From Candidatus Scatosoma sp. (GTDB taxonomy: Bacteria > Bacillota > Clostridia > Christensenellales > Borkfalkiaceae), in NCBI GenBank assembly GCA_045639305.1, contig JAZUCW010000083.1:1-34441 (forward strand): a DNA stretch of 34,441 bases, read 5' to 3'. Position numbers and translations under genes: made by a program. This document shows positions 1 to 34,441 of this stretch, piece by piece (position 1 is the stretch's first letter; every line of letters begins with the position of its first letter). Below the pieces are notes generated by a model. That model was not told where the DNA came from, searched no databases, and saw only the letters and a list, made by a program, of their open reading frames with translations.

Positions 1-789
1 GATTTCGCATTTGGAACGGATAATGATACCGCCTTGCCCCGTTCTGTACGCGTTTTTAATCCCGCTTCTGCCCATAATGATACCGCCCGTAGGGAAATCG
101 GGCGCAGGGATATATTCCATCAGCTCGTCTACCGTGATTTCGGGGTTGTCGATCATGGCGATCGTACCGTCGATGACTTCGGCGAGGTTATGGGGCGGGA
201 TATTCGTCGCCATACCGACGGCGATACCGTCCGAACCGTTGACGAGCAGGTTGGGATATCTTGCAGGCAATACGGTGGGTTCTTCCTCGCTTCCATCGAA
301 GTTGGGAATAAAATCAACCGTTTCCTTGTCCAAATCTTTCAGCATTTCCGCCGCCAGCTTGGTAAGACGGGCTTCGGTATAACGCATTGCAGCCGCCGAG
401 TCGCCGTCCACACTGCCGAAGTTGCCGTGGCCGTCTACCAACGGGAAGCTGATGGTGAATTCTTGCGCCAAACGTACGAGCGCGTCGTACACAGAGCTGT
501 CGCCGTGGGGATGGAATTTACCCATACAGTCCCCGACGATACGCGCGCATTTTCTGTACGCTTTGTCGTTATAAAGACCCATTTCGTGCATCGAATACAG
601 AATTCTTCTGTGTACGGGTTTTAACCCGTCGCGCACGTCGGGAATCGCGCGGGATTTGTTTACCGCCATAGCGTAGGCAATAAACGAACGCTTTAACTCG
701 TCGTCGACCTCGACGTCGAGCATTTTCGTCATCGCGAGCGTCTTTTTAAATTCCTCGGTTAATTCGGGACTGGTTTCTTTTTTAGCCAT
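1..789 (-). CDS. gyrA: DNA gyrase subunit A, N-terminal 263 codons (rest runs off the left window edge)
   Basis: Absent from the ORF track because it is open at the window edge. Reverse-strand ATG at 789 is preceded by AAGGAG with an 8-nt spacer. My translation reads [14 protein letters not shown]...[38 protein letters not shown]...[22 protein letters not shown]...[20 protein letters not shown]...[24 protein letters not shown]. These are the canonical GyrA N-terminal motifs, including the catalytic-Tyr segment AAMRYTE. It lies directly downstream of gyrB. Confidence 0.93.
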
Positions 790-816
790 GGTGCTTTCTC
801 CTTAATTTTCTAATGC

Positions 817-971
817 GGCAACGTGCCGTTGGAATTCGGAATTCGGAGTTCGGAATTCGGAATTCGGAATTGTGGTAGAATTTAAAATTTGGAATTCGGA
901 GTTCGGAATTCGGGATTGTGGTAGAATTTAAAACGACCGAGTAGTTACACGAAACGGGCAACGTGCCGTTG
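817..971. repeat. 15-nt direct repeat GGCAACGTGCCGTTG flanking the heptad block (817..831 and 957..971)
   Basis: Exact 15-mer at both positions. Each copy contains the small hairpin GGCA-ACG-TGCC. Confidence 0.85.
831..933. repeat. Tandem repeat block in the gyrB-gyrA spacer: GGAATTC heptads nested in a roughly 43-50-bp duplicated unit
   Basis: Six heptads at 831..872 (GGAATTC, GGAATTC, GGAGTTC, GGAATTC, GGAATTC, GGAATTG) are followed by TGGTAGAATTTAAAA. Four heptads at 891..918 are followed by the identical TGGTAGAATTTAAAA. Unit A is 838..887 and unit B is 891..933. Confidence 0.9.
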
Positions 972-1049
972 CAGCAAGATAATCTTGCAGCTAGTCTTAT
1001 CTATCGTTCCTTTGTTCTACGACGTTACCGAGTAGTTACACGAAACGGG
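936..1049. repeat. 23-nt direct repeat ACCGAGTAGTTACACGAAACGGG (936..958 and 1027..1049)
   Basis: Exact 23-mer, present twice and 91 nt apart within the same spacer. Confidence 0.9.
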
Positions 1050-1163
1050 TTAGATACGAGCAAGACGAGGAGAAGTGAGTACCCCGACAGGAGCGTACAT
1101 AGACGTACGTGACTGAGGGGCACGGAACTTCGACGACGTATTGCGACGTAGATAAACCGTTTC

Positions 1164-3158
<1,995 letters not shown>

Positions 3159-3163
3159 CTACC

Positions 3164-3192
3164 ATTATATCATACTTTTTTTCAAAAGTACA
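3164..3192 (-). promoter_or_regulatory. Putative sigma-A promoter for gyrB (extended -10 TGATATAAT, weak -35 TGTACT)
   Basis: The reverse strand reads TGTACT-17nt-TATAAT with TG at -15/-14, about 85 nt upstream of the gyrB ATG. The leader holds an AT-rich hairpin (about 3117..3148: TTTCCCTTTTT / AAAAAGGGAAA). Confidence 0.4.
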
Positions 3193-3342
3193 GCGTTTGA
3201 ACGAACTTTTTCACCCTTCCCTCTTATTTTTTGTCTTTTTGCCCGTCTTTTCCCCTTAAAACACAAGCTTTATTTTGTTTTGACTAAGAATACGGCGGCG
3301 AGATTTTCACGCGAAAACGGGGCTTTTTTGGTCTTATCCTCA

Positions 3343-3375
3343 CAAAAGAAAAAACCCGACGCCAATCGATGTCGG
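3343..3375 (-). terminator. Possible rho-independent terminator after dus
   Basis: The reverse strand reads CCGAC-ATCGATTGGC-GTCGG followed by GTTTTTTCTTTTG, about 20 nt after the dus stop. The stem is short (5 bp), so confidence is moderate. Confidence 0.5.
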
Positions 3376-3396
3376 ATAAAAAATCTTTTTTTCTTT

Positions 3397-4341
3397 TTAT
3401 AAACCCTCGAACGCTTCCGTTGCAATCGTCCAAACTTCATCGGGGCTGTTCGCTTTAAAGAGTCTATCCTTAAACGCCGCCGCGCCTCGCACCCCTTTTA
3501 AGTAAAACGCCGCCATCTTGCGCATAAACACGGTCGTAAACCGTTCGTCGCATACCTGCCTAGTCCATTTTAATTGTTTTTCGAACATGGACAGTTTGCT
3601 CTCCGTCGGCGTATCCGTCAAGGCGCAAAAGATTTGCGGATCGAAAAGCGCCGCGCGCGCCACCATCACGCCGTCCGCACCCGTTTCGCTTAACAATTTT
3701 TCAGCGTCCGCGTTGGAAAACACGCCGCCGTTGGCAATTACGGGGATTTTCACCGCGCGTTTCGCCGCCGCTATCTGCGCAAAATTCACTTCGCCCGCGT
3801 ATACTTTGTCTTTCGTTCTGCCGTGGACGGTAATCAAGCTTGCGCCCGCCCCTTCCATACGCTTGGCAAACTCCGCCGTTATCAGTTTTTCTTCCGTGAT
3901 CCCGATACGGAATTTCACCGTAATCACCTTGCCGCTTTTCACACATTCCTTGACGATTTTTTCGGCAAGGGCAGGATTTTCGAGAAGCGCGCTCCCCTCG
4001 CCGTTCTTATAAATTTTCGGCACAGGGCACCCCATATTGATATCGATAATCTTAAAAGGCGCAAGGGCGGAATTTTCACACGCCGCGCGCATATTTTCCG
4101 GCTCGCTGCCAAAAATCTGCGCCGCACACGCCCCCTCGTTTTCGTCGGTAAAAAGCAGGGATTTCGTGTTTTCGCTGTCGTACTTCAAGCCCTTTGCACT
4201 GACCATTTCCGTGTAACAAAGCCCTGCGCCGTAGTCCGCACAAAGCCGCCGCATCGCATAGTTCGTATACCCCGCAAGCGGCGCTAAAAATACGTTGTTT
4301 TTTATCGGGATATTCCCTATCGTTATCGGCGTTAAACGCAT
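3397..4341 (-). CDS. dus: tRNA-dihydrouridine synthase (DusB-like, TIM-barrel flavoenzyme)
   Basis: The 314-aa translation shows NNVFLAPLAGYTNYAMRRL...YTEMVSAKGL...IDINMGCPVPK...ITVKFRIG...ITVHGRT...IPVIANGG, the typical Dus family pattern with the catalytic Cys in GCP. Confidence 0.9.
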   Translation of the reverse strand: MRLTPITIGNIPIKNNVFLAPLAGYTNYAMRRLCADYGAGLCYTEMVSAKGLKYDSENTKSLLFTDENEGACAAQIFGSEPENMRAACENSALAPFKIIDINMGCPVPKIYKNGEGSALLENPALAEKIVKECVKSGKVITVKFRIGITEEKLITAEFAKRMEGAGASLITVHGRTKDKVYAGEVNFAQIAAAKRAVKIPVIANGGVFSNADAEKLLSETGADGVMVARAALFDPQIFCALTDTPTESKLSMFEKQLKWTRQVCDERFTTVFMRKMAAFYLKGVRGAAAFKDRLFKANSPDEVWTIATEAFEGL

Positions 4342-4401
4342 ACATGCCCCCCCGTGGTTTAAGTAATAAGTAATAGGTAATAGTGAAAAAGTGAGGAGGA
4401 A

Positions 4402-5838
4402 TTAAAGTTTCAATTCTGCTTTGGCGGAAAGGTAGTATTCGTCCCACTCCGCCTCGGAAAGCTTCGTTACGTCTTTTCCCTCCCGTAAGGCTTTTTCTTC
4501 CGCCAAAGTAAAGCGTTTTGCAAACCTCTCTACGCTCTCTTTCAACGCTTTTTCCGTGTCGCACCCCGATTTTCTGCCCACGTTGACGACGGCAAACAGC
4601 AAATCGCCAAGCTCTTTTTCCGCGGCGTTTCCATCCCCGTTCCGATAGGCCTCACGCCACTCGAAAAGCTCCTCTTCCACACGCTTTGCCGCACTTTCCG
4701 CATCGGCAAAATCCATGCCTGCTTTCGCCGCGCGCTTGCCCACTTTTTGCGCGCGCATCGCCGCAGGGAAACACTTGGGAACGTCGTTGACGGCGTCGGC
4801 AAAGGTCGTTTGGTGTTTTTCGGTCATCTTATTCTTTTCCCAAACGGACAGTGCGCCGCCCTCGTCCTTTGCTTTGTCTTCGCCAAACACGTGCGTATGG
4901 CGGGAAATGAGTTTTTGACAAACCCCCGTCAAGGCGTCGGTGAGGTTAAACGCACCCGTTTCCTCTTTGATAACGGCGTGGAAAACCGCCTGCAACAACA
5001 CGTCGCCCGTCTCTTCTAATATCTTTTCGTCGTCCTCGCAATCGATGGCGTCCACAAGCTCGTACGCCTCCTCGATTGCCGACATTTTGATACTCTCGTT
5101 CGTCTGCACCCGATCCCAAGGACAGCCGTCGAGTCTGCGCAAGCGATAGAGAATTTCTTTCAAATCCCCAATCGCAAAGCGTTTTTTCTCCAAAAGCCCG
5201 ATTTCGTCAATCGCTACCGCCGAGGTGTAATCGTAGCGTTTTTGTCTGTCCAGTTCGTACAGCGCCGCTTTTTTCGCTTCGCCGCCGCAAAGGTACTGCA
5301 CGGGAATTTCGTCGCCGAACGCATCGCCAAGCAGCAGTTTTATATCCCCCGCCACGCCCTTATCGTCCATATCGTATACGATAAGCGGTAAACACAAGCC
5401 CTCCGCACTGTTTTTCTCCAACAAATCGTAGGCAGAAACCGCCGTGTACGAGCAGCTTTCAAACTTCGCCACCCGTACGAGCGAGGTTATTTTGGAAACC
5501 CCGTCCACGATTTCTATCTTACCGCGCAAGCGTTTTTGCAGGGCTTTTACCGAATAATCCTCGCTCGCCGCCCCGTCCACGAGATACACGCTATCCTCGC
5601 CGCAATCGGTTACCGCCTTGGCAAGGTTTTTCGAAAGCGTACGGAAATTTCGACTGTTTTCGTACACGCCGTCCAAGCAAACGTGGGGAACCCCCAACGC
5701 CTTTACCGTTTCGTAGGACGCCGTATGCGCCGTGCGCACGACGATTTTTCTGCCCGATTTTACCGCCGATAACAAAACTTCTTCCCCGCGTTTCGTCAAA
5801 TCGCCTCTCGCCGTTCCCAAACCGATTACCGTAATCAT
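4402..5838 (-). CDS. mazG: YabN-like fusion protein: N-terminal tetrapyrrole-methylase-like domain plus C-terminal MazG NTP pyrophosphohydrolase domain
   Basis: 478 aa. The N-terminus MITVIGLGTARGDLTKRGEEVLLSA resembles TP-methylase proteins. The C-terminal half has MazG repeats (LRRLDGCPWDRVQT..SIKMSAIEEAYELVDAI; EELGDLLFAVVNVGR). Its ATG overlaps the upstream gene stop (ATGA at 5835..5838), which suggests translational coupling. It matches the yabM-yabN order of B. subtilis. Confidence 0.85.
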   Translation of the reverse strand: MITVIGLGTARGDLTKRGEEVLLSAVKSGRKIVVRTAHTASYETVKALGVPHVCLDGVYENSRNFRTLSKNLAKAVTDCGEDSVYLVDGAASEDYSVKALQKRLRGKIEIVDGVSKITSLVRVAKFESCSYTAVSAYDLLEKNSAEGLCLPLIVYDMDDKGVAGDIKLLLGDAFGDEIPVQYLCGGEAKKAALYELDRQKRYDYTSAVAIDEIGLLEKKRFAIGDLKEILYRLRRLDGCPWDRVQTNESIKMSAIEEAYELVDAIDCEDDEKILEETGDVLLQAVFHAVIKEETGAFNLTDALTGVCQKLISRHTHVFGEDKAKDEGGALSVWEKNKMTEKHQTTFADAVNDVPKCFPAAMRAQKVGKRAAKAGMDFADAESAAKRVEEELFEWREAYRNGDGNAAEKELGDLLFAVVNVGRKSGCDTEKALKESVERFAKRFTLAEEKALREGKDVTKLSEAEWDEYYLSAKAELKL

Positions 5839-7172
5839 TTCCGTTCTCCTTTCACGCTTTTTCTGTTTACAGAAAAATTATACAATAAATTGAGAAAAAA
5901 GGCAACCAAATAACACAAATTCGTCGCATACGCCAGCCCGAAAACGGAGATTTGCGGATTTTTCAGCAACCAAACGTACACTCCCGTTTTTATCGTAACG
6001 GCAAGAAACATACTCAGCGAGGCGTACTGCGGTTTCCCCTGCGCCGTCAAACACGCCGATAAAGTCTGTACGCAGGAAAGGGTAAACGCACTGATCGCGT
6101 ACGATTTTACGAGCCGTATCAAAATCTCCAACTCCTCTCCGCTTAAACTGCGGAACACGATCCGTACCGCAGGAGAGGCGAAAAGGTATAATCCGAGCGC
6201 ACTGACCGCACCCACCGCCGCCGTGATCCCCAAAGCGAACAGAATTTTCTTTCTGCGCATGCTTGGCGGCGCGCTCGCCACACTGGGAATACTCGCCGCC
6301 GCAATCCCGTAACAAACGGACACGGGCAAGGAAATCATCGTTACCGCGCCGCCCGAAAACAAGCCGTATAAGGTAACGGCGTTGTCTGCGTACACACCCA
6401 AAAGCCTTGGCGCCAAAACGCTGTCCAAAAGGTTGGACATCGGGAAGAGTAAAGAGGAGAGCGTAACGGGAATACTCATCTTCAAAATCGTTTTCAACGC
6501 AACCCTGTCCCCGTCGTTTGCCTCTTCCTTTGGCTTTTTACGCCGATAGATACAAAACATAAATACGAGCGCCGTCACCTCGGATAAAGAGACGGCAAGC
6601 AATAAAAATACGACCGCCTTTTCCACACTCGCACGGAAAATATAGGCAAATAAAAGCCCAAAGCCCACCTTGACGAGCTGTTCTAAAATTTCCGACAGCG
6701 CCGTCGGCGACATCTCGTTTCTGCCCTGAAACCAGCCCCGAAAAACGGAGATTGCCGAAACCAAAACCACGGCGGGAGCAAGAGCGTAATACCCGCCGAC
6801 CACTTCTTTGCTGCCCTGCGCAGCAGACAAAAGCGGGGCTATCAACGCCAACAATACCGAGCCGACAAGTCCGATTAAAACGAACAGTTTCATCGCCCGC
6901 AAAAAAAGCGGACGGGTCGATTGATTTTTGCCGATGCGCTCCGCCGTTAGCTTGGCAATCGAGGAAGGAATCCCCGTAGCGGAAACGGTCAGCAAAAGAC
7001 AATAGGCAGGGTATATCATTTGGTATAATCCAAGCCCCCGCCCGCCGATAAGATTCGTCAAAGGAATACGATACACCGCCCCGATAATTTTTGCAATAAA
7101 CCCGCCTGCGGCGATCCATACCGCACCCTTAATAAACCCTACCCTGCCCCCGTTCTTTTTTCGTGATTCCAT
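5835..7172 (-). CDS. MOP-superfamily polysaccharide/lipid-II flippase-like membrane protein (SpoVB / YabM / MurJ-like)
   Basis: 445 aa and multi-pass hydrophobic. The N-terminal signature is GAVWIAAGGFIAKIIGAVYRIPLTNLIGGRGLGLYQMIYPAY, typical of SpoVB/YabM-type flippases. It is shorter than the usual 500+ aa of that family. Confidence 0.75.
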   Translation of the reverse strand: MESRKKNGGRVGFIKGAVWIAAGGFIAKIIGAVYRIPLTNLIGGRGLGLYQMIYPAYCLLLTVSATGIPSSIAKLTAERIGKNQSTRPLFLRAMKLFVLIGLVGSVLLALIAPLLSAAQGSKEVVGGYYALAPAVVLVSAISVFRGWFQGRNEMSPTALSEILEQLVKVGFGLLFAYIFRASVEKAVVFLLLAVSLSEVTALVFMFCIYRRKKPKEEANDGDRVALKTILKMSIPVTLSSLLFPMSNLLDSVLAPRLLGVYADNAVTLYGLFSGGAVTMISLPVSVCYGIAAASIPSVASAPPSMRRKKILFALGITAAVGAVSALGLYLFASPAVRIVFRSLSGEELEILIRLVKSYAISAFTLSCVQTLSACLTAQGKPQYASLSMFLAVTIKTGVYVWLLKNPQISVFGLAYATNLCYLVAFFLNLLYNFSVNRKSVKGERK

Positions 7173-7217
7173 ACCTGCCCCCTTCTTTTTCAGTTTGTTT
7201 AAAGGCGGGCTTTTTTA

Positions 7218-7246
7218 TTGACATTTGCAAGGAAAAGTGCTACACT
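7218..7246 (+). promoter_or_regulatory. Sigma-A promoter for the mutarotase gene (TTGACA-17-TACACT, TG-extended)
   Basis: TTGACA at 7218..7223, a 17-nt spacer ending in TGC, and TACACT at 7241..7246. AAGGAGG lies just upstream of the ATG at 7272. Confidence 0.65.
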
Positions 7247-7271
7247 AAATAAAAAATAAAGGAGGCGCTCT

Positions 7272-7589
7272 ATGGAAAAATACGCTTGGAGTGCGAAAAT
7301 TAAAGAAGGCAAAAAGGACGAATATATCCGCCGCCACAACGAAATCTGGCCCGAACTCGTCAAGGTTTTAAAAGATGCAGGAATTTGCAATTATACCATT
7401 TGGGCGGAGGGCAATACGCTGTTTGGCTATTACGAATGTGAAAAAGGCGTCGAATTTGCCGCAAAAGCGCAGGCAAATAGCCCCGTCGTGGAGAAATGGA
7501 ACGAATATATGAAAGACGTAATGGATATGACGCTCGACCCCGAAACGGGCGCGCAGCCGAAACTCGTCAAAGTCTTTACCCTCGACTAA
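7272..7589 (+). CDS. rhaM: L-rhamnose mutarotase family protein (RhaM/DUF718-like)
   Basis: 105 aa. MEKYAWSAKIKEGKKDEYIRRHNEIWPELVKVLKDAGICNYTIW...LFGYYE matches the length and N-terminal pattern of RhaM-family ferredoxin-like mutarotases. It has a strong RBS. Confidence 0.75.
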   Translation: MEKYAWSAKIKEGKKDEYIRRHNEIWPELVKVLKDAGICNYTIWAEGNTLFGYYECEKGVEFAAKAQANSPVVEKWNEYMKDVMDMTLDPETGAQPKLVKVFTLD

Positions 7590-7610
7590 TTTCGCAATTT
7601 TTTGCAAAGA

Positions 7611-7640
7611 AAAAGCTTTCCGTTTGGAAAGCTTTTTTCG
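7611..7640. terminator. Bidirectional rho-independent terminator between rhaM and the fucosidase gene
   Basis: AAAGCTTTCC-GTTT-GGAAAGCTTT is a perfect 10-bp stem flanked by an A-run upstream and a T-run downstream. It lies between convergent genes. Confidence 0.8.
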
Positions 7641-7652
7641 TTTTTTCGCTCG

Positions 7653-8855
7653 TTATTTTAACTCGAAACGGGCAACCCGCAAATTGCGGCTGGTTCCGTA
7701 TTGGAAGGGTTTTGCTTTAAACACGCCGTTCTCCTCTTGGCTGACGAGTTCGTTCGTGTCCAACCAACGCAAGTTCTTTATCTTCTTGTCCGTTTTGATT
7801 TTTACCGTACATACCCGCCCTGCCATCGCTACGTTGGGATCGGACGCCATCGCTACGTCGCTTATAATCGCGTAATAATATTTTCCGTCCGTACCGATTT
7901 TTGCGTTTTCCGCCTCGATATCCGCCCCGCGGAGATTGTAAATAAACTTCTTGTTGGCGCGAATCCAGTTCCCGATTTCCATAAACATCGCTTTGTCCAT
8001 ATCGCGGATTTTTCCGTCGCCCATCGGTCCGACGTTTAACAAGAAATTGCAGTTGTACAAACGGCAGTCCACGAGGTCGTTTAAAAGCGAGGGTATCGTC
8101 TTATAGTTCATATCCTCTTTCGCATAACCCCAATGGTCGTTAAGAACCTGACACATCTCGCCCGCGCGGATTTTGTCCGATTGGTCGACTTTCGTGGGCT
8201 TTCCTCTTTCAAAAGTTACGCTGTCGATTTCAAAATGCCCCACTTTTCCGAGCGCGGACAAGCCCGTGTTGTTGATAATCATCGCGTCGGGTTGATAACG
8301 GCGAATTAAGGCATACAGCTTATCAAACTCCCAATTCTCGTCCTTTTTATCCCACCAACCGTCAAACCAAAGTCCGCCGATTTTGCCGTAGTTTTTACAC
8401 AAAATCTCGACGCTCGCCCGCAAATATTCGAGGTATTTGGGGAAATTTTCTTTATAATCGGGGTGATGCCAATCCAGCAGGGTATGATAGAAGAAGGGAA
8501 CGATTCCTTGACGGTTACACTCGTCCACGAACTCTTTGACAAGGTCTCTGCCCGTAGGGGAATGGGGAGCGTCAAATTCGTTCAACCCGCAGGTGTCAAA
8601 CAGGGAAAACCCCTCGTGATGACGGGTGGTCAGCGTGATGTACTTCGCGCCCGCTTTTTTTGCCGTGGATACCAATTCCTTTGCCCACGTCTTCTTTACC
8701 TTGAATTTGTCGAAAAGCTTTACGTATTCTTGCATAGCAATCCCGTGCGCGAAGCAATACCATTCGCCCTTGCCCGCCACGCTGAACAAACCGAAATGCA
8801 CGAACATACCCATACCAAGCTTTTCAAAGTTTTCTATCCGTTGTAATTTTTCCAT
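7653..8855 (-). CDS. Alpha-L-fucosidase, glycoside hydrolase family 29 (no signal peptide, so predicted cytoplasmic)
   Basis: Translation shows FGMGMFVHFGLFS...GEWY...AKKAGAKYITLTTRHHEGFSLFDT...FYHTLLDWHHPDY...GGLWFDGWW, the GH29 pattern. The start is moved to ATG 8855 (MEKLQRIENF), which has GAGGTGG upstream. Confidence 0.88.
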   Translation of the reverse strand: MEKLQRIENFEKLGMGMFVHFGLFSVAGKGEWYCFAHGIAMQEYVKLFDKFKVKKTWAKELVSTAKKAGAKYITLTTRHHEGFSLFDTCGLNEFDAPHSPTGRDLVKEFVDECNRQGIVPFFYHTLLDWHHPDYKENFPKYLEYLRASVEILCKNYGKIGGLWFDGWWDKKDENWEFDKLYALIRRYQPDAMIINNTGLSALGKVGHFEIDSVTFERGKPTKVDQSDKIRAGEMCQVLNDHWGYAKEDMNYKTIPSLLNDLVDCRLYNCNFLLNVGPMGDGKIRDMDKAMFMEIGNWIRANKKFIYNLRGADIEAENAKIGTDGKYYYAIISDVAMASDPNVAMAGRVCTVKIKTDKKIKNLRWLDTNELVSQEENGVFKAKPFQYGTSRNLRVARFELK

Positions 8856-8892
8856 CTTTCCACCTCGCGTTTGATAAGATTTTCTTTCCCTC

Positions 8893-8921
8893 ATTATACC
8901 CGCTTTCCCTTGAAATTGCAA
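8893..8921 (-). promoter_or_regulatory. Sigma-A promoter for the fucosidase gene (TTGCAA-17-TATAAT)
   Basis: The reverse strand reads TTGCAA-TTTCAAGGGAAAGCGGG-TATAAT, about 35 nt upstream of the ATG at 8855. Confidence 0.6.
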
Positions 8922-9023
8922 GCCTTTGCGCAAAATTTTTTTCTCTGTTTTTTATTTTTGTTGTTTACCGTGAAACATATAGAAAATATATAGATTTTGA
9001 CGCGGATTTAACGACTTTTGGTA

Positions 9024-9052
9024 TTGCTATTTTGGAATAAGTATGGTATACT
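9024..9052 (+). promoter_or_regulatory. Sigma-A promoter for phosphatase lipoprotein 1 (TTGCTA-17-TATACT, TG-extended)
   Basis: TTGCTA at 9024..9029, a 17-nt spacer ending in TGG, and TATACT at 9047..9052. Confidence 0.6.
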
Positions 9053-9074
9053 TTCCTTGCAGGAGGGTGTATAC

Positions 9075-10223
9075 GTGAAAAAGAACTTTTTTAAATCTGC
9101 CTTATCCCTTATTTTGTGTATAGGCATGGCGTTTATGGTTACTGCGTGCGAAAAGGAGAACGAAGAAATGAAAGACAACGGACTTAATGTCAGCCAGTTT
9201 ACTCAGCCCGTGGCTTTGGTAGACGAATCGGTTTTAACGTACGTAAACCTCCCCTCGTCCGTGCTCGTTTCCAATATCGTGCGTTCGTTAGGAAACGAAG
9301 TTCGGCAAGACAAGGGGTTGCCCGTAACGATCGAATACGATTTGGATAAAGATATCGTCCGTGCAAACGTCTCCACGGCAAAGGTAAAAATTTCGGAAAA
9401 TAAAGATTTGTCTGGCGCGCGCTCCGTTTTTTTTGAGGAAGGGGAATCCGTAGACGTATACAACCTCAAAACCGGGAAGAAATATTACTTTCAGGTAACC
9501 GTAAAACTGACCGACGGCTCTTCCTTGACGGAAAACGGCGAGTTTGAAACGGTCGCTTCCCCCCGTTTTATGAACGTAGAGGGCACGAATAACGTAAGGG
9601 ACGTCGGCGGCTGGGCAACGGAAAGCGGAAAGACAATTAAACAAGGGCTTTTGTATCGCGGCAGCGAAATTGACGGCGGGAAAAATACGGGTCATGCGGA
9701 TTTTTGTTTGACGGAAAAGGGCATCCAAACGATGCGCCAAGACTTGAACATCAAAACTGATATGGATTTGCGTTCGGAAAGCAACAAAACCTCCGAACAC
9801 AGCATTTTGGGCGAGGACGTTTCCCGTACTTTCTACGACGCGGCACACTATCAAAGCGCATTGAACGCCAAGGGGAAAATAGCGGCTATTTTCTCCGATC
9901 TTGCAAACCCCGACGCGTACCCCGTCTACCTGCACTGCACGCACGGCGTAGACCGCGCGGGTACGACCATCTTGCTTTTAGAAGGGTTGCTCGGCGTGGC
10001 AAAGCAAGACCTTGTCCGCGATTACGAGCTGTCCGCATTCTATTATAATTACCGCCACGTAAACAGAGACTTTGAAAACGGCGGCAACGTTTTAGACCTT
10101 TTGGAAAGGCTGGAAAGAAGCTACGAGGGCGAAACGCTTTCTCAAAAAATCGAAAATTTCCTGCTCTCTGCGGGGGTAACTGCCGACGAGATTGCCTCGA
10201 TTCGCTCGATTTTCTTAAGTTAA
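9075..10223 (+). CDS. Exported lipoprotein with an Fn3/PAP-N-like domain and a C-terminal Cys-based protein-tyrosine-phosphatase-like domain (Y_phosphatase3-like), paralogue 1
   Basis: GTG at 9075 lies 7 nt after AGGAGGG. The signal peptide plus lipobox reads VKKNFFKSALSLILCIGMAFMVTAC. The middle region carries the beta-sandwich-like motif KKYYFQVTV. The P-loop HCTHGVDRAGT (nt 9933..9965) fits the CX5R PTP signature. Confidence 0.8.
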   Translation: MKKNFFKSALSLILCIGMAFMVTACEKENEEMKDNGLNVSQFTQPVALVDESVLTYVNLPSSVLVSNIVRSLGNEVRQDKGLPVTIEYDLDKDIVRANVSTAKVKISENKDLSGARSVFFEEGESVDVYNLKTGKKYYFQVTVKLTDGSSLTENGEFETVASPRFMNVEGTNNVRDVGGWATESGKTIKQGLLYRGSEIDGGKNTGHADFCLTEKGIQTMRQDLNIKTDMDLRSESNKTSEHSILGEDVSRTFYDAAHYQSALNAKGKIAAIFSDLANPDAYPVYLHCTHGVDRAGTTILLLEGLLGVAKQDLVRDYELSAFYYNYRHVNRDFENGGNVLDLLERLERSYEGETLSQKIENFLLSAGVTADEIASIRSIFLS

Positions 10224-10240
10224 AATTTGCAACTTTTCTT

Positions 10241-10274
10241 CCCCCTAGCCAAGGCTTTGGTTAGGGGGCTTTTG
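10241..10274 (+). terminator. Rho-independent terminator after paralogue 1
   Basis: CCCCCTAGCCAA-GGCT-TTGGTTAGGGGG (one G:U pair) followed by CTTTTG. Confidence 0.75.
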
Positions 10275-10306
10275 CACCACACGAACCAGTTTTTTAAAAA
10301 AAAGTA

Positions 10307-10335
10307 TTGACTTTTTATTTACTGGATTTTATAAT
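10307..10335 (+). promoter_or_regulatory. Sigma-A promoter for phosphatase lipoprotein 2 (TTGACT-17-TATAAT)
   Basis: TTGACT at 10307..10312, a 17-nt spacer, and TATAAT at 10330..10335. Confidence 0.7.
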
Positions 10336-10364
10336 GAAACTATACTATAATAATGAGGTACGTT

Positions 10365-11543
10365 ATGGCTAGAGGAAAATTTTTACGAAAACTTTTGCCC
10401 TTGGTTTTGGCGGGACTTATGTCCTTCTCTTTTTTCGCCTGCGGCGAAGAAAATACAACCAGCAACAATAGCAGCGAAACGGAAGAAACGAAAATCTTTG
10501 CCGACAGCGCGCAGCTGACGGTGTCGGAATTCTCCGACCCCGTTTCCCTCGTACATCCCGTCGTTTCCGACTATCTCCAAGCCGACCCTTCCGTAACCGT
10601 AGCGGATTTCGCATCGAGAGTTTCGGGAAGACCTGACAAAGGTATGCCCGTAACGATCGAATATTCTTTCACGAACCCCAAGGATGCGGAAATTACGGAA
10701 AAGAAATTAGAGATATCTTCCTTTGCAGATTTCTCTACCATTGAACAAACCCTGCATTTCCCCTCTCGGCGCAACAGTGTGGAGATTGCCCGCTTGCAAC
10801 CCAGCGCTGTTTATTACTATCGCGTTACCGTAACCTTGGACAACGGCGAATTCCACGTAAAGACGAGAGAGTTTAACACGGCGGCTTCCCCGCGTCTCAT
10901 CAGTTTGGACGGCGCGAACAACGTCCGCGATATCGGCGGTTGGAAGACGGAAAGCGGCAAAACGATCAAATACGGACTTTTGTTCCGCGGCAGTGAAATC
11001 GATGGTATGAAATATCCTGGCAATTACGATTTCTGTCTGACTGAAAAAGGCATCGAACAGCTCCGCTCCCTTGGCATTAAGACGGATTTTGACCTCCGCG
11101 TAAAATCGGACGGGAAGGAAGAGAGCGCGTTGGGCGCAGACGTTACCCATACCTTCTATAATTTCGCACATTACCAAGACGTTTTTAAAGAAGCAAACAA
11201 AGAAAAGGTACGTTCTCTCTTCTCCGATCTTGCAAATCCTGAGGCTTATCCCGCCTATATCCATTGTACCCACGGCGTAGACCGCGCAGGTACGGCTTCT
11301 ATGCTTTTGGAAAGCCTTTTGGGGGTAGGGGAAGCCGATCTTATCCGCGATTACGAACTGTCCGCGTTCTATTACACGCACGTAACAAGATCGTACAATA
11401 ACGGTGGCACGGCGCTCGGACTTATCGACGCTCTGAAAGGTTACGAAGGGGAAAACCTTGCCGACAAGACCGCGAACTTCCTGCTTTCCGTAGGCGTTAC
11501 ACAAACGGAAATCGACGCTATCCGCAGTATTTTCTTAGGTTAA
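10365..11543 (+). CDS. Exported lipoprotein with an Fn3/PAP-N-like domain and a PTP-like phosphatase domain, paralogue 2 (tandem duplicate)
   Basis: ATG at 10365 lies 5 nt after GAGGT. The lipobox reads LVLAGLMSFSFFAC and the beta-sandwich motif is SAVYYYRVTVTL. It has an identical P-loop HCTHGVDRAGT (nt 11262..11294). By eye it is roughly 60% identical to paralogue 1 over the C-terminal 230 aa (shared NNVRDxGGW, ESGKTIK, RGSEIDG, DFCLTEKGI, FSDLANP, RDYELSAFYY, IRSIFL). Confidence 0.8.
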   Translation: MARGKFLRKLLPLVLAGLMSFSFFACGEENTTSNNSSETEETKIFADSAQLTVSEFSDPVSLVHPVVSDYLQADPSVTVADFASRVSGRPDKGMPVTIEYSFTNPKDAEITEKKLEISSFADFSTIEQTLHFPSRRNSVEIARLQPSAVYYYRVTVTLDNGEFHVKTREFNTAASPRLISLDGANNVRDIGGWKTESGKTIKYGLLFRGSEIDGMKYPGNYDFCLTEKGIEQLRSLGIKTDFDLRVKSDGKEESALGADVTHTFYNFAHYQDVFKEANKEKVRSLFSDLANPEAYPAYIHCTHGVDRAGTASMLLESLLGVGEADLIRDYELSAFYYTHVTRSYNNGGTALGLIDALKGYEGENLADKTANFLLSVGVTQTEIDAIRSIFLG

Positions 11544-11556
11544 AGCAATCCATTAA

Positions 11557-11587
11557 CCCCGACCGATTTTGGTCGGGGTATCTTTTT
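11557..11587 (+). terminator. Rho-independent terminator after paralogue 2
   Basis: CCCCGACC-GATTTT-GGTCGGGG followed by TATCTTTTTG. Confidence 0.85.
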
Positions 11588-11629
11588 GTAAAACGCTAAA
11601 ATAATTTTCACAACTATTGCGCAAAACTA

Positions 11630-11658
11630 TTGACGAATGGAAAAAATTATGCTAAAAT
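11630..11658 (+). promoter_or_regulatory. Sigma-A promoter for gap (TTGACG-17-TAAAAT, TG-extended)
   Basis: TTGACG at 11630..11635, a 17-nt spacer ending in TGC, and TAAAAT at 11653..11658. This leaves a leader of about 80 nt before the ATG at 11745. Confidence 0.65.
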
Positions 11659-11744
11659 ATTATTTGGACAAGAACGGGTTAGATGAAAATCCGTTTATTC
11701 ATACGTCACAAAAATAATTTTTCATATATTGGAGGAACTCTATT

Positions 11745-12764
11745 ATGGCAAACGTAAAAGTTGCAATCAACGGTTTCGGCCGTATCGGTCGTCTTGCGTT
11801 CAGACAGATGTTCGACGCAGAAGGTTATGAAGTAGTTGCTATCAACGACCTTACCAGCCCCTCGATGCTCGCACACCTTTTGAAGTATGACACTGCGCAA
11901 GGCAGATACAAATACTGCGATAAGGTTACCGCTGACGACGAAGCAGGTACGATCACCGTTAACGGCAAGACCATTAAAATCTATGCTGAAAAAGACGCTG
12001 CAAACTGCCCTTGGGCTCAGTATGACGTTGACGTAGTTTTGGAATGCACCGGTTTCTACTGCTCCAAAGCAAAGAGCGAAGCGCACATCAAAGCAGGCGC
12101 TAAGAAAGTTGTTATCTCTGCTCCCGCAGGCAACGACCTTCCCACGATCGTTTACAGCGTAAACGAAAAGACGCTTACGAAGAACGACACGATCATCTCC
12201 GCAGCTTCCTGCACCACGAACTGCCTTGCTCCTATGGCAAACACCCTCAACAAGCTTTCCAAGATTAAGAAGGGTTATATGACCACGATCCACGCTTACA
12301 CCGGCGACCAGATGGTTCTTGACGGACCTCACAGAAAAGGCGACCTTCGTCGTGCTCGTGCGGCTGCTGCTAACATCGTTCCCAACTCCACGGGTGCAGC
12401 AAAAGCTATCGGTCTTGTTATTCCCGAACTCAACGGCATTCTTGACGGTTGCGCACAACGCGTTCCCGTTCCCACCGGTTCGCTTACCCAGCTCGTTGCA
12501 ATCTGCGACGGCGAAGTAGACCCAGCTACCGTAAACAAGGCTATGCAGAACGCAGCTTCCGCATCCTTCGGTTACACGGAAGAAGAACTCGTTTCCTCCG
12601 ACATCATCGGTATCACCTATGGTTCGTTGTTCGACGCTACGCAAACGAAGTGCATGCCCATGGGCGACGGCACGACGCTCGTTAAAGTCGTTTCCTGGTA
12701 CGACAACGAAAACTCCTACACCAGCCAGATGGTTAGAACGATTAAGTACTTCGCAGAACTTTAA
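11745..12764 (+). CDS. gap: Type I glyceraldehyde-3-phosphate dehydrogenase
   Basis: 339 aa. [20 protein letters not shown] is the NAD-binding GxGxxG region and [12 protein letters not shown] contains the catalytic Cys. WYDNENSY lies near the C-terminus. GGAGG RBS. Confidence 0.96.
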
Positions 12765-12799
12765 TCGTATCGGGGTTTGAAGAAAACCGAAAAAACGAA

Positions 12800-12829
12800 C
12801 TCCGACGGACACCCGTCGGAGGTTTTTTA
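12800..12829 (+). terminator. Rho-independent terminator after gap
   Basis: CTCCGACGG-ACAC-CCGTCGGAG followed by GTTTTTTATT. Confidence 0.85.
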
Positions 12830-12844
12830 TTGTTGCAATAGAAT

Positions 12845-12888
12845 AAAAGCAGAGCGGCTTTGAAATTGGCGGCTCTGCTTTGTTTTTT
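12845..12888. terminator. Second, bidirectional terminator hairpin between gap and the convergent metallopeptidase operon
   Basis: GCAGAGCGGC...GCGGCTCTGC (7 bp, one mismatch, then 2 bp), with AAAA upstream and TTTGTTTTTT downstream. Confidence 0.7.
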
Positions 12889-12895
12889 AATTCAA

Positions 12896-12913
12896 CTCGT
12901 ACACGGTAGCCCC
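12896..12913 (+). repeat. Dispersed intergenic motif copy a (CTCGTACACGGTAGCCCC)
   Basis: A 16-nt exact match to copy d1 at 29503..29518. It lies 2 nt beyond the stop codon of the minus-strand peptidase gene. See the findings section. Confidence 0.6.
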
Positions 12914-12915
12914 GT

Positions 12916-13656
12916 TTAACGGCGACGGCTGCGAATGCCGCCGAATAATATCAACACCCAAAGGAAAAATCGCAAGAATAAAATCAACGAAGTCAAAAGG
13001 GAAGCCACGTAGGTTTGTGCTGCCGCCGACAGCATTTTTTCCGCGTACGGCAACTCCTCTTTCGTCAAAATCCCCTCGGAGACAAGCAGCTTTTTCGCCC
13101 GACGGCTTGCGTTGTATTCAACGGGCAGAGTAACCAAAACGAACAGCGTGGAAAGCCCGTACAAAGCCACCCCGCCGAGCGCAAGATAAAATCCCACGTT
13201 CGAATTTTGCGTTGCCGTTACGAACAAATCAAGGATTAGTCCCACGAGGACGAGAGGGAGCGCCAACGCACTGCCGACGTTCGTAATCCCCACGAGGACT
13301 TGACGGAGCTGATAGGGCGCATAGCCCTTTTTCTTTTGCAACACGTGCCCGACCTCGTGCGCCGCCACCGCGCAAGCGGCAATCGAATCGTTGCCGTACA
13401 CGCTTTCAGAAAGATTGACGATTTTCTTCTTGGGGTGATAATGGTCGCTCAAATGCCCCTTAACTTTTCCAACGCGGATACCCTGAATCCCGCCCGCGCG
13501 CAACAGCCGTTTTGCCGTATCGTATCCCGTCATGTGCGAGCTTGTCGGCATACTTCCGTATTTTTTATAGGCAGAGTGGACCCTGCCGCTTGCCCACGCC
13601 GCGATTGCGCCGCAAAGCACCATCGCCGCCAAAGACAGTACGTAATATTCTAACAT
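12916..13656 (-). CDS. Membrane-associated zinc metallopeptidase, YugP-like (Zn_peptidase_2 family)
   Basis: 246 aa. It has an N-terminal TM helix, then YKKYGSMPTSSHMTGYDTAKRLL...LSDHYHPKKKIVNLSESVY...AAHEVGHVLQ (HExxH motif), followed by two C-terminal TM helices. An AAGGAGAG RBS sits 32 nt after the rsmI stop, so it is probably co-transcribed with rsmI. Confidence 0.8.
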   Translation of the reverse strand: MLEYYVLSLAAMVLCGAIAAWASGRVHSAYKKYGSMPTSSHMTGYDTAKRLLRAGGIQGIRVGKVKGHLSDHYHPKKKIVNLSESVYGNDSIAACAVAAHEVGHVLQKKKGYAPYQLRQVLVGITNVGSALALPLVLVGLILDLFVTATQNSNVGFYLALGGVALYGLSTLFVLVTLPVEYNASRRAKKLLVSEGILTKEELPYAEKMLSAAAQTYVASLLTSLILFLRFFLWVLILFGGIRSRRR

Positions 13657-13688
13657 AATTCTCTCCTTTTTTATAGTTTGCGTTATTT

Positions 13689-14492
13689 TTACAAATCTAT
13701 CGCAAAGGGATATAATTCCGATTTGGAAACGCCGCGGTCTTTCGCCGCGCGCTTTAACGCTTCCTTTTTCTCTAACCCTGCCGCCATATAATGCTGAATA
13801 TGCTCTTTTTCCGACAACGCGTTTAAGGGACTTTCCTTCTCCTGCGCCCCATCGACGACGAGTACGTATTCTCCCCGTTTTTCCCCGTCCAAGCCCGTTG
13901 CCAAACGGAAGGGGGTTGCCTCTTCATGCAGCTTGGTTATTTCACGCACCGCACAAGCCGCTCTGTCGCCGAACACCTCGTACATCGCCTTCACGTCCTT
14001 ATCCACGTCCTGCGGCGCGCTGTGGAACGCCAAAGTCAAATCACAGTCTTTATATTTTTCCAAAACCGCCTTTTTCTCTCCGTTCTTTTCGGGCAAAAAC
14101 CCGATGAACGCAAACCTGCCTGCGGGTAACGCCGACAAAACGAGGGCAGCCACGAACGCGCAAGCCCCGGGAATCAGCGTGTACGGCTCGTTGTTTTCCC
14201 GTAAAATTTTACAAACGGTGTTGCCAGGGTCGGACACGACGGGCGTACCTGCGTCGGACACGACGACGACCTTTTCCCCACGCCGAGAGGCGGCGAGAAT
14301 TTTCTCCGCCGCTTCCGTTTCGTTAAATTTATGACAGGCGTATAAAGGCTTTTTAATCTCGTACGCGTTTAACAGTTTTATCGTATGCCGCGTATCCTCG
14401 CAAAAGACCACGTCCGCCTCTTTCAAAGTTTCCAACGCCCGTAACGTAATGTCCTTTAAGTTGCCTATCGGCGTCGCCACAAAACTTACCAT
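13689..14492 (-). CDS. rsmI: 16S rRNA (cytidine1402-2'-O)-methyltransferase
   Basis: MVSFVATPIGNLKDITLRALETLKEADVVFCEDTRHTIKLL is the canonical RsmI N-terminus. The start is set to ATG 14492 (AAGGAG upstream), which removes the overlap with the upstream gene that ends at 14503. Confidence 0.9.
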   Translation of the reverse strand: MVSFVATPIGNLKDITLRALETLKEADVVFCEDTRHTIKLLNAYEIKKPLYACHKFNETEAAEKILAASRRGEKVVVVSDAGTPVVSDPGNTVCKILRENNEPYTLIPGACAFVAALVLSALPAGRFAFIGFLPEKNGEKKAVLEKYKDCDLTLAFHSAPQDVDKDVKAMYEVFGDRAACAVREITKLHEEATPFRLATGLDGEKRGEYVLVVDGAQEKESPLNALSEKEHIQHYMAAGLEKKEALKRAAKDRGVSKSELYPFAIDL

Positions 14493-14502
14493 GCCTTTCT
14501 CC

Positions 14503-15195
14503 TTATTTTTCGTTGTAGACCGTTTCTTCGATTTCACAATGCGGCTTGCCGCCTTTTACGCCCTCTACCATCACCAAATAGGGCTTCGACCCGTACCTGC
14601 CCCCCACGAATTGAATTCTCTTTACCTCGATATTCTCTTCGTGCAGGGTATAGCACACCTCGGCAAGCCTATCGCCGCGGTGCAGCATCGCGATCCGTCC
14701 GCCGTACTTTAACGCGTACGCCGCCGCGCGCGCGATTTCTTTTAAGGTAATCGTCAGCTCCTTCCTACATATCGCCTTGTGGTATTCGTCGTTGTCAAAC
14801 CCACCCCGCTCGTAAGGGGGATTGCATAAAATTAACGAGTATTTCTCGTGGTGTTCTTTTCCGATTTCCTGCAGTTTGCCTTGCACGAACGAAAAATTTT
14901 GAAAATCGTTATACGCCGCCGTCTTTTTCGACAAAGCGGACAATTCCGCTTGCAATTCGAACAAAGTACAAGGCATATCGGGATATTTTTCACGGTGCAA
15001 GCTGTAAAAATGGAAACCTACAATCCCGCTTCCCGCACAAAAATCCGCCACGACGTCTCCCTTTTTAGGGCGCGCAAAACGGGAAAGCAACACCGAATCG
15101 GAAGTAAAACGATACAATCTCGTATCCTGCACGATTTTGAGATCGTTTATCATCATATCCTCTAATACTTCGTACTCACCAAGCTCCATTTGCAT
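14503..15195 (-). CDS. Class I SAM-dependent N6-adenine methyltransferase, YabB/TrmN6 (COG4123)-like
   Basis: 230 aa. It has a SAM-binding block VADFCAGSGIVG and the NPPY catalytic motif (LILCNPPYERGG). It sits immediately upstream of rsmI, as yabB does relative to yabC in B. subtilis. Confidence 0.7.
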   Translation of the reverse strand: MQMELGEYEVLEDMMINDLKIVQDTRLYRFTSDSVLLSRFARPKKGDVVADFCAGSGIVGFHFYSLHREKYPDMPCTLFELQAELSALSKKTAAYNDFQNFSFVQGKLQEIGKEHHEKYSLILCNPPYERGGFDNDEYHKAICRKELTITLKEIARAAAYALKYGGRIAMLHRGDRLAEVCYTLHEENIEVKRIQFVGGRYGSKPYLVMVEGVKGGKPHCEIEETVYNEK

Positions 15196-15221
15196 AGTCC
15201 GCTCCTAACAGTTCTCTTTAC

Positions 15222-15250
15222 AGTATAACAATTTTATACGCAAATGTCAA
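15222..15250 (-). promoter_or_regulatory. Sigma-A promoter for the yabB-like/rsmI/peptidase operon (TTGACA-17-TATACT, TG-extended)
   Basis: The reverse strand reads TTGACA-TTTGCGTATAAAATTGT-TATACT, about 27 nt upstream of the ATG at 15195. Confidence 0.7.
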
Positions 15251-15302
15251 GCCCTGCCGTGAAATACGCATACTTTTCCCTTTTTTCACACAATCTGTTT
15301 GC

Positions 15303-16769
15303 GTGAATACGCCAACTTTGTCCTTAACGGAAAACGTAAAAGAAATAAAAAAACTACTCCCCGCGGAAGATATTCTGACCTTCGATTTTACGATGCAGGA
15401 TAAAACCGCCTGCGCCATCGTCTACGCCGACGGCGTCGTCAATAAAGAGGCGCTGGGCGATTTGGTCGCGCGCCCTTTGTCCAAGGTCGCTTTTTCAAAA
15501 AACGAAGGGGGCAGGGACGAGGCGAAAGAGGATTTTATCAAAAATTCGCTGCGCTTTCCCGAACTGAAAACCGCCCCGAATTTTGAAGACGCCGTCAAAG
15601 AAATTTTAGACGGGAACAGCGCGCTTTTTATCGACGGAATAAAAACCGTCTTTATCGTCGGCGCAAAAATGCCCCCGACGCGTGCCGTCATCGAACCGCC
15701 CACCGACGTTGCCATCAAGGGTCCAAGAGAGGGATTTATCGAAGATATCAAAATCAACATGGGACTTTTGCGCAAACGCCTCAAAACCCCCAATTTGCGT
15801 TTTGAAACGGTGCGCGTCGGCAAACAGTCGGACACCGCCGTTAGCATTTGCTATCTTGACGGCGTTGCCGATAACGCTTTAAAGGACGAAATCGTAAAGA
15901 AAGTGCAATCCTTGCAGATTGACAACGTCGCCGACTCGTCTTATATCGCCGCCTTGATATCCCCAAGAAAACACTCTCTTTTCCATACCCTCGGTACGAC
16001 GGAAAAACCAGACGTCTTTGCCGCAAAACTCAGCGAGGGCAGAGTGGGAATTTTGGTAGACGGATCGCCCATCGCCCTTACCGCACCGTACCTTCTGACG
16101 GAAGATTTGCAAAGCACCGAGGACTATTTCGTATCGCCGTTTGCGGCGACTGGTTTTCGGTTTTTACGCGCGCTTGCCTTGATCGTCGCCATCTTTTTGC
16201 CTGCATTTTATATCTCGGCGCAGCTTTTTAAAATGCAGCTTTTCCCGCTCGGCTTAACGCTGACCATCGCTAGCAGCGTGCGCGAATTGCCCTTATCGCC
16301 TAGCTTAGAAATGTTTGTCGTACTGCTCCTTCTCGAAATTTTAAAAGAGGCGAGTATCCGTATGCCCAAATACGTGGGCATGTCTTTATCTGTCGTCGGG
16401 GCTCTCGTTCTCGGCGAAACGGCGGTATCGGCAGGGTTTTTGTCTACGCCCGCTATCATCATCGTCGCTTTTTCGGGGATTTGTCTGTACACCGTCCCCA
16501 ATTTTGTGGAAACGGGGAGTCTTCTGCGCTGGTTGTTTTTAATCGTCGCGGGCAGCGTCGGGCCGTTCGGCATTGTGCTTTTTACCGCCTTTTTGCTATA
16601 TTATCTTTTATCTGCAGACGTTTTTGGCACACCCATTCTCGCGCCGTTTTCCCCCTTGCTGCCTCGGGATTTGCGCGATTCCGTTTTAAAATACGATATG
16701 CGCGCCTTATCCAAGCGTCCCCGTTTTTTACGCCCGAAAAATAAGACCCGTCTTAAAGAAAAAGATTAA
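15303..16769 (+). CDS. Spore germinant receptor subunit A (GerA/GerK family)
   Basis: 488 aa. It combines a soluble N-terminal half (LTENVKEIKKLL...DFTMQDKTACAIVYADGVVNKEAL...) with a C-terminal bundle of 4-5 TM helices, as in GerAA. The GTG start has no visible SD, so the start position is uncertain. Confidence 0.85.
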   Translation: MNTPTLSLTENVKEIKKLLPAEDILTFDFTMQDKTACAIVYADGVVNKEALGDLVARPLSKVAFSKNEGGRDEAKEDFIKNSLRFPELKTAPNFEDAVKEILDGNSALFIDGIKTVFIVGAKMPPTRAVIEPPTDVAIKGPREGFIEDIKINMGLLRKRLKTPNLRFETVRVGKQSDTAVSICYLDGVADNALKDEIVKKVQSLQIDNVADSSYIAALISPRKHSLFHTLGTTEKPDVFAAKLSEGRVGILVDGSPIALTAPYLLTEDLQSTEDYFVSPFAATGFRFLRALALIVAIFLPAFYISAQLFKMQLFPLGLTLTIASSVRELPLSPSLEMFVVLLLLEILKEASIRMPKYVGMSLSVVGALVLGETAVSAGFLSTPAIIIVAFSGICLYTVPNFVETGSLLRWLFLIVAGSVGPFGIVLFTAFLLYYLLSADVFGTPILAPFSPLLPRDLRDSVLKYDMRALSKRPRFLRPKNKTRLKEKD

Positions 16770-16774
16770 ACGAT

Positions 16775-16800
16775 GCCACCATGTACGAGATGAAATGAAA
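16775..16800 (-). repeat. Dispersed intergenic motif copy b (reverse strand: TTTCATTTCATCTCGTACATGGTGGC)
   Basis: Lies in the 48-nt spacer between the germinant receptor A and B genes, in inverted orientation relative to them. Confidence 0.55.
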
Positions 16801-16817
16801 AATATAGGAGAAACGCT

Positions 16818-17930
16818 ATGTCCTCGATTTTTGCATCCACCCCAAAAAACGAACGGGTTTATACCCGACAGCTTGCTTTCATCGCCGCCTTCTTACTGCC
16901 GATGGGCAAGCTTTTAGAAGCGCCGTCCATTTTGGCGCGCTCTGCCGCAGGCGATCTGCTTTTGCCTGCCATTTTACACTTTTTATTGCAGAGCCTTATT
17001 CTGCTTGGCGTATTGTTCGCCTGCTCGCAAAGCGAACAAACCCTGCTCGAACGCATGGAAAACAAGCTAGGGAAAGGGATTCTCGTTTTCTACGTGCTTT
17101 ACGGCGTTTATTTTCTCTTTGCGGCAGCTTTACCCCTGCTGGACATGGAAAAATTTGTGTACGCAGCCTTTTTCGACACCGCGCCCAGCACCTTTTCCTT
17201 CGCCGTCTTTTTCTTTTTCAGCGCCTACGCCTGCGCAAAGAATTTTAAATCGGTAGGGCGGAGCGGGGATATCAGCTTATTTCTGTTTTTGCTGCCCTTT
17301 TTCGCCCTCGTCTTAATGTCGTTCTCCGCCTCTGATTTTTCTTCGCTGTTGCCGTTGTTTGGAACAGATTTTAAACAAAGCCTCACCGCTTTTTCCGATT
17401 CGACCCCTTATTTTTCGGACGTCGCTTTGCTGTTGCCCCTTCTTGCCAGCCACCGCTACAAGAAAAACGACGGCGTGAAAATTGCCGCGGGGTATTGGTC
17501 GGGCGCGGCGTTTACCTTGCTCTTTCTCTCTATTTTTTACGGAGTCTATTCTTCGATTGCCGCAAGAGAGCATTACGCCTTTTCCAAAATCGCGCAGTAT
17601 TTCCCCGCCCTCAACGTGATTGGACGGATCGATTTGCTGTTCGTCTACCTTTTGACGATTATTTTGCTCTTTTATACCGTACTTCCCCTGCAGCATTTTA
17701 CCGAGCTCACCGCCCGAATTCTAAACACGAAGCGAAAAGCTCTTATCTCCGCTATTTTAAACTTTGCCCTGCTGTTTGTCGTGCTGTTCCTCAATCGTTT
17801 TTACAATCTTTTTCATACGCTAATCGAAGGGAAGCTGTCCCTTGTTTTTTGGCTCTTTGCAGATTTGCTGCCCTTATTTTTATTATTCTTGCCGAAAAAA
17901 CCGCAAGAAAGGAGACCTTTGTATGCATAA
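16818..17930 (+). CDS. Spore germinant receptor subunit B (GerAB-like, APC-transporter fold)
   Basis: 370 aa with about 10 predicted TM segments. It sits in the middle of an A-B-C operon. GGAG RBS at 16806..16810. Confidence 0.8.
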   Translation: MSSIFASTPKNERVYTRQLAFIAAFLLPMGKLLEAPSILARSAAGDLLLPAILHFLLQSLILLGVLFACSQSEQTLLERMENKLGKGILVFYVLYGVYFLFAAALPLLDMEKFVYAAFFDTAPSTFSFAVFFFFSAYACAKNFKSVGRSGDISLFLFLLPFFALVLMSFSASDFSSLLPLFGTDFKQSLTAFSDSTPYFSDVALLLPLLASHRYKKNDGVKIAAGYWSGAAFTLLFLSIFYGVYSSIAAREHYAFSKIAQYFPALNVIGRIDLLFVYLLTIILLFYTVLPLQHFTELTARILNTKRKALISAILNFALLFVVLFLNRFYNLFHTLIEGKLSLVFWLFADLLPLFLLFLPKKPQERRPLYA

Positions 17931-19128
17931 CCGCCACGCCAGAAACACCGTTCGCTATTACGTCCTTATCGCTGCCCTGCTTTCCTTTTTATTCTTCACC
18001 AACGATTTCGGTTTGATTGACGTACAGAAAACCGCCATCGTCATGGCGGCAGGCATCGATAGAGAGGGGGACGAGTTTATCATCACCTCGCAAATTGCCG
18101 TACCTCAAGCAAGCTCGCAAGGCAAGTCTACGCAAGCGGTACAAATCGTCAGCCGCGGCAAAACGGTCGCCGACGCCTTTGAAGAAATCAACGCCAAAAC
18201 GGGCTGGTATCCAAAACTCGTCTTTTGCGACCTGATTCTAATCGGCGCAGACGCTGCAAAAGAAAACGTCTTTGACGCGCTCGATTATTTTTTGCGCGAC
18301 GAATACCTCACCGACAACTGTTACGTCGCGACCTGCGCGGAAAAAGCGCAAACCCTTTTAAACACCGCCGCCCTCGTCGACCCGTCCAGCAGCGTAGCGA
18401 TGACGAAGGTGCTTTCCGACCACGCCGCACGGGTAGGCACGGTTGCACCCTCGACCTTGCGCGAGTTCGCCATCGGCTATTACGGGGACGCAAAGAGCGG
18501 ATTTTTGCCCGTGATAAAGCTGGAAGAGCAACAAGAAACCCCCGATCCGTCGCAAACGACAGCGCAAGGCGGGGGGCAAGAAAATCAGCAGGGCGGTCAA
18601 GGCGAACAAGAAAAGAACAAACCCGTATTCAGCGCGCAGGAAACGGCGCTGTTCGTGGGCGGAAAACAAGTGGAAACGTTGACGGCAGAAGAAACTTTTG
18701 CTTATAACGCCGTGAAAAACCGCCTGCAATTGGCTCCGTATACCGTGCAGAAAGAGAAAAACAACTGCACCCTTTCCATTCGGCAAAACGCCCCGAAAAT
18801 CAAATTGCAGGTAGGGCGGGACGGCAAAGCAAATTTGGAAATCAAGGTAACGCTGACAGCGGGCATTTTGGATTATTCGAAAGCCCTGCCCGTGGAAAAG
18901 ACGTCGGACGGCGGCGACGTGCCCGCAGGCGTATTTTCCGCCGCGGAAAAGAAACTATCCGGCGAAATTTCTTCCGTCTTTGAAAAAGCCCGCGCCTGCG
19001 GCTGCGATCTCTTCGGCGTACAAGACCTGTTGATAAAAAAAGAAAGCCGAACGTTGCACCGCTTTAAAAATACGCTGCTTTCCCATACCACCCCCACGGT
19101 AAAAATCCGCTTCCAAGGCGTTCGCTAA
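17923..19128 (+). CDS. Spore germinant receptor subunit C (Ger(x)C family), apparently without a lipobox cysteine
   Basis: ATG at 17923 follows AAGGAG and overlaps the gerB stop by 8 nt. Translation shows KTAIVMAAGIDREGDEFIITSQIAVP..., the typical start of the mature GerxC domain. The N-terminal hydrophobic segment YYVLIAALLSFLFFTNDFG contains no Cys. Confidence 0.8.
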   Translation: MHNRHARNTVRYYVLIAALLSFLFFTNDFGLIDVQKTAIVMAAGIDREGDEFIITSQIAVPQASSQGKSTQAVQIVSRGKTVADAFEEINAKTGWYPKLVFCDLILIGADAAKENVFDALDYFLRDEYLTDNCYVATCAEKAQTLLNTAALVDPSSSVAMTKVLSDHAARVGTVAPSTLREFAIGYYGDAKSGFLPVIKLEEQQETPDPSQTTAQGGGQENQQGGQGEQEKNKPVFSAQETALFVGGKQVETLTAEETFAYNAVKNRLQLAPYTVQKEKNNCTLSIRQNAPKIKLQVGRDGKANLEIKVTLTAGILDYSKALPVEKTSDGGDVPAGVFSAAEKKLSGEISSVFEKARACGCDLFGVQDLLIKKESRTLHRFKNTLLSHTTPTVKIRFQGVR

Positions 19129-19133
19129 GCGGC

Positions 19134-19589
19134 TTATCCACAGAGGGGAAAGTTATCCACATTTTTCGCCTTATCCACAATTTTTATCTTTTTTTTGCCG
19201 TCGATTTCTGTCGAAAAGTACGATTATAAATTCATACCGTATATGCGTATACCCGATTTTTTCCAAAATGTGGACAATTTTAGGGTTGTCCACGCCCCCT
19301 GCGAAATATGTGTGGATAACTTTTTGCCAAGTTTGTGGATAAGTTTTTATTTTAAAGGCTTTCACGCACAAAAACCCAAAAAACAGCCGTTTTTGGTGGA
19401 TAACTTTTCTTTTTTTAAAATTTTTCAATAAAAAAATTCTTTTTTCAATGGTGGAAAAGTGCCGTAAACGGCGGTTGAAAACGATAATTTTAAACAGAAA
19501 GCGTCGAAAAATAGTGAAAAATCCACACTTTATCCACAAACAAACGTTTATTTGGCAAAACGCGAGGTTTCTATCCACAGTTATCCACT
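19134..19589. other. DnaA-box cluster with an AT-rich tract (oriC-like or DnaA-titration element)
   Basis: Perfect TTATCCACA boxes on the + strand at 19134, 19153, 19171 and 19530. Perfect boxes on the - strand (TGTGGATAA) at 19311 and 19334. One-mismatch boxes at 19269(-), 19395(-), 19571(+) and 19581(+), and a two-mismatch box at 19286(+). An almost pure AT tract spans about 19405..19448. The region lies between convergent genes and has no credible ORF. Confidence 0.85.
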
Positions 19590-19632
19590 GTGTCAAAAGC
19601 TCGTTTTCTGCATAATTTGACGATTTGCCCGT

Positions 19633-19659
19633 ATAAAAACGCGACTGGTTGCAGTCGCG
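19633..19659 (-). terminator. Rho-independent terminator after cvpA
   Basis: The reverse strand reads CGCGACTG-CAAC-CAGTCGCG followed by TTTTTATA, 34 nt after the cvpA stop. Confidence 0.75.
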
Positions 19660-19692
19660 TTTTCGTGTTTTGGTATGCAATTGTAAATGCGC

Positions 19693-20406
19693 TTATAAAA
19701 ACAAGCCGATAAACCAAACGAGAGGGTTATGGTTGTACAAGAATCCGATAACGAGGCTTTCCGAAAGGAAATTTGCTATCCCTTGCGAGGGGATAAGGGT
19801 CAACACCGCCAACACGCCGCTAACAATCAGCGTGCCTTGTATGAGACCGATTACCGCGCCCAAAACGCTATTTACTGCGCCAAGCACGCACAGCCTATCC
19901 GCTAATTTTTGCAATAACTTGCTAATGAAATGTAATACCAGTTTGCAAAGAATAAACAACGCCACGCCGACGATCAACAAACAAATTAATTTTGCCACCA
20001 CCGTTCCCAGCGCCGCCCCGAGCGTCGTGCCCGCCACCGCGCCGTCGCCAAACCATTTTAAAACCAGCGAAGCAATCGTCGTGGAGAAATTCTGTTGCGC
20101 CAAAGCGCCCTCGATGCCCGATTGCGGGATTACCTTATCGAACCCCTCTTTTTTTGAAAACGAAGCGGTCAAAGAAGTTTCTAGCGAACCTTGCAACCCG
20201 AACAATCCGCCCGTTACGTTTAAAACGAGCTTTGCCAAGGTTATCGCCGCCACCAAGGCAAGCAGGGTGGAAACAAACCCGAACAAACAACTGACAAACC
20301 CCCGCCTTGCGCATACGATGACGTAACCAAGCAAGAAGAGCGCAACGACGCCGTCCACTACGTAATTCGACCATTTTACGGCGCAAAGTCCCGCAAAAAT
20401 TTCCAT
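19693..20406 (-). CDS. cvpA: CvpA-family membrane protein (colicin V production protein homologue)
   Basis: Start set to ATG 20406 (MEIFAGL..., AAGGAGG 8 nt upstream). Translation shows NYVVDGVVALFLLGYVIVCARRGFVSCLFGFVSTLLALVAA, the CvpA N-terminal pattern, and 4-5 TM helices. Confidence 0.75.
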   Translation of the reverse strand: MEIFAGLCAVKWSNYVVDGVVALFLLGYVIVCARRGFVSCLFGFVSTLLALVAAITLAKLVLNVTGGLFGLQGSLETSLTASFSKKEGFDKVIPQSGIEGALAQQNFSTTIASLVLKWFGDGAVAGTTLGAALGTVVAKLICLLIVGVALFILCKLVLHFISKLLQKLADRLCVLGAVNSVLGAVIGLIQGTLIVSGVLAVLTLIPSQGIANFLSESLVIGFLYNHNPLVWFIGLFL

Positions 20407-20448
20407 ACTCGCAACCTCCTTATCGATTATAAGGCTTTTTCCTTTCTT

Positions 20449-20477
20449 ATTATACCATATCACGCGCAATTTTTCAA
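20449..20477 (-). promoter_or_regulatory. Sigma-A promoter for cvpA (TTGAAA-17-TATAAT, TG-extended)
   Basis: The reverse strand reads TTGAAA-AATTGCGCGTGATATGG-TATAAT. Confidence 0.65.
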
Positions 20478-20574
20478 GCCCGCGTATAAACTTTTCCCTT
20501 TTCAAAGGTTTTAATTTTTTTAAAATCGGCTATACTCAACAAGCGGTTTTTTATTTTTTTACTACGAGGTGGTT

Positions 20575-21183
20575 ATGGATTTTTCTTTTCACGTCTACAA
20601 TAAACTAGCAGCCGACGGTGCTGCCATGGCAGTCGATAGACTCCTGCGCGCAGATTTAAACAAGAAAACGAGGGGGGCAGGTATGCGTTCAGATAAATTC
20701 TCCGCCTTGCCCGTTATTATTTGCGTAGGGAGCGACCTTGCCATCGGCGACAGTTTAGGCCCGATCGTCGGGTCCATGCTGAAATACAAAACGCAAAATC
20801 TCGACTTGTTCATTTACGGCACGCTATCCGCCCCCGTTACCGCGAAAGAACTGCCCTATATGCGTTCCTTTTTAAAAGAAACCCATCCCCGTTCACAAAT
20901 CCTTGCCATAGACGCCGCTGTGGGCGAAAAAGGGGATATTGGGCTGATTCGAATCACTTCTTCCCCCCTTCTACCCGGGGCTGGCGCAGGGAAGAAATTG
21001 GGCTCGCTCGGCGACGTTGCGATTATGGGTATCGTTGCGGAAAAATCTCTTAGCAACTACGGCCTTTTAAACACCACGAGGTTAAACCTCGTATACACGA
21101 TGGCGGAAACCCTTTCCGAAGGGCTCGCCACCCTGCTTTGGGAACGCGCGTCGGGCGCAAAAACAGCAAAAGAAAACGCCTAA
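20575..21183 (+). CDS. yyaC: Spore protease YyaC family protein (DUF1256)
   Basis: LPVIICVGSDLAIGDSLGPIVGSML...IYGTLSAPVTA...ILAIDAAVGEKGDIGLIRI...PLLPGAGAGKKLG is the YyaC signature. The start could be ATG 20575 or GTG 20569; GAGG lies upstream. Confidence 0.8.
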   Translation: MDFSFHVYNKLAADGAAMAVDRLLRADLNKKTRGAGMRSDKFSALPVIICVGSDLAIGDSLGPIVGSMLKYKTQNLDLFIYGTLSAPVTAKELPYMRSFLKETHPRSQILAIDAAVGEKGDIGLIRITSSPLLPGAGAGKKLGSLGDVAIMGIVAEKSLSNYGLLNTTRLNLVYTMAETLSEGLATLLWERASGAKTAKENA

Positions 21184-21198
21184 ATTCGATAAAAGCGT

Positions 21199-21228
21199 TT
21201 GACAAACGGAAAAACATCGTGCTATAAT
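21199..21228 (+). promoter_or_regulatory. Sigma-A promoter for the riboswitch-queT unit (TTGACA-18-TATAAT, TG-extended)
   Basis: TTGACA at 21199..21204, an 18-nt spacer ending in TGC, and TATAAT at 21223..21228. Confidence 0.7.
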
Positions 21229-21235
21229 AACAACG

Positions 21236-21285
21236 CAAGGAAGGTTTTCGGTAGAACACTTCCTTAAAATAAAAAAACCGAGGAC
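21236..21285 (+). promoter_or_regulatory. preQ1-I-type riboswitch (translational, SD-sequestering pseudoknot)
   Basis: P1 pairs AAGGAAG (21237..21243) with CTTCCTT (21259..21265), enclosing the loop GUUUUCGGUAGAACA. An A-rich tail AAAAUAAAAAAA follows. Tail CCGA (21278..21281) can pair with loop UCGG, forming P2 and overlapping the GAGG SD. The layout parallels B. subtilis queC AGAGGUUCUAGCUACACCCUCUAUAAAAAACUAAGG. The downstream gene is queT. Confidence 0.75.
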
Positions 21286-21291
21286 AAACAA

Positions 21292-21828
21292 ATGAAACGG
21301 ATTTCTAATACCCGTCGCCTCTGTCGCGCAGCCGTCGTTGCTGCGTTGTACACGGCGTTATCGTATGCGTTTGCGCCCCTCGCCTTCGGTCCTTTACAGG
21401 TCCGTCCCGCAGAGGCGCTTTGTATTTTAGCTCTATTTTATATCGAAGCCATCCCTGCGCTATACGTGGGCTGTATGCTGACCAACCTAGCCTCGCCCTT
21501 CCTTTTTTACGACGTGTTTCTCGGCTCGGCAGCGACGCTTTTGGCGGCAATCTGCACCTACCTTATCGGCAGAGCCGTGAAAAACACCCCCTTAAAAATC
21601 GGCTTGGGAGGCATTTTTCCCGTCCTTTTTAACGGAGCGGTTATCCCGCTTATCATCGTCTTTTTGTGCGGCGGGGGAGTAGGGTATTCTTCTATGACGG
21701 CTGCCTATTTTGCCTATGCGGGCTCGATTGCGTTTACCGAAGCAATTTGGGTGTACGCCCTTGGCGCGCCTCTCTATCTCGCCGTAGCAAAACTGCGAAA
21801 GAAAAACGTCGCCGTCTTTTGCGACTAA
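21292..21828 (+). CDS. queT: Queuosine-precursor transporter QueT (ECF S-component-like)
   Basis: 178 aa with 5-6 TM helices. NTRRLCRAAVVAALYTALSYAFAPLAFGPLQVRPAEAL is the QueT N-terminal pattern. A preQ1 riboswitch precedes it. Confidence 0.85.
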   Translation: MKRISNTRRLCRAAVVAALYTALSYAFAPLAFGPLQVRPAEALCILALFYIEAIPALYVGCMLTNLASPFLFYDVFLGSAATLLAAICTYLIGRAVKNTPLKIGLGGIFPVLFNGAVIPLIIVFLCGGGVGYSSMTAAYFAYAGSIAFTEAIWVYALGAPLYLAVAKLRKKNVAVFCD

Positions 21829-21834
21829 ATACAA

Positions 21835-21866
21835 AACCGACCGTTTTGCGGTCGGTTCTTTTTTAT
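21835..21866. terminator. Bidirectional terminator between queT and rqcH
   Basis: AACCGACCG-TTTTG-CGGTCGGTT followed by CTTTTTTATT, with an A-run upstream for the reverse direction. Confidence 0.8.
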
Positions 21867-23545
21867 TCTTTGTGCGCGTTCGGTTTAACGAGCACCGTTT
21901 TATACTCGGTATAGGTTACGAACCCCGCCTTACTCTTGCTCGGCTTTTTCACGTATTTTCGCTTGCAATAATCCACGGGGATTTTATCTCCTTCCCGCCC
22001 GTCCGAATAATACGCGCAAATCTCTGCCGCGTATAAAAGGGTTTCATCTCGTACCTGCCCCCCTTGCGTAACGATAATTACGTGCGAGGAGTGATATTTT
22101 TGCGTATGCAGCCATATATCCTCAGGGGAAGACAAACGCAGCAATCTGTCGTTTTGGATATTGTTTCTGCCCGCGTAAATTTTCATGCCGCTATGCTCGT
22201 ACTCGCGGAAAGGCACGACGATTTCTTTCTTCTTCCCGCCGCGGGCAAGAGGCAATCTTACCAAGCCCATTTCGGCAAGTTCTTGTTCGATTTCTTTCAA
22301 ATCGTCCATCGTTTCCGCCCTCGTTACGGCGGATAAAACGCTGTCCGTATACGCGATTTCCTTTTCTTCCGCTTGCAGCATCGGCGACAAAATTTCTTTC
22401 GCGCGCTTATGCTTGTTATAATTTTTGAAATATTTCTGCGCGTTTTTAGCAGGGGATAAGAGGGGGTCTAACGCGATTTTTATCTTCTCGCAATCCGAAG
22501 AATACCAGTTTTCCAGTTCGATTGCCGCGCTTCCTTTTTCCACGCGGTACAAATTCGCCGTCAATAGCTCGCCTTTTATCCTAAGTTCGTCCGCTTTTTC
22601 CGCCTCTTGCAAGCGCTCTTTCGTATCCTGCCATTTTTTCAGTTGTTTTTTCTTCAAGCCCCGCGCAAGATTTTCCAGCTTTCTCTTTTTATCCGCAAAG
22701 CTCTTTTTCCCCTCGCGGCGGGTAAAAAACTCGTCCTCCGCTTCCCACAAGGTAGGGGTCTTTACGCCGCCCGACACGGGGAAGGCGAAAAAGTCCACCG
22801 CCTCGCCGCCTGACACTTTCACGCAGGGCAAGCAAGGCTCGTTTTCGCAAAACTCGCCGACGAATTCAAAGAGCGGTTTTTCGCTTTTTTTGCTACGCAA
22901 AGCCACCTCTCTTGCGGTGGATAACGCCAATCCGCAAACGTTTTCAAACAAAAACTCCGAAAGCGTTTCCTCGTCTATATTTTCACGATTAGAAAGATAG
23001 TTTTTAAAGCGTGAACGAATACCTGCCCCGTCGAAAGGTGATAATTTATCCTGCGGCGTTGGATAAAGATATCTCGCGCCAGCTAGCAAAATCCGCCTCG
23101 ACGAATCCTCCAAGGCGGTCGTTTTTAACGCCCCCAAAATTACGCCGTTCTCCGTCAAAACGACGTTGGAATATTTCCCCATCAACTCGCAATGCAAGGT
23201 GCGTTTGCTTTCGGAAAAATCCGTCGTGCAATGCAAATCCATTTCGATAATTCGCTCAAATTCGTATTGACGAACCTCTAAAATCTCCGCGCCTTGCAAA
23301 TGCTTTCGAAGGAGCATACAAAAATTGGGCGCAACGGGCGCAGGCTCTTTCTCTATCGCCGACAAACAAACGCGCGCATTCGACGCATTTGCGCTGAGAA
23401 TGAGTTTAACCGTCGATTTTCCGGTGTATATAATAAAGGTAAGCTCGTCCTTATTGACCTGTGAAATGCGATTTACCTTCCCGTGAACGAGAAGAGTATT
23501 CAGCTCGAAAGCCAATCTTCGTATGTGAAACGCGTCTTGTGGCAT
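21863..23545 (-). CDS. rqcH: Ribosome quality-control protein RqcH (NFACT / FbpA family)
   Basis: MPQDAFHIRRLAFELNTLLVHGKVNRISQVNKDELTFIIY is the NFACT-N domain. It also has a central coiled coil and a C-terminal NFACT-R block (WLHTQKYHSSHVII...AAEICAYYS). Start set to ATG 23545, with AGGAGG upstream. Confidence 0.88.
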   Translation of the reverse strand: MPQDAFHIRRLAFELNTLLVHGKVNRISQVNKDELTFIIYTGKSTVKLILSANASNARVCLSAIEKEPAPVAPNFCMLLRKHLQGAEILEVRQYEFERIIEMDLHCTTDFSESKRTLHCELMGKYSNVVLTENGVILGALKTTALEDSSRRILLAGARYLYPTPQDKLSPFDGAGIRSRFKNYLSNRENIDEETLSEFLFENVCGLALSTAREVALRSKKSEKPLFEFVGEFCENEPCLPCVKVSGGEAVDFFAFPVSGGVKTPTLWEAEDEFFTRREGKKSFADKKRKLENLARGLKKKQLKKWQDTKERLQEAEKADELRIKGELLTANLYRVEKGSAAIELENWYSSDCEKIKIALDPLLSPAKNAQKYFKNYNKHKRAKEILSPMLQAEEKEIAYTDSVLSAVTRAETMDDLKEIEQELAEMGLVRLPLARGGKKKEIVVPFREYEHSGMKIYAGRNNIQNDRLLRLSSPEDIWLHTQKYHSSHVIIVTQGGQVRDETLLYAAEICAYYSDGREGDKIPVDYCKRKYVKKPSKSKAGFVTYTEYKTVLVKPNAHKE

Positions 23546-23598
23546 ACTCCCTCCTTTTTCCGCGCGAAGGTTTTCCATAGCGGTTTTTTCTTTCTTAA

Positions 23599-23627
23599 AT
23601 TATACCGCAAATTTATGAAATTGTAAA
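23599..23627 (-). promoter_or_regulatory. Sigma-A promoter for rqcH (TTTACA-17-TATAAT)
   Basis: The reverse strand reads TTTACA-ATTTCATAAATTTGCGG-TATAAT. Confidence 0.6.
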
Positions 23628-23741
23628 TAAAAACGAGTGAAAAAGAGCGAAAAACGCTTTATTTTCTTCAATAAATATGGTAAAATAGAAAACAGTGTAA
23701 AACAAAAAATAAAAAACAGCAATAGATTTAGGAGAAACGTT

Positions 23742-25040
23742 ATGAAACACACTACCAAAGCGGCAGAAAAAAGCACGGTAAAAATCACCCTCAAATTCGA
23801 CGGTGAAGAATGGAAAGCAGCGCAACAGAACGCTTATTTGAAGACGAGAGGCAGATTTGCTATCAACGGCTTCCGTAAAGGCAAAGCGCCCAAGAACGTT
23901 ATCGAAAACGTATACGGCAAAGGCGTATTCTACGAAGACGCACTCAACAACCTTTTCTCGGAAAACTACGGCAAGGTTTTGGACAAGGAATCCAAAAAAT
24001 ATACCTTCGTTGGCGATCCCGACGTATCCGTTGAAAAATTGGAAGACGACGGCGTAACCCTCGTTGCTATCGTTGCAGTAAAACCCGAGGTAAAAATTTC
24101 CTCCTACAAGGGTATGAAAATTCAGCAATTCGCGTATACTGTTAAAGACGAAGAAATCGAAGCGGAACTTAACCGCGTTTTGGATAGAAACGCTCGCAAA
24201 GTGGAAATCACCGACAGAGCAGCACAAAACGGCGATATCGTCAACATCGACTTCGTCGGTACGGTTGACGGCGTTAAATTCGACGGCGGCGAAGCGCAAG
24301 GCTTTGATCTTACCCTCGGCAGCGGTCAGTTCATCCCCGGCTTTGAAGATCAAGTCGTTGGCATGAACGTAGGCGAAACGAAAGACGTCAACGTAACCTT
24401 CCCTGAAAACTATCAGGCAGAAAACTTGAAGGGCAAAGCGGCTGTTTTTGCAGTAACCGTACACAAGATTCAGGGCAAAGAACTTCCCAAGCTCAACGAC
24501 GAATTCATCAAGGAAGCTACGGGCAGCGAAACGGTAGAAGCGTACAAAGCAAAGACCGCGGAAAGATTGCAAAAGCAAGCAGACCGCCGTGCAAACGACG
24601 CAACGGAAAACAGCATCCTCGAAGCAATCGCAGCAAATGCAGAAGCGGAAATTCCCCAAGCAATGATCGATAGAGAAATCGATTCCATCGTTCAAAAATT
24701 CGAATATCAGTTGATGTATCAGGGCTTGAAATTGCAAGATTACCTCTCCTTCTTGAAGGTAACGGAAGCTGATTTTAGAAAGCAGTACGAAGACCAAGCA
24801 AAGAAGAACGTTATGCACCAGCTTATCATCTCCCAGATCATCAAGGACGAAAACCTTGAAGCAACGGAAGAAGAAGTTGACGCAAAAGTAGCAGAACAAG
24901 CGGCTTCGGTAGAAAAGAGCTTGGAAGAATACAAGAAGAATATGGACCCTCGTCAGTTCGATTATATCCGCAGCGATATCGTCATCACGAAGCTGTTCGA
25001 CTTCTTGAAGGCTAACAACGAAATGTACGTAGAAGCGTAA
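23742..25040 (+). CDS. tig: Trigger factor (ribosome-associated chaperone / PPIase)
   Basis: Start at ATG 23742 after AGGAG. FAINGFRKGKAPKNVIENVYG is the ribosome-binding signature GFRxGxxP. It also has an FKBP-like core (GDIVNIDFVGTVDGVKFDGGEAQGFDLTLGSGQFIPGFEDQVVGM). Confidence 0.95.
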   Translation: MKHTTKAAEKSTVKITLKFDGEEWKAAQQNAYLKTRGRFAINGFRKGKAPKNVIENVYGKGVFYEDALNNLFSENYGKVLDKESKKYTFVGDPDVSVEKLEDDGVTLVAIVAVKPEVKISSYKGMKIQQFAYTVKDEEIEAELNRVLDRNARKVEITDRAAQNGDIVNIDFVGTVDGVKFDGGEAQGFDLTLGSGQFIPGFEDQVVGMNVGETKDVNVTFPENYQAENLKGKAAVFAVTVHKIQGKELPKLNDEFIKEATGSETVEAYKAKTAERLQKQADRRANDATENSILEAIAANAEAEIPQAMIDREIDSIVQKFEYQLMYQGLKLQDYLSFLKVTEADFRKQYEDQAKKNVMHQLIISQIIKDENLEATEEEVDAKVAEQAASVEKSLEEYKKNMDPRQFDYIRSDIVITKLFDFLKANNEMYVEA

Positions 25041-25111
25041 AGCGCTTTTACCCACGCGAAACGCATAGCGCAAAACGCGCCGTGCGTTTCGAAATCAATT
25101 AAGGACCGATT

Positions 25112-25705
25112 ATGGAAAAGAACGTTTTAATTCCCTACGTCGTAGAACGCACCTCTTCGGGGGAACGCACCTACGATTTGTATTCCCGTCTTTTGGACGA
25201 CCGCATCATTTTTTTAAGCGGTGAAATCAACGACGCTTTGGCAAACACCGTCGTCGCGCAGCTTATCTACCTGGAAGGGAAAGATTCGACGAAGGATATC
25301 AGCTTGTATATCAACTCTCCCGGCGGCTCGGTTTCGGCAGGGATGGCGATTTACGACACGATGAACTATATCAAATGCGACGTATCCACGATTTGTATCG
25401 GCTTGGCGGCGTCGATGGGCGCGTTCTTACTTTCCAGCGGCGCAAAGGGCAAACGGTATGCGTTGCCCAATTCTGAAATTATGATCCACCAGCCCCTTGG
25501 CGGCGCGCAGGGACAGGCGAGCGACATCAAAATTCAGGCAGAACACATTCTCCGCACGAAAGCGAAGCTCAATTCTATCCTTTCCAAAAACACGGGCAAG
25601 GATATCGAAACCATCGAAAAAGACACCGACCGCGACAATTACCTGTCGGCGGACGAAGCAAAAGAATACGGGCTTATCGACAAGGTTTTCGTCAGCAGAG
25701 GTTAA
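25112..25705 (+). CDS. clpP: ATP-dependent Clp protease proteolytic subunit
   Basis: 197 aa. [44 protein letters not shown] (catalytic Ser) and IMIHQPLGG (catalytic His). Confidence 0.96.
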
Positions 25706-25715
25706 TAAAAATACG

Positions 25716-25747
25716 CGCGCAAAACGGTAGGTTTTGCGCGTTTTATT
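25716..25747 (+). terminator. Rho-independent terminator/attenuator after clpP
   Basis: CGCGCAAAAC-GGTAG-GTTTTGCGCG is a perfect 10-bp stem followed by TTTTATT. Confidence 0.8.
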
Positions 25748-25855
25748 CCCCCGCCTTTTTCAAAACGCGTGGGACAGGTATGCAATGAAACTCTTTTCAC
25801 AAAAAATTTTTTCCTTGCATATCGTTACATTGTAAAAAGGAATTGGAGTTTTTCT

Positions 25856-27100
25856 ATGTCTAATAAAAATCAGCATTGTTCTTTCTGCGGCAAACCCAAG
25901 GAAGAAACCCGCCGTCTTATTACGGGTCCCGACGGGGCTTGTATCTGCGACGAATGCGTGGAAATCTGCAAATCGATGGTAGACGAATGGTCGGGCAGCG
26001 ACAAAGAGCCCTCTTCGCAAGTACCTTTGAAAAAACCCGCCGAAATCAAGGCGGAACTCGATCAGTATATCGTCGGGCAGGATAAGGCAAAACGGGTCCT
26101 TTCCGTTGCGGTATACAACCATTACAAACGCATCAACGCCAGCGCGGCGGCAAAGAAAAAAGACGACGACGGCATCGAAATCGAAAAGAGCAACGTACTT
26201 TTGCTCGGGCCTACGGGCAGCGGTAAAACCCTGCTTGCGCGGACCCTTGCCAAAATCCTCAACGTGCCGTTCGCAACCTCCGACGCAACCACGCTTACCG
26301 AAGCGGGCTACGTAGGCGAGGACGTGGAAAATATTTTGTTAAAACTTATCCAAAACGCCGATTACGATATCGAACGCGCACAACGCGGCATTATCTATAT
26401 CGACGAAATCGATAAAATCGCAAGAAAGAGCGAAAACCTTTCCATCACCCGCGACGTATCGGGCGAGGGCGTGCAGCAGGCGCTTTTGAAAATTATCGAA
26501 AGCACGACGGCAAGCGTTCCCCCGCAGGGCGGCAGAAAACACCCCAACCAGGAATGTCTTCGTATCGACACGACGAATATCCTCTTTATCTGCGGCGGTG
26601 CGTTCGTAGGTCTGGACAAAATCGTTTCCTCCCGCAAGGACGACACCACCCTCGGCTTTGGCGGAAAGGTGCGCTTGGGCGCAAACGAAGCGGATTATTC
26701 GGTACTCGACGACGTGAAACCGCAGGATTTGACGAAATTCGGTTTGATTCCCGAATTCGTAGGCAGACTTCCCATCGTCGTCAACCTCGACCCGCTCGGC
26801 GAAGACGCGCTGATTAAGATTTTAACCGAACCGAAGAACGCCATCATCAAGCAGTATCAAAAACTGGTCGGTTTTGACGGCGTAAAACTGACGGTAGAGG
26901 ACGACGCGGTGCGCGAAATCGCGCAGACGGCAATCCGTTTGAAGACGGGCGCGCGCGGCTTGCGTACGATTATCGAAAACGTGATGACGGACGTTATGTA
27001 CAAAATCCCGTCCGAAGACAACGTAGAAGAGGTCGTTATCACGAAAGAATGTTTGACGGACGGCGCTTCGCCGAAACTCGTTTACAAACAATCGGCATAA
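25856..27100 (+). CDS. clpX: ATP-dependent Clp protease ATP-binding subunit ClpX
   Basis: Start at ATG 25856 ([13 protein letters not shown]). It has a zinc ribbon (CSFCG...CICDEC), Walker A GPTGSGKT, Walker [10 protein letters not shown] and the pore loop/sensor region. Confidence 0.96.
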
Positions 27101-27112
27101 AGATGAAATGAA

Positions 27113-27145
27113 AAACACGGCGGTTTATTCCGCCGTGTTTTTTGC
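27113..27145 (+). terminator. Terminator after clpX, overlapping the 3' end of the convergent transporter gene
   Basis: ACACGGCGG-TTTATTC-CGCCGTGT followed by TTTTTTG. The stop codon of the minus-strand gene (27125..27127) lies in the loop. Confidence 0.8.
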
Positions 27146-28051
27146 TTGTTCTTTTTTACGTTTCGTTTTCGAAGTCAGCCATTTGACAACCGCCGCGCCA
27201 ATGATGATACAGTACCCTGCCACGCTCCAATAATCGGGATATTGCGAGAGGAACACCGCCCCCCAAACCGCCGCGAATAGCACTTGCGAATAATCGTAAA
27301 CGGAAATATCCTTTGCGGGCGCGTACGAATATGCCGCCGTTACGGTAAACTGCGCCCCGCTTGCCGCTACGCCCGCCAAGAGCAGCCAAACTACTTGCAT
27401 GGTTTCCATCGGGTGATAATCAAGCAAAACCATCGGCAGCATGGATACGCAGGAAAAAGCGGAAAAGAAAAAGACGATAACCGCTTTTCGTTCGCCGCGC
27501 TGCCCTAAATATCGAACAAACGTGTACGCAAGCCCTGCCGACATACCGCCGAGCACCCCGACAAGCACGGGCACGCCCTGCGAAAACCCAAACGAAGGCT
27601 TGGCGATAAACACCGCGCCTAAAAAGGCTACGCCGACAAGCAACCATTCTTTCCACGACGCCTTTTCCTTTAAAAGGAGTATCGAAAAAACGATCGAGAA
27701 AAAGGGCGCGAGCTTGTTCAAAATCGATGCGTCGGAAATGGGCAGATGGTCGATGGCGTAAAAGTTACACACAATCCCGATCGTACCCGCAATCGAGCGC
27801 GCCAACAAGGCGGGAAGGTTGCCTTTTTGCCATTTAAAATTCCCGTCTTTTACGAGCAACACAAAGGCGACGAGCGCGGCGACAAGATTTCTAAAAAAGG
27901 ATTTTTGAAAGACGGGTAAATCCCCTGCAAGCCGCACGAACAAACTCATCAGCGAATAGAAAAAGGCAGAAAAAAGAATACAGAGCACCCCTTTAAAATG
28001 GCTGCTTTGCGTCTTTTGCGGAGTATGAAGTTGTTCCGACTTGTTCACCAT
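27125..28051 (-). CDS. DMT-superfamily (EamA-type) transporter
   Basis: 308 aa with about 10 TM helices and two EamA-like halves. The N-terminal half contains FSAFFYSLMSLFVRLAG. No SD precedes the start (see the leaderless promoter feature). Confidence 0.75.
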   Translation of the reverse strand: MVNKSEQLHTPQKTQSSHFKGVLCILFSAFFYSLMSLFVRLAGDLPVFQKSFFRNLVAALVAFVLLVKDGNFKWQKGNLPALLARSIAGTIGIVCNFYAIDHLPISDASILNKLAPFFSIVFSILLLKEKASWKEWLLVGVAFLGAVFIAKPSFGFSQGVPVLVGVLGGMSAGLAYTFVRYLGQRGERKAVIVFFFSAFSCVSMLPMVLLDYHPMETMQVVWLLLAGVAASGAQFTVTAAYSYAPAKDISVYDYSQVLFAAVWGAVFLSQYPDYWSVAGYCIIIGAAVVKWLTSKTKRKKEQAKNTAE

Positions 28052-28057
28052 ACTTCT

Positions 28058-28086
28058 ATTATACGCCTCGTAGAAAAAAATAGCAA
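28058..28086 (-). promoter_or_regulatory. Sigma-A promoter placed for a leaderless transporter mRNA (TTGCTA-17-TATAAT, 6 nt, then ATG)
   Basis: The reverse strand reads TTGCTA-TTTTTTTCTACGAGGCG-TATAAT-AGAAGT-ATG. The A of the ATG (28051) sits 7 nt after the -10 hexamer. Confidence 0.6.
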
Positions 28087-28089
28087 TGC

Positions 28090-28130
28090 AAAAAAAAGAA
28101 AAACCCGATTTTCTTTTCGAAAAATCGGGT
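28090..28130 (-). terminator. Rho-independent terminator after rpmA
   Basis: The reverse strand reads ACCCGATTTT-TCGAAAAG-AAAATCGGGT followed by TTTTCTTTTTTTT. Confidence 0.8.
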
Positions 28131-28149
28131 TGGTTATCCGTTTACGGAT

Positions 28150-28425
28150 TTACGCGTTGGGATAAACGCTTGCTTTCTTTCTGTCTTTGCCCATTCTTTC
28201 ATACCGAACAACGCCGTCTACGAGCGCAAACAACGTATCGTCTTTACCGATACCAACGTTTGCACCGGGATGGATCTTCGTGCCTCTCTGGCGAACGAGG
28301 ATGTTCCCTGCGAGAACCGACTGGCCGTCGCTACGCTTTACGCCAAGTCTTTTCGCTTCGCTGTCTCTCCCGTTGTGGGAAGAACCGGTACCTTTTTTAT
28401 GAGCGAATAAACTGATAAAAATCAT
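28150..28425 (-). CDS. rpmA: 50S ribosomal protein L27, with a 7-residue N-terminal extension
   Basis: Translation [31 protein letters not shown]...[11 protein letters not shown]. The E. coli mature N-terminus aligns at AHKK. AAGGAG sits 8 nt upstream of ATG 28425 and fixes the start. Confidence 0.95.
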
Positions 28426-28485
28426 CTTTATTTCTCCTTAAAAATCTTTTTTCTGCTTACCCTAAATCAAGGGCAGCCCGTGCAA

Positions 28486-28791
28486 TTAGAGTTCGATTTT
28501 TTCAACTTTAACTGCGGTGAAGGGTTGTCTGTGACCCTGCTTCTTACGCTCGTTTTTCTTTGCTTTGTACTTAAAGACGATAATTTTCTTCGCCTTGTCC
28601 TGCTTAACGACCGTAGCGGTAACCTTTGCAGAAGCAACTTCCGCGCCGGTCTTGATACCGTTTTCGTCAGCAACCATCAGCACTTTAAAGGAAACGGTTT
28701 CGCCTTCCGCTGCTGCAAGTTTTTCAACTCTTACAACGTCGCCTTCCGCAACTTTATACTGCTTGTTGCCGTTATCGATGATAGCGTACAT
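28486..28791 (-). CDS. rplU: 50S ribosomal protein L21
   Basis: Start at ATG 28791 ([25 protein letters not shown]...), with GAGGAGG upstream. Contains [25 protein letters not shown]. The 22-codon upstream extension in the ORF track is leader sequence. Confidence 0.95.
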
Positions 28792-28897
28792 AAAGTTTTT
28801 ACCTCCTCTTTCCAGTCTCGAAGAATATCCAAGGCGCGGATTTTTCCTTATTTTCAAGAAAAAATGCCGACTTAAAAAAGCCCGTTTCTATCGGCTC
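28792..28897 (-). ncRNA. Structured 5' leader of rplU-rpmA (possible L21-leader-type autoregulatory element)
   Basis: There are about 105 nt between the predicted transcription start and the ATG. The reverse strand holds nested or alternative hairpins: GCCGA...UCGGC followed by AUUUUUUC, and AGCC-GAUAGAAAC-GGCU followed by UUUUU. I cannot align it to the Rfam L21_leader model by eye. Confidence 0.35.
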
Positions 28898-28904
28898 GAC
28901 TATC

Positions 28905-28934
28905 ACTATACCATATTCCCTTCTTTTTCGTCAA
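28905..28934 (-). promoter_or_regulatory. Sigma-A promoter for rplU-rpmA (TTGACG-18-TATAGT, TG-extended)
   Basis: The reverse strand reads TTGACG-AAAAAGAAGGGAATATGG-TATAGT. Confidence 0.65.
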
Positions 28935-29022
28935 GCATTTTTGCAGGAAAATCCAAGATTTTTTCGATATTTTTCAGTATTGCCCGCCCGCCTTTTACGC
29001 ACACTATAAAAAAGGAGGCATC

Positions 29023-29469
29023 ATGGAACAAAAACCCTTTAAAAAACCGGAGGAAGCACTCTCCGAAATCTACCGCAACGCACAGCTTGCTCTCGAATCG
29101 ATTTCCGATATCCTGCCCGCTGTCGACGACGAAGAACTCAGAACCGAGCTTTTATCTCAGCACGAACAATACGAACACTTTTCTGCCAAAGCGCAAATGC
29201 TCGCCAAAAACCTTGGCACCGAATTGAAAGAGCCGGGCGCCTTTAAAAAAATGATGATGTGGGGCTCGATTAAAATGAGCACCTTAACGGACAACTCCCG
29301 CGCGCATATTGCGGATATGATGATTCAAGGCACGGTGATGGGAATTACCGCCCTTCGCACGACGGCAAGCGAATTGCCCATCGACGGCAACGACGAAATC
29401 CTCGCCCTGCTGGATGAAATGATCAAAACGGAAGAAGGTTTTGAAAAGAAGTGGAAAGAATATCTCTAA
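29023..29469 (+). CDS. Hypothetical all-helical protein (four-helix-bundle / ferritin-like appearance)
   Basis: 148 aa with a strong RBS (AAGGAGG, 5 nt spacer). It has heptad-like helical segments and no TM or signal peptide. I do not recognise a family with confidence. Confidence 0.6.
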   Translation: MEQKPFKKPEEALSEIYRNAQLALESISDILPAVDDEELRTELLSQHEQYEHFSAKAQMLAKNLGTELKEPGAFKKMMMWGSIKMSTLTDNSRAHIADMMIQGTVMGITALRTTASELPIDGNDEILALLDEMIKTEEGFEKKWKEYL

Positions 29470-29472
29470 CCC

Positions 29473-29500
29473 ATACCCGCCCTCATCGGCGGGTATTTTC
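29473..29500 (+). terminator. Probable terminator after the hypothetical gene
   Basis: ATACCCGCC-CTCATC-GGCGGGTAT followed by TTTC. The T-run is short. Confidence 0.55.
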
Positions 29501-29550
29501 ATCTCGTACACGGTAGCCTTGTTTTATTTCATTTCGTACATGGTATCCCC
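29498..29550 (+). repeat. Dispersed intergenic motif, two tandem copies d1 and d2
   Basis: TTTCATCTCGTACACGGTAGCC (29498..29518) and TTTCATTTCGTACATGGTATCCCC (29527..29550), with starts 29 nt apart. Confidence 0.65.
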
Positions 29551-29620
29551 ATTTTTATCCATGCGAATCGACAAAGTTTTCTTGACAAGATTTCCCCGTT
29601 CTCTTTACTTTTTCAAAAGT

Positions 29621-29641
29621 TTATGTTATACTATAACATAA
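29621..29641. promoter_or_regulatory. Perfect 21-bp palindrome overlapping the likely -10 of the rlmI-like gene
   Basis: TTATGTTATA-C-TATAACATAA has 10-bp arms. TGTTATACT (29624..29632) reads as an extended -10, with TTTACT 17 nt upstream. It lies 22 nt before ATG 29663. Confidence 0.5.
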
Positions 29642-29662
29642 GAACGAATTTCGAGGGGTTTT

Positions 29663-30829
29663 ATGGCGTATACCGTCTATTTGAAAAAGAACGAAGAAAA
29701 GCGGCTGCTTGCCGGGCATAGTTGGGTTTTTGCCAACGAAGTCGCAAAAATCGAGGGCAAGGACAAAAACGGTGCGCTCGTTTCCGTTTGCGCGTTCGAC
29801 GGGCGGTTTATCGGCAAGGGCTATATCAACCACGCCTCGAAAATTCTCGTCCGCATTTTCATTCGCGATGGCGAAACGGACGAGGGCGATTTTTATTATC
29901 AGCGAATTTTGGACGCTTGGGAACAACGCAAAAAATTAGGCTATGAAAACTGTTGTCGGGTCGTCTTTGGTGAAGCGGACAACCTGCCTGCCCTCATCGT
30001 AGATAAGTACGCGGATATTCTCGTTGTTCAATGTCTTTCGCTCGGTATCCACCAACGCAAAAAACAAATCGTGGAGGCGTTGGTAAAAATCTTTTCGCCT
30101 AAAGGCATCTTCGAACGCAGCGACGTCGCCGTTCGCGCCAAAGAGGGGCTTCCCTTGGAAAAGGGCGTGCTGTACGGTGAAGTTCCCGACGAAGTGCAGA
30201 TTATCGAAAACGGATTAACGATGTCCGTGGACGTAAAAAACGGACAAAAAACGGGGTATTTCCTTGACCAAAAGGAAAACCGTTTTGCCTTGCGCCGCTA
30301 CGCAACGGGCGGCACTGTCCTCGACTGTTTTTGCAACAGCGGCGGGTTTTCTTTAAACGCCGCCCTGACGGCAAACGAGGTTACGGCGGTAGACGTTTCG
30401 GCGTTTGCCCTTGAAAACGTACGAAAAAACGCCGCGCTGAACGGTTTAACGAATATAAAAACACAGCAAGCGGACGTTTTTGAACTGCTTAGACAAAAGC
30501 GCAGCGAAAAAGAACAATACGACCTCGTGGTTTTGGATCCGCCCGCCTTTTGCAAGAGCGCGAACGAGGCGAAGGACGCCTACCGCGGCTATAAAGACAT
30601 CAATATTTTGGGTATCAAGCTCGTCAAAAGCGGCGGCTATCTCGCCACTTGCTCCTGTTCCCATTACATGACCCTGCCGCTGTTTGAAAAAATGCTTTCC
30701 GACGCGGCAAAGGAAAGCGGCAGACGGGTACGGGTTCTGGAAATGCGCACCCAAGCCCCCGACCACCCTGCGCTTTTAAACGAAGAGGAAACGCAATACC
30801 TCAAATTCTTCGTTTTGCAGGTATTATAA
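29663..30829 (+). CDS. Class I SAM-dependent rRNA methyltransferase with an N-terminal PUA-like domain (RlmI/RlmK-like, 23S rRNA m5C family)
   Basis: 388 aa. The N-terminus KKNEEKRLLAGHSWVFANEV is RlmI-like. It has the SAM block VLDCFCNSGGFSL and DLVVLDPPAF, and the catalytic region ATCSCSH. Confidence 0.8.
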   Translation: MAYTVYLKKNEEKRLLAGHSWVFANEVAKIEGKDKNGALVSVCAFDGRFIGKGYINHASKILVRIFIRDGETDEGDFYYQRILDAWEQRKKLGYENCCRVVFGEADNLPALIVDKYADILVVQCLSLGIHQRKKQIVEALVKIFSPKGIFERSDVAVRAKEGLPLEKGVLYGEVPDEVQIIENGLTMSVDVKNGQKTGYFLDQKENRFALRRYATGGTVLDCFCNSGGFSLNAALTANEVTAVDVSAFALENVRKNAALNGLTNIKTQQADVFELLRQKRSEKEQYDLVVLDPPAFCKSANEAKDAYRGYKDINILGIKLVKSGGYLATCSCSHYMTLPLFEKMLSDAAKESGRRVRVLEMRTQAPDHPALLNEEETQYLKFFVLQVL

Positions 30830-30870
30830 ACGGCTTGTAAAAGGAAACAACGCACAAAATAACGGATTTT

Positions 30871-31827
30871 ATGAAAGAATTATTGCAAAACACGCGGGCG
30901 TACCGCCTCTTAACAACCGAATATGCGGAAAACCGACTTTCCCACGCCTATCTTCTTTTATTAGAAGATACGCGCAATTTGCGTTTTGCCTTGAAAACCT
31001 TTGCAAAAATCCTGTTCGACGGGGAAGAATATAACGAACGCATCACTCGGCTTATCGATACGGAAAGCTTTTCCGACTGTCTGTTTTTCCCGCAATCGGG
31101 TAAAAAACTCACCGTCGAGGACGCGGAAAAAATCAAAGAGGAATGTACCTTAAAACCTCTTGAGGGGGATAAAAAAGTCTTCGTACTCGGCGATTTTTCC
31201 GAAGCGAACGTACAGACCCAAAACAAGCTGTTAAAACTTTTGGAAGAACCGCCGCAGGGGGTATATTTCCTGCTTGGCGCAACCTCCGTGTATCCCTTGC
31301 TTTCCACCGTGCTATCCCGTACGAAACGGCTGGATATCCCGCCGTTTGGCGTGGAGGAAATCGCCGCCTGTTTGAACCGTTTTTACGGTGAAAAATACGA
31401 AAACGACAGTCTTGTCCTTTGCTCGGCAGCGGCAAACGGCAACGTCGGAAAAGCGCAAGCCATGTTAGAGGGCGGGTATTATAAAACGCTGCTTTCCGAC
31501 GCCTTTTTACTCTGTCTTGCAAGCGATTCCGCTCTGCCCGTCGTGGTAAAACAAATCGGCGAAAGCAAACACGCAAAAGAACTTCTTTCCTCTCTGCGCC
31601 TTATCTTTAGAGACGCGCTCCTCATAAAAACGGGACAAAAAACAACGAACCTGTTGTTAAAAACAGAAAAAGAAAATCTCAAAAAAGTAGCAAACCGCTA
31701 TACGCTTTCCGCCCTGTTCTACGCGCAAGAAGCGCTTGGTAAAGCGGAAAAAGAGCTCGCCTTCAACGCGGTATTCCCGCAGTGTATCGAGCTTTGTATG
31801 GCAAAAATTCAATCAAAAAATAAATAA
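30871..31827 (+). CDS. holB: DNA polymerase III subunit delta'
   Basis: 318 aa. RLSHAYLL is followed by a degenerate P-loop region. KVFVLGDFSEANVQTQNKLLKLLEEPP and LSTVLSRTKRL match the clamp-loader delta' boxes (sensor SRC-like). ricT follows, as in B. subtilis. Confidence 0.85.
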   Translation: MKELLQNTRAYRLLTTEYAENRLSHAYLLLLEDTRNLRFALKTFAKILFDGEEYNERITRLIDTESFSDCLFFPQSGKKLTVEDAEKIKEECTLKPLEGDKKVFVLGDFSEANVQTQNKLLKLLEEPPQGVYFLLGATSVYPLLSTVLSRTKRLDIPPFGVEEIAACLNRFYGEKYENDSLVLCSAAANGNVGKAQAMLEGGYYKTLLSDAFLLCLASDSALPVVVKQIGESKHAKELLSSLRLIFRDALLIKTGQKTTNLLLKTEKENLKKVANRYTLSALFYAQEALGKAEKELAFNAVFPQCIELCMAKIQSKNK

Positions 31828-31846
31828 TTTAGTTTAAGGATATTTT

Positions 31847-32701
31847 ATGGTTAAAGTAGTTGGTATCAAATTTAAAAACGGCGGCAAGCTGTATTATTTT
31901 TCCCCGAAAAAAGGGGACGTTTACGAACGGAATATGCCCGTTGTCGTCGAGACGGCAAGGGGGTTAGAATACGCTTGGGTGGCGTACCCTGAAAAAGAAG
32001 TCGAGGACGAGGAAGTCGTTTCTCCTTTAAAACCCGTCGTCCGCATTGCCACGCAAAAAGATAAGGATTTTTATAACTCCTGCCAAGAAAAACGCCCGCA
32101 GGCGATGCAAATTTGCAGAGAAAAAATCGCCGCGCATAAGTTGGATATGAAGCTCGTCGATTGCGAATACGCTTTTGACGGCAGTAAAATTTCTTTTTTC
32201 TTTACTTCGGCAAACCGCGTCGATTTCCGCGAGCTGGTCAAAGACCTCGCCGCCACCTTCCATACCCGTATCGAACTTAGGCAGGTTGGTACGCGCGATG
32301 AAACGAAATATTTGGGCGGGCTTGCGCCTTGCGGCAGAGTTTGTTGCTGCGCGGGGAATATGCCCGAATTTAAAAAAGTCAGCGTAAAAATGGCAAAAAC
32401 GCAAGGGCTTTCTTTAAACCCCGGCAAAATCAGCGGGCTTTGCGGCAGACTGATGTGCTGTTTAAGCTATGAAAACGATTATTATGCAGAAGTCGGCAAA
32501 AAAATGCCGAAGATCGGCGCAGAAGTCGGCACACCCGAAGGGAAAGGAATCGTAGCCTCCGTCAATATGTTGAAGTTGGAAGTCAAAGTAAAATTTTCCG
32601 ACCAAAACGGCGGCTTGACCTTTAAAGATTACCCGTTAGAATTCGTCCGTTTCAAGAAAACCGTACAAGCGGAAGAAAAAGACGATTTAGACGAAGAATA
32701 A
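31847..32701 (+). CDS. ricT: RicT/YaaT (PSP1 domain, Fe-S containing regulatory iron-sulfur complex component)
   Basis: VVGIKFKNGGKLYYFSP...VVVETARGLEYA... belongs to the PSP1 C-terminal domain. Cys clusters include LAPCGRVCCCAG and LCGRLMCCLSYE. Confidence 0.9.
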   Translation: MVKVVGIKFKNGGKLYYFSPKKGDVYERNMPVVVETARGLEYAWVAYPEKEVEDEEVVSPLKPVVRIATQKDKDFYNSCQEKRPQAMQICREKIAAHKLDMKLVDCEYAFDGSKISFFFTSANRVDFRELVKDLAATFHTRIELRQVGTRDETKYLGGLAPCGRVCCCAGNMPEFKKVSVKMAKTQGLSLNPGKISGLCGRLMCCLSYENDYYAEVGKKMPKIGAEVGTPEGKGIVASVNMLKLEVKVKFSDQNGGLTFKDYPLEFVRFKKTVQAEEKDDLDEE

Positions 32702-32704
32702 TTT

Positions 32705-32727
32705 CCCCCTACCAGGTACGAGATTAA
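32705..32727 (-). repeat. Dispersed intergenic motif copy e (reverse strand: TTAATCTCGTACCTGGTAGGGGG)
   Basis: Begins 4 nt after the ricT stop codon, in inverted orientation. Confidence 0.5.
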
Positions 32728-32731
32728 CAAT

Positions 32732-32766
32732 AAAAAAGACACGGAAAAACCCGTGTCTTTTTGTTT
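32732..32766. terminator. Bidirectional terminator between ricT and the acyltransferase gene
   Basis: AGACACGG-AAAAAC-CCGTGTCT is flanked by AAAAA upstream and TTTTTGTTTT downstream. Confidence 0.8.
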
Positions 32767-32778
32767 TCTTTGTTCGTC

Positions 32779-33513
32779 TTACAACCGGAAAATTCTGCGC
32801 ATATAATTTAAGTTGCAATTCTCTCTGTCTAATAAAACGAAAACGTCTACGCTGCCAAATTCCCAATCGGTAAAACTGTCTTTGGAAAATTTCGAACCCA
32901 TTTCCATATAGACTCTTATCAAGGCGGGTAAACTGCGTTTTAAACTGCGTTCGTCTAAAACGTCCTTTTCTAAAATTTCTACCTGCTTTTCTTCGTTTGC
33001 TTTGATTTTATATCGCTCGTCTACCGCGTGGTATTGTGCAAGATACGAAAATTCCTTTTGAAATACGCTCTTATCCGTACCCATAAAACTTGCTTCGCCT
33101 ATCGTATAACGGTATCCGTTATCTATTATGTATTTCACGACGTAACCCAAAAGGTGCATCAATACCGTCGTGTTTCTGTATTCTTTTTTAATCACCGCGC
33201 GGCTCAGTTCAACAATCGTTTCTCCCGTCGCTTTTAAACCGTCTATGTTAAACTCGTCCTCGCATAAAAATTTCTTTCCCGCAGGTAAATCGTTAGAAGT
33301 AATAAAACGGTACGTCCCTACGACTTCGCCCGTGTCGTTATCCTTACAAAGGATAATTTTCGCGTATTCGTCGTATTCGGTAATATCCAAACCGTTTTGA
33401 TTGTTTGCTTCTTCATTATATTCCAACAGCATATCATTATATCTAAGCCGATAAACCGCATTTTTTTCTTCGTCCGTTTCGGCAAATTTTACGCTAAATT
33501 TTTCCGATGCCAT
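32779..33513 (-). CDS. GNAT-fold N-acyl amino acid synthase / OlsB-like acyltransferase (Acetyltransf_5, PF13444-like; often annotated as putative hemolysin)
   Basis: Start at ATG 33513 (AAGGAGG 8 nt upstream). Translation MASEKFSVKFAETDEEKNAVYRLRYNDMLLEY...VGTYRFI...ELSRAVIKKEYRN...LPALIRVYMEMGSKFS...DWEFGSVDVFVLLD matches the length and motif order of that family. The assignment is from memory and has not been searched. Confidence 0.65.
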   Translation of the reverse strand: MASEKFSVKFAETDEEKNAVYRLRYNDMLLEYNEEANNQNGLDITEYDEYAKIILCKDNDTGEVVGTYRFITSNDLPAGKKFLCEDEFNIDGLKATGETIVELSRAVIKKEYRNTTVLMHLLGYVVKYIIDNGYRYTIGEASFMGTDKSVFQKEFSYLAQYHAVDERYKIKANEEKQVEILEKDVLDERSLKRSLPALIRVYMEMGSKFSKDSFTDWEFGSVDVFVLLDRENCNLNYMRRIFRL

Positions 33514-33541
33514 TGTGTGGTCCTCCTTTTTAATTTTTTCT

Positions 33542-33569
33542 ATTATATCACAAAATATAAAAATGTAAA
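33542..33569 (-). promoter_or_regulatory. Sigma-A promoter for the acyltransferase gene (TTTACA-16-TATAAT, TG-extended)
   Basis: The reverse strand reads TTTACA-TTTTTATATTTTGTGA-TATAAT. A second TTGACA lies further upstream at 33586..33591. Confidence 0.55.
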
Positions 33570-33593
33570 TACTTTTTAAAAAATTTGTCAATT

Positions 33594-33628
33594 TTTAAAA
33601 CAAAAAATCCTCTTTAAAGAGGATTTTT
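33594..33628 (-). terminator. Terminator hairpin at the 3' end of rsmG
   Basis: The palindrome AAAAATCCTCTTTAAAGAGGATTTTT carries the rsmG stop codon in its centre. The reverse strand follows it with TTTTTTGTTTT. Confidence 0.6.
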
Positions 33629-34309
33629 CCGTTCTTTTCCCTGCCCCCTTGGATACAAAGCAGGGGTATTTTTTATTTTTTCCACGACAGCCAACACCCT
33701 TTCCCCATAATTTTCAGGCAACGAATAGGGCAGTATTTCCTTTATTTTTCCGCCCAGTATAGCGCAAGCGTTTTTCGCCTCTTCTATCTCGTTTATATCC
33801 CCGCTTTTATAAGCGACAAATTTTCCTCCCACCTTTACGAAAGGCATACAATATTCGCAAAGTGTGTTCATCCTTGCCACCGCACGCGCCGTCGCGATAT
33901 CATATTTTTCTCTATACTTTTTATCCCTTGCGGCATCCTCGGCACGAATGTTATAAATATGCACGTTTTTTAAGTGCAATTTATCCACAACCGCTTTTAA
34001 AAATTCGCATTTTTTCCCAACGCTTTCAAAAAGGTCGAACTTTAAATCTTCACGCAATATTTTTAAAACGATAGAAGGAAACCCAGCCCCTGAACCAATC
34101 TCTGCCACGAACGCGTCTTTTTTAAACAACTCCATTCCCGCCGCGCTGTCTAAAAAATGCTTATAATACATATCTTTTTCTTCTAAAATCGTCGTAAGAT
34201 TGTATTTTTTGTTGTATTCTAACAGCATTGCGCGGAATTCTTCTAATTTTTCCTTTCCGTCGCCTAATACTTTTTCTTTGTATATGTTTTCAATATCTAA
34301 ACTTTTCAT
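33614..34309 (-). CDS. rsmG: 16S rRNA (guanine527-N7)-methyltransferase
   Basis: YNKKYNLTTILEEKDMYYKHFLDSA, the SAM motif AEIGSGAGFPSIVL, and ATARAVA...GGKFVAYKS. The start is either ATG 34309 (MKSLDIEN) or ATG 34321. The latter lies inside the predicted -10 box, so I prefer 34309. Confidence 0.9.
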   Translation of the reverse strand: MKSLDIENIYKEKVLGDGKEKLEEFRAMLLEYNKKYNLTTILEEKDMYYKHFLDSAAGMELFKKDAFVAEIGSGAGFPSIVLKILREDLKFDLFESVGKKCEFLKAVVDKLHLKNVHIYNIRAEDAARDKKYREKYDIATARAVARMNTLCEYCMPFVKVGGKFVAYKSGDINEIEEAKNACAILGGKIKEILPYSLPENYGERVLAVVEKIKNTPALYPRGQGKERKNPL

Positions 34310-34319
34310 AGTAAAATCC

Positions 34320-34348
34320 ATTATACCATCTTTTTACAAAAATAGCAA
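34320..34348 (-). promoter_or_regulatory. Sigma-A promoter for rsmG (TTGCTA-17-TATAAT, TG-extended)
   Basis: The reverse strand reads TTGCTA-TTTTTGTAAAAAGATGG-TATAAT. ATG 34309 lies only 10 nt after the -10 box, so the leader would be about 4 nt. Confidence 0.6.
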
Positions 34349-34396
34349 ACTTTTTTTTCATGCTTTTTTATTTCTTCCACTTTGCTGTGCAGTAAG

Positions 34397-34427
34397 TTAT
34401 CCACTTGTTTATAACCTATGTGGATAA
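34397..34427. other. DnaA boxes at the right window edge (cluster possibly continues outside)
   Basis: TTATCCACT (34397..34405, one mismatch) and a perfect TGTGGATAA (34419..34427) lie 50-80 nt upstream of the rsmG promoter. AT-rich sequence runs to the window end. Confidence 0.6.
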
Positions 34428-34441
34428 CTATTTTATTTTAT

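Follow-up and report, generated by a model that had tools for sequence, protein, structure and literature searches.

The gap between gerAC and cvpA contains a dense cluster of DnaA boxes (cluster A) that is conserved in related genomes. By analogy with known systems, cluster A is probably an origin-proximal cluster outside oriC, with a putative role in titrating or modulating DnaA. The true replication origin is most likely a second cluster (cluster B), located about 15 kb to the right of A at the end of the window, by which we mean the whole stretch of 34,441 nucleotides that was analysed.

Cluster A and its conservation

As shown in Table 1, cluster A fills a non-coding gap. The initial annotation had described this gap as lying between convergent 3' ends and free of any credible gene, and both points hold: GerAC, which matched the Pfam families Spore_GerAC_N and Spore_GerAC, ends at 19128 on the plus strand and CvpA is encoded on the minus strand. 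A rescan of the sequence agreed exactly with the position and strand of the six perfect TTATCCACA boxes listed there (19134+, 19153+, 19171+, 19311−, 19334− and 19530+). Its five additional boxes with one or two mismatches were an undercount, as the rescan found four with one mismatch (19269−, 19395−, 19571+ and 19581+) and six with two. Within 460 bp there are thus ten boxes with at most one mismatch, and in several cases neighbouring boxes abut or are spaced by about two turns of the helix. Perfect boxes number 8 across the 34.4-kb window, compared with 0.07 expected from dinucleotide-preserving shuffles, and none of 100 such shuffles of the window reached 8.

Table 1. Coordinates of cluster A, its component parts, the flanking genes and the right edge of the window.
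Feature	Position	Strand	Remarks
gerAA-gerAB-gerAC germinant receptor operon	15303..19128	+	Pfam GerA, Spore_permease, Spore_GerAC; 3' end adjoins cluster A
Cluster A, DnaA-box gap	19129..19692		non-coding, between convergent gerAC and cvpA
Three direct perfect TTATCCACA boxes	19134..19179	+	starts 19134, 19153, 19171; 19 and 18 bp apart
Conserved non-box motif TGTCGAAAAGTACGATTATAAAT	19209..19231	+	from comparison of the A regions of relatives
Inverted box group	19269..19342	−	perfect boxes 19311− and 19334−, plus variants
Box TTGTCCACA	19269	−	one mismatch; in inverted group
Box GGTTGTCCACG	19286	+	two mismatches; in inverted group; same variant recurs in cluster B
Box TTATCCACC	19395..19403	−	one mismatch; directly adjoins AT tract
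AT-rich tract	19404..19448		~89% A+T; no adjacent DnaA-trio array
cvpA-proximal direct boxes	19519..19589	+	AAATCCACA, perfect box 19530, abutting pair
Box AAATCCACA		+	two mismatches; in cvpA-proximal direct group
GC-rich hairpin	19636..19663		between A and T runs; equivalent hairpins adjoin cvpA in relatives
cvpA, ~238 aa	19693..20409	−	Colicin_V family; 3' end adjoins cluster A
Perfect DnaA box inside rsmG coding sequence	33981..33989	+	same place in relatives
Outer edge of cluster B	34322..34441		last 120 bases align with L017, L018 and L020

L003/L013 and L018 likewise have two or three direct boxes on the gerAC side. The first 7 bases of the conserved non-box motif match TGTCGAA, which we take to be the '0A box' consensus of Spo0A. 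All six of the distant A regions contain TCGAAAA, and the full TGTCGAAAAGTACGATTATAAAT motif can be recognised in the window, L003/L013, L005, L018 and, as the reverse complement, L009. The nearly pure A/T tract noted in the initial annotation is present, and the least stable 40-bp window of cluster A starts at 19399. Together, TTTTGGTGGATAACTTTT and the AT tract form a module similar to the outer part of cluster B. On the cvpA side, the perfect box at 19530 is followed by a conserved AACAAACGTT, and the abutting pair CTATCCACA-g-TTATCCACT at 19571 and 19581 is kept in L003/L013, L005 and L018. The hairpin next to cvpA is, by its sequence, a predicted bidirectional terminator for cvpA and a backstop for read-through from the gerA operon.

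Scans for ORFs, Rfam families and promoter sites led us to reject a concealed small gene, sRNA or promoter in the gap. No ORF in the gap was conserved beyond the closest relatives, and the other ORF matches were translated DnaA boxes. The Rfam search of the gap returned no family, its sole match (E = 0.13) scoring 23 bits where the threshold is 155. Promoter-like sites in the gap (3, with 1.8 expected) were not in excess. Regulation of a gene in cis by cluster A is unlikely because the gap has no conserved ORF, Rfam family or promoter.

Cluster A is kept in the same syntenic gap between cvpA and gerAC in nine related genomes of uncultured Clostridia; the loci named for it are L013, L005, L009, L014, L015, L018, L021 and L022. 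A profile search of genome contigs with a 7-sequence CvpA alignment returned 4 loci. CvpA identity across the nine genomes ranges from 43 to 94%, the distant ones being at 43-50%. The initial annotation held that a functional role would be weakened if the orthologous gap were box-free in close relatives; the gap carries the box cluster, with 4-7 perfect and 3-8 one-mismatch boxes per genome. The sequence between the boxes has diverged, and the spacers are unalignable in the distant relatives. Retention of perfect 9-mers beside diverging spacers is a pattern that indicates, at the level of sequence comparison, purifying selection on the boxes. Perfect boxes are always more numerous in cluster A than in oriC itself (0-3), and boxes with at most one mismatch number 10-14 in A and 4-7 in B. 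Neither the position nor the composition of the AT tract of A is conserved, and the least stable 40-bp window of A shifts in place and sequence between relatives. Its stability (−37 to −43 kcal/mol) exceeds that of the corresponding window of B (−35.6 to −37.2 kcal/mol).

Cluster B and replication skew

Cluster B lies between rsmG and ypsA-dnaN in every relative. It consists, in order, of TTGTCCACA, a second box (aTTCCACt), a short spacer, a DnaA-trio array (CTACTACTAATACTACTA) and an AT-rich element, which we read from the sequence as the standard Firmicute unwinding module. The trio of C. difficile oriC2, CACCTACTACTATTACTACTATGA, matches the array of cluster B (PMC7561715), and the definition of the basal unwinding system (BUS) fits cluster B (PMC8287927). 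An outer box group, an AT tract and inner boxes also belong to cluster B, which, with its trios and unwinding element, looks like a fused, self-sufficient oriC1+oriC2. Comparison of the two clusters gave only short matches of a box plus AT tract and no extended homology, and A was rejected as a duplicate of B.

In the window only the outer edge of cluster B is present. Upstream of rsmG are a one-mismatch box (34397+) and a perfect box (34419−), after which the AT tract starts; the contig, which the window covers in full, stops before the remainder of the cluster with its trio array and unwinding element. The perfect boxes at 33981+ and 34419−, both at this right edge, were overlooked in the initial annotation. 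Equivalents of the rsmG-internal box are at 1135 in L005, 2479 in L009, 10372 in L021 and 10321 in L023. The distance from A to B is about 15 kb in the window (19.4 to 34.4 kb) and 8-11 kb in relatives (8-9 kb in L005, L009, L014, L018, L021 and L022, more than 10.7 kb in L023).

DnaA-trio arrays are described as 3'-GAT-5' repeats, which read CTA on the strand of the box, no more than about 16 bp from a single box or a pair (PMC8287927, PMC7561715). We scanned for at least six in-phase [C/T/A]T[A/T] triplets, at least three of them CTA. There was exactly one array per locus, always in B; the scan found none in the whole window or in any A region, including beside the AT tract of A, where the initial annotation had proposed looking. 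The array of L017 has a phase shift and was missed by the scan, and is visible by inspection of its cluster B. The T-run after the box at 19171 passes a very permissive (NAN)x3 rule and is not conserved.

The initial annotation noted that no dnaA is nearby, and indeed neither dnaA nor dnaN was found in the window. In all relatives dnaN adjoins cluster B, the neighbours of A being gerAC and cvpA, and the origin region has the layout rsmG, oriC, ypsA-dnaN-rpmH-rnpA-yidC-jag, with no adjacent dnaA. No Pfam Bac_DnaA match was found among the called genes of any examined locus, and tblastn over 388 kb gave no match to an approximate DnaA probe. Further box clusters, or a dnaA-linked origin, may lie outside these loci. 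The earlier proposal of an origin uncoupled from dnaA stands for the lineage, in the form of cluster B with no adjacent dnaA, and is not supported for cluster A.

Replication skew was measured as third-codon GC (GC3) skew per gene, and 20-34 kb were examined per genome. Skew from automatic ORF calling is noisy and was used as support only. An all-position window GC skew fell steadily; it is confounded by gene orientation and was replaced by GC3. In the window, plus-strand GC3 skew was −0.150 (−0.22 to −0.08) left of A and −0.201 (−0.25 to −0.16) right of A, that is, equally negative on both sides, and in no genome did it switch sign at A. Sign switches at B were seen in L020 (−0.13 to +0.16), L018, L009 and L014. 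In L023 the A block is on the other side of B, and the intervening genes longer than 300 bp, except rplU, have skews of +0.04 to +0.31, which is what forks departing from B would produce.

In L018, L005, L009, L021 and L022 the genes between A and B are almost without replication skew, and there is a skew step at A. We tentatively ascribe this step to a bias peculiar to the genes of the dnaN-jag operon, since their skew is neutral in L023 too, a genome in which A is not their neighbour. Firing of both A and B, which the neutral interval had suggested, is weakened by the same operon neutrality in L023 and by the skew of its genes from B to A. The skew of tig-clpP-clpX was rejected as evidence of fork direction on account of codon bias: whichever way they point, tig and clpP have GC3 skews of −0.2 to −0.3 on the coding strand.

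B is the pivot of at least three inversions. The segment queT-yyaC-cvpA-A-gerCBA-MTase-rsmI relocates as a unit, at a distance from B that remains 8-15 kb.

Proposed function and competing explanations

As a binding platform, cluster A would take up many DnaA molecules and might thereby buffer or modulate the initiator pool available to the real origin, B. Being so near oriC, A would be copied within seconds of initiation, and this early copying would double the sink exactly when re-initiation must be blocked. From the likeness to known clusters we infer that DnaA binds A in vivo and that this binding may lower initiation potential. A titration cluster similar to the B. subtilis DnaA-box clusters (DBCs) or E. 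coli datA was one of two explanations offered in the initial annotation, and it is the one that the evidence favours: A has many consensus boxes, lies 8-15 kb off oriC, is promoter-free and is conserved. As in DBCs and datA, the boxes are clustered away from the origin yet close to it, and are kept in relatives.

Like the DBCs of B. subtilis, cluster A is an intergenic multi-box cluster outside yet near oriC in a spore-forming Firmicute. The DBCs are proposed to sequester or inactivate DnaA (PMC3245932; Smith and Grossman 2015, PMC4447404), and deletion of the six DBCs outside oriC leads to early initiation in B. subtilis (PMC3245932). Across Bacillus genomes DBCs adjoin different genes and are nearly always near oriC (PMC3245932). 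Cluster A differs from them in several ways: it is orthologous to none of the six, its neighbours being cvpA and gerAC; it lies between two 3' ends with no promoter involved; and it is much nearer oriC (8-15 kb) and has a fixed position clade-wide.

E. coli datA is likewise a compact, origin-proximal cluster of high-affinity boxes, which lowers initiation potential and is duplicated soon after initiation. It has five boxes and an essential IHF site and works largely by stimulating hydrolysis of DnaA-ATP; several E. coli cofactors are missing from Firmicutes. Consensus boxes are twice as numerous in cluster A as in datA, and the AT tract of A could accommodate a site for a nucleoid protein. A second non-origin box cluster near the true origin, by gid/rsmG-type genes, is also described for Pseudomonas as oriCII, upstream of gidA; oriCII is at a promoter and regulates gidAB-parAB transcription, whereas A has no promoter context (PMC13438810).

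The strongest competitor, itself unlikely, is that A is the distal half of a bipartite origin, in which DnaA-bridged looping to B would tune or aid unwinding. Such looping out of dnaA between oriC1 and oriC2 occurs in B. subtilis, C. difficile and H. pylori. Like oriC1 (incA/incB) of B. subtilis and C. difficile, cluster A has boxes in both orientations around an AT stretch and no trios; the GGTTGTCCAC box variant is shared with the unwinding half, and the module of GGTGGATAACTTTT plus AT tract is common to A and B. Box counts of clostridial oriC1 and oriC2 regions are 9-19 and 5-9, respectively (PMC7561715); the 10-14 boxes of A fall within the oriC1 range, and the counts of A and B together are similar to those of the two halves. 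A has remained near B through several inversions, and dnaA, the usual separator of the halves, has been lost from the origin region of the lineage. However, B already looks self-sufficient. In known bipartite origins oriC1 immediately precedes dnaA, with about 1.5 kb between it and oriC2, whereas A has no adjoining dnaA and no such fixed spacing; its separation from B spans 8-15 kb and 9-16 genes, and it can be on one side of the unwinding region (L023) or on the other (L018). Its distance, side and orientation vary between the window, L018 and L023, which a fixed looping geometry would tolerate poorly.

A related and improbable proposal is that A serves as an active long-range partner of B, with DnaA looping that licenses or restrains unwinding, or as a back-up initiation site. 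This includes a rebuilt origin in this clade of gut and rumen Clostridia, in which dnaA would have left and oriC1 and oriC2 fused upstream of ypsA-dnaN. If true, it would be the first bipartite origin with halves many genes apart, and it would explain the near absence of replication skew between A and B in five genomes.

Cluster A may instead be a regulatory site for DnaA, with or without Spo0A, acting as a roadblock, a terminator aid or a link from replication to germination or sporulation, which we likewise consider improbable. The DnaA boxes of B. subtilis sda, ywlC and yydA are a parallel. The neighbours are sporulation and germination genes (the gerA operon and yyaC), and TGTCGAA occurs within a conserved 21-mer in the A of most relatives. 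The density of this 7-mer in the A gaps (7 in ~4.1 kb) exceeds that in the flanks (16 in ~139 kb) by a factor of about 15, with no correction for AT composition. Some B. subtilis DBCs do regulate adjacent genes (PMC3245932). However, A is at the 3' ends of both neighbours, contains no conserved promoter, ORF or RNA, and has at least 10 consensus boxes, far beyond what a roadblock or operator needs; the 0A-like motif is also missing from L014 and L018.

It is very unlikely that A is a functionless relic of an ancestral dnaA-upstream region (oriC1 and dnaA promoter), stranded when dnaA left. The origin region is heavily rearranged, with rpmH-rnpA-yidC-jag directly after dnaN and dnaA gone, and A looks oriC1-like; but a relic would be expected to decay, and its perfect 9-mers are kept at 43-50% CvpA identity.

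The other explanation of the initial annotation, that A is itself a replication origin, sole or alternative, uncoupled from dnaA, can be set aside as scarcely credible. It draws on the highest density of consensus boxes in the region and a box-flanked AT tract, on window genes that are mostly on the minus strand left of A and mostly on the plus strand right of it, and on a strong GC3 skew that starts only outside the A-B interval in several relatives, but of the hallmarks of oriC cluster A has the box cluster alone: it lacks trios in every genome (the canonical array is in B), a conserved unwinding element (its AT tract is less unstable than that of B), a skew switch, and adjacency to dnaA or dnaN. 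Moreover, the genes between B and A in L023 fit forks from B, firing from A would put dnaN-rpmH-rnpA-yidC-jag head-on in L018, L020, L021, L005 and L009, and the rearrangements pivot on B, not A. The initial annotation had itself named, among the signs that would count against an origin at A, a skew switch and a dnaA-linked box cluster with its own unwinding element elsewhere; all three do lie elsewhere, at B, with the difference that this cluster is linked to dnaN and not to dnaA.

Implications

With cluster A read as a DnaA sink and cluster B as the origin, origin finders that rank by box count would choose the wrong locus in these genomes, where the true origin is marked by the DnaA-trio array and not by box density. 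An oriC that lacks a neighbouring dnaA is less usual in Firmicutes, and its recognition is useful for the annotation of metagenome-assembled genomes (MAGs) and for coverage-based growth rates.

To our knowledge, experiments on DnaA-box clusters beyond the origin are limited to a few model species. Throughout an entire clade of uncultured spore-forming Clostridia, cluster A occupies one syntenic site, unlike the Bacillus clusters, whose positions are reported to vary between species. Its consensus boxes outnumber those of the origin, and it has accompanied the origin through repeated inversions. This comparative evidence suggests that origin-proximal DnaA sinks may be under selection well beyond Bacillus and E. 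coli.

DnaA boxes in the gerAC–cvpA gap

The six perfect TTATCCACA boxes that the initial annotation reported between gerAC and cvpA (cluster A) were all found with exactly the positions and strands it gave, as listed in the table. It had also counted five boxes with one or two mismatches; such degenerate boxes are present, but there are more of them, four with one mismatch and six with two. Dinucleotide-preserving shuffles predict 0.07 perfect boxes for the whole 34.4-kb window, which has eight, and the cluster is real and non-random. The gap does separate convergent 3' ends, and it was correctly described as having no credible gene and not being a promoter region: no ORF in it is kept beyond the closest relatives, no Rfam family matched it and promoter-like sites showed no excess. 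The window is the entire contig, and Pfam scans detected neither dnaA nor dnaN in it, in agreement with the annotated lack of a nearby dnaA.

Features of the window and of related loci (L numbers, loci from related uncultured Clostridia genomes)
Feature	Position	Strand	Remark
gyrA(-), gyrB(-), dus(-), mazG(-), polysaccharide-synthesis/SpoVB-like(-), alpha-L-fucosidase(-), two tyrosine phosphatases(+)	left part, in order		Pfam
Gene at 11.7-12.8 kb, Zn peptidase(-), rsmI(-), MTS methyltransferase(-), gerAA-AB-AC(+)	up to cluster A		Pfam
gerAC 3' end	ends 19128	+	left border of gap; Pfam scan
Cluster A	19129-19692		
Perfect boxes	19134, 19153, 19171, 19530	+	
Perfect boxes	19311, 19334	-	
One-mismatch boxes	19571, 19581	+	
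One-mismatch boxes	19269, 19395	-	
Recurring 21-mer	19209-19231		non-box
A/T tract	19404-19448		~89% A+T
Bidirectional terminator	19636-19663		GC-rich hairpin, A and T runs on its flanks
cvpA	19693-20409	-	3' end is right border of gap; ~238 aa judged against homologues
cvpA(-), yyaC/DUF1256(+), queT(+), NFACT(-), tig-clpP-clpX(+), EamA(-)	right of cluster A, in order		Pfam
Three small ORFs(+), PUA methyltransferase(+), holB(+), yaaT/PSP1(+), GNAT(-), rsmG(-)	after EamA to right end		Pfam
Segment inverted relative to L018	21863-34321; L018 4183-20702		~17 kb in L018
Box inside rsmG	33981-33989	+	perfect
Same box in relatives	L005 1135; L009 2479; L021 10372; L023 10321		perfect
Box upstream of rsmG	34419	-	perfect
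Box beside it	34397	+	one mismatch
Full cluster B	L017 6501-6897; L018 9522-10001; L020 9495-10001; L005 1463-2229; L009 1775-2168		

Loci from about ten uncultured Clostridia of gut and rumen metagenomes were reached via CvpA and RsmG homologues. They share the block queT-yyaC-cvpA-gap (520-700 bp)-gerAC-gerAB-gerAA-methyltransferase-rsmI-Zn peptidase. In nine genomes the gap, whose comparison the annotation had proposed, carries four to seven perfect and three to eight one-mismatch boxes each. The boxes are kept even in distant relatives with only 43-50% CvpA identity, and the spacers between them are mostly unalignable. The few short elements that recur are two abutting direct boxes close to cvpA, TTATCCACA with AACAAACGTT after it, the GGTTGTCCAC variant, the AAAGTTATCCAC flank and the 21-mer TGTCGAAAAGTACGATTATAAAT (equivalents in L003/L013, L005, L018 and L009).

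Elsewhere in the window, the gyrB-gyrA spacer is unusually long (~370 bp). In it the heptamer GGAATTC stands about 12 times in tandem (831-933), an array nested in a 46-bp unit repeated twice, with direct repeats nearby (GGCAACGTGCCGTTG at ~817 and 958; CGAGTAGTTACACGAAACGG at ~929 and 1030). Two long ORFs overlap on opposite strands. The 368-aa minus-strand ORF (11706-12812) has no Pfam match, and its third-codon skew is aberrant. The real gene is probably the 339-aa ORF on the plus strand (11745-12764), whose size and position match those of a GAPDH gene beside the Zn peptidase in L005 and L012.

The box cluster between rsmG and dnaN

A smaller second box cluster (cluster B) lies between rsmG and ypsA-dnaN in every relative. 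The two remaining perfect boxes of the window, at its right edge and passed over by the initial annotation, proved decisive here. From the outside inwards, its outer part consists of two or three boxes, an AT tract of ~70 bp and several further boxes, and its inner part of TTGTCCACA, aTTCCACt, a short GC-containing spacer, CTACTACTAATACTACTA and an AT-rich stretch before the ypsA promoter. [quoted passage not shown] The C. difficile oriC2 trio CACCTACTACTATTACTACTATGA (PMC7561715) nearly matches its trio array.

A scan that required six or more trio-type triplets in phase, of which three or more had to be CTA, gave exactly one array per locus, always in B; only the phase-shifted array of L017 was missed, which is plain by eye. 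No array was found in cluster A of any locus or in the window, so the trios for which the annotation suggested looking occur only at B.

The last 120 bases of the window (34322-34441) can be aligned to B's outer edge in L017, the closest relative (RsmG 87% identical), which continues with ypsA, dnaN, rpmH, rnpA, yidC and jag. From this alignment the window ends inside oriC, with the unwinding module just past the contig end. Cluster B is thus read as the real oriC of the lineage, arranged as rsmG, boxes, AT tract, boxes, DnaA-trios and unwinding element, followed by ypsA and dnaN, after which rpmH-rnpA-(yidD)-yidC-jag come directly in the relatives. dnaA is absent at B in all the relatives' loci, and sequence search and Pfam gene lists did not find it in any of 24 related records (388 kb with redundancy). 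Cluster B resembles the two halves of the bipartite Firmicute origin, oriC1 and oriC2, fused after dnaA loss, with ypsA inserted between unwinding element and dnaN.

Several genomes have the box within rsmG at a similar place, ~310-370 nt into the coding sequence. Constraint on the encoded protein (…VVDN…) could account for its retention, or it could be an additional DnaA site flanking the origin.

GC skew and rearrangements around the two clusters

Because gene orientation confounds all-position skew, we used third-codon GC skew per gene on the + strand. Its value in the window is -0.150 (bootstrap -0.22 to -0.08) left of A and -0.201 (-0.25 to -0.16) from A to the right end; the switch that the annotation proposed to look for at A is not there. 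At B the sign changes in L020 (-0.13 to +0.16), L018 (about 0 to +0.15), L009 (-0.30 to about 0) and L014 (-0.30 to +0.08). In five genomes the A-B interval (8-9 kb) is nearly neutral, so that skew steps at A without changing sign. Firing of both A and B as a cause of this neutrality is opposed by L023, where an inversion has placed the A block on the opposite side of B. There, with rplU as the one exception, all genes longer than 300 bp that separate B from this block have skews of +0.04 to +0.31, as for forks leaving B, and the dnaN-jag operon is still neutral though A is not adjacent. The neutrality is thus probably in the main a property of that operon. Skew of tig and clpP is uninformative on fork direction, since it is negative on the coding strand in either orientation through codon bias.

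The dnaN-rpmH-rnpA-yidC-jag operon shows almost no third-codon GC skew in L018, L005, L009, L021, L022 and L023, with DNA skewed by 0.15-0.3 on both sides; jag has consistently negative coding-strand skew. The low skew may stem from codon bias, or the operon may have flipped often around the origin.

The large rearrangements that occur most often in bacteria are inversions with the origin as pivot. Relative to L018, the window lineage has the whole jag-to-NFACT segment inverted, B included; the closest relatives L003/L013 share the NFACT-queT junction of this inversion at least. This inversion, the L023 swap and a flip of ypsA relative to rsmG in L009 all pivot on B; in L022 the NFACT-tig-clpP-clpX block is flipped. 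The cluster A block keeps together when it moves, and its distance from B stays at 8-15 kb. Owing to the oriC-including inversion of the window lineage, forks from B meet tig-clpP-clpX, holB and yaaT head-on, in the window and in L018/L020, an unusual orientation for highly expressed genes of Firmicutes that lie within 10 kb of the origin.

Interpretation of cluster A

Cluster A is very probably not the origin. Of the defining origin features tested, it lacks four: it has no trios, its unwinding element is not conserved, skew does not change sign at it, and neither dnaA nor dnaN is adjacent. The mid-gap A/T tract exists as annotated, but its proposed role in unwinding is not supported. Its position and sequence vary among relatives (in L003/L013 it is already interrupted by G/C), B's own AT-rich parts are less stable, and it resembles B's outer "GGTGGATA(A/T)CTTTT + AT tract" module, not B's unwinding element.

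Three features that mark DnaA-box clusters outside oriC could be checked, and A has them all: numerous high-affinity boxes, a location near the origin, and conservation. The titration cluster offered by the annotation is therefore the best-supported reading, and by analogy we consider it probable that A acts as a DnaA sink or modulator, which would be duplicated immediately after initiation. The closest known systems are the DnaA-box clusters of B. subtilis (DBCs), together with E. coli datA. Initiation is early when all six DBCs are deleted together, and in other Bacillus genomes their neighbouring genes differ, yet they sit close to oriC (PMC3245932; see also PMC4447404).

The main rival, in which A would be a remote partner of B and resemble oriC1, fits the layout of A but is unlikely, as B already resembles a fused, self-sufficient oriC1+oriC2 and A varies in its distance from and side of B. 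Slightly more doubtful is a local regulatory site with Spo0A. The 21-mer begins with TGTCGAA, the Spo0A-box consensus, which is ~15 times denser in cluster A gaps than in flanking DNA (raw ratio, AT-rich composition uncorrected); it is missing from the gaps of L014 and L018. Because the boxes persist in nine genomes despite the low CvpA identity and mostly unalignable spacers, A appears to be under selection and neither a chance feature nor a relic; a functionless remnant is quite improbable. A true, dnaA-uncoupled origin, without the four origin features, is the most improbable reading. Cluster A is a new, clade-conserved case of a DnaA-box cluster outside oriC, beside an oriC that lacks dnaA.
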